Source: Macrostomum lignano | Taxonomy: Eukaryota | Direction of reading: 5' to 3' | Length of the DNA: 64,000 nucleotides | Assembly (NCBI GenBank): GCA_002269645.1 | Contig: NIVC01003698.1 | Span: 1 to 64,000, forward strand | Shown: piece after piece, positions 1 to 64,000 of the stretch | How the letters are laid out: every line of letters begins with the position of its first letter | How positions within the stretch are numbered: position 1 is the first letter of the stretch | Made by a program: the position numbers and the translations under genes | The notes under the pieces: model-generated | What the model was told of the DNA's origin: nothing | Database searches by the model: none | Seen by the model: the letters and a program-made list of their open reading frames with translations, nothing else

Positions 1-961
1 TATTATAGCGTTTTATTCCCAACTGGTGGCACCGCTACACAACCTATCGAGGTTCGTCTAATACAATTATTTGAACACCGAGTTGAAATTCAAGATCTTA
101 ATTGGCCAAATGAAATACTATCTGCTACCCCGCGAGCGTACGTAGATCAGGTAGCAACTCCAACTTCAAATGGTAGAATGTCTGCCGGTGATAAAAATAA
201 ATTGGATAATATTCCCGCGATTGATGCCGCATTATTCGAGCCAGTAATTTGTAATTGGACTGGATATCAAAATCCAACAACCGCTGGAGATATATATCCA
301 GTTGGTTCTTTAATTGGCGACGCTTCTTATATCGATTATCAAAATGGAGCTAGAATTACTCGTGAAACTGGTAGTAAGTGGGGCATTACAATTCAATTTC
401 ACACATTTTCAAAATATATCTGCGTCTTTCTATTTCCGAGTCGCTAATTCTACAGGAGATGGTGCAGATGCGGTTTGGTTTTATGCATATTGTCACGAAC
501 GCCCAACAAGTGAAGTGGGACTGGATTAACAACGACGCCGGATTGATAGTTTTTGCAAGTGAGTGGCATGATAAATTTGGCGTTGTATGGAGTAATAAAA
601 AATCAGACGGATCAAGCCGCGCGGATGTTAATACTGACGCAGATCAAACGGTAGATTATGCAATATTGATAACGGCGATTGGCATTTATTTGAAATTAAT
701 ATTTTAAATCAAAGGGTTTGGTATCAATTAAATTCATACAATGTTTGCGATTCTTATACCCTCATTGGGCAGAACGTTTTCACATATGATAGTGGCACTT
801 GGGGAACTTTGGATAAGACTGGAACCCTTATGGGTTTTGGTGCTCGAACTGGAGGATCGGATGCTGCACATTTTATTCGTGGCGCAGCGTTTGTGGTAGC
901 ACATCGTTTGGTTATGTTTTTCCTCTACTGCTTATTTAGAAAAACCTCCGTACAAATATAA
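1..961 (+). pseudogene. Fibre/receptor-binding-like protein with L-type (ConA/legume) lectin-like C-terminal domain, split by about 3 frameshifts; 5'-truncated by window
   Basis: Frame open from base 1 contains AYVD and ATPTSNGRMSAGDKNKLDNI (phage tail-fibre repeat type). Then, across frames: SASFYFRVANSTGDGADAVWFY, NIDNGDWHLFEINI and GFGARTGGSDAAHFIR, ending at TAA 959-961. Confidence 0.6.
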
Positions 962-976
962 ATATTTCTATATAAA

Positions 977-1401
977 ATGGCTTTTAGTAGAACTCATCGA
1001 TGCGGCAAAATAATGTTATTATTCCTATTCCTAAACAAGAATCAAATATAAAAACATTCAAATCTCATACCAAATTTTTATTTAGTACTGTAAATGTTCA
1101 GGATAATAAGAAGCTTCAAGAATTAATTAAGTTATTAAAAAATCATATTATACTTCAAGAGTTTTGGAAAATAGGATTTAAATGGAGAAAAAAGAAAGAA
1201 TCACTCCAATACAATACCTATTAAGCTCGGGCAAATCCCAAAGAGCGTGGGAATTCATTTTGGTGCTATTAAAAATAGACGAGAATGTCGGTATCTGAAG
1301 CAGATAAATGGGAACGCGACCGGTTCAACCAACGTAAAGGTCACATGTTAAGTAATGTTGATCGAATATACTATGATTATGATTTATATGTAAAAAAGTA
1401 A
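977..1401 (+). pseudogene. Polinton hypothetical gene with several frameshifts
   Basis: TATAAAATG start context at 977, as seen at other element genes. Protein-like segments in successive frames (track ORF 1000-1224; ERITPIQYLLSSGKSQRAWEFILVLL; ...RIYYDYDLYVKK*). Confidence 0.4.
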
Positions 1402-1427
1402 GAAGAGTTTCAAACCATATAAGAAAT

Positions 1428-1939
1428 ATGGACTTTTTCAATATTGGATTTGGAAGCTTATCAATGTTATGTGTAATCGTTTTAGGTATTTTACAATCTA
1501 TTCCAACTCTTAATTTATCTCAATTATTTTTAGGTATTTCAATTGGCTCAATATCAGGTTTTGAATTGATCAGGAACTTATCAATACTTTTAGCAATTAA
1601 ATTATATCTTAAAAAAAGAAAGGAAAAATATAAATCATTAAGAGATGTTGCAAGCAATATAAAAATCAATTATATTTATATGTGCAAAAAATATTGGATG
1701 ACGGAGAGATAACGATTCATGAATTATCAACCGCGGTTGAATTATATGAAAAATATTTAAAAGATAGAAATAGAATTTTAGATGTTGAAACTTTTACCGA
1801 TATGGAATTAAAAGAATTACGTTTGGACAAACCCAAAGCTCCACCTATAGAAACATTAGGTATTTACGAACCCGAAACTATTGCTACTGGGGCACAAAGC
1901 CCACGGTCAGGAAGTGCTGTAGAACTTAATGTTGTTTAA
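1428..1939 (+). pseudogene. Polinton-type membrane protein (hydrophobic N-terminus, basic helix, LDDGEITxxE), frameshift near 1680
   Basis: ORFs 1428-1712 and 1682-1939 overlap and join into the pattern hydrophobic hairpin-KKRKEKY...KILDDGEITIHEL...YEKY, which I recall from Maverick accessory proteins. Confidence 0.55.
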
Positions 1940-2000
1940 TTTATTTAATGCATATGTTATATATTCTTCCCAAAGTGGTAACTCTCTTCTGATTCTAGGT

Positions 2001-2417
2001 TTAAATTTTTATCAATACATAAAATTCCAATGACTTTTTCAATAACATTTCGTTAGGTATGTTACCTATCCTTATAAACTTTGTATTCTCTCGAATAAGA
2101 AAATTGAAATAATATCCAACTAAAATTAAAATCCTTTCAGAGTCTTTCGAACTTAATCCCTTTCCTTTATTTAAATGGAAAAAGTTATTATATAAATAAA
2201 CATTATTTCCGGGAATTAAAATTGGATCAGAAATGTCTCTTGTAAGATTTCTTAAAATTGTGTTTTTAAAATAGTAATATGAGTTTTCAATCTTTTTTGT
2301 TTTTTCAAATTGATATATTTTAGAACATGAATAACACATATGATATATATCTCCGTTTGCTGTTTGCCCTCTGTGCATAGTCACATTACATTTATTACAA
2401 ACATAAATGTCTTTCAT
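2001..2417 (-). CDS. Hypothetical protein with N-terminal zinc ribbon (CxxC...CxxC)
   Basis: 138-aa ORF with CNKC and CYSC; A-rich start context. Confidence 0.6.
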   Translation of the reverse strand: MKDIYVCNKCNVTMHRGQTANGDIYHMCYSCSKIYQFEKTKKIENSYYYFKNTILRNLTRDISDPILIPGNNVYLYNNFFHLNKGKGLSSKDSERILILVGYYFNFLIRENTKFIRIGNIPNEMLLKKSLEFYVLIKI

Positions 2418-2443
2418 TTTTTTGTTATTTTTTTAGATTAAAA

Positions 2444-2773
2444 ATGGAGAGCTGGTTCAAAACCGATTCTAATGTGATTAATTATCTCACACCCAATATG
2501 TTGGAGAATAAAGAATATAATATTGTATGTTTGAGACAGGTTAAATTTATTGGACTTCAATCGATATTTTTACAATTAGATGGGCAAAAAATTTTATGTC
2601 TAAGCGGAGATGATGTTAAAAATTTTCCTGTTTTAGTTATTAATAAACCTAAAGCGTTTGTTATGAAATACAGCAACGAGGGTGGATTGCAATTTAAACT
2701 AAAACAAACAAATAATAAAAAGAGTGATAGGACTGTAAAATTGGCGGCTGTTTGGGAGGATGACCCCGAATAA
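2444..2773 (+). CDS. Hypothetical protein (109 aa)
   Basis: AAAAATG start, element-like codon usage, acidic C-terminal tail. Confidence 0.55.
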   Translation: MESWFKTDSNVINYLTPNMLENKEYNIVCLRQVKFIGLQSIFLQLDGQKILCLSGDDVKNFPVLVINKPKAFVMKYSNEGGLQFKLKQTNNKKSDRTVKLAAVWEDDPE

Positions 2774-2794
2774 GTTTAAATTTTTTATAAGAAA

Positions 2795-3031
2795 ATGGAT
2801 ACGATAAAAATCCTTATCACTAAAGAGCGTGAACTTAATGATATTAATAAAAAAATAAATATAATTATATCTCAGAAATATCATGAGTATGGGGACGATA
2901 TGTTTCCCATCCGATATGAGATAGATAAAAGAAAACGTTTTTTAAGACAAGATATTGTTTATGCTGAAATAGTAATTGAAATTGAAATAGATAGATTGGT
3001 TAGAAAAATAAAAAACTTAGGAAAAAAATAA
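2795..3031 (+). CDS. Hypothetical helical protein (78 aa)
   Basis: GAAAATG start, follows 21 bp after the previous ORF. Confidence 0.5.
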   Translation: MDTIKILITKERELNDINKKINIIISQKYHEYGDDMFPIRYEIDKRKRFLRQDIVYAEIVIEIEIDRLVRKIKNLGKK

Positions 3032-3319
3032 AGGATTGTTTAAGTTACCCTGCCGACTGTGAGGATAATTGGTGCTCAATAATATATGAAATTGAAGTTA
3101 ATGATTTGCTCAAACAATTACATGCTTTAGTTTTTTACAGACCGATAAGTAATTTTTCTGTTAATCTCTTCCAGTTATTCAAGACTTTTTCCTTATTTAA
3201 TTTTTTAAGTTCTTTTGGAAATGTTGAATAATAATTATCTATATCTTTTTCATATTCTAGAAATGTATTATATTCACAATCACATTCGGATTCACAATCA
3301 CAATCGTAATAATAATTAT

Positions 3320-6300
3320 TTATTGCCGCTTGTATTCATTATATTTGCTTATTATATCTTCTTTTTGTTTTTTATCTTTTATCATATTTTTTATCTCTTC
3401 TTTTAAAACATATGGATATGTTTTAATTTTATCATCTAAATACCTTTTATCATCAAATGGACTTAATGTTTTTTTATCTGTCTCGATGACAAACATCTGA
3501 TGCTTATCTGAATTTAATCGATATTGTGGAGCATGATAATTTTCAATTGTATTAAGGTAATCTAAAAGTACGTTTTTATAATCATCAAATGTTATCTTTT
3601 TTACTGCTGCTCTTGATACCCCTTTTATTTTTTTTACCTCTCTCTCCTGTCCTAAAACCTTAAATGCATAGCATTTTGATCTTATTGCTATAAACTCGGT
3701 TATGATTTTGCTATTTAATTCATCTTTCATTTTAAGTACAACTTTTTTATTTTGATCTGATTTTAAAGGATGGTTATCCGGATAGTCGGAGGTATCCAGT
3801 GTATCCTTAATTTTTTCCATATCTTTATAGACATCGAACCTTTGGTTCGCGGACTCCGTCCGGTCATCTGTTTCAACCTTAAATACCAAACTGTCGGTGT
3901 CTGCATATATTGGATAGTTATCTGGCCATGTTTTATTTATAACATCATAATAGTATTCATACATTACTAGCTTTGCAAAATCTAAAACAACCATTCCAAT
4001 AAATATTGGTTTAAGAAATTTTGTTGTTTTATTTCTCATATGAATACCCATAAAGTTATCATCAAATTTTATAAAGTCTTTAAAGTTAGGTTTTGAGAAA
4101 TATTTCTTTGCTTTATCAATATCCTTTTCTAAATGGAATTGGGTTCTATCTCTAATATTTTCAACCGTTTTTCCATAAAAAGCATTATTCATTAATTTCC
4201 AATAATCTTTCTCAAAATTTGTTTTTGACATCTGTCTCTGATTTGAATTAAAATCAATATATTTAGCTAACCAATCTTCCTCAATAAACGATATTGTTCG
4301 ATGTACTTTTGTAACTTTTAATCCCTGTTTTTCATAAAATTGTAGAAGCTTATAATGCACTACATAGTTTTTCTTATCATGTAAATTTAATATTAATTTT
4401 TTTGTTGCTAGATGTTTTGCATTATCTGCTTTAAGATAATCTTTTTGTGTTTGTGATAAATCATCTTCATTAACTGAACAATGCTCTGGAGCTAAAGGAT
4501 ATTTATATGTTTTTGCTTTTGCTTCCCGAGTATATTGCAAATCCACTTCTACGATACAGCCCCTTCCTTCGGGAATATTTTTGTAATAATCGGGGTCATC
4601 TTCCCATTGGAAATCAGCTATTGGTAATTTTTGTTTCATACAACCACCGTATAAATTGTTTGCATCTAGATATAATACATATGATGATTTTTCTTTTTTA
4701 TTATAATTTGGAAGATACTTATTATTTACTTTAGTATATCTATCTCCTAGTACACCCGAGAATCCGCCGCGAATTCCTCTCTCAATCATTAACAACATAT
4801 CATGATCAGTTAGTAAATCAATCTTAACATCTGTATGTTTCAAACCACAAGCCCATGTTAATCCCGGTGCACTGAAACAATATGCGGGATCAATTTTAAA
4901 ATTCTCATATGTATGATTCCTAAAGTTTTCAAATGCATCAGCTAATAGGAGAACATCTGCTTTAAGATATAGATTATGATAATCTTTAAATGTTTTACAA
5001 TTAAAGTATTTCCATACTTTTTGAGCGTGTTCATAATCCGATTCACTTATGTTTGTTTGTGATAATGTTGAATAAAACTTTTCAATTGGGGGTAATTCGG
5101 TATGAGAAAATACCTCTTTAGATGTTACATATTCATATGGGTAGATGCCCTTACGAGTTAATAGCATTAGTTCTTCCTCGGATAGTTTTTCTTTTTTGAA
5201 ACGATTCAATAAGATTGGAAAGTTTTTCTTTACTATTTCTAAATCCCATGGTTTTGGAACTAATGATGAAACAACATTTGCTAAAGATGTTGATAAGAAT
5301 CTCAAGGAATCTAGAAAAACTAGATGGGAGTATTTCTTACCATATGTTATTGATATGTAATTTTCTGATGTTTTAGGTAATATATTTATTTCATATTCAT
5401 CCTTTCCTAAATGAAGCAATTCTCGAACTAAGAAATGAAAATCATATCCGGAACCATTATGAAAAAATACTGGTATTTCCTTACATCCTTTTCCTTCTTT
5501 TGCATTACATGATCTACATGCTGCCCCTCGATAATTTCCTGTTAGATGACAATGTTCTCGTATCTTATTATTCTTACTTAAATGTCTTTTGCACATAAAA
5601 CAATTTGTTGCATTTTTATAATTGTCTCTATCCTTATTTGTCATATTAATATTTTTTGATAATTTATCATATTGATTTTGAATATATTCAAATACATTTA
5701 CTAATGATTCTGCCATGTGCTTAGCTGCATCATTACCGTGGTAAGTAATCATCCTTGATTTAAATATATGATCAGCTACAGAGTGTACATATATACAATA
5801 ACTATTCGGAAACTGTTGTGCCAATTTTTTTGTGCATTCACCGTCATCAGATACCGTCTGTGATTCTTTTAAGGGAACATTTGTTGCTTCAAAATCAGCA
5901 TATATTACTATTGGTTTTTTAACTGCCATATAATGTTGTTGGAACATTAGGGTTGCATCTTCATAATCTGGCATTTTAGCAATAGTAAATTTGTGATCTA
6001 AACAAAATCGTTGATGATTTTTAAGAGCTGTTTCATCCTTTTTAAATGTGAAACAATTTCTACATAGTGGATATCTATTTCTATTTTCTCTTAAAAAGGA
6101 ACTAATGTCCTTTATGTATATATAATGTGTTTCATTTTCGCGCTGCATGTACAAAAGATCGATTTGATCTGGTGCAGTTATATCAGTTGCTGGTTTTACT
6201 AAATAACAGTTTTTCTTATACCATTCTGGATCGACCTGCTGAATTTCTTCTAGATCTTCTGGTTCTTCAATTGTAAAAACATTAATATTTAAACCATTCA

Positions 6301-7081
6301 TTTTTTCAATCTTATATATATCATCTATTGCTACTGGGTATGAGATGTTTTTCATTATTATTTCATCCTCATATTGTCTATAATTATATATTTTATTAAC
6401 ATGTGATTTTACTTGTTTATGATATTTATGAATTAATAAACACCATAATAAACATTTATTATCTCTATTGTCTGGATTTATAATCATTGGTGATTTAAAG
6501 TATAGCTTCATGTGTGATCGTCCTTTAAGAATTTCTATGGGTGCAATCTTTACTGTTGCTGAATTACAGGATACAAATATAAACCCGGATCCGTTTTCTG
6601 TCATCATATCTATCCATTCATCAAACTCAGCTTCTACTTGATTAAATTGATTATTGTAATTTCTCATTGATAGAAGTGTCTTATAAGATTCTTGTGAAAA
6701 GTTATTTATTACTTCAATTTCTGAATTTGCATTAAGTATATTTGGTTTTTTAAATTCTGTTTCAACTTCTATTTTATACTTAATTGGCTGTAGTTTGTTA
6801 TTTGGCCTTATAGTATAATTATTTAATATGGTCTTTAATTTATCTTTCATTTGTTTAAAATATTCTTTATAATTTGTATTTATATCAATATCTATATCTA
6901 TTACTTCTGCCCCATTTTGTCTTTGTGGTTGGTGGTTGTCAATATCATTTAATTGTCTTTCTAAACGTATCTCATTTTCTGCCCTAACTCTAGCTTCTAT
7001 ATTAGCTCTTTCTAATTCCAATTGAGCTATTAATTGTGCTCTAATTTCAGGATTGTCGATTTGAGCTAAAATTGCTTCCAT
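3320..7081 (-). CDS. polB: Protein-primed family B DNA polymerase (Polinton/Maverick type) with inserted C2H2 finger and endonuclease VII-like domain
   Basis: 1253 aa intact. Exo motifs IYADFEA, FHNGSGYDFHF and YLKADVLLL; RKGIYPYEY; polymerase motifs YLDANNLYG, KLMNNAFYGK, YADTDS and KCY; CFMC...EHCHLTGNYRGAACRSCN. Confidence 0.97.
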   Translation of the reverse strand: MEAILAQIDNPEIRAQLIAQLELERANIEARVRAENEIRLERQLNDIDNHQPQRQNGAEVIDIDIDINTNYKEYFKQMKDKLKTILNNYTIRPNNKLQPIKYKIEVETEFKKPNILNANSEIEVINNFSQESYKTLLSMRNYNNQFNQVEAEFDEWIDMMTENGSGFIFVSCNSATVKIAPIEILKGRSHMKLYFKSPMIINPDNRDNKCLLWCLLIHKYHKQVKSHVNKIYNYRQYEDEIIMKNISYPVAIDDIYKIEKMNGLNINVFTIEEPEDLEEIQQVDPEWYKKNCYLVKPATDITAPDQIDLLYMQRENETHYIYIKDISSFLRENRNRYPLCRNCFTFKKDETALKNHQRFCLDHKFTIAKMPDYEDATLMFQQHYMAVKKPIVIYADFEATNVPLKESQTVSDDGECTKKLAQQFPNSYCIYVHSVADHIFKSRMITYHGNDAAKHMAESLVNVFEYIQNQYDKLSKNINMTNKDRDNYKNATNCFMCKRHLSKNNKIREHCHLTGNYRGAACRSCNAKEGKGCKEIPVFFHNGSGYDFHFLVRELLHLGKDEYEINILPKTSENYISITYGKKYSHLVFLDSLRFLSTSLANVVSSLVPKPWDLEIVKKNFPILLNRFKKEKLSEEELMLLTRKGIYPYEYVTSKEVFSHTELPPIEKFYSTLSQTNISESDYEHAQKVWKYFNCKTFKDYHNLYLKADVLLLADAFENFRNHTYENFKIDPAYCFSAPGLTWACGLKHTDVKIDLLTDHDMLLMIERGIRGGFSGVLGDRYTKVNNKYLPNYNKKEKSSYVLYLDANNLYGGCMKQKLPIADFQWEDDPDYYKNIPEGRGCIVEVDLQYTREAKAKTYKYPLAPEHCSVNEDDLSQTQKDYLKADNAKHLATKKLILNLHDKKNYVVHYKLLQFYEKQGLKVTKVHRTISFIEEDWLAKYIDFNSNQRQMSKTNFEKDYWKLMNNAFYGKTVENIRDRTQFHLEKDIDKAKKYFSKPNFKDFIKFDDNFMGIHMRNKTTKFLKPIFIGMVVLDFAKLVMYEYYYDVINKTWPDNYPIYADTDSLVFKVETDDRTESANQRFDVYKDMEKIKDTLDTSDYPDNHPLKSDQNKKVVLKMKDELNSKIITEFIAIRSKCYAFKVLGQEREVKKIKGVSRAAVKKITFDDYKNVLLDYLNTIENYHAPQYRLNSDKHQMFVIETDKKTLSPFDDKRYLDDKIKTYPYVLKEEIKNMIKDKKQKEDIISKYNEYKRQ

Positions 7082-7165
7082 TTTATAGAATATAATTTAT
7101 ATAGTATTTGAATTATTGATTTTTTAATTTGCGTTTTTGGTGTCCAGACCCACCCCCCCAGGAGC

Positions 7166-8140
7166 CTATTCGAGATCTGCTTTTGGTAATAGCAATCCAT
7201 TGCCCATAACGTTTGAATTTAAGAAAATTCCTGAACCTGCTTTTGGTCTCATTTCGAGATATAATCCGCTTCCGTCGTGTTTTTCAATGATGTTAAAATC
7301 TTTTCCTAACTTAGTAAAAATCTTCTGAACTGCTGGCCTAAAATTAACCCCAATATTGTCAAAAAATCCTTTAGCTTTCTCACCCGTTTTTTCTAAAGTT
7401 TGACCAAATTCCTGTAGTTTATCTGCTACAACTCCACTTCCTTGGGTTGTTCCTTTTAGTACCAAACCGCTGCCATTTAACAGTAAACCTTTTCCAGCTG
7501 CTAACCTAGCTTCTGCATTTCTTTTTTGCTCTGCTGTTGCTGAACTACTATTAATGGTGTCAATAAGTTTCTGTTTGAATTGTGCGTCCTGTGTTATTTG
7601 CTGTCTTTGAAATTCAGCATCTCGTTTAGCTTTTTCATCCGCAGCTTTTTTATCATTTACTGCTTTTGTGATTCCAGCTGCGCCCCCTGCTATTCCACCA
7701 GCTGCTCCAATTCCTGCAAAAATTATTGGTAATAAAGTTGCTAATGGCAATATTCCTCCTTGTTTTGCCTTTAATTCTGCTAACTGTTTTCGGTTATCAT
7801 GAATTCTTTTACCTGCTAAACCGGCTGCTCCAGCTGCTCCGAGGCCTAAAAGAATTGGTAAAATAGGTAACAACCCACCATCCTTTTTAGTGTGAGTCTC
7901 CAATAAAAATTTTACATCGGAGTCTGTCAACCTATAATTTCTGCCGCGATTCTTAAAGGATATTGGCCTTCCTTCTTGTGCATATTTTGCTGCGAGTTTA
8001 AATGTATCGATGTCGTAGTCAAACTTTTTACCTAATCGATCCAATCTTTTTAACATTGTGTGGCTATGTTTATTATCATCCAAATCTAAAGTGTCTACAA
8101 TTTCTCCTATAAAATATAAGCGGTCGTTATCTGTGTCCAT
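7166..8140 (-). CDS. Adenovirus pX-like virion protein precursor with two GG-LLP hydrophobic segments
   Basis: KDGG-LLPILPILLGLGAAG and KQGG-ILPLATLLPIIFAGIGAAGG resemble adenoviral pX (GGFLPALIPIIAAAIGA); six xGxG-hydrophobic motifs in the C-terminal third. Confidence 0.7.
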   Translation of the reverse strand: MDTDNDRLYFIGEIVDTLDLDDNKHSHTMLKRLDRLGKKFDYDIDTFKLAAKYAQEGRPISFKNRGRNYRLTDSDVKFLLETHTKKDGGLLPILPILLGLGAAGAAGLAGKRIHDNRKQLAELKAKQGGILPLATLLPIIFAGIGAAGGIAGGAAGITKAVNDKKAADEKAKRDAEFQRQQITQDAQFKQKLIDTINSSSATAEQKRNAEARLAAGKGLLLNGSGLVLKGTTQGSGVVADKLQEFGQTLEKTGEKAKGFFDNIGVNFRPAVQKIFTKLGKDFNIIEKHDGSGLYLEMRPKAGSGIFLNSNVMGNGLLLPKADLE

Positions 8141-8150
8141 TTTTATATTG

Positions 8151-8548
8151 TTAAAATTTTTTTAATCCTTTTCCGCCTTTAATTGTGGTTAACATTTTAT
8201 TAAAATCCTGAATATCTTTATTACTTATTGGCGTGGTTTTCGTGGGGGTTTCTGTTGGTTGTGCGGCTTGTGCCAGCTTTAAATCTTTTATTGCATTTAT
8301 TTGTGAGAGGGTGTCGTTAAAATCTCTCAATTTCTTTAGTTCTTCTGCCGCTCTAGCTGCTTCAATTCCTCCTTTTACAGCATTTGTTATAGAACCTGCT
8401 GCAGAGCCGCTTGCCCTATAAGCCCCATATTGTCTTTAACGAAATTTGCTGCTGTTCCAACCACATCAAAAAGCCCCTCACCTCGGTATTCAACTGGGTC
8501 TCCTACCTGCAATTCATTCAGATTTTGCATATGTGTAACGTGTGTCAT
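8151..8548 (-). pseudogene. pVI-like amphipathic (membrane-lytic candidate) virion protein, 1-nt frameshift near 8415
   Basis: MTHV...RGEG-LFDVVGTAANFVKDNMGLIG, then after adding one G to the GGG run: ASGSAAGSITNAVKGGIEAARAAEEL...KGGKGLKKF*. The span is 398 nt, which is 133 codons minus 1 base. Confidence 0.6.
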
Positions 8549-8589
8549 TTTTTGTTCTATTTTTAGTAACAGAAAAAAGATTGTCTGCA

Positions 8590-8683
8590 TTCCATTTGGA
8601 CCGGATTTTGGACCAAATTTTTGAAAACGAAAACCAAAACGATAGTCTAGTTTTGTTTGGTCTAAAATCTGGTCTAAATGGAA
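8590..8683. repeat. Imperfect 28-bp inverted repeat in element subterminal region
   Basis: TTCCATTTGGACCGGATTTTGGACCAAA (8590-8617) versus the reverse complement of 8656-8683, TTCCATTTAGACCAGATTTTAGACCAAA. Confidence 0.9.
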
Positions 8684-8770
8684 TGTTGGGTGGGTAGGTG
8701 AGCTGACTATAAATAGCTTCTATTCTTTCCGACCCTTCGCGCCTGCGGCGCGGGCAAGGGGTTATAGAGT

Positions 8771-9039
8771 AGTAGTATAGAAAAAGACGCTTCTAGATCA
8801 GACCTTATTTTAATGACCGTTTGTAAGGTCTTAAGAGGGGGGACGCGAGGGGAGTGTTGGGGAGTGTTTTGGAAGTGTTGGGAAGTGATTTTTATTGTTA
8901 GGGGTGATTATGGGTGATTAGATGTATTAATGGTGTTTAGATGTGTTTTTTTATTTACCCCCCGTGTCCCCCCTCTAGACCCTTAAAACGGTCATTAAAA
9001 AAGTGCTCTGGGTCTAGAAGCGTCTATTTCTATACTACT
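8771..9039. repeat. About 80-bp imperfect inverted repeat forming the element terminus
   Basis: AGTAGTATAGAAAAAGACGCTTCTAGA...GAGGGGGGACGCG at 8771-8852 mirrors 8958-9039. Confidence 0.9.
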
Positions 9040-9756
9040 GTGGCCATAGACTAATGATGTGTGTGTGACAGTGTGGCCATAGACTAATGTTGTGTGCGAC
9101 AGTATTGAAACATTCCCCATTTGTCATATAATGTGTGGTACAATTGGGACTTTAATCGCGGTCAATATTCAATATTCTACATTGCCTTTAGTCTCATAGT
9201 GCCGGACTCATTATTTTACTAGGCCATTTTGGCACTTTTTGCTCAACGTATCATTTGCGAAACTTCTGATTCTGATTTTATCCCAGATTTAATCCCAAAT
9301 ACTAAAACAGACTTTCTTCGTATCCTTGCAATCAAGCAGAAATTTTGCTATATTTTACCATTTTTTATTCCGTGCAATCTTCCTGATTCAATGGAACCTG
9401 ATTTTAGCTTTTAATTCCTTAGTATTCATTTTATGATTGTATTTTAAATATACGCGAAGCACTCTATAACAAAATAGAATTAAAACTGCAATTATTGTGT
9501 AACATTTTTTTCTAACAGTGGAAATCAGCCTGTTGCCGCTGTATTGTATTTAAATAACAAACTGTCTAAAGTACAAAGCAGATAAAAAATAAAAGTACAC
9601 AAGATACTTTGAAGACGCGCAATGAAACAGGATTATACATTTAGAACCGGTCAGTAAGTACGAAGTTACTACTAGGGTGAGCTAAAAAGTCAAGGATGCC
9701 TAAATTTCTAAACCAGATACTAAAATTCAGATATCCTTAGCTCAAAAGCCGCCCGA

Positions 9757-10232
9757 GTCAAGGACTACTCAAGCAGTAGGACGTGGGACTAGCGAGACTA
9801 CATTTCTTGGAAAAATTTTAGGAGGGTTTTATCGAAAAAATGCATTACGGAGATAGGAGGTCTTCATTCTTTCAAAACAAAAATTGCTATTGCTTTTGAT
9901 AGCAGGCATGCAGACCCAATGTTCATCTTTTGATATGACTCGCCCTTCTTACAGCTCTATTGATATTCATAGAGCTTTTCATTTAGAAAATTAGGATTCT
10001 ATGTTAATTCCTATGCCTAAAAATCCCGAAAATCAGAAAATCACGGTTTTATGCATCTATTTTATCATTCTGTTGCGCATTGTTTACTCAGTCCACTAAG
10101 TCAGCTAACAGTTTCTGTGCTAAAAAACGAAAAACTCCATTCTCCGCAATGGATTTTTTCGGTAAAAACCTGCCTCCTAGGATCTTCTAAGAAACAAAGT
10201 TTCCCGGCATACTACTTAAGTAGTCCTTGGCC
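9757..10232. repeat. Diverged inverted repeat (old MITE-like remnant)
   Basis: 9757-9885 aligns by eye to the reverse complement of about 10110-10232 (CAAGGACTACTnAAGnAGTA; TTTCTT.GAA...TAGGAGG; CGAAAAAAT.CATT.CGGAGA). Confidence 0.5.
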
Positions 10233-10293
10233 TGAGTTACTATTTATAGCAAAAATTATTATTGCAAAGAAACGGACGCTGCCTACTATGTTA

Positions 10294-13200
10294 CTATAAG
10301 TAGCCAACAAAGCGCTGGCCGAGTGGTGCTGCTGCCGCTGCTGTGTGCGGCGGCTGCGGCGGATGCGGCGGCGCCGGCTGCGGTGGTGGCGGTGGCGGAG
10401 GCGGCATTCGGCAGTGCGGTGGCGGCCCGGCCAGCAGCAGGTCGCGCACCAGCCGGCCGGCCTCCAGCGGCGTGGGCGCCGGCGGCGGCGGGGCCAACGC
10501 CAGCGACTGCAGCCGGAGCAGCAGACGGCCGAAGCGGTCGCAGCAGCCGCCGGCGGCATCGGGCGCCGAGACAGGCAGCCGCAGGCGGCAGTACTCGGCC
10601 AGGGCCCATTGGACGCGCGACTGTCCGGCCTCGACTCGGCCGGGCTCGCGCAGGCCCGGACAGTCCGGGTTCAGCAGCGCCAGCGCCTTCAAGCAGGCCA
10701 GCTCGGCAACGTCTGCGTGCAGCTGGCCGAGCCGGAGGGCGGCCGCGGCGGCGGGGCAGCCGATGGTCGGGCGGCGGGCGTCCGGCGGCTCCTCTGCGGC
10801 CGACTGCAATGCGAACAGTTTTGGCGGCGGAGATAATGCCCTGAGCATATTAGGTAGTTAAATGACCTTCAGCTGTGCACATTGTAACAACTCGTGACAA
10901 CAGCAACAGCAGCAACAACAAAACACGCCGTCGGGGTGTTTAGAAGGCAGCGTCACATGGCGCGCTACGGATACCCTTCGACTCACAACCTGCCCTGACC
11001 CACAAGCCATGATTAACCCACCTGCTGTAGCTGGGTGAGCACAAGCAGCTGGCCCCAGCTGGCCTGCAGCAGGCTGAGCTGGTCAGCCTGGCCCAGCTCG
11101 GCAAAGAACGGCGCCCGCCTCGCCCATTCAACAGCGGCGGCCAGCAGTTCGCGGGCCCAGTCTCCGGTGCAGCAGGCGACGCCGAGCTGCGGGCACGTCG
11201 TCAATGGCGACGGCGGCAGCGGCCTCGGACGGTGATCCGAACGGACGAGGCCGGACAGAAGGCCGGACAGGCAGGCGCTGAGCTGCTGCTGGCGCTGAGG
11301 CGACGGGCCGCCTTGGTACCAGGGACTGCCCGACGAGTAGGGCGACACCTGCCAGGATTGGTCAGCGAGGGCTGGGAGGGCTTAAAATGCACGCCTTCGG
11401 CGACATCGACTCACAACTCCTAGCAAGCGCACTCACACTCATACAGGCTGTACAGCAGTCCTTTGACTTTCTAATCGTCAGGCTTGCACACTCTATTCCT
11501 TGGGGTTGGCCGTCATGGCTGAGTCGCACGACAAACCCCAAACGAATTTTGCTGCGCACGGAATCGAACGAGGGGAGACGCGGCGCGAGATTCAGCCGCG
11601 TTTTACCGCCGAGCTGCTCTGCTTTAGCTGGGGCAGCTCAGATTTTCAGTGGGATGATTTGTCAGGTGGGATCTTGGACGGGGTCTTGATGGGATCCTTG
11701 GGTGGGATCTTGGATGGGATCTTAGATGGGATCTTGAATGGGATCCTGAATGATATCTTGGACGGAATCTTGGATAGAATCTTGGGTGGGATCTTGGGTG
11801 GGATCTTGGATGGGATCCTTGGGTGGGATCTTGGATGGGATTTTGAATGGGATCTTTGGGTGGGATCCTTGGGTGGGATCTTGGATGATATCTTGGATGG
11901 GATCCTTGGGTGGGATCTTGGATGATATCTTGGATGGGATCCTTGGGTGGGATCTTGGATGGGATCTTGGGTGGGATCTTGGATGGGATCCTTGGGTGGG
12001 ATCTTGAATGGGATCCTTGGGTGGGATCCTTGGGTGGGATCTTGGATGGGATCTTGAATGGGATCCTTGGGTGGGATCCTTGGGTGGGATCCTTGGGTGG
12101 GATCTTTGGTTGGGATCTTTGGGTGGGATTTTGAATGGATCCAGTAATTCCCATAAATCTTATTGAATTCATTTAATCTCATTTATCCCACGGATTTTAT
12201 ACATGATAAAAATCCCATAAATACCATAAACCCCATAAATCCCATAAATCCCATAAATCCCATAAATCCCATAAACCTATGAGTTCCGCAATTGCGTACT
12301 CACCGACGCAGGCGGCAGCTGGAAGCCGGTCAGGCCCCGAACCGGCGACGACATGCCGTCCCGGCCGGCGCCCCCGCGGCCGCGCTGCACTGCCTCGCGC
12401 CGCATGCCGAGCGCCAGGCACTTGTCGAAACGGCACCGCTGGCATTGGTTCCTGTGCTGCGTGTCCACCGGGCACGGCGTCCCGCCTCCGCTGCCGCCGC
12501 CGCCGCGGCAGCTGTAGACGAGGTTGCGGCGGACGGATCGCTTGAAAAACGATTTGCAGCCCTCGCATGAGAATTGGCCATAGTGCTTGCCTGCGGTTCG
12601 TGCGGTGGCGTGGTGGCGAGATCGGGTTCAGTGTGGTTTGCGGTACGGAAATAAAAAAGGCCTGTCTTTGGGTTGAGTTCTGAGTAGGGTCTGAGACTGG
12701 GAGATTTGAGTAGAGTCTGAGACTGGCAGATTTGAGTAGAGTCTGAGACTGGCAGATTTGAGTAGGGTCTGAGACTGGGAGATTTGAGTAGGGTCTGAGA
12801 CTGGCAGATTTGAGTAGGGTCTTAGACTGGGAGATTTGAGTAGGGTCTGAGACTGGCAAATTTGAGTAGGGTCTGAGACTGGCAGATTTGAGTAGGGTCT
12901 GAGACTGGGAGATTTGAGTAGGGTCTTAGACTGGCAGATTTGAGTAGAGTCTTAGACTGGGGGATTTGAGTAGGGTCTTAGACTGGGAGATTTGAGTAGA
13001 GTCTGAGACTGGGAGATTTGAGTAGAGTCTGGGAGACTGGGAGATTTGAGTAGGGTCTGAGACTGGGAGATTTGAGTAGGGTCTTAGACTGGGGGATTTG
13101 AGTAGGGTCTGAGACTGGCAGATTTGAGTAGAGTCTGAGACTGGCAGATTTGAGTAGGGTCTGAGACTGGGAGATTTGAGTAGGGTCTGAGACTGGCAGA

Positions 13201-14775
13201 TTTGAGTAGGGTCTGAGACTGGCAGATTTGAGTAGGGTCTTAGACTGGGAGATTTGAGTAGGGTCTGAGACTGGCAAATTTGAGTAGGGTCTGAGACTGG
13301 CAGATTTGAGTAGGGTCTGAGACTGGGAGATTTGAGTAGGGTCTTAGACTGGCAGATTTGAGTAGAGTCTTAGACTGGGGGATTTGAGTAGGGTCTTAGA
13401 CTGGGAGATTTGAGTAGAGTCTGAGACTGGGAGATTTGAGTAGAGTCTGGGAGACTGGGAGATTTGAGTAGGGTCTGAGACTGGGAGATTTGAGTAGGGT
13501 CTTAGACTGGGGGATTTGAGTAGGGTCTGAGACTGGCAGATTTGAGTAGGGTCTGAGACTGGGAGATTTGAGTAGGGTCTTAGACTGGGGGATTTGAGTA
13601 GGGTCTGAGACTGGCAGATTTGAGTAGGGTCTTAGACTGGGAGATTTGAGTAGAGTCTTAGACTGGGGGATTTGAGTAGGGTCTGAGACTGGGGGATTTG
13701 AGTAGGGTCTGAGACTGGGAGATTTGAGTAGGGTCTGAGACTGGGGGATTTGAGTAGGGTCTGAGACTGGCAGATTTGAGTAGGGTCTTAGACTGGGAGA
13801 TTTGAGTAGGGTCTGAGACTGGGAGATTTGAGTAGGGTCTTAGACTGGGAGATTTGAGTAGAGTCTTAGACTGGGGGATTTGAGTAGGGTCTTAGACTGG
13901 GAGATTTGAGTAGAGTCTGGGAGACTGGGAGATTTGAGTAGAGTCTGAGACTGGGAGATTTGAGTAGAGTCTGGGAGACTGGGAGATTTGAGTAGGGTCT
14001 TAGACTGGGAGATTTGAGTAGGGTCTGAGACTGGGAGATTTGAGTAGAGTCTGAGACTGGGAGATTTGAGTAGGGTCTTAGACTGAGGGATTTGAGTAGA
14101 GTCTGGGAGACTGGGAGATTTGAGTAGGGTCTGAGACTGGGAGATTTGAGTAGGGTCTTAGACTGAGGGATTTGAGTAGAGTCTGGGAGACTGGGAGATT
14201 TGAGTAGAGTCTGAGACTGGGAGATTTGAGTAGAGTCTGAGACTGGGAGATTTGAGTAGAGTCTGAGACTGGGAGATTTGAGTAGGGTCTTAGACTGAGG
14301 GATTTGAGTAGAGTCTTAGAATGGGGGATTTGAGTAGGGTCTGACACTGGGAGATTTGGGTAGGGTCTGAGACTGGGAGATTTGAGTAGGGTCTGAGACT
14401 GGGAGATTTAAGAAGCCGATTTGAGACCCACAAATCCCAGATCCCTCAAAAAATACAGAAAATAATTCCCAAGGCCTCACCGGATGCGCGGTCGCCGCAG
14501 ACAACGCAGTCCACAGCCAGATGGCTTTTATCGCCATTCAATTCGTCGAATGTTGAGTTGCCCTTGGCAACCGGCACCGACTCCGATGGCTGAAGCTGTT
14601 CGGGTGAGTCGAATTCCAGGGGCTTTCTGTCCTCATCGTCTGCCGGATGCTGCAGGTGGCTCCGGGGCTGGTGCTGGACAATGTACTGCTGCTGATGAGG
14701 CTGATGAGGCTGATGAGGCTGGTGAGCCTGGCCCCCTGGCCAAGCCGTATCGTGCGCCACTCCGTGGCTCAACAT
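10294..14775 (-). CDS. NR2F: Nuclear receptor, COUP-TF/seven-up (NR2F)-like, divergent
   Basis: Exons 14481-14775, 12304-12590, 11022-11348, 10294-~10803 (last acceptor uncertain). Spliced DBD reads [33 protein letters not shown]...[10 protein letters not shown]; LBD has [26 protein letters not shown] and LVRDLLL. Confidence 0.9.
11645..12140. repeat. Intronic degenerate GGGATCTT(GGGT/GGAT) minisatellite
   Basis: Visible tandem units of about 12-13 bp; source of spurious ORFs in 11500-12182. Confidence 0.9.
12685..14410. repeat. 26-bp minisatellite (GAGACTGGGAGATTTGAGTAGGGTCT), about 66 copies
   Basis: Direct reading; fills most of NR2F intron 1. Confidence 0.97.
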
Positions 14776-15309
14776 TTCCTTGGGAGGTGAAAAAATCGAC
14801 AGTTTAAAGGAAGTTTAAAGGGCTCGTTTTAAAGGCTTTGGCTCTGGTATTTGAGCACAGAGTGGCTGGTTGAGATAGAGTGGGGGCGGAGGGTGGGATG
14901 GGGGCTTCCCCCAACTGGGGATTTGTGGGGGAGGCGCGGGCGGTGGGCCACAGCGCCCAATGGCTGAACAATAGCGAGCTGTCAGTCTGGCTTCTGGATT
15001 GGAAAGCTGCCCCGAAAACTGCTCTAATGTGGCTTCGTGTAATGGCGTAAAAAAGTTTTGAATCCCTTAATTTTGTTGATTTTTTAAAAACATCATTTTC
15101 AGCTTCAGATTAAAAAAACGGTGGTTGCCTCAATAAGCCTATAAAGTGAAACAGTATCATGCAAGCTTTTTAATACCCAAACATTCGTTAGTTACTTCTC
15201 TTGTGTATAAGTATTAGTGCTTATAATCCCGTAGAGTAGCTACCACACTGTCTACCATAATGGATTATGTCGTCCATGGCTCCGTTAACTTAAGAAATAC
15301 TGGTCAGCA

Positions 15310-15570
15310 AGCAAGGAAGAGGAAAGTGAGGGTAGAGACAGAGGGGGGCCTAGAGTAGGAGGAGAGAGGAGAGAGAGGAGAGGAGAGAGGGGGAGAGAGG
15401 ACAAAGGACAGAGGGAGAGATGGAGAAGGGCAGAGAGGAGAGGGAAGACGGGAGAGGAGAGGGGAGAGGGAGAAGAGAGAAAGGGAGAAAGGGAGAGGAG
15501 AGGGGAGAGGGAGAAGAGAGAAAGAGAGAAAGGGAGAGGAGAGGGGAGAGGGGAGAGAAGAGAAAGGAGA
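15310..15570. repeat. Purine-only (GA-rich) low-complexity tract
   Basis: Almost exclusively G/A on the plus strand. Confidence 0.9.
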
Positions 15571-16427
15571 GAGTCTCATTAGAATAACTCATGACACCGA
15601 CTGAACGAGCCATACGAGAACTGTATGAACTAAAGGTGTGATTAAAACTCTCTGAACCAGCGCCTTCGGCGAGGCCCAAGCAGAGGTGGGAGACGCGTCC
15701 CCCCAGGTGGAAGACGGGCTGCAGATAAAATCAGGGAATCAATAAGCGCAATATACGCTTTACAAAAAATGAGAATTATTTTACTATATAAGCACCGAAA
15801 ACTCCATTGTTAGTCTAGGAGAAGAATTGTTGCAATAAGAAACGGCTGTTTTAATGAATACACGAGAGCAGTAGGCCTTTTTCAAAACAGCTTCTTCTTT
15901 TGTGCCGTGCCGCCCTCAGCTCACTTGTTAATTCCCTCAATCCATTCATTCAATCCATAATGCGATGAAGTGGCTGCCGGGTAGATAAGAGAGACGCGAA
16001 CTGACTCAACGGAGCAACATTTTTGGGGGAGGAGGGCCGCAACCCCCCCCCCACTTGTTCAACTTCAATGTCAACGAGCCGTAAGCGCCTCAAGCCTCTC
16101 CAACCCCAGTTCCCCTGCAGTCTGACAAAAGATTTTGACAGATCCCGGATCCAATATTCGGTATTGAAGCAACCTGTTCCTGGCCATAAATTCCCTGCTG
16201 TGTTTGACTAAGCAAGTTTGACAGTTCGGGCGCAGAGCCATGGCGGCGCAAGTCCTGACCTCAACAGCCTTTGACCCCTCGACCCGCGGGGGACCTTCGC
16301 CTCTTGCTCACTAGCTGGGAAGTTGGATTGACAGGTTGCGAATCGGGTGGGAGCTTTTGCGCCCAGAATTGAGTCTCCGGTATGTTGTGGAATCTGGTGT
16401 GGAATTGTTTTTTAGACCGATAATTCT

Positions 16428-16930
16428 ATGGTACATTCAGTGTTGAGTCAACTTGACTTAGCTGCTCAATGGGCTCGCGCTGGCAATCAGGTGGAGCTCA
16501 AATGGATTCCGGGCCACGCTGGTTTCCTCGTCAACTGTGCTGACCTGCTGGCCAAGGTCAGCCCCCATCCTAGCCTCGCTGGGCTGACTCCGAGAATCTC
16601 CGCTGGTGGCACGACACTCGGAGCTGCAGACAATCCCGTGCTGCCGTCCCCTGTCCCTCCCCTCCTGTGTAGAGCCCTCCTCAGGCTCAACCGCAGAGAC
16701 CTCACAGCAGTCAGCATGGCCCTCTCCGGGCATGGCTGCTTCTCTCGCCACCGCTTCTTTCAGGGCCAGGTACCCGAGGAGCGGTGCCCCTTCTGCCGCC
16801 CAGGCTGTGAGCACTTTACCTGCCCACTGCCCCGGTTTTCACCAGGGGAAAACCTGCTTCTCTCCCACGATTGGAGGCCAGAGGGGCCCAGGACGAGCTG
16901 AGACTGCGCTGCAGATGAGATAGACGGGTC
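16428..16930 (+). mobile_element. Degenerate 3' fragment of RNase H-containing non-LTR retrotransposon (I/R1/LOA group)
   Basis: VELKWIPGHAG..N.ADLLAK (RNase H end), then LSGHGCFSRH...CPFC...EHFTC (C-terminal zinc motif). Confidence 0.8.
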
Positions 16931-17064
16931 CTCCTGAGCGACATCGTTCTTATGGAAGCTGCATTCAATCACCTACGAGTCATTTCAGGCATAGCGAGCA
17001 CTGCTCATAAACTGGAAGCGTCATTTTATTAAAGCATTGACTGCCTGTTTACATCTGAAGTTTT

Positions 17065-17475
17065 TCATCTGGAGAGTGCCATTTTTCATCTGGAGAGTGC
17101 CATTTTACATCTGGAGAGTGCCATTTTACACCTGTAGAGTGCCATTTTACATCTGGAGAGTGCCATTTTGCATCTAGAGAGTGCCATTTTACACCTGTAG
17201 AGTGCCATTTTACATCTGGAGAGTGCCATTTTGCATCTAGAGAGTGCCATTTTACACCTGTAGAGTGCCATTTTACATCTGGAGAGTGCCATTTTGCATC
17301 TAGAGAGTGCCATTTTACACCTGTAGAGTGTCATTTTACATCTGGAGGGTGCCACTTTACATCTGTAGAGTGCCATTTTACACTGTAAATGCCATTTTAC
17401 TGGTACATCTGTAGAGTGCTATTTTACACCTGAAGAGTGTCATTTTCGTACATCTGGAGAGTGCCACTTTACACC
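17065..17475. repeat. 21-bp minisatellite (CATCTGGAGAGTGCCATTTTA)
   Basis: About 19 copies read directly. Confidence 0.95.
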
Positions 17476-18067
17476 TGGATGAATACATCTTGAGCAGCAT
17501 CTTCAATGTTACACTAAGCTCATATAATTTTACCTTCCCACAATGCATGTAATAAGTTTACCCCGAAGCATTGAGCTCAAACCCCCGCAGAGGCAGTAAA
17601 AATCTAAAATTAAACGAATGATTTTCAAGGCTTTTTTCGACAACAATCGGAAGCGGACGGGAACGAGACAGAAGTTGGAGTCTGGCGCTGTGTTTGCTCA
17701 CCCCCGCCGCAGTTTGGGGGTTCCTGCACTCCCCTATCTCCAAGGGGAACTCGCCCGCTCCTTTATTTGCATTCAAGTCTCTACCTGTCCGCGCGTCTCC
17801 CGAAACCCCCTTATTTATTTTTCCCAATTCTCCGAGTTTCCCCTGCGGCTCGCTCATAAAACTCGAAATGGATAAAAAACATCGAGCCCGCCGCCCTTCT
17901 TGTTGCTTCGATTCAGGGACTCCTTCCTGTAAACCTCTGGACTGGAAAGCCGACAGTACGTTTTAAGCGCAATCTCAAAATAGGAGTTGCTGGCCGATTG
18001 GTAGAAAAAAACTGAATTTATGCATTATTTTAAAATACAATTTTCAGGGGGTACACCTGATTTACAT

Positions 18068-18355
18068 CGCTTCCAGTCCAGGAGTGCCAGAAGTCCCTGC
18101 CCTGCTTGGCCTCCTGGGCCATCGCTGATTATAGATTCCAGTCCAGGAATGTCAGAGGTCCCTGTTTGGCCTCCTGGGCCATCGCTGATTATAGCTTCCA
18201 ATCCAGGAATGTCAGAGGTCCCTGTTTGGCCTCCTGGGCCATCGCTGATTATAGCTTCCAGTCCAGGAGTGCCAGAAGTCCCTGCCCTGCTTGGCCTCCT
18301 GGGCCATCGCTGATTATAGCTTCCAGTCCAGGAGTGCCAGAGGTCCCTGTCTTGC
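18068..18355. repeat. 60/65-bp tandem repeat, about 4.5 copies
   Basis: Repeated GCTTCCAGTCCAGGA...GGCCTCCTGGGCCATCGCTGATTATA. Confidence 0.95.
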
Positions 18356-18834
18356 CTGGGAGACACAAGTGCCCCCTAAGGCAATTATTATTATCATGAA
18401 ATTAAACAATTGCCAACTCTGCAAAACGAGCCAAAGAAGTTTTGTCGTTGGCTTAGTCCACAAAAAAGCAAGCTTTGAAAAAATAGACGGACAAATAAGC
18501 CGACAGATAAGCTAGAATGAATCTAAATCAGTTAGCAATATCAATGTGTTTTGTTTTAGTTGGCAGTGAATTTGTGGGGACGGAGTTAGGCAGAGCAAAT
18601 ACGCCAGTGAACTTAGAGTAGAAAACAATTCTTTTAATAAAAGATTTTGCCGCCGTTCGGACAAATAATCTGAGAATTTTTAATTACACACCGAAGTTAA
18701 ATACTCTTGGCAGGAAACACTGATTCGATAGATGATGAGAATATGCTTTTGTAAGGAGAAAATGCGCACGAGGTAGGAAAACCTATAGGATTTTTGTGCA
18801 AAGTCATCTCCTGGATATCCCGGATTTAGGAGCT

Positions 18835-19150
18835 AGGAAGACCACTAATACCCTTCGGATCTTCAGGATTTCCCTAATACCCCATCTGATTTTCAGCGAT
18901 TCTTCTAATACCCCATCGGATTTACAGTGATTCTTCTAATACCCCATCTGATTTTCAGCGATTCCCCTAATACCCCTTGGATCTTCAAGGATTCCTCTAA
19001 TACCCATCGGGTCTTCCCAGATTCCTCTAATACCCCATCGAACCTTCAAGTATTCCCTAAATACCCCATCGGATCTTCAGGGATTCCCTTAATATCCCAT
19101 CGGATCTTTAGGGATTCCCCTAATACCTCATTGGATCCTCGGGAATTCCG
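18835..19150. repeat. Degenerate ~31-bp tandem repeat (GGATTCCCCTAATACCCCATCGGATCTTCA)
   Basis: Recurrent CTAATACCCCAT/GGATCTTC motifs. Confidence 0.75.
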
Positions 19151-19201
19151 CTGCTACCTCTTAGTCAGTTGAGAACCCTGAGACCATCAATCATTGAGTT
19201 A

Positions 19202-20364
19202 TCAAAACAGTTTCTCAAGCAGCAACAGCAGCTGAGCCGCCAGAGCAGCAGCAGGAAGCGCAGTTGTCATTCCGGCCGAGTTGCACAGGTCATTGGGACA
19301 GATGCAGATGAACCCGTTGCCTCTTCGCTCCTGCCTGCAGGCCGAATGCAGATAGATTGACATGTTCACTCGGAGGCTGCAGGTGCGAACAAGCTGCAGT
19401 TGGCTGTTCTTGTAGTAGGCCCACTTCAGACAGCCGCCGCGAACGCAGGACACCTGGCGCAGGGGGGGGGGTGATCAAATCAACTAGCGGGGTCTCTTTG
19501 GGGACGACGAGTTCCACTTGACAAATCGATCACGTGCTTTGGGAATATTTGCACCGATTTAGACACTTTGATTATTAATTTTGCGACTTTGTAACCATCC
19601 AATGACCCACCCGTTTAGTCACCCGATGACCCACACATTTAATCACACCCGATGACCCACATATTTAGTCAACCAATGACCCATACATTTAGTCACCCGA
19701 TGACCCACACCTTTAGTCACCCGATGACCCACACCTTTAGTCACCCGATGACCCACACCTTTAGTCACCCGATGACCCACACCTTTAGTAACCCGATGAC
19801 CCACACATTTAGTCACCCGATGACCCACATATTTAGTCAACCAATGACCCATACATTTAGTCACCTGATGACCCACATATTTAGTCACCCAATGACCCAC
19901 ATATTTAGTCAACCAATGACCCATACATTTAGTCACCTGATGACCCACACCTTTAGTCAACCAATGACCCATACATTTAGTCAACCAATGACCCACACCT
20001 TTAGTCAACCAATGACCCACATATTTAGTCAACCAATGACCCACATATTTAGTCAACCAATGACCCACATATTTAGTCAACCAATTTCGAACCACACATT
20101 TAATCACCCAAGCAATTGCCAAGAGATTACAATCAAGTGGAATTTCGATTACCCATAGTCTATGGCCGAGCCCTCGCTCACCTGGTTGAGCACTTTGTCG
20201 ATGTCCACTCCGGGCGTGCTACAGGTGCTGTTCCCAAGCTGACCCTCGCACTCGTAGCAGGTGATGTGATCGGAAAAGTCAGCCTCGTCCCCTGTTGCTA
20301 AGGGGATCAAACTGCCCAGCAATAATAATAGAACTGGCAGTTGAACGCCCCAGGCTGCGTGCAT
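19202..20364 (-). CDS. GPI-anchored Ly6/uPAR three-finger protein (Quiver/Sleepless-like), 144 aa
   Basis: Exons 20182-20364 and 19202-19453 (phase 0). Signal peptide, 10 Cys including CYEC, RTC and CICPNDLCN, hydrophobic C-terminal tail. Confidence 0.9.
19596..20095. repeat. 24-bp intronic minisatellite (TTTAGTCACCCGATGACCCACACA)
   Basis: About 21 copies. Confidence 0.95.
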
Positions 20365-20814
20365 GCTCTGTTTCCAGTTAGCAACTAAGCTAAAAGCTGC
20401 ACTGCTGTTCAACCAGCCTCGCTATGCTTAACTCAGCTTCCATTCGTGCCCTCTTTATACGAGTGTGAGCAGCCGAAGGGCGCACGCGCCACCTAAAGTT
20501 GCTTCTTAACGGCGCAACGCTGCGCACTGCATGTACATTGCACTGCACAGAGACAGAGAGAATGGAGGCATAGAATAACGAACAACAATGAGACTCTGAA
20601 GAGCAAGTTTAAGTGAGAAAGGAAAGACAAAAAGACTGTAGAAACGGAGAGAATCGCCGGAGCACCCGAGACAGACAGTATCGGAGCATCATCGCGTACC
20701 AACCTACACTGATTCGCGCTTTCGATGCCGGCCAGTCAGTTTGATGCTTGCCGACTTTAATAGATCCCCTTGGAGCTTACTCTCATAAGGGCTACATGTG
20801 TGTGTGAGCTGTCT

Positions 20815-20895
20815 GGCAGACAGACAGCCAGACAGACAGCCAGACAGACAGAGACACACAGACAGACAGACAGACAGACACACACACACAGACAC

Positions 20896-20938
<43 letters not shown>

Positions 20939-20995
20939 CACACACACAGACAGACAGACAGACACACACACAGACAGACAGACAGACAGACAGGC

Positions 20996-21026
<31 letters not shown>

Positions 21027-21085
21027 GACACACAGACAGACACACAGACAGACAGACAGACACACAGACAGACACACAGACAGAC

Positions 21086-21130
<45 letters not shown>

Positions 21131-21169
21131 GCCAGACAGTCAGACAGACAGACAGACAGCCAGACAGTC

Positions 21170-21204
<35 letters not shown>

Positions 21205-21367
21205 GACACACAGAGAGACAGACAGACAGACAGACAGACAGCCAGACAGTCAGACAGTCAGACAGACAGACAGACAGAGACACACAGAGAGACAGACAGA
21301 CAGACAGACAGACAGCCAGATAGTCAGACAGACAGACAGTCAGACAGACAGACAGACAGACAGACAC

Positions 21368-21424
<57 letters not shown>

Positions 21425-21425
21425 A
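20815..21425. repeat. (GACA)n/(CA)n microsatellite
   Basis: Direct reading. Confidence 0.98.
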
Positions 21426-22074
21426 GAGACTAAAGGATTAGACTAAATCAGTACCAAAAATCAAAGACAAGCGAATTATGCGTGAATATATGTTAAATTA
21501 AACAAAAACGATCACAGACAAGTGGCTCTACCAGTAGTATAATATGAATGTATATGCACACAAATTTATAAATATAGGACAGGCAAATGTGTACGAATGA
21601 ATGTGAGGAACTTGTGCACTTTCGAAATACACCAACACTGCATGAGCAAATGACGCAGCAAGATGCGCAATCGTTTAATCAAATTTGCCTGTTGCAAATC
21701 ACTACTCATGTAAAAAGCGCCGCAAGTAGTAAGAACAGCATTATAGCTAGTAAGGAATTCTCTACCCAGAAGCGCTGGAATGACCCATAATATTATAACA
21801 TTGTTTTATAGGAAAAGCTGTGACACTTTTGCATATACTAAGAAAGCCTATCGAATAAGAATAGGATAAGCTACAAGTGAGAAAGCCGACACCAAGTTTG
21901 AGTACACTGAGTGCATAATAAGCATGCATAAAATACTTATAACCCTATGCTATAAGTCCACAAAGAACAATGTAAAAACAAAATCATATAAATTAACAAA
22001 CCCAGGGGATTTGGGAGAAAATTATAATATAGTTTATATTAACAACTCGCAGTTTATAAATAGGGTCAAGATTT

Positions 22075-22470
22075 GAGGTGGGTCGCAATGCACATTTAGA
22101 AAAGCGGGAGAGTGAGGGGCTGAAAAGAGGAGTGGGGTGGCTGTCAGGGGTAAAAAGTTAAATTGCTAAAATGACACAGGAAGAACTGGGGAGTGGGATG
22201 GGCCGTTATGTACATTTAGTTGAAAGGCAGGAGAGTGAGGGGCTGAAAAGAGGAGTGGGGTGGCTGTCAGTAGGGTCAGGGGTAGAAAGTTAAATTGCTA
22301 AAATGTCACAGGAAGAACTATGGAGTGGGGTGGGTTGCAATGTACATCTATTGGAGAGGCAGGAGAGAGGGGCTGAAAAGAGGAGTGGGGTGGCTGTCAG
22401 GGGTAGAAAGTTAAATTGCTAAAATGACACAGGAAGAACTATGGAGTGGGGTGGGCTGCAATGTACATCT
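22075..22470. repeat. Three tandem copies of a ~125-bp unit
   Basis: GAAAAGAGGAGTGGGGTGGCTGTCAG at 22122, 22245 and 22375. Confidence 0.9.
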
Positions 22471-23384
22471 GCCGAGGCGTGGGGTGGCTGCTAGTCTAAC
22501 CAAAATTCCAGATGTTAAAAACACACAGCTAAAGGGCATCATGATTTGGCATTATTATCAATTTTGGCGATAGAATATTCTACGCAAACTCTAAGAGGCA
22601 GCATTAGTAGCGAAAGAAAACTCGGTTCTTTCAAACCTCAATAAAAAAGAAAAATGTAAGAGGCTTAAAATTTGGAATATTATGCATAATGTAACAAGAC
22701 TAATTGACACATAAACACAGACGATAATTGGCAAATAATACAAGCTACTATTGAAATTCTGCCACCAATATCGGTGCAATAAAGTGCAAGCAAAAACTGT
22801 TTTCAAGTCTATTAGTTTGTGCACAAGAAGCGAAAATAAAGTAATGCGATCTGTCTCAAGCAAAAAATCGGAACACAGGAATGTGTATTATGCCTCTACA
22901 GCTCATATGCAAAAGCAGGAACAAAAAAAAAGTTTAGATGAAACTATTCGACCAAAAGCTGCAGCTTAAACCCGAAAACAGAGACTAAAACAAAAAAACT
23001 AATTTTCCCAAGACTGCGTCTGATCGACTAGTGAATCTGCAGCGAGAAAAGATTGACTTGTGCGTGCCACTTTTGCTACTTAAAGTAGACTACGCGACTT
23101 TCTCGTCTATCATGGCAACGGAGATTCGCGCGATTGGCCCGCGTAGTTCAGGGAGAGCTGAGGGCCGCTTTTGAGGACTGGAAATAAAAATTAAAAGCAT
23201 TGTCTATAGCCGTTGGATACTGAAAGGTAAAATGGCTGAAATGACTAAAAACACCGAGTACCATTATTCAGTTTTAGATTCGAGTATCAAGTAGAGTATT
23301 CAGTACATGTCAATTAGAAATTCAATATATTCTGTAACTGCTCGATGCATTGTCAGGTATTTATAGGTGCCTATTATACGTTCA

Positions 23385-23900
23385 GCAGATGCTCAATAGA
23401 TCTTCATTAGATCTTCAATAGATGCCCAGTAGATGGTAAGTACGAGCTAGGTGCCCAATAGATCTTCATTAGATGTTCAATAGATGCCCAGTAGATTGTA
23501 AGTACGAGCTAGATGCCCAATAAATGTTCAGTAGATGCTTCAATAGATGCTCAATAGATGCCTTAATAGATGTTCAGTAAATGCCCCAATAGATGTTTAA
23601 TAGATACCTAATAGATATTCAATAGATGCCCCAATAGATGTTCAGTAGATGCCCCAATAACTGTTTAATAGATACCCAATAGATGTTCAGTAGATGCCCC
23701 AATAACTGTTTAATAGATACCCAATAGATGTTCAGTAGATGCCCCAATAACTGTTTAATAGATACCCAATAGATGTTCAGTAGATGCCCCAATAACTGTT
23801 TAATAGATACCCAATAGATGTTTAATAGATACCCAATAGATGTTCAGTAGATGCCCCAATAACTGTTTAATAGATACCCAATAGATGTTCAGTAGATGCC
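23385..23900. repeat. AATAGATG-based composite minisatellite
   Basis: Repeated CCCAATAGATGTTCAGTAGATGCCCCAATAACTGTTTAATAGATA. Confidence 0.9.
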
Positions 23901-23938
23901 AAATAGAGTCCCAATTCAGACCGTCTCTCCCGGCTCAC

Positions 23939-26900
23939 CCGTTCGCTCTGCAGCTGCAGCAGGACTCCGTCGGGGCGATTGCGCAGCCGGCAGCCGACCA
24001 CGCCGCCGCCTGATGCCAGGCTGTCGGCGGCTGTAAAGAATAGTCACAAAAAGTGGCCATAGCGCTCAGTTAGATCTTTTAAATTGGGATATTTCCCATT
24101 CATTATTCTCCCAACCTAAAATTAGGATTATTCACATTCTCATCATCCCCCAGTCTCACCTGCCCGCCGCACCACCCTGTCCCGGATGCAGCGGCAGACC
24201 CGGCGGCCCCGGCGGCACCGAAGGACCAGCGGCGCGGCCGCTTCCTCATCGGTGAGCAGCGTCAGCCGCCGCTCCGCCGGATCGAAGGTGACGCTGGCCA
24301 GCGAGTCGAACCAGACTCGACGGAGGGCGGCGCCACTCCGGCAGCGCAGTGCCAGGCAGCTGTCAGCCACCTCCACGTAGCGGGCCTCGCACAACCGGCT
24401 CAAGAAGCTGCTGCCGTCGTCGCAGTCGCCGCCGCCGCCTACGGCGGCCTCCGCAGTCGGCGACGAAATCAGGCGAGCGTCGAAGGCTGGCCGACGGGGC
24501 AGGCGGCTCAGCGGGGCGCGCAGGCGAACGGAGTTGCTGCCAGCCGCGGCTGCGGGCAGCTCGTCAAGCAGGCGCCCGAGTTTCCGGCTGTGGTGCAGCC
24601 CGACGTGACTGCGGGCCAGCAGGCGGCGAATTCGGCGGGGCAGCTCGGCGCGATCGACGGCCATGGCCAGCATGAAGGCGGCGGTGTTGTGCAGCGCCCG
24701 GCCCAGCAGCCGGTCCTCGTACAGCTCCTGCCTGCGGCGGCGCCTGCGGATTCAGAGGTTACAGCGAGAGATTCACGGCTAGCGAAGTTTAGAGAAAATT
24801 TATCAGTCACTCGTGCAGTCTTTCCGTTTGCAGGGTGTTTTGGTGCCTTGGGGGTTGGCCCTCATGGGTGTGAATCGTTCAATCATTGGGGGGGGGATTG
24901 TCGTGCGATGTACACCTATGAAGGCCTGATGCGAGTGCGTGCCTGTGTACAGTATTGGCGCTTGCACGTGCTCACGAGTCAGCTGAATCGGCAGAACTGC
25001 CGTCAGCGCTGCTTGCGGGGCAAAGCCGCCCAAGGCGTTGCGCCAGGGTTGCCCAGCGGCCCTCCTGAATTTCATTATTACTAAGAAGCCTGACCTGTCC
25101 TTCGATCCGCAGTCGAGACCGAGCACCTCCCGCTCGTTGGCCACCCAGTCGAGGAACAGGTCCTCCCAGAAGTCGGCGCTGTCCCACAGCGCTGAGCGGT
25201 CCTTATTGATCAGCCGCTCGTACAAGAAGCCGCCGCCGCCGCCGCCGCGGCTGCCTCTGAGAGCCGACGCGCCCGACAAAGACGATGAAGCGTTAGAAGC
25301 TGAGGGACCGACACCGCCTCGTCCACCTCTGCCGACGCTGCGACTTGCGTTGCTGCCGCCGCCGCCGCCGCCGCCACTTGCCATCTTGTGCGAGAGCATC
25401 TCCCTCATCTGGTCTGGGCTTCTGTGCTGCTGTTTCTTCTGCACCTCGATGTTCTCGTACTCTTCTCCGTTGAGCACCACAGATGAGCCGGAGACTGACG
25501 GGATTTGGGGTTCAATAAAAGTTGAGACCGTTTAAACAATGGGCTATTGTTGCAGCGATAGTGCAGTGAGAGATTGTAGATACCATTGCGTCTTATTGAC
25601 AGATTATACTTATTCACTTCAGAAATTATAGCCACGATTGTAAACTCGACAGTTGGGTACTGTGTAACTGCCAAACTAAGGAACAAGTTAAAGTAAGGAA
25701 TCACAATGTCTGTTTCTGGCAGTGGGAGCACCAGGTGAGGCATTGGGATCGCCAGGTGAGGCATTGGGAGCGCCAGGTGAGAAAGTGGGAGCGCCAGGTG
25801 AGAAAGTGGGAGCGCCAGGTGAGAAAGTGGAAGCGCCAGGTGAGACTGTGGTGCCGGAGAGCTGAGCTCTAGGCACTGACTAACTAACTAACTTATGCTA
25901 TGTACGTGCATCGTTCGTGCACACCATTCTTTCCTCTCCCTTCGCTCTGACTGGCCATAGCCCTAAGCTTCCATGTACTTGTACGTAGTTTATTGTCATC
26001 ACGTGACTCTATTTTGGGTGTTCTCTCAGCCCCTGCTCGTGTCATTATTAAATAGGCTACTTGCTAGTTAAAATAAACCTCAAGTATCTTTACGCCAACT
26101 ACACGGCACGACAGAGACAGTGGGAGCACCAGGTGAGACAGTGGGAGCACCAGGTGAGACAGTGGGAGCACCAGGTGAGGCTGTGGGAGCACCAGGTGAG
26201 GCAGTGGGAGCACCAGGTGAGGCTGTGGGAGCACCAGGTGAGACAGTGGGAGCACCAGGTGAGACAGTGGGAGCACCAGGTGAGGCTGTGGGAGCACCAG
26301 GTGAGGCAGTGGGAGCACCAGGTGAGGCTGTGGGAGCACCAGGTGAGGCAGTGGGAGGACCAGGTGAGGCAGTGGAATCGCCAGGTGAGGCATTGGGATC
26401 GCCAGGTGAGAAAGTGGGATCGCCAGGTGAGGCAGGGGGATCGCCAGGTGAGGCAGGGGGATCGGCAGGTGAGAAAGTGGGATTGCCAGGTGAGGCAGTG
26501 GGATCGCCAGGTGAGGCTGTGGGAGCACCAGGTGAGGCAGTGGGAGGACCAGGTGAGACAGTGGGAGCACCAGGTGAGGCAGTGGGAGGACCAGGTGAGG
26601 CAGTGGAATCGCCAGGTGAGGCATTGGGATCGCCAGGTGAGAAAGTGGGATCGCCAGGTGAGGCAGGGGGATCGCCAGGTGAGGCAGGGGGATCGGCAGG
26701 TGAGAAAGTGGGATTGCCAGGTGAGGCAGTGGGATCGCCAGGTGAGGCAGTGGGATCGCCAGGTGAGGCAGTGGGATTGCCAGGTGAGGCAGTGGGATTG
26801 CCAGGTGAGGCAGTGGGATTGCCAGGTGAGGCAGTGGGATTGCCAGGTGAGGCAGTGGAATCACCTGTTGAGGCAGCGGGGTTGCCAGGTGGGACAGTTT

Positions 26901-29900
26901 AGGAGCGCCACTAAGCAGAGAATTGCAATAAACAGCAAGGAAAATCCGTCAGTTTCCAAGAAAACTTTCCAGCCTTGCAGACCAAAAATGTTATCAAAAA
27001 AATTTTTGCGAAAGATTTTGATTAAATATAAAAGAGAAATTAGTACTGCAGTTGCCTCCAGCACAGTTTAGCAGCTAAGTAATAAAGTAAACTATACTTA
27101 ATAGTAATAAAATTAAAGTGCAAATGTTGCGCCGTAACAAGACAGTAACGTTAAAAAACTAAGAGTGCTACTCTAAGTAGAGTAAAGTGGAAGGAAAGTT
27201 AGGTGTAAAATGAATTAAAATAGCTCGAAACCCACTGGACTCGGCAATGGCCACTGAAAATTGGTCAGTTTTTTTAGGAAATCCGGACTTGTATTTAAAT
27301 CAATAGGTTAGAGGTATTTAAGGGAGATTAGGACAATAATAAAATGACACAAATATTCACAAATTTAATACTAAGACAATAACACTATCAGCTACTTATA
27401 GTAGATAGTCAATTTGCGCAGCAAAGAATCGCACTGGAATTTTTGTGTTTTTTTTTGCCAGTAGGCCTAATGGAACTAATTAGGCCATTAGCAAAAACAA
27501 TCATCACAAAATTAGTAACAACAAACAAATATTAATATGAGACTGTCAAAGGGTGATTTGGTGCGGTCTAAGAATTTTGTGTCGAGTAGTTTAAATACTC
27601 GCTAATTATCATGATTACCTTTGAGTGCATGTATCTTTGGTTATTAAATCATAGCGCCTTCAAGCCACTCCTAACAGCCGTTTTTATAGCATAATTTCAT
27701 ATTGAAAATACAAACCTTGGCTGGCCCTGCGAGAGCCGCCAGGGCGAACGGGCTGCTCACCATCGCGGCGAATTTCTTTCAACCAACCAGCTGTAAAGTA
27801 TTTTTTAATTGCAGATGAAACGTAAAATCATATAAAATAAACGATTTGCTCCTGAAAAGGACTCATTATGATGCGAGAAAAATTAAATTTCTGCTTTGTT
27901 TAACTAAGCGTCTAGTGAAAGACCTTGAATATTTAGATGCTTGATTGTCGCGTGATACTTAATAAAGCACACTAGATAACGGACTGATATGACGACCTTG
28001 AATATTTGGACACGCGATTGTCGCGTGATACTCAAATAATGCACACTAGATAACGGACTGATATGATGAACTTGAATATTTGGACAAGCGATTGTCGCGT
28101 GATACTCAAATAATGCACACTAGATAACGGACTGATATGATGAACTTGAATATTTGGACAAGCGATTGTCGCGTGATACTCAAATGATGCACACTAGATA
28201 ACGGACTGATATGATGACCTTGAATATTTGGACACGCGATTGTCGCGTGATACTTAAATAATGCACACTAGATAACGGACTGATATGATGACCTTGAATA
28301 TTTGGACACGCGATTGTCGCGTGATACTCAAATAATGCACACTAGATAACGGACTGATATGACGACCTTGAATATTTGGACACGCGATTGTCGCGTGATA
28401 CTCAAATAATGCACACTAGATAACGGACTGATATGACGACCTTGAATATTTGGACACGCGATTGTCGCGTGATACTCAAATAATGCACACTAGATAACGG
28501 ACTGATATGACGACCTTGAATATTTGGACACGCGATTGTCGCGTGATACTCAAATAATGCACACTAGATAACGGACTGATATGATGACCTTGAATATTTG
28601 GACACGCGATTGTCGCGTGATACTCAAATAATGCACACTAGATAACGGACTGATATGATGAACTTGAATATTTGGACACGCGATTGTCACGTGATAGTCA
28701 AATAATGCACACTAGATAACGGACTGATATGATGACCTTGAATATTTGGACACGCGATTGTCGCGTGATACTCAAATAATGCACACTAGATAACGGACTG
28801 ATATGATGACCTTGAATATTTGGACACGCGATTGTCGCGTGATACTCAAATAAAGCACACTAGATAACGGACTGATATGATGAACTTGAATATTTGGACA
28901 CGCGATTGTCGCGTGATACTCAAATAATGCACACTAGATAACGGACTGATATGATGCCCTTGAATATTTGGACACGCGATTGTCGCGTGATACTCAAATA
29001 ATGCACACTAGATAACAGACTCTTTGGTGACCTGAAATACTTGGACGCGCGAGTATCGTTTGAGCTGCAAACAAAGGACACCATATAGATATGGGACTAG
29101 GCGTGGTAGCCAATAAACTAGCAGTTTACTACACCCACATGTGAGGCGTGAGATGCAAATAAATAAATTTCCTATCTGATAAGTTTAACAAGCGTAGAGT
29201 TGGGCAAAGCGTTAAAATTTTTAAACAGTATTATTAGGCACAGGAAGCATTCATATAGGTCACAAAAATTATACAGATTCTGCGTTAGAGCTATCAGATA
29301 AAAGTGACTCAAGGGGTGCACAGATGATTAAAAAACAATTAATGTACTAAATACCGTAATTAGTATTTAGTACATCTCTTGACCTCATTCTGAGAAGTTA
29401 CTCTTAACCGCGGTTGTGTTGGAAGTTAGAAAAAACCGATGAAAATATAGGGAGGAAGCAAATAAACTGAGGGATGCGATGCGGATATGGATATAGGTAA
29501 GAAAAGCCAAGTGTTCAACTCTTGCACTTCAAAGAAGCGACCTGTGAAATTTACTTTCGACTGAAAAATGAGAAGTCATCCAAGTGGGAGGTTTGATTTA
29601 ATTCAGGAGCATTTTTAATGCAGTATTTGCCGTCAAAGATCAAGATATATAGAGTCTGGAGTGGAAACCAATGCCTAACTCAATGAAGTTCTAAAATTAA
29701 GAGTCTGGAGTGGAAGCTTAGTAATTTTATAGCATGCAATTCTGTCTAGGGAGATAGAGTCATGGAGAAATGTAACAGAAATAGATTTAAACTTGAAAGA
29801 CGATTAACTGCTACTAGTGGTAGTAGTGCGGGGGCATTCTTCACAAAATATCAACAACTAGATTGCTTTGTAAAATATCAATGAGCTACAATAGCAGAAA

Positions 29901-32772
29901 ACAAAACTGAAAATAAATTATAGTAATTGACAAGACCAATACTAGCAAACAAGCGCTTACTGAATGTAGACATGAAGCTCGAAGAGTCCCAGTCTCTCGC
30001 CTGCTTTTCGTCAGAGCTGGAATCCGACCTCTGGAACAGTGAAAGGCGATGAAGATGGTGAAGCTGTGATTCCCCTGCCCAGTTTACTGAAGCTGTGATT
30101 CCCCTGCCCAGTTTACTGAAGCTGTGATTCCCCTGCCCAGTTTACTGAAGCTGTGATTCCCCTGCCCAGTTTACTGAAGCTGTGATTCCCCTCCCCAGTT
30201 TACTGAAGCTGTGATTCCCCTGCCCAGTTTACTGAAGCTGTGATTCCCCTGCCCAGTTTACTGAAGCTGTAATTCCCCTCCCCAGTTTACTGAAGCTTTG
30301 ATTCACCTGCCCAGTTTACTGAAGCTGTAATTCCCCTCCCCAGTTTACTGAAGCTGTGATTCCCCTCCCCAGTTTACTGAAGCTGTGATTCCCAGTCCCC
30401 AGTTTACTGAAGCTGTGATTCCCCCTCCCCAGTTTACTGAAGCTGTAATTCTCCCTCCCCAGTTTACTGAAGCTGTGATTCCCCCTCCCCAGTTTACTGA
30501 AGCTGTAATTCCCCTCCCCAGTTTACTGAAGCTGTGATTCACCTGCCCAGTTTACTGAAGCTGTGATTCCCCCTCCTCAGTTTACTGAAGCTGTGATTCC
30601 CCTCCCCAGTTTACTGAAGCTGTGATTCCCCTGCCCAGTTTACTGAAGCTGTGATTCCCCTGCCCAGTTTACTGAAGCTGTGATTCACCTGCCCAGTTTA
30701 CTGAAGCTGTGATTCCCCCTCCCCAGTTTACTGAAGCTGTGATTCCCCTCCCCAGTTTACTGAAGCTGTGATTCCCCTGCCCAGTTTACTGAAGCTGTGA
30801 TTCACCTGCCCAGTTTACTGAAGCTGTGATTCCCCCTCCTCAGTTTACTGAAACTGTGATTCCCCTGCCCAGTTTACTGAAGCTGTGATTCCCCTGCCCA
30901 GTTTACTGAAGCTGTAATTCCCCTCCCCAGTTTACTGAAGCTGTGATTCCCCTGCCCAGTTTACTGAAGCTGTAATTCTCCCTCCCCAGTTTACTGAAGC
31001 TGTAATTCCCCCTGCCCAGTTTACTGAAGCTGTAATTCCCCCTCCCCAGTACCGAGTCCAACAGCAGACTTGCCTTCGTAATGTCGCAGTAGTGCGTATA
31101 GGCGATCTCCAACAGCAGCATGGCGGAGGCCACCCCGCCGCCGCTTCCGTCACCCCCTTCGCCGCCTCCGCCGGCGCAGTGCTGAGCGGTCAGGCCGGCA
31201 ACGGCGGCTCGCAGCACGTCGAGCAGGCCGCGAAACACGGCTGGCCGGAGCGGCACGTCGGCGAGGCGACCGACGCCAACTTCGTCCGCGCCGACGGCAG
31301 GCGAGGTCGGGGCGGGCGGCCGCTGGCGCAGCAGCTGCAATAAGAAGGCGCGGCAGCGCTCCTGGGCCATCAGACTGTTCAACCGCATCGACCGGGTGAT
31401 GAAGCCGACGCCTTGGCCGGCGAGCACGCTGGAGGCGATTTCCCGAAGGAATCGCTGCTCCTCGTCCAGGCCGGCGCCCGTCACCGTGGGCGGCTGGCGA
31501 TCCCGATGCCTGACCGTCTGCTGGGCTGCAGGGCAACAAGGGGCAACGTGACCTCGACTCGCCAATGATGGCATCGGACAGATGCAATGACACAAATGAA
31601 AATGCATGTCAGATCCAAATTGTGTCAGAGCCAATGAAAATCGTGTCAGAGCCAATGAAAATTGTGTCAGAGCCAATGAAAATCGTGTCAGAGCCAATGA
31701 AAATTGTGTCAGACCCAATGAAACTGTGTCAGACCTAATGAAACGGTGTCAGACCTAATGAAACTGTGTCAGACCCAATGAAACTGTGTCAGACCAAATG
31801 AAACTGTGTCAGACCCAATGAAACTGTGTCAGACCCACAATGAAACTGTGTCAGACCCAATGAAACTGTGTCAGACCCAATGACACTGTGTCAGATCCAC
31901 AATGAAACTGTGTCAGACCCACAATGAAACTGTGTCAGACCCACAATGAAACTGTGTCAGACCCACAATGAAACTGTGTCAGACCCAATGAAACTGTGTC
32001 AGACCCAATGAAACTGTGTCAGACCCACAATGAAACTGTGTCAGACCCACAATGAAACTGTGTCAGACCCAATGAAACCTTGTCAGACCCACAATGAAAC
32101 TGTGTCAGACCCACAATGAAACTGTGTCAGACCCAATGAAACTGTGTCAGACCCAATGACACTGTGTCAGATCCACAATGAAACTGTGTCAGACCCACAA
32201 TGAAACTGTGTCAGACCCACAATGAAACTGTGTCAGACCCACAATGAAACTGTGTCAGACCCAATGAAACTGTGTCAGACCCACAATGAAACTGTGTCAG
32301 ACCCAATGAAACCTTGTCAGACCCACAATGAAACTGTGTCAGACCCAATGAAACTGTGTCAGACCCAATGAAACTGTGTCAGACCCACAATGAAACTGTG
32401 TCAGACCCAATGAAACCTTGTCAGACCCACAATGAAACTGTGTCAGACCCACAATGAAACTGTGTCAGACCCAATGAAACTGTGTCAGACTCAATGAAAC
32501 TGTGTCAGACCCAATGAAACTGTCAGATCCAATGAAAACTGTGTCAGACTCAATGAAACTGTGTCAGACTCAATGAAACTGTGTCAGACTCAATGAAACT
32601 GTGTCAGACCCAATGAAACTGTGTCAGGCCCAATGAAAACTGTGTCGCAACCAACAGAAGCATGACAGGTCTAGTTCGTCAGTCAGAATAAATGTGTCAG
32701 GCTCACCCAGCACTTCGCCAAATCTCGTTCCCGCACGCCTTCCAATGCTATCGCCGATGCCGGAGAAGAAGC

Positions 32773-32819
<47 letters not shown>

Positions 32820-35800
32820 ACGCCCAGGCTGGAATCGTCGTGACTGTAGCGAGTCTGGGAGCGCAGGTTGCTCAGATCGGAGGTGCTGGAGTAGCGGACG
32901 CTGCCGGACCGGCTGAACGGCGTCGGAGCAACGGAGCTCGGTCGGCTCAGGACGCTGTCAGCGACGGAGGCCGCTGAGGAGGGCGGAGGGCCGCCACCTG
33001 TCGCCGACCGGAGCGATCTGGGCGGGCAAAGTGTTGGTTGCGTAATGAGTTTTTTTATAATTACTGTTATTAAATACTAACAGTGTTTGTATTTTTACCT
33101 GGCTGTCAGGGTGGACATTGAATGCGAGAGATGGCTGCTGGAGAGCTGAAATTATTTTTAAAGCGTGCAGGGATTCAGTTTTGAGTAAATAATGAGTAAA
33201 TAATGTTTTTCACCTGACGGAAAATCCGTGGAAATTCCGCGAACTACCAATAAAGTCTGTCTCATTCTCTCCGGAATTTTTCTGGTTGACTGCTTAGCTT
33301 AACCAAGGACTACTGTAGTACAACAGAACGTTAGACTCAAAGATCGTGTAATTTTTTGAAGGCCTATTTCCTAGACTACATTGATATGCATTGAAATATG
33401 CATTGAAATTCAATTATGTAACTGAAATAATCGTTCAGGAATACCTGCGTGCAACATTTTTTATTACAAATAATTATAAACTTGATTCAAGAAAGAACAA
33501 AAAAGTCTAGCTTTGTATCTACAACTTTGGGTATATGAAATAAAAAGAAAATAATATTTTCCTGTTCATCCTGTTAGGGGGTTCGATTCTCGACCCACTG
33601 GAACAATTTGTGTCCTTGAGCAAGACACTTGGCTCTGCATTGCTTCAGTTCACCCAGCTGTAAAATGGGTGCCAGCATTAGCTGGGGTAATTGAGGCTGT
33701 GTGTGGCGACCCCCCCCCCCCAGTCCTTGGACTGAACAGCCGTACGCAGCCTTCAGACGCACCGCGCAATAGCTGCGGCTGAGCTGTCGGTTGCACTTCT
33801 GGCCCAATTGGGGTAGGTGTGATCAATTTTTATTATTCTGCTATACTACAGTGGTCCTTTTGCTCAATCTGGGATGGCTGACTGCTCAATTCGGGATGGG
33901 AGACTGCTCAATCTGGGATGGGAGACTGCTCAATCTGGGATGGGAGACTGCTCAATCTGGGATGGAGACTGCTCAATCTGGGATGGGAGACTGCTCAATC
34001 TGGGATGGCTGACTGCTCAATTCGGGATGGGAGACTGCTCAATCTGGGATGGGAGACTGCTCAATCTGGGATGGGAGACTGCTCAATCTGGGATGGCTGA
34101 CTGCTCAATTCGGGATGGGAGACTGCTCAATCTGGGATGGGAGACTGCTCAATCTGGGATGGGAGACTGCTCAATCTGGGATGGGAGACTGCTCAATCTG
34201 GGATGGGAGACTGCTCAATTCGGGATGGGAGACTGCTCAATCTGGGATGGGAGACTGCTCAATTCGGGATGGGAGACTGCTCAATTCGGGATGGGAGACT
34301 GCTCAATCTGAGATGCATGTCAGCTCAATCTGGAGATCTTTGCTATCTGGGATATGCTTCGGCATATGGTAAAGTTCCCTTACGCAGTCTCCGAGCCCTT
34401 CATCCAACTCGTCATCTTCTGCATCTTCGCTCAACTCGCTGGAGGAGCCGCCGCCGCCGCCGCCGCCGCCGCCGCTCCGGCCGTCCTCCTGTTCGTCGTC
34501 TCCGGCTGCGTCAATTTCGTCGCCGAACTCGTCGGTCGCCGGTTTGGTCGGAAATTTCTGCGGGCGAAACGCCGCAGCGAATTCGGCCGGGCCGAGGGCC
34601 GCAGGGGCGACGCTGTTATTACTGCTGGGCAGGTTGGCGCCGGTTGCCATGGTAACCAGCTCCTGCGGGGACTCGGCCTCTGGCCAGACAGGCCGAAACT
34701 CGGCGCCAAGGAACAGCTGGGAGGGCTGGCAGCAGTCGTGACAGACGCGGCTCAAATCGCAGCTGAACCACTTGGCCTTGTCGCCAACAGCTGCTGGGTC
34801 GCGCAGGCCGCTGCTGATTCTCTCATAGGCGAGATTGTCAGGCGTCTGGCACCACTCGGCCAGGTATTCAACGGCCTGGGTGCGGGCAAGAGCGTCCGTG
34901 AAGGCGCCGACCGCTCGACGCGGCCGGGAGCGCAGGAAGGCGCGGTATTGGAAGGCCACAACAGGTCTGGGGCGGGCGCGAAGGCAGCGGCTGTGTTCGG
35001 CAGCGTTGCCTGGATAATCGGAAATAAAAAAAATAGTTCAGCATGTCTTTTTATTCACTACAGAACAGTAGTTAGAGCCCTACAGCTTCAGTCGCCAAAC
35101 AAACATACCCTAAAAGAGCACTTAACCTCTGAACTTCTGAAGCGTGCACTGAAAGAGGCATGGTTAGTTAACACTGAAGCATGCTTTGACCCTGAAGCAT
35201 GCTGTGACCTTCAAGCATGCCATGATCTTGAAGCATGCTGTGACCTTGAAGCATGCCGTGGTATTAAAGCATGCTGTGACCTTGAAGCATGTCGTGATAT
35301 TGAAGCATACTAAAGGTATGTCTAAACCCCCCCTCCCAACCCTAATCCTCACCAAGCAGCGCTGGCGACGCAAAAAACTGCGCCATAGCGACGCGAATAC
35401 CAACATCAACGGAGTCAACGTCGTTGCCGAACACCAGCTGGTGACGCATCGACGATGGCGGAGGCGGCGGCGGGAGCTGCGACTGACCGGACGAAGTGGC
35501 CACCAGGGAGTCCAGGTTGGCGATAGGCCGTGACTGGCTCTCCCGCATGCTGGTCAGGGCCTGGTGAGGCGATTAGCGTTCGTTAATGTACATTTGTGCA
35601 AAATTATCTCTATAATTATTAACATGATAATTAGGTACCAAAACACCTGGCACTAATTTGTCACACAATTACGTACTTATCATACGAGTAAGTGCACTGC
35701 TGGAGAGCCGTAAAGCAAAACGCTGGGATTAAAAATTCTGTAGCTAAGTGCAATCAACGACCAAAATTGCACAGTGATAAGGATTAGGATAGAGATCAGA

Positions 35801-38800
35801 ATCGGTATCAGGAAGGGATTCGAATAGGGATCAGGAAAGGGATTGGGATCAGGAAAGGGATTAGGATCAGGAAAGGGACTCGAATAGGGATCAGGATCGG
35901 GATTATACCAGGAAAGGGATTCTAATCGGGATTAGGATACGGATCAGGAAAGGGATTATGATCAGGATCGGGATTAGGATAGGGATCAGGATTGGGATCC
36001 TGTCTTGACACAGGAGTTTGGATTCAAGGCAATCAATATTTTTACGAAGGAATGAAGCGAGGGAAATAGGAAGGAAAAAGGAAACAAATGCATATAAAAA
36101 GCATTTCACCTCAAATGGAAAGCATAAATACGCAAAAGGGTTAAAAAGCACTAATTAGTTAGTAAACGTTTTTATTAATTATCAATACTTTACTCTATAA
36201 TAAAAAATAAAAGAAAATCTTGTGCGTGCGCGTGTGTGTACACAGTGCATACTACTCACGAGTAACACACGTAGCGAGTGATTTTTAAATCAAATAATAA
36301 TAAATCGATAGAAACACACAGAGATAAGAGCATTCGCTGAGACTCACGTCCAGATACTGAAATTGGAGAGATATTGCGAGCCATGTATGCATAGCATGCT
36401 GCCATTTTTACTGCGATAATGACATGCATTTAAAAGATTGTGCTGTTAATTATGAGTAGCCAACCAAGCTATTTACCTGATTCAACTGCTTACATAGCAG
36501 TTTCTGCTCCTGTTCGGGCAAGCTGTCCAAATTGCACAGTTTTGACGCGCCGGAGTTCACCTGTAAGGAATGCCAACAAGTGCTAATCATACTACTGATA
36601 AGCAACACAGGTAGTATGCGCAGGAACTTTTTCTAGATTTTTTGAGATTCTAGCGCCAAAAATCGCAGGTGAGATGCTAGCGCCAACTAAAAATTGCAGG
36701 TGAGATTCTAGCGCCAATTAAGAATCACAAGTGAGATTCTAGCGCCAATTTAGCACCGCAGGTGAGATTCTAGCGCCAATTAAGAATCACAAGTGAGATT
36801 CTAGCGCCAATTTAGCACCGCAGGTGAGATTCTAGCGCCATATTTGGCTTCTCAAGTGAAATTCTAGCGCCATATTTAGCTACTCAGGTGAGATTCTAGC
36901 GCCAATTTAGCGCCGCAGGTGAAATTCTAGCGCCATATTTAGCTTCTCAAGTGAAATTCTAGCGCCATATTTAGCTACTCAGGTGAAATTCTAGCGCCAA
37001 TTTAGCGCCGCAGGTGAGATTCTAGCGCCAATTTAACGCCGCAGGTGAGATTTCTTGCAGGTAGGGCAACATGACGCCGCATTTTAATTAGGGAATGAGG
37101 GTAGACAGGAGACCCCTTGACCTCCAGCAATAATCCCGAGGCCTGGGCAGCTGCCCCCTGCCCCTATCTTCCGGGCCCCCTCCACTCTAAGAGCCTCAGG
37201 TACTGCACTGACTAACTGATTACTTAAACTAGCACGCCAAATTCTTCGCAAAACAAAACCAATGGCTCACCTTGGCGGAATCCAGATCAACCAGCAGCAC
37301 CTCCGATGGCAGCTGAAAGTCTGGCCGGCCAGTCAGGAATCCCGCCGGCAAGCCGATCAGGTAGGGCGTCGGCGCCAGCAGCAGCTGCTCGGCGCCTGTC
37401 ATGCCAGCGGGCAGCAGGGGGATCACGGGGAACACGTACTGCAGCGGGTACAGCAGAGCCACCAGGCTCAGCACGCTGTCAGACAGGCATCCGGGATCGG
37501 CCGACTGCAGAGCCACCTTGTGCTCCAACAGCAGGGTGGCCAACACGCGCATGCACAGCCCGGCGCCCAGCCGGCTGAGCGGAGTGTGCACCGAGTAGTC
37601 GGCGAGGGGCAGGCGGGACCGGTCAGGCAGGGCCAGCAGCAGGGGCGAGTAGAGCGACTCGGGCAGCACCGACAGCTGCGGCGTGGTGAGCACACAGACT
37701 GGCAATTTGGACACTTTGACATACTGGCATAGACAGGCAATTTGGACACTTTTACATACTGGCATAGACTGGCAATTTGGACACTTTTACATACTGGCAT
37801 AGACAGACAATTTGGACACTTTGAGTCTTTGACATACTGGCATAGACGGACAATTCGGACACTTTTACATACTGGCATAGACAGGCAATTTTGACACTTT
37901 TACACACTGGCATAGACAGACAATTTGGACACTTTTACATAATGGCATAGACAGGCAATTTGGACACTTTTACATAATGGCATAGACAGACAATTTGGAC
38001 ACTTTTACATAATGGCATAGACAGACAATTTGGACACTTTGAGTCTTTGACATACTGGCATAGACGGACAATTCGGACACTTTTACATACTGGCATAGAC
38101 AGGCAATTTTGACACTTTTACACACTGGCATAGACAGACAATTTGGACACTTTTACATAATGGCATAGACAGGCAATTTGGACACTTTTACATAATGGCA
38201 TAGACAGACAATTTGGACACTTTTACATAATGGCATAGACAGACAATTTGGACACTTTTACATAATGGCATAGACAGACAATTTGGACACTTTGACATAC
38301 TGGCATAGACAGGCAATTTTGACACTTACATACTGGCATAGACTGGCAATTTGGACACTTTTACATAATGGAATAGACAGACAATTTGGACACTTTTACA
38401 TAATGGAATAGACAGACAATTTGGACACTTTTACATACTGGCATAGACAGGCAATTTGGACACTTTTACATACTGGCATAGACGGACAATTTGGACACTT
38501 TGACATACTGGCATAGACAGGCAATTTTGACACTTTTACATGCTGGCATAGACAGGCAATTTGGACACTTTTACATACTGGCATAGACGGACAATTTGGA
38601 CACTTTTACATACTGGCATAGACTGAGAAAGAATGGCGTAACGCTATTATGTGAAGACTGGCTTATCGAACACCTAAAAATGTCATAAGCCCGAATCCTA
38701 CCTGCAGTTTGGTGGCGCCAGGCGCGGGGGCTGGCGCGGACAGCAGGCGCAGGATCCAGGTCTCCACGGCGCGTGTATTAATAAGCGCAGATTCGCTAGC

Positions 38801-39494
38801 AGAGTGCGGCCTCTGCCAGCCCGACAATAAGGCCCATACGGTGTCCCTAGGAGACAGCGAGACGGTTAAAGACAATGTGCGTACATTACATTGCTGATAT
38901 GGGGAGGGTGTCGGTCAGTCTGGAGCGTGTGTACATTGCTGATATGGGGAGGGTGTCGTTCAGACTGGAGCGTGTGTACATTGCTGATATGGGGAGGGTG
39001 TCGGTCAGACTGGAGCGTGTGTACATTGCTGATAAGGGGAGGGAAGCCAGTCAAGGCAATTAAACAGAGCAGTTGAAAGCGACGTACCCAAAGCCGTCAA
39101 CAATGGCTCTAAGCACTCGCAGACACTCGGTCAGCTTCGAATAAAAAGCGTGATGCCCGATGGCGCACAGGCAGAGCGGCAGGTGGCCAAAGCCAGTTGT
39201 GGAAAAATTCAGACAAGCGCCATGGCGCACAGTGCCGGAGTCCTTCTCGGTGAGGGTGAAGCCGAAGCTGCGCCCAGAAGGAGGCAGCGCGGTTGGCCAG
39301 CGCGCCTCCGGCTGGCAGAAGTGCACAATGTCTGGGGGCAGGCTGAAGTCCGCGTGATCAGCTGGCGGGTAGCGGCGGAGCAGGCAGGGGCGGGCGAAGG
39401 CGGCGTCAAGCTCGGAGGTGGTTGGCGCAGGGCCAATCAGCACGACATAGTCTAGCAGGCGGGGACACTGCGACCCCAGCTGAGCACTGCTCAT
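23939..39494 (-). CDS. MADD: MAP kinase-activating death domain protein / DENN-domain Rab3 GEF (AEX-3 family); terminal exon not resolved
   Basis: Phase-consistent exons: 39088-39494, 38702-38846, 37271-37675, 36477-36560, 35353-35560, 34384-35009, 33099-33145, 32707-33017, 31053-31525, 29961-30063, 27716-27790, 25095-25494, 24160-24743, 23939-24030. Motifs: CPRLLDY, FCQPE, LLEHKV.LQS, EQLLLAPTPY, GNDVDSVDV, RPVVAFQ, RTQAVEY, LLEIAYTHY, FWEDLFLD. Confidence 0.93.
25725..26895. repeat. 21-bp minisatellite (GTGGGAGCACCAGGTGAGGCA) in two blocks (25725-25855, 26110-26895)
   Basis: Direct reading; source of ORFs in 26061-27071. Confidence 0.96.
27920..29035. repeat. 74-bp tandem repeat, about 15 near-identical copies, each with a CACGCGA-TTG-TCGCGTG palindrome
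   Basis: CTAGATAAC at 27972 and 28046 (period 74); no unique spacers. Confidence 0.97.
30059..31052. repeat. 29-bp minisatellite making up an entire MADD intron (30064-31052)
   Basis: Unit AAGCTGTGATTCCCCTGCCCAGTTTACTG, about 34 copies, running from donor to acceptor. Confidence 0.95.
31615..32645. repeat. 20-22-bp minisatellite (AATGAAACTGTGTCAGACCC[AC])
   Basis: About 49 copies. Confidence 0.96.
33577..33838 (+). mobile_element. 5'-truncated tRNA-derived SINE
   Basis: B-box GGTTCGATTCT, central GTGTCCTTGAGCAAGACACTT segment and AT-rich tail; matches the copy at 46858-47134. Confidence 0.8.
33860..34315. repeat. 22-bp minisatellite (TGGGATGGGAGACTGCTCAATC)
   Basis: About 21 copies. Confidence 0.96.
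35172..35310. repeat. 18-bp minisatellite (TGAAGCATGCTGTGACCT)
   Basis: About 7 degenerate copies. Confidence 0.85.
35780..36000. repeat. GGATCA/GGATTA-based low-complexity repeat
   Basis: Direct reading. Confidence 0.8.
36640..37055. repeat. 31-bp minisatellite (GCAGGTGAGATTCTAGCGCCAATTTAGCACC)
   Basis: About 13 copies. Confidence 0.93.
37695..38625. repeat. 35-bp minisatellite (GACACTTTTACATACTGGCATAGACAGGCAATTTG)
   Basis: About 26 copies. Confidence 0.96.
38875..39035. repeat. 45-bp tandem repeat, about 3.5 copies
   Basis: GTGTACATTGCTGATATGGGGAGGGTGTCGGTCAGTCTGGAGCGT. Confidence 0.9.
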
Positions 39495-40436
39495 GGTGTT
39501 TGATCATCTGCCGGCGCCTGCAGGTATTATTAAAAATTATTAAATAAAACTCCATAGGGAGAAACAGGGAAAGAATAAGAAATTACATGGTAGCAGACAT
39601 AATTCATGTGCACTTGTTATGGTAGTTTAGTTTTGCAAGTAGCCATTGGTAAGACAAAAGGGAGAAGTGGCAGGGGATGCCCTACTAAGTAGCAACTTCA
39701 TTATATTATCACTTTAGCTATATGAATATTGAATAATTTAAGTGTAAATATATAAAATGGTAGAGTGAGATATAAAGTGGCATGATCAGCATATATAGTG
39801 ATTGAAAACTAGAAGGGTTAGGATAAATTGCAAATGAGAAAAAGACACAATTATGCAATATAGAAATATTCTTTTTGATCTTATTGATATGTAATAATAG
39901 AACACTGCTAGAACTCTCTAGATTTTTATTATAAAATTAATTAAATTAAGAATAGAGTTATATTATCTTAGTATACTAATATCTATAGTATAGCTACATA
40001 ACTAATTTTATCTCTAAACTATAATGGCCATTGACATTTTGTTCTCAGACTATTTTGCATCCAAACCCATATGGTCACAGACCAGTTTGGCTATATTAAT
40101 TGCCAAGCCATACTCAAGAAGATGGCAATAGGCCTACTTTTCCTGTGTATAGTTTGTAGTATAGTGTATAGTCTAACATATTGGTACATAAAAAATAGTT
40201 TATACTTTGGCATACAGAAGTATTAAAATAATAAAATTAAATAAGAAAAAATGAGTTTAAAAAAGGAACAAAACCTATTTTGCTATATACAAAAATGCTT
40301 TATGTGTTTTGCATAATTTTTTTCTAACCATCTATTTTTGCAAATTGCAACTTAAATATACAACAAAAAATAGTTTTTTATAATTGATTATAATTAAAAA
40401 TGTTATTTTAATTAGAAAATTATATATAGAAAAGCT

Positions 40437-41405
40437 GGCAATCCTACACTTCCGTTCGGTAAATTATTTTAACATTTGAATTCGTACCACCGAGTCAAAT
40501 GACGTCAATTGGCAATGTGTCTATGGCCAAAAGTTTGAGCGAACAGAGTTTAAGGGGGTGTCAGTTTAAGGGAGCTGTTGCTTGTGAGCATGGATGAATG
40601 AATAGAATGGATTGCTATTCTGGCTCTGGCTATTTTCGTTTTTGACTCTTTTGCATCCGGTTCCCCCCCCCCGTGCCTTTTCATTGGTTGATGATTGCCA
40701 TAGACAGTTTTCGGCCTTCGCCCCTTTCTTTCGATGCACAAGCGAAAAGAACTGAGAATGTCAGTTACTTGCAGAGAATATCGAGCGCTCGTAGGTCTTC
40801 CCCCTTTATTTCAAAACACGAGCGAAAGCGCCCGTGCATCGAAAGAAAGGGGCGAAGGCCGAAAACTGTCTATGGCAATCATCAACCAATGAAAAGGCAC
40901 GGGGGGGAACCGGATGCAAAAGAGTCAAAAACAAAAATAGCCAGAGCCAGAACAGCAATCCATTCTATTCATTCATCCATGCTTGTGAGCTGCTTGTTTT
41001 TTGAGCTTCAATTTCTCATTTCCCATCGGCTGCACTTCGTAGATCCAGCAGACCCAACAGTCCACACCAACACCGTGGAGGGCACATAGGCCCACGCAAA
41101 GTGCAAGATCTGCAACATGCATAGCACGAGCGATGCTCTCTTCGACTTCGATGCACACATTGAGGAATTCCTCTGGCGTTGTCTATATCCCCAATGTCCA
41201 TTTAGGGCTATCCTGTACTGGATTGGACATTACTATCCATTATAGACACCTTAATGACCTGCAGACACACTCTAAGTGACTATGCGCTCTAACAGACTGC
41301 TACCATGTTCCACTGTTTCAGTTTTGTTTGGTTACATTGTTATTTAACACGCCTGTTCAAAATTCAGTGTCAAAACAATTTACCGAACGGAAGTGTAGGA
41401 TTGCC
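40437..41405. mobile_element. Non-autonomous TIR DNA transposon, Merlin-like (8-bp TSD)
   Basis: TIR GGCAATCCTACACTTCCGTTCGGTAAATT... at both ends (about 45 bp); GAAAAGCT duplicated at 40429-40436 and 41406-41413; GGCAA fits the GGNRM terminus. Confidence 0.85.
40590..40980. mobile_element. Nested MITE with ~150-bp TIRs and 10-bp TSD (MULE/Mutator-like)
   Basis: 40590-40739 is inverted at 40834-40980; GCTTGTGAGC at 40580-40589 and 40981-40990. Confidence 0.85.
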
Positions 41406-44400
41406 GAAAAGCTTAGCTCTGCACTGTCTATTCATCAGAAACTGCAAAGCCATGGCTAATTGAACTAACATCTAAGGTCAAGGAGATTTTTGACTAAGAG
41501 CCATTAACTGATATAATAAAATATGAGCTTTATATTAAATGTTTAAAATGCCCTTTATTTTTGTGGAAATAATAATAGAATAGAATTGAATGGCTTAGGG
41601 CTAACAAATGTTTAAATCAAAATAGAATGCCCTTGCCTTATTAGGCCCTAAGCTGGAACTTGGAACCTCAACCTTAGTCTTTTACTCAACTCAATGAACT
41701 TTTTAGACCTTAGTCTTTCCCTAAAATGAAATTAGAAAGAATTTTGGTGCATAACTTTAGTTTTTTTGGCATACACTAGTGTGCAATCATCCATTGCCAA
41801 AATTTCATTCTAGCATCAGCATGCACTTGCCACCTTCCTAACCAAAGTATGGCATATGGCTAGCAAAAAGCATCAAATTTAAAATAATTATTTCTAACTA
41901 TTAAACTATATAAGAATTATTTCTTCAATTTATCTATTACTTTTATATAAAATTAATATTACTAATGATGGTATGGTGCTAATGCTAAAATTATAACCAT
42001 TGTTATAATTTTTGCTAATCAAAGAGAATTTGTTCAGTCTCCTGTGTGTCCTCAGTTTTTGTTCTTTTTGTCTATGCATACAATGCACAGATATAATTCT
42101 TTTTGTAATGTTTAAGGAAGATTCGAAACATTTCGAAGAAAGATTCGCTTTTAAATTTTCGCCAGACTCGCCCATAAACAACAGTAGTCGTAATTGTCGT
42201 TGACAGGAAGTAATGCTCCATCAGAAGAAGCTTCATTATTAGAAGAAGAAAGCAACGTGTATTTTTTTCTTTGCTTGCTGCATATGTATCGTAGCCTGCG
42301 GCGGCATAGCCTTTATATTTTTTGCAAGGCAATTTAGCAAAAAACATAGTAAGGAATTGAATCAAATCGTACCTGCACACGTAATCGACTTATCGACTTA
42401 TCGGAAAAAATAACTCTTCCTTTAGACAGCCATTCGAACTAGTATTTTAAACGCAGAACATCTCTAATAAAAAACTTTGTATTTCAAAATTTATTTAAGA
42501 AGTAAAAAAGCCATGCATGCAACGTTTTGCTTCTCCTTGAAAAAGTACATGATGAACATGCAAGCGAGCTGAGGCCCTGCATGAAGCATGCATGTACATG
42601 TATGCTCTACTACATGTAAGCACGAAAGAAATTTTTTCTCATTAGAGAAAAGAATCTATATACGTGGGTAGTAAACAACTCAAAGTTAACAGAGGAACTT
42701 AATAATACCAAGTGTAGTGTGTGTGTCAATTTATACTACGATTACGCGGCAAACAGCAGGCTTAGTTGGAAGGCTGCCTTCCAATTCAAAACAATTTGTA
42801 CGGTAAAATGCACTAACTGCGACTGCGGCGTCCTTTATAAACGATATACTGAAGTCGTCCTTGGTTAGTACATGCACATGAGTAACATGCCATGCGTATA
42901 TGTATCTTGCACGAAATTTCTTGCAGAGTAGTAGAAAATTTTATTGCCTCATCGCGAATTATTTACACAGCTACGTACATGTACGTACATGCAACACGCA
43001 CCTGTAACAAACTAAGGAGAAAAGCACTAGATCTAATATTATAAAGAGTTCGACTCTGATATCCACAATTCAATTGATATGTCATGCAGTGCAGTGTGCA
43101 CCATTCACAGATGCATCCTGTTGCACTGTTTTAATCAATAAACGCATTGCATGAGCAGAGAAGTGGGAGAGGCTGCATAACACGCAATATTTTTCTACTT
43201 CTGTTTTTGTGCATTGCCGAGATTTGAGCCCGCAGCTCCCAAAAATGCGCGACATCCACACTCCGACTGCATCCATTCCTTTTCCCTCTGCAACACTTCT
43301 GCTACTCCACCCTTTTCCCTCTTCCTTTCTACTCACCCCATATCATCTATTCCTCTCTTTATTCCCTTGCCTTTCTGCCCCCTCTGTCCTGCTGACACAG
43401 CAGATTCAGTTGGGAGGCGAAATAGGGAATGGAAGGGCGGCTGCTCTCAATGCTGCAGGCCCCCCGTGCGCTCCCCAAGCCCTTAAAGTCGTAATCCTTC
43501 CCTTATTTTTTCCCTCTCTCCACACGGCAGCATACAGGATCTCCTACAGCAACTGCTATATACTGTAGCCAGAATATACAGGCAAGATGGTAGGGGGGAG
43601 TTGGTCAATGTATGTAGCGGGGAATTCCCCTCTGCCCCACACTCATGCAGCCCCTCCTCCCTGTCCAGGGGACCAAGGTCGAGCGTATATATATACACAC
43701 ATACACATGCGCGGCACAGGGACATATAGGAAGAGTTGAGAGCTTGGGGAGCTGAAAAGGACTGGAAATAGAGGACCACTGACGGCAGCATATTTGGCAT
43801 GGAGGGCGCCATACGGGGGGCAGTGTTGTGGCAATAGCAGAAGGGAATGATGGGGCTTGGAAGGCAACTGGGGGATACAGGGGGATAGCAGCATGCAGTG
43901 GAGGAGGCGAAGAGGAGGGGCAGTCGAGTCTTTCACTCTCACTCTCTCTCTTCACCAGTCTCCTTCCTAAGCCTGCATCCCCTGAGGGACTGCAGACCCC
44001 CTGACTGCGCCCCCTGCATGGCATGGCGGGGCCGCAGTCCAGCCTCTCTCCTTCATTCCTCTATTTCTTGTCCTCCAAGCCTATATGCGAAAGCTGCCCG
44101 CTGCCTAGCTCAGTGCAGACTCCTTTCCCCCTCCAGATTGACTCAGCTCCACGCTGAGCAGCAGTTCAAGGAAGGGGAAAGCTGCAAAGGGGGAGAGGGG
44201 CTGGTGTGGAGCGGAACAAAAATAACTCTTCCTTTAGACAGCCCCATTCGCCCAAAGCTTCCTTTATCTGGCCCACTCCTCTCTAACCTTAAATCCCCCA
44301 TCCCCTTTCCAGTTCCCGTTCCATGTCCGAACTGCCTCCTTGTATAGGAAAGGAAAAAAGCGGAGAGACAGCGACAGAGGGAGGAGGAGAGAGAGAGAAA

Positions 44401-45841
44401 AAACGAAGAGTTGTTCGGTGGGTCGGCCGGCAGGGCGGATTTGGGACTGCGACTTCGGGGATTTGGAATCGGCGGGGAGGATTGGGATCCCAAAAAGTCG
44501 CTCGAGGCAGAGGGGCGAGAGAGAGAGAAAATAAGGAATTAGGGAAGTGTGGCAGATTGGGGTGGAGGGGTGAGGGAAGAGCTTCAGAGCGAGTGCAGTC
44601 AGTCTCCGTACGACTGCACCCTCCTCGCCACTGTCCCGGCCAGTGTGGGTTGTCATGACTACGGCGCATTGATTGACAGAGTCCCCTGCCTCTCCGTGTA
44701 CCGCAGTCCAAGCCTCTGTCGCTGCCCCCACAGTATGCCTCCCTGTCGCCCTCTGAACACGAGGAGAGACTTGCTGCCCCGCGGCCGCCAACCTCAAGCT
44801 GATTTCTTCTCGCTTCCTCTGCCCGGTTCTTTGCGTCCTCCTCCTTTCTTGTCCTCCCCCCCCCCCCTGCCCCCAAGCGGGGGATAGGGGAGAACCGGGA
44901 TTGCCGGGAGCCGATTGGTGGCTGGGCAGGAGACACCGCACTCGGGAGGGGGGATAGGAGAGGGTTCCACGGCGACTCCTCTCTCCCGGCGGGACCGAGC
45001 GGGCCGGCATCTTCTCCCGTTCGCAAGCCCAGAGCAGGCCGTCGCGGGAGTCGGAGCACCAACTCAGCTCTTGCTTTGCGCTTTACCCAGATCTTCGAGT
45101 CGCAAAGTAGAGAGCGATCGCGCCAGGCCTTCTCCCAAAAAGGAGCCCTCCTGTTTTCCTTACTCTCGTTCCGCTCCGGCAATCGAGTGAGTCCCGAGCG
45201 CTCGCACCAGGGTCTTGCTTGCTCCCCTCCCCAGAGCCTGCACCCTCACTCCGCGGCTCCTTGGCTCCCCTCCGCTAAGCACTCACTATACTACATTTTG
45301 TCCCTCCCCCACCCTCATCTACCCCGAGCCATCATCTTCTCTCTAATATCCCATCCTCTTGCCTTCTCCTCCCATCCCCTTTTTGCCACTCTCTCGAATC
45401 CTGCGCCTCGAATGCTTGCCGCCGAAGGAGGCGCCAGAGCGTACAGCTAAGCAAGCAGAGCGCAGTGCGCCTCAGCCGGTGCCGAGCATCGCTTCCAACG
45501 CCCTTCCTCCCCTCCCCCTTTATCCCCCTTTTCCTGCTCCTGACCACTTTCATTCTCCATCCCCGTAGGTCATAAACAAACAACGGGACTGAGAGGTCTC
45601 ATTTCTATCTACTCAGCTACTCATCGGGCTCAGGTCAGTAACCGTACCAGCAGGATTGCTAGCAGCCGGCCTGTTTCTATCTGCATCGTTGTCTCCTGGC
45701 TGCAGCTAAGCGCCGGTGGTACCAGAACTGAAGCTCTGAATGGCCCAGCGAGTCGGGTAGGCCAACTCTGAGCGGACACGACAGCGCATCTCTTCACTGA
45801 GTGCCGATTCGTTTCAATCACAAAATTTTTTTCTCGAAAAA

Positions 45842-51610
<5,769 letters not shown>

Positions 51611-54600
51611 CCTTCCGCCGTAAATTCTACCCTAAACAGCTCCCAAAAAATTATCAGACCCGATCTCCATCGGATGTTCCATCCAGTGGCTGCGGTCGGC
51701 GGTTTGTTGCAGATCCGACGGCCATCCCCGCAATCTAGCTTGAGCATTAGCTTCACGCTCATCGCCGAGTGTAAGTATGTACCTGTTGTATTCTAACGCT
51801 GCACTCAGTCTGCACGATGAGGGATCAACTCGGTTTTCAAGTCCAATTTGCTTTGAATCACATTCGAACATAAGCAAAAATGCAGAACGCCTCGCACCTG
51901 TGCTTTGATGTCTTGTCCACACGCCCGAGCTGCACTGCTCTCTTCATTCTATGGTAGCCATGAATGCAGTAAGCCATATCGTAGCAACTTTTCAATTTCA
52001 ACTTTGTTTAAAAACACGTTTTGTCCAGTATTTCTCAATGCTCTCTGACCGAGAGGAGCCGCAGGCGAACCCCGTGAGCTCCGGACCTCACCATTGCGAG
52101 TCGTGTCGCTGTGATTCAGCTTGCTCCCTCCCTGCAACCCCGTATTCCTAAAATGCTGCAATTGCAGCTGAACATTTTTGAATATTCGTTGGATTTGCCT
52201 CCTTATTAATGCTTCTCTGAGTTCCCATTCCTAATATTGCTTCAATGCCGTTTGTGTGTGAGAAAGGAACCTTTATCTGTTAAGGTTTACAGGTAACACT
52301 GCAATGTAAAATGTTGGGTTTTTTGACAATTCCTTGATAGAATGGAAGCTTATGGCTGCTGTTTATGGCTTGTACACAGTTCTCTGTGCCTTGGGCTAGC
52401 TCTCACGGGCCAGTTTTCTAAACCCCAAAAATTGTCCATCCATGCCAGAAGTCGGTTTTTTCCTCACGGGCCAGATAGAGAATCTAGCATATGACTGCGA
52501 GAGGGGATAGAGAATAGAGGAGAGGAGAAGAGAAGAGAGAGGAGAGGCTAGAAGAGACGAGTGTAGAGAGGAGAGAAGAGATATGGTAGTAACAAACATT
52601 GAGCGGGCCGGATTGCTATTGTGAAGTCTCAAAGGACCCCTAGAACCGGATAAAGAGGCTTCGCGGGTCGGAGTCTGCCAACCTATGTATGCGGAATCGA
52701 ACTTATAGGGACTCAAAAGTGAGAAAAGTTCAAATTTGAGATAAAAATTCCATTTAGAACTATACTTCACTCGAAGACAATGTGTTTTTTTATCGTATCC
52801 GATGTGTGCTGATTTCTTATAATTTCTTGGTCGAGCGAACATGTCGCCCGGTTACCCAGTATTTTTCGTGTTTGGGCAGCTCGCATGTCCAGAAAGGCCA
52901 GCAGCCACCAGCAAAAATGTGCACCAGCGGTTTTCTAGGGTCACTGTGTAACTATTGCAAGCTTTGCGTCAGTCGCCAGTCTCCTAATCGCACTTTCTTA
53001 GTAGAAATAGACACCAAGGCAGATTGAACGGCATACCAGCTGCATGTTCTTATTGGTTAAAAGTGTAGAAATTCCTAAAAAACAGCCAATTTGAGCTAAG
53101 TATATCCAAAATAAAAGCAATGGATCATGATCTATTTTCAGATATTGCATTAGATTGTAATTCGTGTATGCGAACTACGAGCGAGTACACCAAGAGAGAC
53201 GTTTTCCTCGTTAAAAACAATTTGTCACACCAAAGACGAATGAAGTTCATCTGTCTTTATAATATGCGCATCTGGATCAATATCAACATTAGTGCATGCT
53301 TTACTGCTTATTATATTAATTTCACGATGAAGCATACTTTATTAATGTGTAAATTAAGTAAAGCCATACAAACATGCTGTATGTAAAACACGCTGTCATT
53401 TTGTATTGTCACCCTGCACTGCAGTACGACTTAAAAATGCGCGCTTGTTATATTGATTTTGTGCTTTACACACTGCAGATCTCTCTCTATATATACTGTC
53501 CTGTCATGTTGTTGACACATTCTCTGCATTATATATATAATATAATTATATAACTATTGTCAACTTGTTGCGACATCTGCATACACCGCCATAAAATTGC
53601 CTGTTTAAAAAAAAGGAAAATACTACAACTGATGAATATGTTGCATCGATAATGCGTTCGGCGAACGCCGTTTGAACTCGTTTAATTCTTTGTTGCGATA
53701 TACACTAGTAGTGACTCATGAAACCGGCAATCCTGGAAAATTACACTTGACAGGGTTGGAGAACTACACTAATTAGTGTCATCATTACATCGGCACGCAA
53801 TCTAAAAAACTTGTGATGCGGCTGCCACCAGACCGCCACCAGACGGGACTACCGGTCTGTAACAGTCGAAGTTTCTTGACCCTAACTGTATATTAGAAAT
53901 GGACGATTAAGGAACAACTATGCGCAGGACTGTCTCGTGGTGCTCATCCTACGGGGACTTATTTAGAAGCATTGTTACTGCTATGATTGTTTAATTGAAT
54001 TCGGCTCATACTTGGTGTGATCTTCCACCCTGATCCTCAGCTTCTATTCCATGTCCTGCGACCGATGCACTCACTACTTATCACATTTCATGCCACGTCT
54101 CTTAGTATAAATAAGCAAACAGACCGAAGCAAACGAGTTGAATATATAGCTAATGCCCTGAATTACTGGCCCTCCTTACCCGCTCGGTTATAATTAAAAA
54201 GGAATTAATAAGTTAGGATTGAGAAATTAGGAGATGATGAGCCAATGGGGGGGATACCGGGCCGACTACACCACACATGGGCATATGCAGCGCAATAGAG
54301 AAAGAAATACCTAATTGCAGACGCAGCCGACGGGCAGGGCTGCTTGGCACAGTGGTCGTCGGATGGTCACGGCGCGGCTGCAGTCACGGACGATCAGTCC
54401 AGACGAGACGCGCCAGGAGGTAAAGCCAAGGGAAGTCACAGCTCAGCACGTGGTTACAGCTCTCAGCACATGGTTGCAGCTCGCACGTTACAGCTCAGCA
54501 CCCAAAATGGAGAAGGGGCTCCGAACGGTTGTTTTACAGCTCCGAAGGTCCGTAATGAAACGGAAGGGGAAGGGAGGAAAGGTTGTGAAAGGGAAGGGTA

Positions 54601-57600
54601 TAAGAAAACCTTAAACAGTGAAGGAAAGGGTAAAACCGTAGCCGCTCAGGGCTCAAAACAGTGTAGCTCTTATTTATAGCCCTGAGATCAAGCGTCACGC
54701 AATCTCGTGAGCGTGATGCGTGATATTGAAGGCCTTGACTTGTCGTTGACCTCCGTTACCAAGCAACCCTGACGACGTCACCCGTCAGCCGCTCTGTGAT
54801 TGTGTGAGAAAAAGATTTATGATGGGGGATTACGTACGTAACAAGCAGAAAAAAGCTTGGGGAGATAAAAGTCCAGAAAGGGTCATGTCACACGCATGAA
54901 TGATTTCGAACAATGAAAGCAGGTGGAGTTGGTGCGCGGGGGAGTGGGGTGGGCGATAAGCCATGATCGAGTTATATCGATGACTCTCATCTCATGGGTC
55001 TTCACGGGGGGGGGCAGGAATCACAATGAAAGAAGGGAGGGCGCGCAAAATTAGTCGGGGACCAGGAGTGCCTACATCAGTGTGATTAACAGACAAAACT
55101 ATATTTTTCCTTATTGATTTGCATGTTATGTAACATGTGTAACATACTAATTTGAATAAAAAGGAATTAAAGTGACTATTCTTTGGTGAAAATGGTTTGC
55201 AGTGCCAGAATTTTGCTGTCTGTTGTGAAGGACACTTTGAACAATTTTGGATGTTCAGAAAGAAAGCCATTCAAAGAAAACATTCAAATATGCTCAACGC
55301 TCGTACCAAAAATGTCCTAAAATTTGAATGAACTGGACTAAGGCGAGGCAAACACCTTTTTCCGTACTCACTGAATAGTTTTATACGCTTGAAAACTAAA
55401 AAATCTAATTTGACTGCATCAAATGCTTTTTAAGTTAGGAAAGTAAAGGAAATATGATTTTTGTTTATTTTTACTGTTTCAATCCTGTTTCTTAGAAGAA
55501 CAGGTGGAGTCTGCGATAATCATCAATAGATAGATGTTTATGTGTCTTTACTCTTTAACCCAGGGATAAATATGTAATGTGTAAAATTTACTCAATGTAT
55601 ATTTAATACGTTTTCCTGCATGTTTTGTGCTTCGCTAGGCCTATAGATAGACTATATAACGGGTATTATTAGGTCTATCATATCACCCACACCAGTTACC
55701 AGTAGATTACTAGATTACTCACTGTAGTGTATATTCAATTATTCATCCTTATGTCATGTCATCGACATTTTCATGCTAAGCTTGTGACTAGAGGCATATG
55801 CCTAAGTGGAATCTAACTAGGCGCTATATGTGTATATTATTATTTAGACCTTAGGCCTACTATTACTAGACTTTTAGATAAATAAGTTTTGCTAGGTGAT
55901 AGCCTATAGGCCTAGGTTAGATTGGCAATTGCCATGCCTGCACAAGTTTTGTGCAGCTGTAAGCTGTGCAAATTTTCAAATTTTGTGAAATGCACAAAAA
56001 ATGAAGAAATCCCTTTTTCTATGCAAATGAGATAGTCAATTGATTTTCTCATTTTCTCATGTTAAAATCTCAATCTCATGTAGGCCTAAAATCATTTTAA
56101 TAACAAATTTAACATTGATGCATCGATGCATGTAACATGGGGTAGGCTCTTTAGTGAAAATAGAAACTTTCATCTTCATGGAAACCTGGATAAAATTCTT
56201 ACCAATCACTTGACACTTATTTTAAGTATAATAAATATCATAATATTATTTGATTAGACAGGGCCTAAATGTTCTAGATTTTTGTTGGCCCTAAAATGGT
56301 AGCTGCAGATAAAAATTGGACCTTTGGACCTTGCAGATTAGGTAGGCCCTATTGCCTATTATACATATATAAATATAGATGACACTTGAGTACATTTTTA
56401 TAAAAAAGCAAATATCTTTGTGTAGCCTAGATCTAAATAAAATAAAATTAATAATCAATTAATAAAGTGAAAGTATTAGTTGCACTATTGCATACCTAAA
56501 GGACTTATCAAAATGCAAAGCATATAATTTTGTAAAAAAAGCTTTTTTATTGCATAACATAAAATAAAATGAATAAAAAGGCAGCCTTGGCTGCATAAAT
56601 GTTATTCTACTTTTCAAATATTTATTCTAGCTTGAGTGGAAATGTGACAATATTGTTGTGGTGGCCTCGAGAGTGAATGAAGACAAATAAATATGGTAGA
56701 AGCAGAATTGTAGCAGTAGCACTTGACAGTAAATTGGTTCAGCGTTATTACTAATGTTGGCTGCAGATTTGGTTTATTGTTACATCTTGTACTTTGATTA
56801 ACAATGCGCTAGTGGCTATGCAACAATAGAATAATTAGCTTAAGCAGTAAAAGTGGCGTGGATAGAACTGTGGCAGAGAAAAGGCAAATGACTAAACAAA
56901 GGCAGTCAGAGCCTACAAGCTACACAGGCTCGCAAGGGTGCAAGAGGCTAACATAGTTAAACAGACTACAGACCCCAGACAGGGTGGTGGCAGAGTTGAA
57001 GTCTAAACAGTAGGGCAGACAGGAGTGCCCAGAGTGAGAGGTGGGGCTAAAGGTGGAGTGAGAGACAAAGGGAGAAAAGGCCCCGAGTGCACGGCCAGAC
57101 AGAACTGATAAGGACCGGGCTGGGGGGTGGCGCGCGAAAGAAATTAGTATAATTAATGTGGCATATTTCTATTGGCTGAATGGCTGACTGAGAAAAACAA
57201 GAACAGAAATTATTGATCGCGCACTGTACGCAGGGTTTACAATTGTACGCAGTTGAATAAAATTCTTAGGGCACTACTTATAGTAAACATGAGAATATAG
57301 AACTAGTAATATTTAAAGATTGGTACTGTATGTCAAAATGGCCCTTGGTGGGGCTACTGAAACTGGAAATGTCACAGGAAATACTAGAAATAGGCCCCAC
57401 TCTAGGCTTAGGAATATAAGCCTAGGCTTAAAATGTAACTTCTAGCCAACCTAGCCAATCTGGCCACTATAAATTGTGGTAGACTAGGGATAAATTACAA
57501 GTGCCCATCTAAAAGAATATAAACAGTAATAATTAGATGATGAGACATTTAGTCTAAATAAGACATTCATAATTGCTTATGCAGTTTATCTAAAATTGCT

Positions 57601-58789
57601 TTAATTTTTGCTTTAGGGTTTCTTTCATATGTAAGTCACATTTTTGGTCAAAAAGTAAGTTGCATAGCCAGTGTAAATCATTAAATCAAGTAATTGCACA
57701 TGTATACTTAGGAAGTTATGGCCTATATATATCCCTATGTATAAATATAAACAAAATGAATAAAAACATGTTACAGCTTTAGGCCCAAAATAAGTAAGAA
57801 AACTACAGGAAAACACATTAGCAATTTTTGCTATAATTATTTATTATCTAATATTTTTCCTCTTACAAAAAGCATAATTTAGCATATTAAAATGTTTTCT
57901 AACTAGGGTAATAAAACCATCTTGTTAAAAAGTAATAACAGTAAGAATTTTTGGAAGAAATAAAAAATCAAATATAATTTTAATAGGTTAGGAATTGAAA
58001 AAAGATTTTTTAAACTAAAAACAATAGTTTAAGTTTTAATGGCTTTGTATGTTATAATGACTTTTTATGCTAGAACTTTCCTTTTTTGTTTAATTTAAAG
58101 AAAATTTAAAGCCTTTCTTTTTGTATGTCATAGTTTTTTTAATAAGCCATTTCTATGAAAAAGATGACATTTTGTTATAATCCCAATGAAAGCCAGACTA
58201 TATATTTATGATGTTTTTCTCTGTAAAATGTATTTTCCTCTTTCTAGTTTGTACTTGCTTTGTATTCTATCTAATTATATTGCAAAGGTAATCATTCACA
58301 AAAAGCCTTTTTATTTGAATTTGCCTTCAACTATAGAAATTGTTTCTACATTTCTAGCTATAGATTATATATTAGTTCTACTTAAATTTCACAATTAATA
58401 AGTCTTAAAATCCCAAAAACCTAATAATTATAAAACTACTGATACTTCAAATGAAATATGAATCACAATAAATACAATATGTAACTTATTTAAATATTAT
58501 CCTGTTTAGAAAAAAAACATGGTGCTAATTTGGCAGGGTCCAAACTCAGGATGCTAGAATTAAAGTTGATTTCTCACGATATTTAGTAGGATATGAATGC
58601 CTAAAAAATTACACAAACAATTTTAAGCATAAATTGGCTATGGGAATTGGCAAGGTCTTGTCAAGAACACACAAAAATTGACTAATTAATATCAAGTAAG
58701 ACACCCTTACCTCTTGCATTGTGATTAAGATAGTTTATACCCTAATGGAACCAAAATGCTTTATTCTTATAGCATCTTGTGCAGGGCAG

Positions 58790-58825
58790 GAAATCAATTG
58801 GCAAACTTATTTGCCAATTGATTTC
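58790..58825. other. Perfect 16-bp inverted repeat with 4-nt loop
   Basis: GAAATCAATTGGCAAA-CTTA-TTTGCCAATTGATTTC. Confidence 0.9.
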
Positions 58826-58974
58826 TGTCTGGACAACTGCTGAAAGAGCAAGCATGGGATGCTCACTTCTGTACTTTCATTTTCACTTTTGCTCACTACA
58901 CAGATATTGTTATAATTCTATTTGATAGTTACTTTTGTTCCTAATTATTTAGCACCGTCTCTGTGAATTGCATG

Positions 58975-59934
58975 ATGCCGCTTCCGCCACCCCCGCCGCC
59001 TCCTCCGCCTCCGCCGCCGTCATCGTCTGGGCCTCCGGCCCCGCCTGCGGCAGGCAAGAAGGCCACAGGCAATCGCGGCGCCCTGCTAGGCGACATCCGT
59101 AGCGGCGCCCGGCTGCGCAAAGTGCCCGACAGCCAGAAGCGGGACAGAAGCGAGGCCCAACTGGGCGGCAGCAAGTCCGCCCCGCCACTCTGCAGCTCCA
59201 GCAACAACCGCCGAACGTCGGTCTCGTCAGCTTCTACTGACACTTCCAGCGGCGGCTCTGGTGGCTCCACAGGCGGCGCCGGCGTCGGGGTCCCCATAGG
59301 CGGCGGCAGCGTCGGTTCGCTGTTCCAGCAGGAGTTGGCCAACAAGTTTGCCAGCAGGGCCTCTAACGGCGCTCTGCCGGCGCAGAACGGCGCCAGACTG
59401 TCGTCCACCAAGCTGCCGCCCCCGCCGCCGCCGACGTCGCAACCAACGCAGGCGCAGAGACAGCAGGCGCCGATGCGTCCAGCTGACCGCGGCGCCGCGC
59501 CGCCTCCGCCGCCGCAGAGCAAGAAGCCCGCATTGAGTCCGGCTAAATCGCAGCAGCCATCCCGACCGCCGCCACCTCCGCCGCCGCCGTCGCAGCACTC
59601 CAGCCGACGCTCAGCGCCCGAGCCGCCAGCCGTGCCCGCCCGCAGCCGCCCGGTCAGCACCGGCGGCGGATATGCGCCGCCTCCGCCCCCGACCCCTGCG
59701 TCCTCGGCGCCATCCCGGCAGCCGCCGCCTCCGCCGCCTCCGTCTCGGCCACCAACTGGTCGCTCGGTCACGGCGCCTGCGCCGCCTAAATCGCGCTCGT
59801 CCGCCCCACCTGCGCTGGCCGACTTCGAGACCCGGTTCAAGTTCAGGCCGCCCAGCTCGCTGCCGCCGCCGAAGAAGTTCACCGGTACTGAGAAGTTCAA
59901 AGCCAGCGTGCCGCTGCCCCGGCACAGTCACTGA
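58975..59934 (+). CDS. WIPF: WASP-interacting protein / verprolin family (single coding exon)
   Basis: MPLPPPP start; WH2 motif RGALLGDIRSGARLRKV...DRS; polyproline body; C-terminal WASP-binding motif DFETRFKFRPPSSLPPP. An alternative ATG lies at 58972. Confidence 0.9.
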   Translation: MPLPPPPPPPPPPPPSSSGPPAPPAAGKKATGNRGALLGDIRSGARLRKVPDSQKRDRSEAQLGGSKSAPPLCSSSNNRRTSVSSASTDTSSGGSGGSTGGAGVGVPIGGGSVGSLFQQELANKFASRASNGALPAQNGARLSSTKLPPPPPPTSQPTQAQRQQAPMRPADRGAAPPPPPQSKKPALSPAKSQQPSRPPPPPPPPSQHSSRRSAPEPPAVPARSRPVSTGGGYAPPPPPTPASSAPSRQPPPPPPPSRPPTGRSVTAPAPPKSRSSAPPALADFETRFKFRPPSSLPPPKKFTGTEKFKASVPLPRHSH

Positions 59935-60438
59935 ATCCTCAGCTATCGTTTTTAATTCCCCGCATATTCTAGCGTCTCCCTAGTCTGTTGCTGCGCCTTC
60001 AAGCCAAAAAAGCTGGAGCGACGTCTTGGTTTTCAGCTGCAAGATTATTTTTTGAAATGCGCTATTTTTCTACGAATAACAACTAGAACAGAAAATCCAG
60101 TCTCGCACAAGTCTCCAATATGCCGGGCAGTCTGGTCTTCCTGAGTTTTTTTAATAATCACAATATTTCTGTTTCCAAATTTGTCTGGAGCGAATTGCAA
60201 GTCTGGGACCAGGTTGAGCTGACATTTTTAACACAACCTGTGCATCTCCGTTTTGCCTGGCGGGCTATCATTTTATCGTGCAATGACGCGCTTCTGTCTT
60301 ACTACCAAATCCAGCTCTGCCTTTGCTGCCGCCACTGTAAACTGGCTTCTGGTATGTCATTGCAGCTCTCTTCTCTGTCTATCTCTCTAATACCCCTCTC
60401 TCTGACTCTCCTGATGTCTCCTAGCTGACTCTGTCTCA

Positions 60439-60439
<1 letters not shown>

Positions 60440-60529
<90 letters not shown>

Positions 60530-60605
60530 CTCCTGATGTCTCCTAGCTGACTATCTGTCTCACTCTTCTCTTTGACTCTCTCTCTCTCTCTCTCTCTGTC
60601 TGTCT
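60440..60605. repeat. (CT)n microsatellite
   Basis: Direct reading. Confidence 0.97.
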
Positions 60606-61573
60606 TTCTCTCTAACTCTGTCTCCTCTTTACAGTTTTCGATATCCCACTCTTTTTTCGCTCTTCCCACCAATGAAATCAGAAAGCCTCATATTTACACC
60701 TGTTTCATATTTAATATTCGAGTGTCTCAAAAGCGTCTCCCCAGACTCAGTCGCAGGGTCAAGGCAGCTTTCTGTTTGTTGCAGTTGATCCTCATGAGCA
60801 CAGCTCAGACCATTTACTGAGGCAAATTGAATTGCGCAGATTCCATATAAAATCATATATAAAATCAATTCGCCTATATCTATGCATTGCTCTTCTGAAT
60901 AGTCAACTGCTGCATGACACAAACTCTCCCATTTACCCCGAGTGGCACCCGCCTGCACACATTCCTGCGTCCTTCATTTCAGTTATCAGATTTATTGTCT
61001 TCAGTGACCAATTGTATAATTAGCCTGGTCTGTCATTAACACGTGTGCATGGCAATTATTTATATATTAATTTTCTAAACCGCGTGCACACTGACCGCCA
61101 GCTTTGTTCTTTTTATATAGGATTTGGATTGCTAGCACAAATCTATACAATGTATGTCTTTTGAGTTGTAAAAAATTGACTGAAGAGCGAATATATCTAT
61201 TGCATATATTATAAAACTAACCTATATAATCGCTCATTTCTGTTGCCAATCTAAGCTCAACTGTCTCGTTGTTTAATAAGTCTCATTAATTATTTTGATT
61301 GCTTATTAAGCAATTGAAACAAGTCAAGATGCATAGACAGGTTACAGTGTATTATCAATGTTATCAGTATTGCAATTGTTTTCAATTGAGGCTGCACTTC
61401 AGATGTACTCTACAGTGCTACATTAACCGTCTAGCCGATGCGTACAGTATATCATGTATAGTTTATGAAATATTGCTGGATATGTCAAATTTCGAGCAGA
61501 TTAGCATGAGGAGTTCGCATCAAAGCCGTGCGAAGTTGCAGTTCACCACGAGAGTCACTCAGATGCTGGGCCG

Positions 61574-62515
61574 TCACTTGACGGGCCGGATGGCGTCCAA
61601 CACGGCGCAGATGTCGCCCTCCTTGGCCAGCAGCAGCCGGGTCAGCCAGCCTCCGTCATCGCTGAAGCCCATGGCCTGCATGTGCTCCAGCGCTCGAGCC
61701 ACTCGCGGGTCCGGCGTCTCCCCGCTGTTGTCATGGCAACCGGCGGCAACGGCCGCGGCCTCCTCCGGCCGCTCGTCAGTCGCCATCGCCTCGGCGGAGG
61801 TGGCGGCGGGCGGAGGCGGAGCGGCCTGCTGGGAGGTGGCAGCGGTGGCGGCTCCTTCAAAGGCGGCGGACGGAGGCGGCGGTGGCGGAGCGGCCTGCTG
61901 GGAGGTGGCAGCGGTGTCGGCTCCTTCGAAGTCCGCGGCGGCGGCTCCTTCGAAGTCGGCGGCGGCGGCTGCAGCGGCCTCGGCAGCCTTGGCGAAGAAG
62001 TCGCGGAACCGCGGGCCGCCCCATCGTCCCCGGCCGCAGGGACCGCGGCGGAAGCAGCGAGCTGCCGGGAGGTCGTCAGGCCGCCTGATGAGGAGCATGG
62101 GATGCTGGCTGTGGCTGCCGCCTGTCATGCAGGCCGAGCAGAGGTCAAAGTCGGGGCACAGGAGGCACTTGAACCGCTGGCCCGTCACGCCGGACTCGCA
62201 GCCATCGCACACGACGCCCTCGTGGACGACCGTCGGGTCGCCGACGCTGACGAAGACTTTGACAGCGTCGCCGGAGCCGCCGTCCCGTCTGGCGGCGAGG
62301 CTGCGGATGGCCTCCTGCAGCTCGGCATTGGTTGTCATGGTGACCCTGTCACCCTCCTCATCCTGCCAGCGGAGCCGCAGCTGCTGCGTTGGCGCGATGG
62401 AGAAGACGGCCTGCAGCTGCTCCACCAGGCTGGCGTAGGTGGCTTGGCCCGCAAGGCTGAGGCGCCGGATCTCGTTGCCATAGTAACACTTAAATGGTAC
62501 GACCGATGAGGCCAT
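61574..62515 (-). CDS. SQSTM1: Sequestosome-1/p62 (Ref(2)P)-like autophagy receptor: PB1-ZZ-UBA, intronless
   Basis: PB1 (KCYYGNEIRR...WQDEEGDRVTM), ZZ (HEGVVCDGC...RFKCLLCPDFDLCSAC...HSQH), UBA (ALEHMQAMGFSDDGGWLTRLL...GDICAVLDAI). Confidence 0.95.
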   Translation of the reverse strand: MASSVVPFKCYYGNEIRRLSLAGQATYASLVEQLQAVFSIAPTQQLRLRWQDEEGDRVTMTTNAELQEAIRSLAARRDGGSGDAVKVFVSVGDPTVVHEGVVCDGCESGVTGQRFKCLLCPDFDLCSACMTGGSHSQHPMLLIRRPDDLPAARCFRRGPCGRGRWGGPRFRDFFAKAAEAAAAAAADFEGAAAADFEGADTAATSQQAAPPPPPPSAAFEGAATAATSQQAAPPPPAATSAEAMATDERPEEAAAVAAGCHDNSGETPDPRVARALEHMQAMGFSDDGGWLTRLLLAKEGDICAVLDAIRPVK

Positions 62516-63111
62516 GTTGCAGCTGATTAGCTTGTCTGGTTTGAAGCTGGGGACTCTTGGATGCCTTCTCAAAGTCTCAGCTGAGGCTGAAGTGAGCTGA
62601 CTTGTCTGCGGCTTTTGCTGCGGCTTTTTATGCTGCTGGCCGGGCCGCCACGATTTCGCTGCGCATCGGCTACGAATTGCAGCGTCGGCGCTACGTTTTG
62701 CCCGGGCTTTCCTATTGGGGATTCCCTGATGCTATTTTTAGACATTGCGTGCGGCCTGGGTATAGGGAGACGGAAACGTAGTGTGGACGTATTGTTCTGA
62801 AGTGTACAGCTTTTAAGGGACTGTTAATTGTAGTTTTTTCGAGTTCTGTTATTGACATCTCATACGTTGTTTCGACGTATTCTTACTGTCAGTTTTACCC
62901 GGCCTTTGTTACTTCTTAGTGAGAAAGAAAGAACAGAGTTAGAGTATCTACATCTTTGGCAATATGAGTATATGTATTATTTATTTGTATTATTGAAACG
63001 GTGTAATTTTTCAGGCGTTAATTGCTCTATTTAGTCTATAATTAGGAAGCAATTGATTTTCCTAATGAGCTTAAATCTCTTACGAGCTATAGACAAAATT
63101 GTCTCTCTGCC

Positions 63112-63115
63112 TGCA

Positions 63116-63154
<39 letters not shown>

Positions 63155-63249
63155 GTGTCTGTCTGCCTGTCTGTCTGCCTGTCTGTCTGCCTGTCTGTCT
63201 GCCTGTCTCTCTGCCTGTCTCTGCCTGTCTGTCTGTCTGTCTGTCTGCC

Positions 63250-63281
<32 letters not shown>
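63112..63281. repeat. (GTCT)n microsatellite abutting a stop codon
   Basis: Direct reading. Confidence 0.97.
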
Positions 63282-64000
63282 AATCCTCGCTCAGGCTGAA
63301 CAGCAGCGCGTGGTTCGCCCTGGCCCGTCTCGCCACCACCAGCTGCCTGCTAGCGACATCAAAGAGCACAGCGCCTATGTCGGCATCGTTGCCGGCGTCC
63401 ACACAGCTCGGACAGCCGCAGGCGCAAACAAATCCACAAGGCAGCTCGGCAAGCCGCTGGCCAGTAGATAAGTCGAACACCGCCACGCATTTTTTACCGT
63501 TGGCGCCGACGCTGTTGACGAAGGCGCAGGCCTCGGCGCCGTCGCTGCAGGCCGCCACGGCGACGGCCATCGGCGGTGACACGGCGGCCGAGTCACAGGC
63601 AATCTCCCTGACGCCAATCGAGCGACCGTCGTTTCGGTCTCCGAGCAGGCGGCCCCGGTCGACGACCAGCACGCAGCCGGAGCTGCTGTCGGCCACGCAG
63701 ACGCAGCCGGCGCCGGCCGCCACCGCTCGGCCAAAGCGCAGTCGCGGATGTCGGAAAGCGATGTCGTCCGCGATTGGCGCTAATCGGCGCTTGCGCCATT
63801 TGTAGGCGCGCAGTTCGGCGCCGTTAGCAGCCAAGCCGAAAACAAAATTGTCGTCGTTGTCGACTTCAGAGCAGAGAGCGCTGGGCCGCCGGACGCTCGT
63901 CAGGCGCTGGCGGCACCGGCCGTCAGGTCGCAGATGAGCAGCCTGTCGCGGTAGAAGTCAGACAGGACGACAAGGCAGGAGGTCGAGGATGAGCTGCCCT
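63280..64000 (-). CDS. NHL-repeat/beta-propeller-like protein, 3' part; apparent 1-nt frameshift near 63925
   Basis: LVVLSDFYRDRLLICDL in one frame continues as GRCRQRLTSVRRPSALC...VCVADSSSGCVLVVD...VAVFDLSTG in another; start lies outside the window. Confidence 0.55.

Follow-up and report, generated by a model that had tools for sequence, protein, structure and literature searches.

Genomic context of the locus

The window, that is, the whole stretch of 64,000 nucleotides of a Macrostomum lignano contig (NIVC01003698.1) that was analyzed, begins with an AT-rich stretch (1-9040) holding a multi-copy, Polinton-type element and continues into animal genes. On the reverse strand (3320..7096), the element carries an intact Polinton-type protein-primed DNA polymerase B of 1258 codons, with the motifs DANNLYG, KLMNNAFYG and YADTDS and an endonuclease VII insert (PF02945). 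The C-terminal half of this polymerase gave 2249 matches with E ≤ 1e-50 out of 8000 candidates scored; the handful with names came from Mytilus, Oculina and Araneus, and some contained PF03175. A 331-codon ORF on the same strand (7166..8161) contains an adenovirus pX-like segment (Adeno_PX, E 1.4e-4, below the curated cut-off), and Atlas led from it to Preplasmiviricota clusters with scores of 0.88-0.89. Judging from its sequence, this ORF likely encodes a virion core protein, and in the accessible text of PMC8502044 a pX-like segment is a feature of adintovirus virion genes. None of the 14 element ORFs scanned encodes an integrase, capsid, penton, packaging ATPase or protease, the element being cut by the left edge of the window; the label "virus" therefore rests on the polymerase, the pX-like gene and an end motif.

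The likely right end of the element is a palindrome at 8768..9039 bounded by AGTAGT...ACTACT, which we take to be the Polinton end motif; the ACTACT lies at 9034-9039, and a single element end falls within the window. DNA folding of this palindrome of about 270 bp gave a stem of about 85 bp (-62 kcal/mol, z -13.5), and no 6-bp duplication was seen flanking it; the palindrome might serve as a hairpin at a replication origin or represent a mini-element. Another, shorter one is located at 8588-8685. Between the first gene and the polymerase, an ORF at 977-1400 (+) is apparently split across frames, gave no informative Pfam match and also varies in length among the contigs of other copies. It is followed at 1383-1939 (+) by an overlapping frame pair, broken near 1650, with a hydrophobic two-helix N-terminal part and a C-terminal part reading ILDDGEITIHEL, which we take to resemble SLATT/GasderminX-type Polinton genes; Pfam gave no support for that resemblance. 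Several short, AT-rich, unannotated ORFs at 2381-3335 (+) converge on the polymerase, one of them with a Cys/Asp/Glu-rich repeat (3272-3306).

Beyond the element, a MITE-like inverted repeat (9759-10229; arms 9759-9790/10198-10229 and 9823-9872/10122-10171) precedes the first host gene. Host exons encode a nuclear-receptor ligand-binding domain (10297-11381, -), a MADD death domain (24146-24751, -), a LIM-interaction domain (49687-50571, +), a WH2 domain (58945-59931, +) and part of a PB1-ZZ-UBA (p62-like) gene (61577-62731, -), and stand amid many tandem arrays. The polymerase and these flanking animal genes support the original prediction of a Polinton-type element in an animal genome.

A frameshifted gene at the left edge of the window

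Positions 1 to about 930 are the 3' part of one frameshifted gene on the forward strand, with at least four breaks. Frame 1 is open from base 1 and has no Met before residue 60, so that the gene start lies to the left of the window; contigs from 4/4 sequencing runs extend past one end of the stretch, and the listed pieces starting at base 1 have extra letters. The available part comprises an N-terminal region (1..123), stop-free in frame 1 from base 1, the motif ATPRAYVD (124..147, frame 1), a single copy of the shaft motif GxMSxxDKxKLD, here GRMSAGDKNKLD (172..207, frame 1), and a head of predicted L-type lectin fold (232..924). The head is read successively in frames 1, 2, 3, 2 and 1, according to the alignment of a homologue (P0002) and a profile of prokaryotic and phage relatives.

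When the last fragment was used as query, the only protein found was P0001 (191 aa, 61% identity, E 1e-31), an N-truncated sequence that runs unbroken over the frame-2, frame-3 and frame-2 segments of the window. With P0001 as HMMER query, 25 matches were obtained among 1.84 billion representatives, P0002 (332 aa, 65%, E 2e-69) being the sole other close match. Comparison of P0002 with the window gave seven collinear ungapped pieces (sum E 3e-86) and an additional N-terminal piece (E 3e-11), with identities of 43-78%, a match far beyond chance. Residues 1-56 match 46-213 (43%) and residues 59-129 match 154-366, both in frame 1; residues 133-181 match 374-520 in frame 2, residues 184-228 match 525-662 in frame 3, residues 229-310 match 662-886 in frame 2, and residues 315-323 match 898-924 in frame 1, all on the forward strand. 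A profile built from prokaryote and phage rows only also matched frames 1, 2, 3 (weakly, E 0.002) and 2 in profile order. The breaks are thus placed at 366-374 (frame 1 to 2), 520-525 (2 to 3), about 662 (3 to 2) and 886-898 (2 to 1), and because of the last of these, the frame-2 translation of about 890 to 961 probably no longer belongs to the protein.

These results uphold the original prediction that three ORF fragments form one protein, and its second and third frame changes agree with the breaks found; the first lies at 366-374 rather than near 390, and the fourth had been missed. Three-frame translation recovered all the motifs quoted for this protein in the frames and order given: RIT (352-360, frame 1), GADAVWFY (461-484, frame 2), SEWHD (558-572, frame 3), and NIDNGDWH (662-685), GFGARTGG (833-856) and HFIRG (869-883), the last three in frame 2. 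In the unbroken homologue P0002, the matching segments lie in one protein.

Other copies of the gene and selection on the head

Many diverged copies, present in contigs of four runs from one organism, cover 30/30 bins of positions 1-2000, and one contig piece is identical to 1-264. Relative to the window, the contig copies show length differences at 50 places, and the 12 of these that were listed include three of the four breaks as well as seven places in downstream ORFs; at the remaining break, the copies diverge and have loose ends near 514. Both the 3.8-kb polymerase ORF and the 1-kb pX-like ORF are unbroken. The contig data are compatible both with a mistake of the assembly close to the left edge and with decay of this particular copy, and do not discriminate between the two. 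That the breaks are errors of the assembled copy, rather than loss of the gene from the family, is somewhat the better-favored reading, given the traces of selection that the head shows in other copies. In the codon test, made on the 40 best-supported of 198 substitution rows, 27 substitutions fell at 35-826. In the head, 13 of 15 hit the third base of a codon in the inferred frames (binomial p 3e-5), as against 3, 9 or 3 in any single fixed frame, while in the N-terminal part only 5 of 12 did. Within this best-supported subset, the third-position bias supports the inferred frames and suggests purifying selection on the head.

The same data bear on the possibility that the gene does not belong to the animal Polinton, but is contaminating microbial DNA or was brought in by a chimeric join. 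Its head relatives are prokaryotic wherever they are named, its GC content is 40% in 1-930 compared to 28% in 977-3300, and the host junction near 9040 is as given by the assembly. Against this, 57-67% of the words of 1-9000 are present in 20 runs of one organism from eight studies, the diverged copies fill all bins of 1-2000 in each of the four runs, a contig piece (853-995) joins the end of the gene to the next ORF, and the pX-like gene has a GC content similar to that of 1-930. A foreign origin of the DNA itself is hence regarded as highly improbable.

The shaft motif

The shaft motif, present once in the window, occurs as two tandem copies in P0002. It is preceded in the window by ATPRAYVD, presumably a form of the phage-fibre-like "AT..YVD", and a similar motif stands ahead of the head in P0003. 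Scanning against PHROG matched the window shaft to PHROG 6907 (E 2.5e-5) and, weakly, to tail-fibre PHROGs (E 0.1). Twenty loci were matched through the motif region, and 11 proteins from these were scanned against PHROG (E ≤ 1e-4); seven matched tail or virion families, in agreement with the phage-type character first proposed for the motif, and the other four matched unknown-function families only. In one of the loci (L045), the tail-fibre matches span the motif itself. Among the 25 head-bearing matches, the motif was found in three (P0002, P0006 and P0010), in each case directly ahead of a C-terminal head, and it was absent from 22, including the N-truncated P0001; most of the prokaryotic relatives are large cellular surface-type proteins. 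In P0001, P0002, P0006 and P0010, no more than about 45 residues follow the head. Residues 1-63 of the monomeric P0002 model had pLDDT values under 50.

The lectin-like head

Structure comparison of the model of P0002 residues 85-321 gave matches to ERGIC-53, VIP36 and legume lectins, and the predicted head showed a ConA-type beta-sandwich; the head is thus predicted to have an L-type lectin fold. GAD at 461-469, aligned to GADG of 7ELV, contains the Ala-Asp characteristic of the first loop for sugar binding (Asp121 in ERGIC-53), and its Asp is kept in 16/17 rows. Likewise, GARTGG at 839-856, which aligns with the 7ELV loop TGG, contains the Gly-Gly loop that follows the last strand of the sheet (Gly251-Gly252 in ERGIC-53, residues whose role is described in PMC3912170). 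The canonical metal-binding loop (Asn156 in ERGIC-53, with Glu/Asp/His ligands) is not kept in the head, where the window reads SEWHD: on a mapping inferred from strand order and the canonical motif, Asp stands in 14/17 rows where Asn is expected and Ser in 11/17 where Asp is expected, and the ligand set is likewise absent from HMMER's other register. An invariant Asp/Glu/Glu/Arg/His set, together with the GG loop, forms a putative non-canonical sugar site. Pfam assigned no family to the window fragments, P0001 or P0002, and their relatives matched PF18483 below the cut-off only. The lectin-like head originally proposed therefore stands as a predicted fold, and not as a canonical metal site or a Pfam lectin family.

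In an alternative reading, the head, with its ConA-type fold, would be a glycan-cleaving enzyme of the kind of a tailspike-like depolymerase rather than a pure binder. Non-catalytic L-type lectins gave the top structural matches, however, scoring 5-7 Z units higher than the enzymes, and 9/17 members of the family match Lectin_L-type_dom; an enzymatic role is accordingly very doubtful. Compared to known L-type lectins (ERGIC-53, VIP36, legume lectins and the archaeal 7EXO/7ELV), the head shows 8-17% identity and a short metal-binding loop lacking the Asn and the Glu/Asp/His ligand set, and no signal peptide or membrane anchor was seen in the available part of the gene.

Prokaryotic and phage relatives

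Relatives other than P0001 and P0002 were 30-41% identical and, where named, prokaryotic (Patescibacteria, archaea, Deianiraeaceae and others). The head belongs to a family of prokaryotic lectin-fold domains that is marked by an invariant GARTG/His signature and for which Pfam has no dedicated model; it occurs in giant proteins of Patescibacteria, pilin-like proteins of Hadarchaeota and one phage. The sister of P0006 is a 276-aa gene from a phage-like IMG/VR contig of 320 kb (IMGVR_UViG_3300046092_000062; L022). At 8756-10744 of that contig, this gene comes after a head-decoration/virion-structural gene (E 5e-52), and an endolysin gene lies nearby; the phage version may be a capsid fibre rather than a tail fibre. 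P0010, from a metagenome-assembled genome of Candidatus Deianiraeaceae, which we take to be Rickettsiales, has a DUF2793/tail-fibre-like N-terminal part. The 276-aa protein (with P0006) and P0010 resemble P0002 in shaft motif, junction and C-terminal head (30-32% identity over 272-291 aligned residues); unlike the animal Polinton gene, they stand in a prokaryotic context, and they are uncharacterised. In the phylogenetic tree, P0001 and P0002 group together (100/100) on a long branch whose order relative to the phage pair, the Deianiraeaceae group and a Patescibacteria-rich group is left open by the tree, and no donor or direction of transfer can thus be named. Lineage-restricted capture would be the simplest reading, because the polymerase has thousands of relatives and the head only two close ones.

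This distribution also accommodates a captured, non-virion cargo, a lectin-fold protein acting inside the cell or at its surface whose stalk would be a relic of the phage or bacterial source. Cellular proteins from Patescibacteria and archaea are numerous among the relatives, the window shows no structural module next to the gene, and the gene is rare among Polintons, with 2 close matches compared to 2249 for the polymerase. Yet the shaft motif has been kept while its copy number varies, and the junction of stalk and head is conserved with the phage protein that adjoins a virion gene, so that a role as cargo appears unlikely. The relatives raise another reading in which the protein is a virion fibre with a microbial-glycan ligand, the particles sticking to bacteria or algae and reaching the animal with its food. 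The residues of the putative site are identical to those of the prokaryote/phage family (invariant columns), and hitchhiking on bacteria has been proposed as a similar route for the virophage DSLV2 in the accessible text of PMC12724248. Prokaryotic surface lectins of the head family may equally bind eukaryotic glycans, however, and a microbial ligand is considered improbable.

A candidate attachment fibre

The explanation that we favor, at a little better than even likelihood from sequence and model, is that the frameshifted gene encodes a virion attachment fibre with a short phage-type stalk and a sugar-binding head of predicted L-type lectin fold. The N-terminus, left of the window, would be the anchor at the capsid vertex, trimers would form through the stalk motif, and the C-terminal head would bind a cell-surface sugar through the Asp/Glu/Glu/Arg/His set and the GG loop; the stalk-plus-head unit would have been captured from a phage or bacterium. 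Such a fibre would imply an extracellular stage. A point against the fibre is that the head stays alike from copy to copy, whereas tips that bind receptors often diversify. The fuller proposal is more tentative, at slightly under even likelihood: an animal Polinton lineage would have captured a complete phage/Rickettsiales-type fibre tip (the stalk motif with an unnamed L-type-lectin-fold family), would keep its head under purifying selection across many copies, and would deploy it on actual virions for attachment to a sugar receptor.

In the accessible text of the respective sources, ConA-like Laminin_G_3, H-lectin and discoidin domains occur on phage-like fibres of protist Polinton-like viruses (PMC12220804), and the phage-like fibre protein Ltf of Gezel-14T was found in particles (10.1101/2022.07.28.501842). 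As described there, these fibres likewise join phage-derived stalk modules to carbohydrate-binding domains (Laminin_G_3; tail repeats with a C-terminal H-lectin), but belong to protist hosts, often exceed 1000 aa and carry a Peptidase_S74 chaperone; the M. lignano gene has an animal host and a C-terminal L-type-lectin-like head with no chaperone after it. Tail-fibre-like genes in oomycete Polintons and fusogens in nematode Polintons appear in the available part of 10.1101/2023.08.22.554363. For animal Polintons and adintoviruses, the accessible portions of PMC8502044 describe, as here, a pPolB and a pX-like gene, and also a terminal motif to which the ACTACT end of the M. lignano element likely corresponds, but not a shaft plus L-type head. 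MELD viruses bear "Fiber" and "Lectin" labels in that paper, and a single insect-associated adintovirus map (Supplementary Fig. S2) also bears a "Fiber" label; within the main text, "Lectin" is confined to a figure legend on related MELD viruses, where it denotes galactose-binding-type domains. The words "fiber" and "lectin" are absent from the main text of PMC11131425 and 10.64898/2026.10.13.758929. Literature searches, which covered subscription papers and supplements thinly, turned up no description of an animal Polinton fibre that joins such a shaft to an L-type lectin. The novelty first suggested for animal Mavericks thus holds for this particular unit, as far as the accessible sources go, but not for phage-like fibres with ConA-like or lectin domains in general, given those published for protist viruses and the adintovirus "Fiber" label.

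Whether animal Polintons make infectious particles, and how these would recognise cells, can be approached by a binding assay once there is a candidate attachment protein whose head is compact and foldable. The locus also points to a possible transfer of a host-recognition module from phage or bacterium to animal virus, and to a prokaryotic lectin-fold family without a Pfam name. If the fuller proposal is true, an animal Polinton would have a receptor-binding protein that can be named and assayed, and there would be direct evidence of a cell-to-cell infectious stage.
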